NCBI GenBank assembly: GCA_039715015.1
Contig: JBDLIE010000038.1
Location: 1-24,518, forward strand
Reading direction: 5' to 3'
Source: Thermodesulfobacteriota bacterium
GTDB taxonomy: Bacteria; Desulfobacterota; Desulfobulbia; Desulfobulbales; SURF-16
DNA length: 24,518 nt
Position 1 is the stretch's first letter; each line of letters opens with the position of its first letter. Positions 1 to 24,518 of this stretch are shown one piece after another. A program made the position numbers and the translations under genes. The notes under the pieces are model-generated. The model was given only the letters and a program-made list of their open reading frames with translations. It was not told where the DNA came from and did not search any database.

Positions 1-1
1 A

Positions 2-51
2 CTCTCTGCCGCGAACAGCCCAGCCGAACTGTGCTCTCCCGCGGCAGAGAG
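2..51. repeat. Perfect 12-bp GC-rich inverted repeat (stem-loop), probably in the leader of a leftward transcript
   Basis: ctctctgccgcg (2-13) is the exact reverse complement of cgcggcagagag (40-51), with a 26-nt loop. Confidence 0.8.
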
Positions 52-55
52 CGAC

Positions 56-84
56 AACCTAATGGAACACCACCACCTTGTCAA
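56..84 (-). promoter_or_regulatory. Sigma70-type promoter pointing off the left end (stable-RNA-promoter-like)
   Basis: Minus strand TTGACA (84-79), 17-nt spacer, TAGGTT (61-56). A GC-rich discriminator-like stretch follows and A-tracts lie upstream. Confidence 0.55.
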
Positions 85-621
85 AGGGTTTTTTGTGACT
101 TTCGTAAGCTTCTGATCTTATCTTGCTTGAGATACATCTTTTTTCACTCTTTCTTTTTCTTTTCTCCCCATAAATACTTAGTGTTACTACCTTGGTGGGG
201 TACATCTTTATTAATGATATATATAGTTCGGAACCGGACACCTAAACTCAAATAACCTGCAGAGCAGCAGGTTGGCAAAGTATACCCTTTATCGAACTAC
301 TTATTTTTTTATTATACCCCCTTTTCACGGTAACATCCTGTTTCTTAAAACATATCTGTTGCTACTCCCTTTATGCCCCTTATATATTCCTGTTGACGTA
401 GGAAGATTTACCAGTTTAAATAATGTGGTTTTGCCTGGCTACTTCCGCCTATTTTAGGCACGCTCATCAAAAAAGCCCTTAGGCCTCTGCCGGCAAGCCT
501 TTTTGAGTGATTGATACGATCAATTCCAGAGTTTATGATACCTTCTGGATCGGAATGCCCGGCATCTTTCACCGTTAACATTTAAGCTATCACGCACAAA
601 CTGATACAGACGGACATATAT

Positions 622-1734
622 ATGAAAGCATTAATCGCCCTGGAAGATGGGGCAATCTTCGAAGGTGAATCCTTTACCGGTTCCGGTGAGACAAGTGGAG
701 AGATCGTTTTCAACACTGGGATGAGCGGTTATCAGGAGGTTTTAACAGATCCTTCCTACAAGGGACAGATTGTTACCATGACCTATCCGTTAATAGGGAA
801 CTACGGAGTCAACCCTGAAGACAACGAATCAGAGGCTATTCAGCCCGAGGCTTTCATCGTTAAAGAGTATAACGCTATCCCCAGCAACTTCAGGTCAACC
901 GCCAACCTGGCTGACTTCCTTAAAGAGCAAAATATCCTTGGCATCCAAAACGTTGACACCAGAGCATTGACACGTCACATAAGAACTGCAGGCGCTCTCC
1001 GCGGTGTTATCTCCACTGAAGATCTTGATCCTGAATCCCTGGTTGCCAAGGCCAACAATTCCCCCGGCCTTGTTGGCCGTGACCTGGTCAAAGAGGTGAC
1101 CTGCAAAGAGCCTTATGGCTGGAAGGATAACGGCCCGGTACCGGGAAGCAATTTTTCCACAGCCGGGCCAGGAAAACACAAAATTGTCGCCTTTGATTTC
1201 GGCCTCAAATACAACCAGCTTCGCCTTCTGGCTGAACGTGACTGCTCAGTGCAAGTTGTGCCCGCCACCACCTCAGCTCAAGACGTCTTGGCCATGAACC
1301 CGGACGGTGTTTTTCTCTCAAACGGCCCTGGTGATCCTGCCGGTGTTGAGGGGGTTATTGATACGGTGCGAGAGCTTCTTCCCCAAAAACCCGTTTTTGG
1401 TATCTGCCTTGGTCATCAAATCCTTGGTCTGGCCTACGGAGGCACCACCTACAAGCTTAAATTCGGCCATCGCGGTTCCAACCAACCTGTGAAGGATCTC
1501 ATAACCGGCAAGGTTGAGGTGACATCCCAAAACCATGGTTTTTGTGTGGATCTCGAAAGTCTCAACAAGGATGAGGTGGAACTGACCCACGTCAATTTAA
1601 ATGATAACAGCCTTGAAGGTATGGCTCATAAAAAATTCAACTCTTTCAGTGTGCAGCATCACCCTGAGAATGCGCCCGGCCCCCACGACTCCATTTATCT
1701 CTTTGATCGTTTTATCGATTCATTAGCGGGATAA
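622..1734 (+). CDS. carA: Carbamoyl-phosphate synthase small (glutaminase) subunit
   Basis: GEIVFNTGMSGYQEVLTDPSY, LSNGPGDP, GICLGHQ (catalytic Cys), SQNHGF and HPE motifs; 370 aa; directly upstream of carB. Confidence 0.98.
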   Translation: MKALIALEDGAIFEGESFTGSGETSGEIVFNTGMSGYQEVLTDPSYKGQIVTMTYPLIGNYGVNPEDNESEAIQPEAFIVKEYNAIPSNFRSTANLADFLKEQNILGIQNVDTRALTRHIRTAGALRGVISTEDLDPESLVAKANNSPGLVGRDLVKEVTCKEPYGWKDNGPVPGSNFSTAGPGKHKIVAFDFGLKYNQLRLLAERDCSVQVVPATTSAQDVLAMNPDGVFLSNGPGDPAGVEGVIDTVRELLPQKPVFGICLGHQILGLAYGGTTYKLKFGHRGSNQPVKDLITGKVEVTSQNHGFCVDLESLNKDEVELTHVNLNDNSLEGMAHKKFNSFSVQHHPENAPGPHDSIYLFDRFIDSLAG

Positions 1735-1799
1735 ACGACAGACTGGCATCCATCATTACGAGCCCACATCGCATATAAATACTTACCAATATATATAAA

Positions 1800-4700
1800 A
1801 TGCCTAAACGTACCGACATACAAAAAATACTGATCATTGGCTCCGGGCCCATCATCATTTCCCAGGCCTGCGAGTTCGATTACTCCGGCACCCAGGCTGT
1901 CAAGGCTCTGAAGGAGGAGGGATACGAAGTCATCCTGATCAACTCCAATCCCGCCACCATCATGACGGATCCTGAGATTGCCGACCGTACCTATATAGAG
2001 CCGATCACCCCGGAATTTGTCGCCAAGATCATCAAAAAAGAACGCCCGGATGCCCTGCTTCCCACCCTGGGGGGGCAAACAGGTCTTAATACCGCCATTA
2101 AAGTGGCAGAGATGGGTGTTTTAGAAGAGTACGGCGTCGAGATGCTGGCCGCCGATGTCGATGTCATCAAAAAGGCGGAGGGCCGCGACTCCTTTCGAGA
2201 GGCCATGTATAAGATCGGCCTTAAGGTCCCTGAAAGCGCCATTGTTCACACCATTGATGAGGCCAAGGAAGCCAGTGAAGAAATAGGCTTTCCTATTATT
2301 GTCAGGCCGAGCTTTACCCTTGGTGGAACCGGCGGCGGCGTGGCCTACAACCGCCAGGAACTCGTCGAACTCTGTACTGCCGGCCTGGATCTCTCATTAA
2401 ACTCCGAGGTTATGCTGGAACGCAGCCTGCTTGGCTGGAAGGAGTATGAGCTTGAGGTTATGCGCGACAAGGCAGATAACGTTGTTATCATCTGCTCCAT
2501 TGAGAACATGGACGCCATGGGCGTCCATACTGGTGACTCCATTACCGTGGCACCGGCCCAGACCCTGACTGATCGCGAATATCAAGAGATGCGCGATGCT
2601 GCCATTGCTATCATCCGCGAGATGGGAGTAGAAACAGGTGGCTCCAATGTCCAGTTTGCCGTCAATCCTGAGGATGGCGAGCTGATGATCATTGAGATGA
2701 ACCCCAGGGTTTCTAGGAGTTCTGCCTTGGCCTCCAAGGCCACGGGCTTTCCTATTGCTAAGATCGCAGCCAAGCTGGCCGTCGGCTATACCCTTGATGA
2801 GATCCCTAACGATATCACCCAGAAAACATACGCCGCCTTTGAACCCACCATCGATTACTGTGTGGTAAAGATCCCGCGCTGGACCTTTGAAAAATTCCCA
2901 GAGACAAAGGACTTCCTCACCACGGCCATGAAGTCGGTGGGAGAGACCATGGCCATGGGACGTACTTTCAAAGAGGCCTTTCAGAAGGCCTTGCGCTCTC
3001 TGGAAATAGGCATCAGCGGCTTTGGCGCCCATAAAAAGTTTGAACTGGATGGCCGTGACCAGCGTGATCTTGACCTCAACCTGAAGACACCTCATTCCGA
3101 GCGTGTTTTCTGCCTCCACCAGGCCCTGACGCGGGGTATGTCCATTGAGAAAATCTATGAACTGACCGCCATTGATCCTTGGTACCTCCACAATCTTAAA
3201 CAGATTGTGGAGGTTGAAAAAGAGATTAGCCAAAAAGGCTTTTCTGGACTGACCGGCACATTCCTGCGCAAGGCCAAACAGTTCGGATTCTCAGATCCAC
3301 AGCTGGCCTACCTCACCGGCACTTCTGAGCAGGACATCTGGGAATTACGAGAGAAGGAATCCATCAAGCCCGTATTTAAACTGGTGGACACCTGTGCCGC
3401 AGAGTTTGAATCATACACCCCCTATTACTACTCAACCTATGAGGTTGAGGATGAGGCCACGCGCTCTGACAAGCGCAAGGTTCTTATTTTAGGGGGCGGC
3501 CCGAACCGTATCGGCCAAGGTATTGAATTTGATTATTGCTGCGTCCATGCCTCTTTTGCCCTTAAGGAAATGGGCATCGAATCGATTATGGTTAACTCTA
3601 ACCCGGAAACCGTTTCCACCGACTATGACACCTCGGACAAGCTCTACTTTGAGCCCCTGACCCGTGAAGATGTCCTCCATATTATTGACAAGGAAAAACC
3701 TGAAGGTGTCATTGTCCAGTTTGGCGGCCAGACCCCTCTCAATCTTGCTGTGCCGCTGGCCAAGATGAATGTCCCCATTCTCGGCACCCCCCCTGATGCC
3801 ATCGACCGGGCCGAAGACCGGGAACGTTTCCAGCAATTTCTCCAGAAACTCGGACTTACCCAACCGGCCAACGACACGGCGCGTACCCCGGATCAGGCCC
3901 TGCAGATTGCCGCAGACATCGGCTACCCGGTTGTGGTGCGTCCGTCCTACGTCTTGGGCGGTCGGGCCATGCGCATTGTGTATAATGAAAATGAGCTCAA
4001 AAAATATATGATTGAGGCGGTGCAGGCTTCCGCCGACCACCCCATCCTTATCGACAAATTCCTGAAGGATGCCATTGAGATTGATGTGGACGCCATTTCA
4101 GACGGTGAGACCACTGTGATCGGCGGTATTATGCAGCATATTGAAGAGGCAGGTATCCATTCCGGCGATTCTGCCTGCGTTCTGCCGGCCCATGGTCTCA
4201 GTGATGAGATGATTGAAGAAATAAAGAACGCCACCCGGGCTATGGCCGGGGAGCTTGGCGTTATCGGGTTGATGAATGTTCAGTATGCAGTCAAGGATGA
4301 AACCCTCTATATTATTGAGGTAAATCCTAGAGCCTCCCGTACCGCCCCGTTTGTTTCCAAGGCCACCGGTGTTGAGCTGGCAAAATTGGCCACCAAGGTT
4401 ATGGCCGGTGCTAAACTTAAGGATCTAGGCTTGACCACTGAGGTCACGGTCAACCATTACGCTGTTAAAGAGGCTGTCTTTCCCTTTGACCGCTTTGAAA
4501 ATGTGGACACTCTGCTGGGGCCTGAGATGAAATCAACCGGCGAGGTCATGGGGCTTGATGATTCGCTGGGTCTCGCCTTTGCCAAGTCGCAGCTCGCTGC
4601 TGGCCAGCCCATCCCGGAAAATGGGACCATTCTTATCTCCGTACGCGACAATGACAAGGTCGCCATTTTGCCGGTGGCCAAAGAACTTGCTGAACTTGGT

Positions 4701-5021
4701 TTCAATATTATCGGAACAAAGGGGACGGCCAAGTTTCTCCATGATTATGGCGTTGAATGCGAGAGAGTCTACAAAATCTCAGAGGGCCGCCCTCATATTT
4801 TAGATAAAATACATGATCATGGTATCCAATGGATTATCAACACCTCCTTAGGCACCAGGACCACAGAAGACTCATTCAGTATCCGTAGAGGAGCCCTTGA
4901 CCACCACCTGCCCTACACCACGACCATTGCCGGTGCGGTTTCCATGGCTAAGGCCATTGCCACTCTCAAGACACAGGATCTGGAGGTCAAATCTGTCCAG
5001 GAGTATTTCTCTAACAATTAA
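1800..5021 (+). CDS. carB: Carbamoyl-phosphate synthase large subunit
   Basis: MPKRTDI N-terminus, [19 protein letters not shown], two ATP-grasp halves (GVHTGDS / [17 protein letters not shown] / EVNPRASRT), [11 protein letters not shown]-terminal MGS domain; 1073 aa. Confidence 0.99.
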
Positions 5022-5067
5022 GGAGAGATCCTGGCTATCTTCTGCCCCGAAATTACTTGGAAATAAA

Positions 5068-5096
5068 TTGCAATCTCCAGGCAGGATGATTACTTT
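5068..5096 (+). promoter_or_regulatory. Candidate sigma70 promoter for ftsH
   Basis: TTGCAA (5068-5073), 17 nt, TACTTT (5091-5096) in the carB-ftsH gap. Confidence 0.35.
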
Positions 5097-5152
5097 CGTT
5101 ATTCACCAAATGATTAAACCCTTTTTTGGCAACCCATTCTAAGGAGCCTTCG

Positions 5153-7093
5153 TTGAATAATTTTTACAAAAATATTTCCATGTGGCTGATCATCGGCCTG
5201 GCCATGGTACTCCTTTTTCAGATGTTTAATAATCCCCAGCAAGGTCAAGAGACATTAAGTTACTCCGACTTTCTGGCCCGGGTAGAATCTGGCTCTATCA
5301 GCCAGGTTACCGTCCAGGGTGACGAGATTACCGGCAACACGGGTGGCAAGAACTTTAAGACCATCTCCCCCATTACCGACCTTGAACTCTGGTCCATACT
5401 TCGCAAATCCGGTGTTGAGGTGAGCGTCAAACAGGTGGAGAAGCCACCTTGGTATGTCACCATTCTAGCCAACTGGTTTCCCATGCTGCTTTTGATCGGT
5501 GTTTGGATCTTCTTTATGCGCCAGATGCAGATGGGCGGCGGCAAGGCCATGAGTTTTGGCAAGAGCCGCCACCGTCTCCAAGAGGGTGAGGACACCCATG
5601 TCACCTTTAAAGATGTGGCAGGTATTGAGGAGGCCAAGGAAGAGCTCGCCGAGATAATTGACTTTCTGAGAGAACCTCAGAAATTCACCAAATTGGGAGC
5701 CCGTATTCCCACCGGCGTCCTGCTTGCAGGCCCTCCAGGTACTGGTAAGACCTTGCTTGCCAGGGCCATTGCCGGTGAGGCCCAGGTCCCCTTCTTTTCC
5801 ATCTCTGGTTCTGATTTTGTTGAGATGTTTGTCGGTGTCGGTGCCTCCCGTGTCCGTGACCTTTTCAATCAAGGCAAGAAAAATGCCCCCTGTATTATCT
5901 TCATCGATGAAATCGATGCCGTGGGGCGTCATCGCGGCGCCGGCTTAGGTGGTGGCCACGATGAGAGGGAGCAAACCTTGAACCAACTCCTCGTTGAGAT
6001 GGATGGCTTTGAGGAAAATGAAGGTGTAATCATCGTTGCGGCCACCAACCGCCCAGATGTTCTCGACCCGGCTCTGCTCCGTCCCGGCCGTTTTGACCGT
6101 CAGGTCATGGTCCCCATCCCTGATGTGGGCGGCAGGGAAATGATCCTCAAGGTCCATGCCAAGAAACTTCCCTTGGCGGCCGATGTTGACTGGAAGGTCA
6201 TTGCCCGTGGCACACCTGGTTTTTCCGGTGCAGACCTGGAAAATCTCGTGAACGAGGCTGCCCTACTAGCGGCCCGGACCAATGAAAAAGCCGTTACCAT
6301 GGCCGATATGGAAGAGGCCAAGGACAAGGTGATGATGGGCGCTGAACGTAAGAGCATGATCATTACCGTCAAAGAAAAGGAGATCACGGCCTATCATGAG
6401 GCCGGCCATGCCCTTATTGCCAGACTCTTGCCCGGCACAGACCCTGTCCACAAGGTGACGATTATCCCCAGAGGACGTGCTCTTGGTCTTACCATGCAGC
6501 TCCCCACTGAGGAAAAATACAGCCATTCCAAGAGCTTTCTGCTCAACACTATCTGTATTCTCCTCGGCGGCCGGGTTGCTGAAGAACTTATTTTTGAAGA
6601 AACAACCACCGGCTCTGGAAATGACATTGAACGTGCAACTGCCCTGGCCAGAAAGATGGTCTGCGAGTGGGGAATGAGCAAAGAAATGGGTCCTCTCTCC
6701 TTTGGCAAGAAGGAAGAGCAAATCTTTCTCGGCCGTGAGATTTCCCAACATCGCGATTACAGCGAATCAACAGCAATCCAGATTGACACCGAAGTCAAGA
6801 ATATGATTCTTGAGGCCAACGACAAGGTGTTTGCCCTGCTGAGGGAGCATATGTCCGCCTTAAAAGAGATGTCGGAACTTCTTCTTGAGAGAGAGACCAT
6901 CACCTCGGAGGACATCAACGTCATTCTCGAAAAACATGGCATAGCCTTTGAGAAACCGGCTGCAGCAAAGGACGAACCCAAGGTTTCACCTTCTCCTGAA
7001 GTTGCTGCTTCAGCCCCTCAAAATGAAACGGAAAGTGCCAGTGCTCCTGCTGAAGAGGAAGTGGCAGAACCGCCTGCCCAAGACAACGAGTAG
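5153..7093 (+). CDS. ftsH: ATP-dependent zinc metalloprotease FtsH
   Basis: Two N-terminal TM segments, Walker A GPPGTGKT, Walker [37 protein letters not shown] zinc motif. Start moved to TTG 5153 because AAGGAG (5141-5146) lies 6 nt upstream. Confidence 0.98.
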
Positions 7094-7105
7094 ACGAGAG
7101 GCGGC

Positions 7106-7945
7106 GTGAAAATCATCACCCCGCACCATACCCTGGATCTCAATGCCAGGGTTCATGTCATGGGTATTCTTAATGTCACCCCTGACTCCTTTTCAGACGG
7201 TGGTATCCTCGACACTGAGGATAAACTGTTTACCCAGGTTTCCACCATGGTGGAGGCCGGGGTGGACATTCTCGACATCGGTGGCGAATCTACCCGGCCT
7301 GGAGCTGCCCCTGTTTCACTGCAGGAAGAGATAGACCGGGTCATTCCTGCCATTGACAAAATCCGCCGCAATTTTTCCACCCCCATTTCAGTTGACACCA
7401 ACAAGGCTGAGGTCGCCCGTCTAGCCCTTGACACCGGTGCTGATATTATTAACGACATCAGTGCGTTACGTTTTGACCCTGCCATGCTGCCCCTGGCTGT
7501 GGAAAAAGATGTTCCGGTCATTATCATGCACATGCAAGGCAGGCCCGGCACCATGCAGCAAAATCCCTATTACGATAATGTGGTGGAGGATATTAAGGCT
7601 GAGCTTTGCCAGTGGCTGGAGAACGCCGAAGCACAGGGCCTCAGTCGCAAAAAAATTATCATAGATCCAGGTATTGGCTTTGGCAAAACCCTGGAGCATA
7701 ATCTTTCTATCTTAAAGCATATTTCTTCCTTCACCGAGCTCGGCTGCCCCGTGCTTATTGGCCACTCCCGTAAACGTTTTATCGGTGTTATCCTTGATGA
7801 AAAGGAGGCTGACAAACGTGATGTGGGCACGGCAGTCATTTCCGCTCTCTGTGCCCGTTCTGGCGCCGCCCTTCTTCGTGTTCACGATGTTGTAAAGACT
7901 ATCCAGGCAGTTAAACTTGCCCAAGCTATAGAATCCGCTGTATAA
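7106..7945 (+). CDS. folP: Dihydropteroate synthase
   Basis: MGILNVTPDSFSDGG, DIGGESTRPG, DPGIGFGK, SRKRF and RVHDV motifs; GTG start with GAGG upstream; canonical ftsH-folP order. Confidence 0.98.
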   Translation: MKIITPHHTLDLNARVHVMGILNVTPDSFSDGGILDTEDKLFTQVSTMVEAGVDILDIGGESTRPGAAPVSLQEEIDRVIPAIDKIRRNFSTPISVDTNKAEVARLALDTGADIINDISALRFDPAMLPLAVEKDVPVIIMHMQGRPGTMQQNPYYDNVVEDIKAELCQWLENAEAQGLSRKKIIIDPGIGFGKTLEHNLSILKHISSFTELGCPVLIGHSRKRFIGVILDEKEADKRDVGTAVISALCARSGAALLRVHDVVKTIQAVKLAQAIESAV

Positions 7946-8034
7946 TTTTTATTTGAAAGATTCAGACTGGTGGATACCTTCTCGCCACTAGAAAATATTT
8001 TCAGATAATCTTTGGACGGCCGGCTGCTCCTTCA

Positions 8035-9978
8035 TTGAAAGATAAAATAAAGCGATATCAGCGCTATAACCGTAGCAGGAAGATTCGGGCGATTAATTTC
8101 AACTCCCAGTCTTCCACCCTGTTTTTTAAGGTTATTCCCTTCTTGCTCCACTGCAATTATCCTGACCTGCCCGGTTTCATTGATGATGAAGATTGCCAAT
8201 TTGGGATCTACCGCTTTCTGCCTGATAAATTTGTCGATGCCAATCTTTTCCGCCGCTACTTCCCTGAATCGACAGCGCTCAGCGTCAAGACCCCTTCACC
8301 ATACGGCCAGAGCCCTCATATCCACTCGCTAAAAACCATTGGCAGCATTGGCACCGTGGCCCAAGCCGCAAAATCAGATTGTGATTACTGGGTTTCTGTC
8401 CGCTATGAAGAGCTAGGGAAAAAAGGCCTGGATCTCCTTGATGAAAAATGCCGGCTCATTGCCAAGTGGGCCGAAAAATACGGTCTTGAGGTCTACTTCT
8501 TCCTGATGGACATAGATCAGACCAGGATGAATAAGTTTGATTCAAGCGCTGAAGAGGAGTCTGCGGGCTCAGCGCTTAAACTCCTTCTCAAAGATGAGCT
8601 TTTCCGTACCCATATTCTGGTGGCGGGCAAGATGCTCCTCTGGTGGCTTATCCCCCCCGGTCTCAGCCATGATGAGTATCGTAACCGTGTCCAACAATTT
8701 ATAGATAGCGGTGTCAATATGGAAAACTATATTGACCTTGGTTACCTTTCTGACATCCCTAAATCTGAAATTTTCGGGGCCTGCCTCTGGCAGCTCAACA
8801 AGGCCTTAGACAGTCCCTTTAAGTCGGTAATCAAATTCGCCTATCTCGAACTTCTCCTTCTTAACAAGGCCGAGACTTTACCTCTTTTTTCCTCAAAAAT
8901 TTTATGCATGGTTACCTTCCCTGAACTCTTACCCGATGGAGAGCAACGCCTCGACATAACAGCCATCGACCCCTATCTTCTTCTTGCCAAGGATATTGTC
9001 GCTTTTTATCAAAAATCATCCGCCGTCCACAAGGATGACAATCTCATACGCGAATGCCTTTTCTTAAAAACCCTGGAAGGCATGAAGTCTCAGAAGAGGA
9101 GTAAGCATCTCAAGCAGACCATGGATCTTATGAAAAAATGGGATCTGCTTCCGCAATTAATGTCGAAATTTCTCCATATCAGGAACTGGCGTTATAATGA
9201 TCTGCTGGCCTCCGGAAGTGATGTCCACAACTACCTGCTTTCCACCTACAAGCGACTTCGTCTTCTTTTTTCCACTGTTGAAAACGGCGCCGAACATACC
9301 ATTACCCAGCGCGACCTCTCTATTCTGGGTCGCAAACTCTTTACTTTCTACGAAAATAAACCGCATAAGATTGAATACATCAAAAGCCTGTCTCGGGATA
9401 TTATGTGCCAGAAGGCAATCACCTTCCACATCACCAGATATAAAGGTCAGGTGTATTTCTATGCCTTTCAGGGTGAACAGTCCCCAGACTCGATAAAGGA
9501 CAATATTGAACTGCAGATCAGAAGGGGAACAAACCTCGTAACCCTTGTTGCCTGGCTTGCCGTTAACGGTATTCTTCAGAAGACAACGGAAATTTACCTG
9601 ACCAAGAACTTCCTGCAGCTTAACCTGATCGAAATTCGAGCAGTGGCAGAAAAAATCTTTGCAAACTTCCCACTTATTACTTTTTCGAAGATACCAACAA
9701 AAGAACTTCTGAAGAAAGAGTCCACCATTCGGGCGCTTGCGGTGATTAATTTCCACAAACTGCCGGTGCGGGGAGAAAAAGAGCTTCACTCGTCAATTAT
9801 TAGCCTTAACAATTATGGTGAACATTTTATTCACCACTATACCACCCTGACCCAGCTGAAAAATGAATTCAGACAGTTGTTGACCAAACATTACGTCAGC
9901 CGCTGGAACGACAATCTGGAGATCTTTATCCCCCAGCAACCAGAGCAATATTACATTGAAGAGATGATCAAAAATTAA
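8035..9978 (+). CDS. cyaA: Class I adenylate cyclase (CyaA family), 647 aa
   Basis: GSIGTVAQAAKSDCDYWV (Pol-beta-type GS...DxD), LLKDELFRT, GACLWQLNKALDSPFKSVIK, IDPY, LIRECLFLK and DLSILGRKLF match class I AC blocks as I recall them from E. coli CyaA. The TTG start puts DxD at 115/117, close to E. coli D114/D116. Confidence 0.88.
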   Translation: MKDKIKRYQRYNRSRKIRAINFNSQSSTLFFKVIPFLLHCNYPDLPGFIDDEDCQFGIYRFLPDKFVDANLFRRYFPESTALSVKTPSPYGQSPHIHSLKTIGSIGTVAQAAKSDCDYWVSVRYEELGKKGLDLLDEKCRLIAKWAEKYGLEVYFFLMDIDQTRMNKFDSSAEEESAGSALKLLLKDELFRTHILVAGKMLLWWLIPPGLSHDEYRNRVQQFIDSGVNMENYIDLGYLSDIPKSEIFGACLWQLNKALDSPFKSVIKFAYLELLLLNKAETLPLFSSKILCMVTFPELLPDGEQRLDITAIDPYLLLAKDIVAFYQKSSAVHKDDNLIRECLFLKTLEGMKSQKRSKHLKQTMDLMKKWDLLPQLMSKFLHIRNWRYNDLLASGSDVHNYLLSTYKRLRLLFSTVENGAEHTITQRDLSILGRKLFTFYENKPHKIEYIKSLSRDIMCQKAITFHITRYKGQVYFYAFQGEQSPDSIKDNIELQIRRGTNLVTLVAWLAVNGILQKTTEIYLTKNFLQLNLIEIRAVAEKIFANFPLITFSKIPTKELLKKESTIRALAVINFHKLPVRGEKELHSSIISLNNYGEHFIHHYTTLTQLKNEFRQLLTKHYVSRWNDNLEIFIPQQPEQYYIEEMIKN

Positions 9979-9984
9979 AACGCC

Positions 9985-10230
9985 ATGAAAACAGTAACCC
10001 TCTATCATTCCGTCTTGTGACCCCGCTGTCATCTGGCAGGCCGTGCGCTTGCTCAACTTCAAGAAGAATTTCCAGAGTTGGAAATCAATCAGGTTGATGT
10101 AACCATGCATCCGAAGAAAGCCTGGCAGGCAGGAATACGGATGGTCCCCTGCCTCGTAGCTGGGGACAAAAAGATGAGCGGCATCATGCTCAGCAAGAAA
10201 AAGATTCGTTCCTTTATCAAGCAGCTTTAA
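9985..10230 (+). CDS. Putative selenoprotein, thioredoxin/glutaredoxin-like, UxxC motif (81 aa; in-frame TGA at 10018-10020 read as Sec)
   Basis: Manual translation: MKTVTLYHSVL(U)PRCHLAGRALAQLQEEFPELEINQVDVTMHPKKAWQAGIRMVPCLVAGDKKMSGIMLSKKKIRSFIKQL*. It shows beta1 + (U)PRC + helix, beta2 EINQVDV and a cis-Pro-type GIRMVP loop, and it fills the gap between cyaA and the convergent hydrolase. Confidence 0.82.
10035..10053 (+). promoter_or_regulatory. Candidate bacterial SECIS stem-loop downstream of the in-frame UGA
   Basis: GGCAGGC-CGTGC-GCTTGCT forms a 7-bp stem (two G-U pairs) with a GU-containing loop 22-26 nt after the UGA. Confidence 0.5.
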
Positions 10231-10242
10231 AACTCAATGGTT

Positions 10243-11004
10243 TCAGGGTCTGAGCTCACGAACCAACCACTTGCTGATCCGCTCCTCCACTCCTGCCACC
10301 TCGCCAAACATCATGGTGCCGTGGATGGACTCTTGATCAAAAATAACAAGCTGCGCCCCGCGGCCTTGCAGGCGCTCATAAATGGTTTTGGCTCCGCGCT
10401 CAGCCTCCTCCTCACTTGTTAAAAGAAGAAGCGGCAGGCCCGGCCAGTGTTCAAGATGGCTCATGGTATCAATGCCCAGATAATCACGCCCCGGTGTCAT
10501 AAGCACCATAGCGGCTATCTCCGGCTTGGCGGCAGCCACCATGTGCATGGCAACACTGCAACCAACACTGGCCCCCACCACACCAATCTTTTGATGGCCA
10601 TGGGCCCGCAACCAGGCCAGGGCGGCCAGACTATCCTGATACATCTCGTTAAAAAATGCTGGGTCGCGATCATCAACCCGAAAAGACTGGTCAACACCGG
10701 CAGCATTGGCACGGCTCTCGCCATGGCCACGCAGATCCACGGCCAACGAGCTAATGCCCTGCCGCTTTAATTCCACCATCAGGGGCTGCCAGCTCTCCTT
10801 TTGCCTTTTAAACATGTGAAGAAGAAGTACAGCAGGCATTGAGGAGTGACCACCATCCACCTTCTCATACCCCCCCACCAATGGGAAGCCGTCTGAGGCA
10901 TGTAAAGTGATCCTTTCACTGCCCCACAAACTCGCCGGCATCATGTTAAAGCACACAGCCAAGGCAGCGGCAGCCAACCAACTCATTTTCTTAACGTGTC
11001 TCAT
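10243..11004 (-). CDS. Secreted/periplasmic alpha/beta-fold hydrolase
   Basis: Signal-peptide-like N-terminus (MRHVKKMSWLAAAALAVCF...), VLLLH, DLRGHGES, GASVG nucleophile elbow, C-terminal HGT. Start moved to ATG 11004, with GGAG 5 nt upstream. Confidence 0.85.
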   Translation of the reverse strand: MRHVKKMSWLAAAALAVCFNMMPASLWGSERITLHASDGFPLVGGYEKVDGGHSSMPAVLLLHMFKRQKESWQPLMVELKRQGISSLAVDLRGHGESRANAAGVDQSFRVDDRDPAFFNEMYQDSLAALAWLRAHGHQKIGVVGASVGCSVAMHMVAAAKPEIAAMVLMTPGRDYLGIDTMSHLEHWPGLPLLLLTSEEEAERGAKTIYERLQGRGAQLVIFDQESIHGTMMFGEVAGVEERISKWLVRELRP

Positions 11005-11099
11005 CAATTCTCCAAAATCCGTGGCAATTCTTGTCTTTCCCAAAAGACATGATTATCATCTTTTGGCAAGATTCTTTTCCCGAAAACAGAGGTCTCTTT

Positions 11100-12062
11100 A
11101 TGGACATTAAATATGGTTTACCCGCTAGCAATAAAGGCGAGTGCAACGATGAGCGTTCGACAACCTGTGAATACCGCTCCCAACTCACTGAGATCGTTGA
11201 TGACTTAGTTCAAAGCTGCTTTTCCAGCGACTGCTTTGAGCATATCAACGCCGACCCTCTGCCTTCAAGGAAAAAAGCCATTGACCTTTTGGAACGTTGT
11301 CAGGACATTCTTTTCCCCGGTTATTTCCGCCATCAGGACATCGACAAGGTCAACCTCGAATATCGAATGGGGCTTGAAGTCTCAGCACTCTATGACCGTT
11401 TGGCCGCGGAAATAACCTATGCCATCCGCCACGAGTGCATACGCCACAACAAAAGCTGCCAGAATTGTGACCAACAAGGAAAACAAAAGGCCTTTGCTTT
11501 CCTGCAATCCCTCGGCAATATCAGAAAAATACTCGCCACTGATGTCAAAGCGGCCTATGAAGGCGATCCAGCCACCAGCAGCTATGATGAGATCATCTTC
11601 TGCTATCCGGGCATCCTGGCTATCACCATCTACCGTATCGCCCACCGACTTTGTGAGCTTGAAATTCCCATTTTGCCTCGTATCATGACAGAGTACGCCC
11701 ATTCCGTGACAGGTATAGATATCCATCCAGGTGCAGAAATAGGCGAATCATTCTTCATTGATCATGGGACCGGTGTGGTCATCGGTCAGACCTGTCTAAT
11801 CGGGACCCAGGTAAAAATTTATCAAGGTGTTACCCTGGGCGCTCTCTCCTTTAAACGGGATGAATCAGGCAATCTTGACCGCCAGAGCAAACGCCACCCC
11901 ACCCTAGAAAATAATGTTACCGTTTATTCCGGCACCACCATCCTCGGTGGTGACACCATCATTGGGGAAAACTCCGTGGTGGGCGGCAATGTGTGGTTGA
12001 CAAAATCCGTACCCGCCAATTCCAAGGTCCTTCTCAACCCGCCGGAGCTTATCATTAAATAG
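11100..12062 (+). CDS. cysE: Serine O-acetyltransferase, long N-terminal (EpsC-like) form
   Basis: ILFPGYF, AAYEGDPA, CYPG, YRIAH, TGIDIHPGA, FFIDHGTGVVIG, IYQGVTLGA and KRHPT motifs. Start ATG 11100 with AGAGG upstream; this avoids overlap with the divergent hydrolase. Confidence 0.92.
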   Translation: MDIKYGLPASNKGECNDERSTTCEYRSQLTEIVDDLVQSCFSSDCFEHINADPLPSRKKAIDLLERCQDILFPGYFRHQDIDKVNLEYRMGLEVSALYDRLAAEITYAIRHECIRHNKSCQNCDQQGKQKAFAFLQSLGNIRKILATDVKAAYEGDPATSSYDEIIFCYPGILAITIYRIAHRLCELEIPILPRIMTEYAHSVTGIDIHPGAEIGESFFIDHGTGVVIGQTCLIGTQVKIYQGVTLGALSFKRDESGNLDRQSKRHPTLENNVTVYSGTTILGGDTIIGENSVVGGNVWLTKSVPANSKVLLNPPELIIK

Positions 12063-12280
12063 ATAGATTATGCCCTTGGGCGTTGGCCAAAATCGTTGCC
12101 ACGCCTCCCCTATTTATCCCCCCTCAGGAGGGCGATATAGGTAAAGCCCCTCTACCACCCAGGCAAACGATAAAAAAACGCAAAAAACGTCCAAAAAACC
12201 CACGAAACAGTAGCATATTTCATAAAACTAGGTTAATTTCTCCTGTCTTTGACATCAACAACGGGCTTTTTGCCGGTTTT

Positions 12281-12300
12281 TTTATGAAAAACTCCACAAA
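12281..12300. promoter_or_regulatory. Imperfect palindrome resembling a Rex or CRP/FNR-family operator upstream of PFOR
   Basis: TTTATGAAAAACTCCACAAA = TTATGA-N6-CCACAA versus TTGTGA-N6-TCACAA (2 mismatches). Confidence 0.3.
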
Positions 12301-12376
12301 ATGTCATTTCGGCTTATGTGGTAAAGAATTCAAATATATTTAAACCCATTACTAAAACACAACAAAAGGAGTGGTT

Positions 12377-15300
12377 ATGTCCAGGAAAATGGTAACCATC
12401 GATGGTAATCAGGCATGTACGCATGTTGCCTATGCTACCAGTGAGGTCATTACAATTTACCCCATTACCCCATCTTCCCCCATGGCTGCCGAGGCTGACG
12501 CCAAGGCCACCGGGATGCAGGAAAATATCTGGGGCTCTGTACCCGTGGTAACTCAGATGCAATCTGAGGGTGGTGTTGCAGGTTCTTTGCACGGTTCCCT
12601 TGCCACTGGTTCTCTCTGTACCACCTTCACCGCCTCTCAGGGTCTCTTTTTAATGATGCCCAACATGTACAAGATCGCCGGTGAGCTGACCCCCACTGTT
12701 TTTCACATTACCGCCCGTTCCGTAGCCTGCCAGGGCCTGTCCATTTTCGGCGACCATGGCGACGTTATGGCTGTCCGCCAGACCGGCTGGGGCATGCTTT
12801 GCTCCCAGAACGTTCAGGAGTGTCAGGACATGGCCCTGATCTCCACCCAGGCCTCTCTGGCTTCCCGGGTACCTTTCATGCATTTCTTTGACGGTTTCCG
12901 GACCTCCCATGAGATCCAGAAGGTTGAGCAGCTCAGCAACGAAGACATGGCAGCTATCATCGATGAGGATCTGGTTATCGCCCATCGCAAGCGGGCCTTG
13001 ACTCCTGATCGCCCTTCCATGCGTGGTACTGCTCAGAATCCTGATGTCTACTTCACCGGTCGTGAGACCGTTAACAAGTATTACAATGCCATCCCTGCTA
13101 TCATCCAGGAGACCATGGACAAGTTCGCGGCCCTCACCGGTCGCCAGTACAACCTCTTTGATTACTACGGCTCCCCAGATGCCACCGACGTTGTAGTCAT
13201 GATGGGTTCCGGTTGTGAGACCGTGGCTGCCACCATCGACTACTTGGTTGCCCAGGGTGCTAAGCTTGGTCTGGTTATTGTTCGCCTCTACCGCCCCTTT
13301 GACTCCAAGGCCATGGTTAATTCCCTGCCTTCCACTGTCAAGCGCATTACTGTTCTTGACCGTACAAAGGAGCCTGGTTCTGCTGGTGAGCCACTGTACC
13401 TCGACGTACGTTGCGCTGTTGGCGAGGCCACTGAAGCCAATGCTGCTGCTTCTAAGCCTATTATCCTTTCCGGGCGTTATGGTCTTGGCTCTGCCGAATT
13501 CACTCCCACCATGGTTAAGGCTGTCTTTGACAACATGGCTGGCATGGCTCCTAAGAACCATTTCTGCGTTGGCCCCAACGATGACATAACCTTCTCAAGC
13601 CTTGACTATGATCCAGACTTCAACATCGAAGGCGATGATGTCTACCGTGCCATGTTCTACGGACTGGGTTCTGATGGTACTGTTGGTGCCAACAAGAACA
13701 CCATTAAGATCATCGGTACTGAGACAGACAACTCTGCCCAGGGTTACTTTGTATACGATTCCAAGAAATCTGGTTCCATCACCACCTCGCATCTGCGCTT
13801 TGGCAAGAACCAGGTTGTTGCTCCTTACCTCATTAATAAGGCCAATTTCATTGCCTGTCATAATCCAACCTTCCTGGATCAGTATGACATGGTCGGCAAC
13901 TTGGAAGAAGGCGGCACCTTCCTGCTCACCACCACCCATGATAGCAAGAACATCTGGAAAAACCTGCCCAATACCGTGCAGGCTGACCTGATCGCCAAGA
14001 AGGCCAAGTTCTACATCATTGACGCTATTGCCCTGGGCCAGGCCCTCGGTCTTGGTGCTCGCATTAATATGATCATGCAGACTGCCTTCTTCATGATCTC
14101 CGGCATCCTCACCCAGCAGGAGGCCATTGACGCCATTAAGACTGCCATTAAGAAGACCTATGGCAAGAAGGGCGACAAGGTCGTTCAGATGAACTACGAC
14201 GCCGTTGACGGTGCCATTAAGAACATCGTTGAGGTTAAGCTTGGTAAGTCCACCAAGGGACACGCCATGCCAGACACCGTACCTAGCGATGCCCCTGACT
14301 TTGTCAAGGAAGTAACTGCCACCATGATCCAGGGCAAGGGTGATTCCATCAAGGTATCCCAGATGCCTGACGATGGTTCCTGGCCCACAGCTACTACGCA
14401 GTACGAGAAGCGTAATATCGCGGTTAACGTTCCGGAATGGCTGCCTGAAAACTGTATCCAGTGTGGTCGTTGCTCCCTGGTCTGCCCCCATGCTTCTATC
14501 CGCATGAAGGTCGTGAAAAACCTCAAAGGCGCCACCCCTAAGACTTTCCAGTCCAAGGATGCGGTTGGTAAGGATTTCAAAGGCCGTAAATTCGCTATCC
14601 AGGTTTTCACAGAGGATTGTTGTGGCTGTACTCTCTGCGTGGACACCTGCCCCGGCACCAAGGGCAACAAGGCCCTGGAGATGATCACCAATACCGAAGA
14701 GCTCCGCAAGACCCAGCAGAAGAACGTTAAGTACTTCCTCAGCCTGCCGGAGATTGACCCCACCGAGGTCAACCCTGCCACTGTTAAGGGCAGCCAGCTC
14801 CTGCGTCCCCTCTTTGAGTTCTCCGGTGCCTGTGCCGGTTGTGGTGAGACTCCCTACATCAAGCTTGTGACCCAGATGTTTGGTGACCGTATGCTGATCG
14901 CCAACGCCACTGGTTGTTCCTCCATCTATGGTGGCAACCTGCCCACCACACCTTACTGCCAGCGTGAGGATGGTCGCGGTCCTGCCTGGGCCAACTCCCT
15001 CTTTGAAGACAACGCCGAGTTTGGTCTTGGTATGCGTGCCTCTGTGAGCAAGCTTACCTCCCAGGCCCTTGAGCTTCTGGACAAGGCCGTTGAGGCCAAG
15101 ATCATCCAGCAGAAGATGGCTGACGACATCGCCAAGGCCTCTCAGAAGAGCCAGCAGGAGATCGAGAACCAGCGTGAACGCGTTGGCAAACTGAAGGCCA
15201 AGCTGGCCTCCAAGGGAGACAACGTCATTGCCAAACGTCTGCTTGCAGTTGCCGACTACCTGGTTAAGAAGTCTGTCTGGATCTTTGGTGGTGACGGTTG

Positions 15301-15925
15301 GGCCTATGATATCGGTTATGGTGGTCTTGACCATGTTCTGGCCTCTGGCGAGAACGTCAACGTCATGATCATGGATACCGAGGTATACTCCAACACTGGC
15401 GGTCAGATGTCCAAGTCCACCCCCCGTGCTGCCACAGCCCAGTTTGCTGCGGGCGGCAAGAAGATGCCCAAGAAGGATATCGGCATGATCTTCTCCACCT
15501 ACGGCAACGTCTACGTCGCCAAGGTGAACATGGGTGCCAATCCTGGTCAGGTTGCCAAGGCCATTGCCGAGGCAGAGGCCTATGACGGTCCTTCTCTGGT
15601 CATCGCCTATGCAACCTGCATCAACCACGGAATCAACATGACCAAGGGCCTGCATCAGCAGAAGCTGGCCGCTGACTGTGGTCACTGGCCCCTCTATCGT
15701 TACAACCCAGAGCTCGAAGATGCCGGCAAGAATCCGCTGACCATCGACTCTAAAGAGCCCACCATCAAATTCGAAGAGTATGCACTTACCGAAAACCGCT
15801 ACCGCATGCTGAAGATGATGAATCCGGAGCACGCCGACGAACTCATGGCTCAGTCCCAGAATGATGTGGACAAGGCCTGGAAGTTCCTCAAGGGTCGCGC
15901 TGCAGCTCTTGAGCCTGAGAAATAA
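12377..15925 (+). CDS. nifJ: Pyruvate:ferredoxin (flavodoxin) oxidoreductase, homodimeric single-chain type
   Basis: YPITP, MQSEGG, FTASQGL, GLGSDGTVGANKN, two ferredoxin motifs (CIQCGRCSLVCP, CCGCTLCVDTCP), GACAGCGE and the TPP motif GGDGWAYDIG. Start ATG 12377 after AAGGAG. Confidence 0.98.
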   Translation: MSRKMVTIDGNQACTHVAYATSEVITIYPITPSSPMAAEADAKATGMQENIWGSVPVVTQMQSEGGVAGSLHGSLATGSLCTTFTASQGLFLMMPNMYKIAGELTPTVFHITARSVACQGLSIFGDHGDVMAVRQTGWGMLCSQNVQECQDMALISTQASLASRVPFMHFFDGFRTSHEIQKVEQLSNEDMAAIIDEDLVIAHRKRALTPDRPSMRGTAQNPDVYFTGRETVNKYYNAIPAIIQETMDKFAALTGRQYNLFDYYGSPDATDVVVMMGSGCETVAATIDYLVAQGAKLGLVIVRLYRPFDSKAMVNSLPSTVKRITVLDRTKEPGSAGEPLYLDVRCAVGEATEANAAASKPIILSGRYGLGSAEFTPTMVKAVFDNMAGMAPKNHFCVGPNDDITFSSLDYDPDFNIEGDDVYRAMFYGLGSDGTVGANKNTIKIIGTETDNSAQGYFVYDSKKSGSITTSHLRFGKNQVVAPYLINKANFIACHNPTFLDQYDMVGNLEEGGTFLLTTTHDSKNIWKNLPNTVQADLIAKKAKFYIIDAIALGQALGLGARINMIMQTAFFMISGILTQQEAIDAIKTAIKKTYGKKGDKVVQMNYDAVDGAIKNIVEVKLGKSTKGHAMPDTVPSDAPDFVKEVTATMIQGKGDSIKVSQMPDDGSWPTATTQYEKRNIAVNVPEWLPENCIQCGRCSLVCPHASIRMKVVKNLKGATPKTFQSKDAVGKDFKGRKFAIQVFTEDCCGCTLCVDTCPGTKGNKALEMITNTEELRKTQQKNVKYFLSLPEIDPTEVNPATVKGSQLLRPLFEFSGACAGCGETPYIKLVTQMFGDRMLIANATGCSSIYGGNLPTTPYCQREDGRGPAWANSLFEDNAEFGLGMRASVSKLTSQALELLDKAVEAKIIQQKMADDIAKASQKSQQEIENQRERVGKLKAKLASKGDNVIAKRLLAVADYLVKKSVWIFGGDGWAYDIGYGGLDHVLASGENVNVMIMDTEVYSNTGGQMSKSTPRAATAQFAAGGKKMPKKDIGMIFSTYGNVYVAKVNMGANPGQVAKAIAEAEAYDGPSLVIAYATCINHGINMTKGLHQQKLAADCGHWPLYRYNPELEDAGKNPLTIDSKEPTIKFEEYALTENRYRMLKMMNPEHADELMAQSQNDVDKAWKFLKGRAAALEPEK

Positions 15926-15948
15926 GAACTCTTTATTTCTTAAGTGAT

Positions 15949-15989
15949 AAAAAAGGGCGATGTGGAAATTTCCACATCGCCCTTTTTTT
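15949..15989. terminator. Bidirectional intrinsic terminator between convergent nifJ and cysC
   Basis: aaaaaagggcgatgtggaaa / tttccacatcgccctttttt is a perfect inverted repeat with U-tracts on both strands. Confidence 0.92.
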
Positions 15990-16034
15990 GTGCTTATCTT
16001 TCAGTGAGGCCCTGCCCCAAACGATCCTAAATCT

Positions 16035-16637
16035 CTAAAGAATAATACCGCGCTCCTTGAGCTCATCAATGATGAGCTTCACACATTCATTAACTGGCTG
16101 CTCACCGGTATTGAGCTCAATATCAGGGGAAGGAGGAGGCTCATAGGGTGAGGAGATTCCGGTATAATTTTTAATTTCTCCCATGCGAGCCTTTTTATAA
16201 AGGCCTTTGACATCCCTCTGCTCGCAGATCTCCAGGGAACAATTACAGTAAACCTCAATCAGATTTTCCTCGCCAAGTATCTCTTTCACCCGCTGCCGAT
16301 CAGCATGGAGCGGTGAGATAAAGGCGGTGAGTGAAATAACCCCTGCATCAAGAAAGAGATTTACCATTTCAGCAATACGGCGCAGATTCTCGCCGCGATC
16401 CTCAAGGCTGAAACCAAGATCACCACAGAGACCATGACGGACATTATCGCCATCAAAGACATAGGTGCGGCAGCCCATGAGATGAAGGCGTTCCTCCACA
16501 GCATGGGCCAGGGTGGACTTGCCAGAACCGGAAAGTCCGGTAAACCAGAGATTAGCACTCATGTGACCATTCAAGGTCTCACGCCGTGAACGAATCACGG
16601 CAGCGCGATGGCGCACAACATTTGGCGATGTAGTCAT
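16035..16637 (-). CDS. cysC: Adenylyl-sulfate (APS) kinase
   Basis: WFTGLSGSGKST P-loop, DGDNVRHGLCGDLGFS, FISP, RDVKGLYKKAR, TGISSPYEPP. Confidence 0.96.
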   Translation of the reverse strand: MTTSPNVVRHRAAVIRSRRETLNGHMSANLWFTGLSGSGKSTLAHAVEERLHLMGCRTYVFDGDNVRHGLCGDLGFSLEDRGENLRRIAEMVNLFLDAGVISLTAFISPLHADRQRVKEILGEENLIEVYCNCSLEICEQRDVKGLYKKARMGEIKNYTGISSPYEPPPSPDIELNTGEQPVNECVKLIIDELKERGIIL

Positions 16638-16706
16638 GATCTTTCACTCATTTCTTCGTGGAAATCCTTTGCACATTTCAGCTTGAGTAGCGAGGTCGTA
16701 AAGGCC

Positions 16707-17663
16707 CTATTTAGGGACCCTGGCTTCTTCAAGATAGGTTACCAAATCCCCTAATCCTCGCTCAAAAGAAAACGACTGCTTAAAATCAAAGTTTTTTTCA
16801 AGGAGGCTGATATCAGCCAGGGAATGTTTGACATCTCCTTGGCGTGGTGGCTGGTGCATAAGCTCAAGGGAGTTGCCAAGCAAGATGCCAAGCTGGTCAA
16901 CTAAATCAATAAGACTGGTCTGCGTTCCCGTTCCGACATTCACCGGTCCAGTTACTAGAGATTGTGAAGTCAGAGCTTTGACAAGAATTTTCACCAAGTC
17001 TGTGACATAAATAAAATCGCGGGTCTGCTCACCATCACCATAGATGGTAAGCGGTTGTTGGGCCAAAGCTCGATCAACAAAAATACTTATCACCCCTGAA
17101 TAAGGGGATGACGGGTCTTGCCTGGGGCCAAAAACGTTAAAAAAGCGAAAAATAACAGGCTCAAGTCCGTATTCACGGCCATAAAAATCTAAATAATATT
17201 CACTTGCCAATTTATCTGCAGCATATGGGGTCAGGGGTTGTAAAGATGATTTTTCTGAAATGGGCAGGGGTGCACCGTTACCATAAACAGCAGCCGATGA
17301 AGCAAAAAGAAAACGTTTCACCTTATGGCGCCGACACGCCTCAAGAAGATTGAGAGTGCCGATAAAATTTGAGGCATGGGTGCCGGCAGGGTCTTCAACA
17401 GATGCCTGAACAGAGGCCACTGCTGCAAAATGAACTATGGAGGAGACACCTTGAACCGCCTGATCAACAACCTGAGGATCAGCAACATCACCCTCGACAA
17501 TCTCAAGCCCTTCATGATCTTGGGGGAGGTTGGCATATTTACCCGTGGAGAAGTTATCAAGTATCCTGACCAGGAACCCCTCAGCCAACAGGGCCTCAAC
17601 CAGGTGTGAACCTATGAAGCCCGCACCACCGGTGACAAGAATCTTCTTTGCTGTTTCTGGCAT
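16707..17663 (-). CDS. NAD-dependent NDP-sugar epimerase/dehydratase (extended SDR; UDP-hexose/HexNAc 4-epimerase-like)
   Basis: TGGAGFIGS, ASSAAVYG, YAADK (YxxxK), RFFNVFGPRQDPSSPYSGVIS, GDGEQTRDFIYV. Confidence 0.92.
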   Translation of the reverse strand: MPETAKKILVTGGAGFIGSHLVEALLAEGFLVRILDNFSTGKYANLPQDHEGLEIVEGDVADPQVVDQAVQGVSSIVHFAAVASVQASVEDPAGTHASNFIGTLNLLEACRRHKVKRFLFASSAAVYGNGAPLPISEKSSLQPLTPYAADKLASEYYLDFYGREYGLEPVIFRFFNVFGPRQDPSSPYSGVISIFVDRALAQQPLTIYGDGEQTRDFIYVTDLVKILVKALTSQSLVTGPVNVGTGTQTSLIDLVDQLGILLGNSLELMHQPPRQGDVKHSLADISLLEKNFDFKQSFSFERGLGDLVTYLEEARVPK

Positions 17664-17693
17664 ATTTTTTAAAAATAGAGCCTCAGCCCAAAA

Positions 17694-18914
17694 TCAATCG
17701 ATGAAAGAAACCTTGCAGAACTTTCTCTTGCCCACCTTGAGCAGCACCTCTCCCTGGATCAGAACATTATGGTCCTGGTCGGTAATTTTTTCACCATCAA
17801 GGGAGACAGCATTTTGCTTGATCATCCGGCGTCCTTCACCTGTGCCTTTTACCATTCCCGCCTCGGCAAGAAGCTTTGGCAGCCAGATTGTCTCTTCTGA
17901 CCAGGCACACTGATATTCAGGAATATCGTCAGGCAGGTCGTGCTTTTTAAAGACAGTTTCAAAATGTGTTTCTGCCTGGAGGGCCGCCTCGTCATCATAA
18001 AAACGCGCTGTTATTTCACGGGCCAATTGCATCTTGGCAGCTTTAGGGTGAACAGTTCCGTTTGCCACTTTCGACTTCAGATCCTCAATGTCGTTATTAG
18101 CCAAATCGCTCAGCAATTCAAAATAACGCCACATCAACTGATCAGAAACAGAGAGAATCTTCCCGTAAATATCATTGGCCTCATCTGTAATACCGATGTA
18201 ATTGCCAAGAGACTTGCTCATTTTGTTAACGCCGTCGAGCCCTTCCAGCAGCGGTAAAGTAATGACCACCTGTGGGTCCTGGCCCCAGGTGCGCTGCAGG
18301 TCACGGCCCATGAGGACATTAAAGCGCTGGTCAGTACCGCCGAGTTCGACATCCGCCTCCAAGGCCACTGAGTCATAGCCTTGGATCAAGGGATAAAGAA
18401 ATTCATGGATGGAGATGGCCTGCTGCCCATCAAACCGTTTCCGAAAGTCATCACGTTCAAGCATTCTGGCCACCGTAAGCTGTGAGGCCAGGCGAATCAT
18501 ATCGAGAGAGGTCAGTTTATTAAGCCATTCACTGTTAAAAACAATCTTGGTTTTTTCAGGATCAAGGATCTTAAAGATCTGTTCCTTATAGGTCTCGGCA
18601 TTCCGGGCCACATCATCTTTTGTAAGCGGTGGACGCGTTTTGCTTTTACCAGAAGGGTCACCGATCATCCCGGTGAAATCACCAATCAAAAAAAGGATTT
18701 CATGGCCAAGATCCTGAAAATGTTTCAATTTCTGAATGAGTACTGTATGGCCGAGATGGAGATCAGGTGCAGTAGGGTCAAAACCAGCCTTTACCCTGAG
18801 CGGCTTGCCGGTTTCCTCTGATTTTTTAAGCTTGGCAATCAGATCTTCTTTATTGATAACATCGACAGCGCCTCTCTCAATGAGGGCAATTTGCTCTTCA
18901 ATACTATATTTCAT
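17694..18914 (-). CDS. tyrS: Tyrosine--tRNA ligase
   Basis: [13 protein letters not shown] (HIGH-like), [24 protein letters not shown] and a C-terminal S4-like domain. Confidence 0.98.
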
Positions 18915-19031
18915 GACTCATTATATTGGTAAAAACTTTAGAAAGGGGAGAAAATAAAGGACACAGAATTTTAGGGATTGGGCTAGTCTCACAGACCTTT
19001 CCCACCCTCATTTCTCTCCTGCGAAAAAGAT

Positions 19032-20591
19032 CTATTTAGCATATTCCACGGAACGTGTTTCCCGTATCACTGTCACCTTAATCTGGCCAGGATACGTTAA
19101 ATCGTTCTCAATCTTCTTGGCAATATCTTTACCGAGAAGGCTGGATTCAGGATCATTAATATCTTTACTGTCAACGACAATACGAATTTCACGACCGGCC
19201 TGGATGGCAAAAGATTTCTCCACCCCTTTAAAAGACATGGCAATCTGCTCCAGATCATCAAGGCGCTTGACATAGGACTCAAGCATTTCTTTGCGCGCTC
19301 CCGGTCGGGCACCGGATAGGGCATCAGCAGATTGAACCAGAACATCAAGCACAGAGTTAGGGGGCACATCCTCATGATGGGCGGCAATGGAATGGACAAT
19401 TGCCTCAGGCTCCCCATATTTTTTGGCCAGGCTGGCACCGATACTGGCATGGGAACCTTCCACCTCGTGATCAACGGCTTTGCCGATATCGTGGAGAAGC
19501 CCTGCCCGTTTGGCCTGTTTGACATCCAGGCCAAGCTCAGCTGCCATGATTCCACAGAGGAAAGAAACCTCCAGTGAATGCTGGAGAACATTTTGGCCAT
19601 AGCTTGTCCGGTAACGCAATCGACCAAGAAGCATAATAATTTCGTGGTGGACGCCATGGGCGCCAACATCAAAGGTTGCCTGTTCACCAGATTCGCGCAT
19701 GGTGGTTTCCAGCTCCTTTTCCACCTTGCCGACGACCTCTTCAATACGAGCCGGATGGATACGGCCATCAACGATAAGCTGCTCTAGAGCTTGACGGGCA
19801 ACTTCACGCCGTACTGGGTTAAAGCCGGAAAGGATGACCGCCTCAGGTGTATCGTCAATGATGATATCAATGCCAGTGGCCGCCTCAATGGCCCTGATAT
19901 TCCTGCCCTCACGACCAATAATGCGGCCCTTCATCTCGTCATTAGGCAGCGGCACCACTGAAACTGTCTTCTCAGCCACATAATCGCCAGCGTAACGGGA
20001 AATGGCCAGAGCCAGAATATTCTTGGCCTTCTTATCCGCCTCAATCTTCATCTCGTTTTCGATACGGACAATGGCTTTGGCAGCCTCCATGCGTGCCTCA
20101 CTCTCGATGCTCTCAGTGAGTTTCGCTATGGCCTCTTCCCGGGAGATGCCAGAAATTTTTTCCAGCTTAAAACGCTGCTCTTCTATAAGCGAGCCAATCT
20201 CCTTGGAGCGCTCCTCCACCTTCTGCTGACTGATAGAAAGAGACTCATTTTTCTTTAGAAGATCCATCTCTCGCTTATCCAGCAATTCAATCTTACGGCT
20301 TACCTGCTCAATTCGTTGCCCCAGTAGTTCTTCCTCCTTGAGGAGGGTAACCTTCAATTCTTTGGCGTCATTCTCCGCATCTTGTCTTAATTGTAAAGAC
20401 TCGGTCTTTATCTGAAGCTCAGCATCCTTTTTAATCTGGGCAGCGTCACCAAGGGCATTTTCGAGGAGTTTCCTTCGCTGGCCTTCAATATCCTCCTGCT
20501 TGCTCTCCTCCATTTTCTTTTTTAAAATGAAGCCAGCGGCAATACCAGCAGCAAAAAATACGCCTATATATATCAGCACCTGTGTAGTCAC
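19032..20591 (-). CDS. rny: Ribonuclease Y
   Basis: N-terminal TM, coiled coil, KH domain ([14 protein letters not shown]), HD domain (RTSYGQN, LLHDIGK), C-terminal [17 protein letters not shown] start with GGAG upstream. Confidence 0.98.
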
Positions 20592-21027
20592 GGGGTTATC
20601 TCCAGTGTACGACCATTACATCGCCATTAAGCCCAAAATACGCTTTTTGGCTGTCATAAGCAGGTCAATTATATGAAAAAGAAGGAGGTGAAAAAAGAAG
20701 GGAAAGCTGCCTGGAAAGGCTAATACAATGAAGGGAAGGTTAGAAAAGGGGCAACTGGTTCAACTAAAAATCCTGCCTCTTTGAAAAAACTCTACAAAAC
20801 ACACCATAATCTTCATATATAATCTGGATTAATCCAGGGATTTCCCATGAGTACTCCGTTTTTAAGGGGAGACTCTCTCTTTAGCACTTCGTTCTTTCGT
20901 AAACAAGACAGCTTACATAACACTGCCTACATTTAAAGCGAGATGATCACATCTCATATAAAATCAGCCCAATTTCAATGAGCAGTATAAAAAATAATCA
21001 ATGGCTCAAGCCATGGAGCCATAAAAA

Positions 21028-21205
21028 TCCCCCGCCTTGGCCGTCTCAACAGCTACATCGAACCTAACATAGTTAGGTGGGAGAAGCTCATAATACCCTC
21101 GAGTGATTTCGCAAGCAAGCGAACATTCTCTAATGTATCAGGGGAGTCGCCCTTGATGTAATGAGTTGGCTCGAAAATGCTGTCAAAAACGAGCCAGGCA
21201 GGGGA
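21028..21205 (-). ncRNA. ssrS: 6S RNA
   Basis: About 178 nt directly downstream of zapA (conserved position). The ends pair (TCCCCTGCCTGGC...GCCAAGGCGGGGGA), and the internal TCGAGCCAAC and CCCACCT...AGGTTCGA blocks are typical of 6S RNA. Confidence 0.88.
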
Positions 21206-21230
21206 AAAGGGATAACAAGTAGTCGTCTTC

Positions 21231-21506
21231 TTAGAGAACCTGGCCTATATCACCTTGGATGCGGTCAACAGATTCTTCAATTCTTGAGCGATATTCCTCA
21301 AAATCTCTTTTCAGTCTTACATACTTACCAGCCATATTGAGGCTTGCAAGAATAGCAATTTTGTTCACAGGTAAACTAGAACTGTGGCCTTCACCCTCAA
21401 GTTGGGATTTAACCAGTCCTAAAATTTCCTGGACGTCCTCCTCGGGAGCATCCGTATAAAGGGGATACTCCTGACCGAGAACTTCAAATTTAACAACCCT
21501 GTCCAT
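21231..21506 (-). CDS. zapA: Cell division protein ZapA
   Basis: VKFEVLGQEYPL, KIAILASLNMA and a C-terminal coiled coil; lies upstream of 6S RNA. Start ATG 21506 (AGGTGG upstream). Confidence 0.85.
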   Translation of the reverse strand: MDRVVKFEVLGQEYPLYTDAPEEDVQEILGLVKSQLEGEGHSSSLPVNKIAILASLNMAGKYVRLKRDFEEYRSRIEESVDRIQGDIGQVL

Positions 21507-21557
21507 ACTATTGCCACCTAAACCCAAAAAAGCTACAAAATTCCTTACATCAAAATT

Positions 21558-21878
21558 TTAAGCGCCCATATTAAAGAGCTGCTTTTGCGATTCCTGGTCT
21601 GTAGCGGGATTGTCCTGTGAAGGGTCATTCCCAGCAGGCTCGGCATCGTCCTTGGTCTGCTCCCACTCTTCGAGTTTATTGAGGATAAAGCTTACACGCT
21701 GGTGAACTTCCTCTTTATCACCTCTCATCTCACGGATCTCTTCATTGATCCGGCCAAGTTCCTGTTTTTTTTCTTCTACTTCAGCAGCAAGCATCTCGTT
21801 TTGCTTTTTCAACTCTGCATGTTGGGACAATAAACGACCAATTATATCTTCAAGGCGCTCTAATCCTTCAAACTCCAT
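21558..21878 (-). CDS. ZapB-like coiled-coil protein
   Basis: LERLEDIIGRLL...LKKQNEML heptad pattern, acidic low-complexity tail, AGGAG 7 nt before ATG 21878; sits immediately upstream of zapA. Confidence 0.7.
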   Translation of the reverse strand: MEFEGLERLEDIIGRLLSQHAELKKQNEMLAAEVEEKKQELGRINEEIREMRGDKEEVHQRVSFILNKLEEWEQTKDDAEPAGNDPSQDNPATDQESQKQLFNMGA

Positions 21879-22035
21879 CAAACATCTCCTTAAACGTTCA
21901 TGCCCGCTGAATCAATTCAATTTCAGCAACATAGCTCTATATTATAAAGAAATACATAAACTAATTTCATATAATCAACCTCAAAAAACAAAGTCAAGAA
22001 CTGTTTCATGAGGTGCTATCTATAAAAACAGATAG

Positions 22036-23082
22036 TTACGACGACCCATCCTCTACGGAAATAGAAATCTTATTCTCAGTAACTGTCACCGTACCCGGAG
22101 AAACAACATTCCCCGATTCAATCTTAGCACCTATTAATACAGACCCAGAACCGACAAGCACATCATCTCCGATATAACTGTTCTTTATGTAAGTATGCGA
22201 CCCAATATCGCAGTGACGGCCAATAAAGACATTATGATTAATAGTACAATTGGCGTGGACTACAGTATCCTGACCTATGGAGGTGGCAGGATGAATCGAC
22301 AAGGTAGATGGTCTTTGCAGTGACACTCCTGAATCCCATAGTTTGACAAATAATTCCTGCTGCTTGATATCATGAGCCTGAGCTAGCTCCTGGCGGGAAT
22401 TCACCCCCAGAATTTCCTGGCTGTCATTGCAGAGGAAACTGGAGACCTTGGTACCGCTTTCATTACCCTTTTTCACAATATCGGTGAGATACACCTCTCC
22501 CTGAGCATTATTGGTGTCGACCTGAGCCAAGGCTGAGAAAAGAAATTCACGATTCACCAAATAAATACCGCCATTTATCTCTTTAATACTGCGCTGGTCC
22601 TCGCTGGCATCCTTTTCCTCTACAATTTCGAGAAGCTGCTCCTGATCATCGCAAACCATCCGGCCATAACCGGTTGGCGTATCTACCTTTGTGCTCATTA
22701 TGGTGATGATGTTCTGGTTTGCCTGATGGCGATCAATCATCTGCTGCAGTGTATCAGAACGAACAAGCGGTGTATCACCACATAAAATAAGAACTGTGTC
22801 ACAATCGGATGCGACCATCTCCCCACACACTAATACGGCATGCCCTGTACCATTCTGCTCCTCCTGGACAACAAACGAGACATTATAATTATGCAATACC
22901 CCCTGCACCATTTCATGCTGATGGCCGACGACAACAATGGTTTGCGCCAGAGGCAAGGCGCTGACTGAATCGAGCACATGACAGACCATGGGCTGAAAAA
23001 AAACAGGATGAAGCACTTTGGGAAGTGAGGATTTCATCCTTGTGCCTTTACCGGCAGCAAGAATAAGACAAGAAATTTTCAT
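22036..23082 (-). CDS. glmU: GlmU-like sugar-1-phosphate uridylyltransferase with shortened hexapeptide (LbH) domain, 348 aa
   Basis: ILAAGKGTRMKS, PKVLH, QEEQNGTGHAV, GDTPL, GYGR, IVEEKDA, NNAQGEVYLTD and GVNSR motifs, then only about 70 aa of hexapeptide repeats. Start moved to ATG 23082. Confidence 0.85.
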   Translation of the reverse strand: MKISCLILAAGKGTRMKSSLPKVLHPVFFQPMVCHVLDSVSALPLAQTIVVVGHQHEMVQGVLHNYNVSFVVQEEQNGTGHAVLVCGEMVASDCDTVLILCGDTPLVRSDTLQQMIDRHQANQNIITIMSTKVDTPTGYGRMVCDDQEQLLEIVEEKDASEDQRSIKEINGGIYLVNREFLFSALAQVDTNNAQGEVYLTDIVKKGNESGTKVSSFLCNDSQEILGVNSRQELAQAHDIKQQELFVKLWDSGVSLQRPSTLSIHPATSIGQDTVVHANCTINHNVFIGRHCDIGSHTYIKNSYIGDDVLVGSGSVLIGAKIESGNVVSPGTVTVTENKISISVEDGSS

Positions 23083-23233
23083 AGGGGTACCTTTAGCAAA
23101 TATGTAATCTAAAGGTACTATAACTAAGGAAGTGAATGAGGAGTACAAAAAATACTTTCTTCCAAAAAGAAAAATAACTATGAAACATTGAAGAAATTTC
23201 ATCACTAAACCGCATACTTAAAACAGAAGGTGT

Positions 23234-23284
23234 AAAAAAAAGGCAGGTTTTTGTTTGAAAAAACTTCCAAACAAAAACCTGCCT
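23234..23284 (-). terminator. Intrinsic terminator downstream of the split-Soret cytochrome-like gene
   Basis: 17-bp perfect inverted repeat aggcaggtttttgtttg (23241-23257) / caaacaaaaacctgcct (23268-23284), followed on the minus strand by a U-tract. Confidence 0.88.
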
Positions 23285-23345
23285 GGCAAGAAACCAATTA
23301 CCCTTCCAATCTTTATATGAAAAGATCAGTACTTAGAAGTTAAAA

Positions 23346-24134
23346 TCAGGAGGCTTGGGGAGCCTCGGGAACGTCATCGCCGTGGCACTCCATACAGTTA
23401 AACTGGCCGGTTATGCCATGCTCGGAAGCAGCACTAAAATCGTTGGTGGGCTCATATTTTCCATCGTGCCAGTCATTCAAAAGCTCAACAAGACGATAGG
23501 CAGTACTGGCTGCTACCCGCGCACAGCGGTCCTTACGCTCAGCACTCTTGAGTGGTAAACCAGCCTTCTTCATCCATTTGCCGACTGATATATGACAGAG
23601 TGGGGATTGGCTGGTGGTCTTGGCAATTTTTGAAGGCTTGACTCTCGCCTTTTTAGGCGTAAAAACAGGCATCTCAGCCTCAGAGTACCACTGCATAATA
23701 TCAGCTGAAATATGATGGGCATCAGGAGATCCTGCAATACGCGGCCCAATAATCACATTAGCGACAATATTAGCACCAGCAGGGGAGCCACAAACAGTAC
23801 CCCAGCCCACTTGACCACCCTCAAGAAAAGTAAAGGAATCACTTGGGAAAGACGTATAGGGCTCACCAACCTTCTCTCGCAACTGGCTGAACACACTGTT
23901 AATAACAGCGCCACCACAGAAAACGCGGTACCATTCGTTATAACAGATTTCTGCAGTCTTGGCGGGATCAAGCTTGACATAGGGCCAAGGCCATTTTTCC
24001 GTCTTGCCTGACTTTGCCTGGGCTGGATCGAGAGCCCCACCCAAATGAGCCAGCGCAGCAGTTGCAGCTAAGGCTCCACCACCAATAATTACAGATCTTC
24101 TTGACACATCTTTACAACAGCCCTTCTCTTCCAT
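23346..24134 (-). CDS. Split-Soret cytochrome c-like protein (C-GCAxxG-C-C family) with twin-arginine signal
   Basis: VSRRSVIIGGG...AQA Tat-like signal; WPYVKLDP, GEPY, GGQVGWGTVCGS, SPLCHISVGKW, ERKDRCAR and a C-terminal CMECH. Start ATG 24134 (GGAGG 7 nt upstream). Confidence 0.8.
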   Translation of the reverse strand: MEEKGCCKDVSRRSVIIGGGALAATAALAHLGGALDPAQAKSGKTEKWPWPYVKLDPAKTAEICYNEWYRVFCGGAVINSVFSQLREKVGEPYTSFPSDSFTFLEGGQVGWGTVCGSPAGANIVANVIIGPRIAGSPDAHHISADIMQWYSEAEMPVFTPKKARVKPSKIAKTTSQSPLCHISVGKWMKKAGLPLKSAERKDRCARVAASTAYRLVELLNDWHDGKYEPTNDFSAASEHGITGQFNCMECHGDDVPEAPQAS

Positions 24135-24184
24135 TTTCATGCCTCCCTAACCTCTATCTTCCTAGGGGTGATAAAACAGCTACC

Positions 24185-24202
24185 TTGCAGCACGGCAGCC
24201 AG
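24185..24202 (-). promoter_or_regulatory. Candidate sigma54 (-24/-12) promoter for the split-Soret-like gene
   Basis: Minus strand CTGGCTGCCGTGCTGCAA has exact GG-N10-GC spacing, about 50 nt upstream of the start codon. Confidence 0.4.
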
Positions 24203-24420
24203 CGGTTACAAAAAAAAGGTGCGTATAAAAAATGTGGTTCTCTCCCCAGGACCACAGCACAGTTACGGAATATTGTCGCCAATAATTAAACCTAGCATCA
24301 TGCGAGGAACACGGAAATATGGCAAATAGCCGCACCGCGTCAATCCGCCATAACAACAAGGCCGCTTTTTTCTAACAACTGGGGGATAACTATCTAAAAA
24401 GAGGGGAATTAAAGAAAGAC

Positions 24421-24460
24421 AAAAAAAATGCCTTACCGGTGGTAACGGTAAGGCATTTTT
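24421..24460 (-). terminator. rRNA operon terminator
   Basis: aaaaatgccttaccg / cggtaaggcattttt 15-bp stem with a 7-nt loop and an 8-U tract on the minus strand, just 3' of the 5S rRNA. Confidence 0.9.
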
Positions 24461-24473
24461 ATAGAAGAAAAAT

Positions 24474-24518
24474 TCGGCAACGACCTACTCTCCCACACAG
24501 TCACCCATGCAGTACCAT
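24474..24518 (-). rRNA. rrf: 5S rRNA, 3' portion (truncated by window end)
   Basis: Minus strand ATGGTACTGCATGGGTGACTGTGTGGGAGAGTAGGTCGTTGCCGA has the conserved (G)ATGGTA...GAGAGTAGG 3' half of bacterial 5S rRNA. Confidence 0.95.

Follow-up and report, generated by a model that had tools for sequence, protein, structure and literature searches.

The locus and its reading frame

The window, by which we mean the whole stretch of 24,518 nucleotides analysed here (contig JBDLIE010000038.1 of a Thermodesulfobacteriota bacterium), carries behind ftsH and folP a class I adenylate cyclase gene and, directly downstream of it, a short reading frame with an in-frame TGA (Table 1). A preliminary description made from the letters of the DNA had placed an ATG at 9985, followed by 11 codons, a TGA at 10018-10020 and a frame open to a TAA at 10228-10230, giving 81 residues with the motif U12-P13-R14-C15; these coordinates are correct, and so is its remark that the frame is missing from the ORF track, since a plain table-11 listing of ORFs of at least 80 aa omits this 81-aa frame. 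The first ATG past the TGA is that of Met41, with a TTG at Leu32 earlier still. No signal peptide is evident in the 81-aa protein, in which a predicted strand begins at residue 3.

Table 1. Coordinates of the features at the redoxin locus, in positions of the window
Feature	Position	Strand	Description
Class I adenylate cyclase gene	8035..9978	+	647 aa; PF12633 and PF01295 above cut-off; ends 6 nt before the redoxin start
Selenoprotein CDS (redoxin)	9985..10230	+	81 aa, predicted thioredoxin fold, ~9.2 kDa, calculated pI 9.7
TGA codon, read as Sec (U12)	10018..10020	+	Opens the U-P-R-C motif; reading based on homolog codons and Sec machinery
Cys15	10027..10029	+	Predicted resolving cysteine; invariant in 75/75
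SECIS-type hairpin	10035..10053	+	7-bp stem 10035-10041/10047-10053; 5-nt loop 10042-10046, G second; 21 nt past the UGA
Pro55	10147..10149	+	At the thioredoxin cis-proline position; invariant in 75/75; aligns with Pro of MJ0307 and thioredoxins

A promoter and terminator scan of positions 7000-11200 returned 8 and 8 sites, respectively, against 4.6 and 4.2 expected, none of them decisive, and none of the sequencing runs listed as containing the stretch is an RNA run. The cyclase is short: its best model, NF006981, has 638 positions and is matched below cut-off, and the other class I models have 800-950 positions. Elsewhere, the 264-aa product of the frame at 23346-24140 on the reverse strand has a twin-arginine-like N-terminus and a C-terminal CxxCH, as well as a C-GCAxxG-C-C domain (PF09719, just above cut-off). 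Rfam at gathering scores matched nothing in the window, including the 640-nt gap between two ORFs at 20592-21230, which is probably flanked by RNase-Y-like and ZapA-like genes. A gap between such genes often houses 6S RNA.

Homologs and alternation of selenocysteine with cysteine

With C in place of U, the protein matched six thioredoxin-clan Pfam models, all below cut-off (best E 7e-5). The same query found five Cys-type database proteins with 40-67% identity across 93-96% of the query; the closest named homolog is labelled Desulfurivibrionaceae and others Desulfobulbaceae and Thiovibrio, labels that point to the Desulfobulbales as the order of this genome. Within the family the protein itself matched 34 of the 40 genomes, and across the order, with 201 genomes, a 17-row profile matched 124; a hand count from the match table gives 51 of these 124 with a TGA inside the match. 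Three genomes have two redoxin pieces on different contigs, and the remaining matches are one per genome. In a phylum-wide sample 3 of 301 genomes were matched, all of them inside the order, and none of 290 outside it among the genomes searched. More distant CPRC and CPKC relatives occur among database representatives. As judged from these searches, the redoxin subfamily is restricted to the order and is without a curated model.

Loci were fetched for part of the matches; 99 contained the motif, yielding 75 distinct loci, and a further one, truncated at a contig end, was left out. The expectation that the TGA occupies the position of the first cysteine of the motif was borne out in this set, where the codon is TGA in 29 loci, TGC or TGT in 46 and nothing else. 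Nor is the TGA peculiar to one strain, being common to the 51 genomes just mentioned across several families, and the 29 loci that carry it span four family codes (f1, f13, f14 and f15) with frames intact. Two hallmarks of the fold that had been proposed fared differently: the proline loop stands insofar as Pro55 is, like Pro13, Arg14 and Cys15, identical in all 75 distinct loci, the cis form itself being predicted, and Cys56 has to be given up, as a cysteine is found there in just 7. The position of Met41 also varies among the 75.

Compared with the window gene, six homologs gave a pS of 0.47-0.69 and a pN of 0.13-0.26; in every one of the six pairs pN is the lower value in each of three segments, one ahead of the TGA, one immediately behind it and one past Met41. 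The single sequencing run containing the stretch shows no alternative letter, at a word depth of 70; the assembly may itself derive from this run, which is then no independent confirmation. A tree built from 204 columns is weak, with at least 10 Sec/Cys changes and one well-supported independent Sec/Cys pair. Selenocysteine is optional in this protein: Cys forms are maintained where a lineage has kept the Sec machinery.

All of 121 database proteins read CPRC; U may have been stored as C, however, so that these entries do not exclude Sec forms on record. Among the best 150 database representatives, 48 begin downstream of the motif. We rejected a count of such N-truncated entries as a measure of Sec forms, because, on inspection by eye, some of them correspond to Cys-type loci (P0174, P0223, P0244) and others to TGA loci (P0195, P0215).

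A hairpin that varies together with the TGA

Downstream of the TGA the window can form a hairpin of -8.6 to -9.1 kcal/mol. The bacterial SECIS model given in the accessible portion of PMC13188914 has a loop of 3-9 nt with a G in its first two positions, a stem of 4-16 bp, a spacer of 16-37 nt and an energy of -7.5 kcal/mol or less, and the window hairpin agrees with it on loop, G, stem, spacer and energy. Its stability against shuffles is not unusual (z -0.05 to +0.86), and the simple hairpin test that it passes is passed by 104 of 3000 random TGA triplets as well. A similar hairpin, with a spacer of 20 nt, is found in selD of the same genome.

Covariation was scored over five loop-proximal pairs in a register fixed from the window. 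Among the TGA carriers (n=29) the core is 89% paired with 28 two-sided changes, a level reached in 0 of 500 shuffles, and registers slid along the alignment give 18-43%; among the Cys carriers (n=45 distinct) it is 51.6% paired, which 197 of 500 shuffles attain, that is, the level of chance. By a yes/no criterion the hairpin is present in 24 of 29 TGA loci, the other 5 being without it, versus 5 of 46 Cys loci, a contrast that ignores kinship (one supported independent pair in the weak tree). In an ungapped-stem test, -7.5 kcal/mol is reached by 8 of the 29 TGA carriers. Taken together, these alignments argue for a putative SECIS hairpin whose covariation is specific to TGA carriers.

Selenocysteine machinery of the genome

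That the genome should possess the machinery for selenocysteine was confirmed: selA (618 bits), selB (373) and selD (361) each score above their curated cut-offs, and tRNA-Sec was located on contig C84 by both ARAGORN and Rfam. The selD gene has an in-frame TGA of its own. Throughout the order selA is nearly universal (191 of 201 genomes), and co-occurrence with the Sec trait can therefore not discriminate; for the same reason the Cys-type redoxins are mostly in Sec-competent cells. One TGA carrier (G181) gave no selA match, but has selB and tRNA-Sec.

When the genome was scanned crudely for further UxxC frames accompanied by a hairpin, 14 candidates emerged, and the organism hence appears to use selenocysteine widely. 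Several of the 14, judged by eye, presumably correspond to selenoproteins of peroxiredoxin, DsbA and arsenate-reductase type. Frames with an in-frame TGA in UxxC and a SECIS-like hairpin lie on contigs C1 (+ 42379), C2 (+ 59092), C18 (+ 32067; reverse strand 1136) and C67 (reverse strand 992), and these, again judged by eye, presumably include peroxiredoxin-like, arsenate-reductase-like, DsbA-like, disulfide-isomerase-like and AhpC/TSA selenoproteins.

The preliminary description had named beforehand three findings that would count against a selenoprotein omitted by annotation, namely a genome devoid of Sec machinery, homologs with neither Cys nor TGA at this codon, and a TGA that is a sequencing error or confined to one strain. 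Each was checked and none applies. We regard the frame as almost certainly a true selenoprotein gene, and as a real, overlooked member of a UxxC thioredoxin-fold selenoprotein subfamily, in which sequence comparison suggests that Sec would be inserted at the UGA.

Predicted fold and a proposed role

An AlphaFold2 model (pLDDT 93.8) depicts a minimal thioredoxin of four strands and three helices. It has the four-stranded sheet, the flanking helices, the CxxC at the start of helix 1 and the conserved proline by which a thioredoxin fold is predicted here, and in a wide VIA-align search it aligned to thioredoxins with Z up to 13.8 and an rmsd of 1.5 A over 80 residues. The nearest solved relatives by sequence profile include MJ0307 (1fo5, E 8.8e-12) and 1nho. 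No curated model of NCBIfam or Pfam reaches its cut-off, the best NCBIfam model being TIGR00411, the MJ0307 family (E 1.1e-8; 35 bits against a cut-off of 92.75), and in a language-model atlas the Thermodesulfobacteriota clusters are named thioredoxin family or hypothetical. The redoxin is basic, with a median pI of 9.4 and 65 of 75 proteins above pI 8.

A shared thioredoxin fold, here a modelled one, does not by itself establish reductase activity. We nevertheless find it probable that the protein acts as an accessory disulfide reductase and has no dedicated role at the cyclase; the predicted activity is that of a cytoplasmic protein-disulfide reductase. Going by the established bacterial Sec pathway, the hairpin, 21 nt past the UGA, would be bound by SelB, which would deliver Sec-tRNA. 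Thioredoxin chemistry suggests that the Sec12 selenolate would then attack a substrate disulfide and that Cys15 would resolve the mixed bond, leaving a Sec12-Cys15 selenenyl-sulfide, which the NADPH thioredoxin reductase of the genome would likely recycle. The genome has a trxA-trxB operon, and gshB and a ferredoxin-thioredoxin reductase were not found in it (it is 99.99% complete), which is why TrxB is proposed as the recycler. The redoxin would likely serve to repair oxidised enzymes of the cytoplasm or to tune their redox state, as an accessory to ordinary TrxA, and its place behind the adenylate cyclase would reflect a conserved gene order and likely co-transcription and not an obligatory partnership.

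Two further genes of the genome belong to this context. A second TrxB-like gene (contig C30, 12686-13555; locus L124, 1471-2394, reverse strand) scores 227 bits against a cut-off of 343, has an atypical CVDC motif and is a candidate for an alternative reductant. A second small thioredoxin-like gene, with CGHC, lies at 2594-2791 on the forward strand of contig C16 and is 35% identical to the selenoprotein.

Gene neighbourhood and alternative explanations

The cyclase was found by a single-protein query in 93 of the 201 genomes of the order, and in 0 of 82 genomes of two large families. Of the 62 genomes with both genes, 57 have the redoxin directly downstream at a distance of up to 250 nt (41 of them at up to 60 nt), and 61 have it within 4 kb; in several loci the cyclase stop and redoxin start codons touch or overlap, and the two genes are likely co-transcribed. 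This arrangement, along with five strongly conserved cyclase cysteines (C54, C116, C139, C250 and C341), speaks for a dedicated redox switch, in which the selenoredoxin would reduce a regulatory disulfide of the upstream class I adenylate cyclase and so tie cAMP to redox. We consider this unlikely. The cysteines are equally kept in loci without a redoxin (14-16 of 16), and each gene is often found without the other (a cyclase match is missing from 62 of 124 redoxin genomes, and a redoxin match from 31 of 93 cyclase genomes), so that a functional link is at most a lead; the Fisher p for co-occurrence is 0.19, with genomes that are not independent. No co-evolving cyclase cysteines were found, and a complex prediction with a natural Cys-type redoxin and its own cyclase (the G003 pair, with their own alignments) scored 0.00 twice, a result that speaks neither for nor against a link. 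A fusion of the two was searched for and none was found among the longer proteins searched, which is weak evidence; one candidate, a 679-codon frame upstream in G161, proved to be another reading frame over the cyclase gene.

Both genes moreover sit within a longer conserved block from which either can drop out. No diverged redoxin was seen downstream of the cyclase in 16 loci from redoxin-less genomes, and in three loci the redoxin is directly behind ftsH-folP with the cyclase absent. The simplest reading is an ancestral block carB-ftsH-folP-cyclase-redoxin-(cysE)-PFOR, of which either cyclase or redoxin can be lost. The broader proposal, that an order-wide U-P-R-C selenoredoxin, co-expressed with the cyclase as its redox switch, places cAMP under selenium-dependent control by the oxygen/sulfur redox state, is likewise doubtful.

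Two other observations were made at the cyclase loci. One cyclase match with an in-frame TGA (G042, contig C12, 12872-14182) covers residues 2-433 only and is probably a broken or shortened gene, and in G040 the cyclase and a Cys-type redoxin are separated by an ORF of 336 codons (L108, 2446-3453) that runs in the same direction.

Less likely still is that the selenoredoxin would reactivate carbon enzymes (PFOR, acetate-CoA ligase or acetylation regulators) after oxygen exposure. A PFOR gene lies behind the redoxin in the window and in several other loci, and PFOR is a thioredoxin target in Desulfovibrio according to the accessible parts of PMC5627308 and 10.1101/2024.09.27.615472. In addition, a second context dominates among 20 chosen loci from genomes that gave no cyclase match: 11 have the redoxin in divergent orientation to a deacetylase-domain gene, and within 4 kb a CBS gene is present in 12 and an acetate-CoA-ligase-like gene in 13. 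However, PFOR is also behind the cyclase in 7 of 16 loci without a redoxin and is hence part of the block, the Desulfovibrio activator described in those parts is ordinary Trx1 and our genome has an ordinary Trx, the two neighbourhoods have no gene in common, and a divergent orientation is no operon. Loci L062-L080 (e.g. L073, 4310-8232), from families that lack the cyclase, where the redoxin diverges from a conserved cluster of histone-deacetylase-domain, CBS-domain and acetate-CoA-ligase-like genes, sometimes also have an acetyl-CoA hydrolase/transferase gene; the cluster suggests an acetylation-control locus.

We give a slim chance to a thioredoxin-fold selenoprotein with a role other than reductase, such as metal or metalloid binding, sulfur or selenium carriage, or oxidase activity. 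An invariant Arg14 and a basic surface, unlike that of the acidic TrxA, would fit such a role, and a changed function has been proposed for the MJ0307-related SaoT in the accessible text of 10.1101/2022.07.06.499078. The redoxin retains, on the other hand, a plain CxxC/UxxC and the invariant proline and is without a third conserved Cys, and metal or sulfur-transfer genes are not among its recurrent neighbours at the loci inspected. Finally, a pseudogene whose TGA is a nonsense mutation or a sequencing error is very unlikely indeed, even though 46 of 75 homologs carry Cys and TGC/TGT needs one base change to become TGA, given the TGA shared at the same codon of 29 distinct loci in four family codes with intact frames, the invariant residues, the purifying selection (pN below pS) on both sides of the TGA, the hairpin covariation confined to TGA carriers and the uniform letter in the reads.

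Significance and comparison with known systems

The accessible portion of PMC13188914 names UxxC thioredoxin-fold proteins as the commonest bacterial selenoprotein class and tabulates 119 selenoprotein families, most with a thioredoxin-like fold; its family table, in that portion, has no row for TIGR00411 or a UPRC motif, and its broad Trx/Grx rows could absorb the redoxin. BSepDB covers Desulfobulbia genomes, as its available description states (PMC13326102), and UPRC is absent from the supplements of PMC12013277 that were available. Our literature search returned no match for UPRC with selenocysteine and no relevant one for Desulfobulbales selenoproteins, although Haft and Tolstoy 2025 may bear on the matter. 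A distinct new subfamily, though of the commonest selenoprotein kind, is therefore probable, not certain.

The subfamily is without a curated model, yet common within one order (found in 124 of 201 genomes, and with UGA in 51 of them), and annotations of these genomes consequently miss or truncate a redox protein that bears an active site. It further offers a clean natural test set for Sec/Cys exchange, as members of a single genus may have either the Sec or the Cys form of the ortholog with the Sec machinery retained, and the SECIS hairpin disappears along with the UGA. Should the cyclase link be functional, cAMP synthesis of class I would receive an input from redox state, for which the literature search found no precedent.

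Compared with known systems, the redoxin stands apart from TrxA in that it is without the first strand-helix and without the Trp that precedes the motif; the TrxA of the genome is a separate gene, and the models for TrxA (TIGR01068, 18.6/96.8 bits) and glutaredoxin 3 (TIGR02181, 17.3/90 bits) are both matched below cut-off. It differs likewise from the Pfam thioredoxin-clan models, whose cut-offs it does not attain (21.6/23.5 and 18/22.9 bits), and NF047660 was not among its NCBIfam matches. With the UXX-star proteins (NF041212, NF047338) and the NrdH-redoxins (TIGR02194) it shares a glutaredoxin-sized fold and weak matches (E 8e-5 to 3e-3) that are far below cut-off at 22.7/66, 17.5/97 and 18.8/85.75 bits, respectively; unlike in UXX-star, however, its Sec is at the N-terminal active-site position, and ribonucleotide reductase is not encoded recurrently next to it at the loci inspected. 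SaoT (NF040730) is similarly related to MJ0307 and, in the accessible text of 10.1101/2022.07.06.499078, has about 85 aa and includes a UPTC form, but the redoxin is without a third Cys in the motif and without an adjoining sao operon, and NF040730 neither matched it nor was found in any of 5 genomes searched. Closer are MJ0307 and MTH807 (TIGR00411; 1fo5 and 1nho), which share with it a length of about 80-85 aa, a CPxC on the first helix and a proline before the third strand, whereas the redoxin is bacterial, has U/C-P-R-C in place of C-P-H-C and carries Sec in 29 of 75 loci. In this last respect it resembles the known UxxC thioredoxin-fold selenoproteins, with which it has in common both the UxxC motif and a predicted SECIS directly past the UGA.
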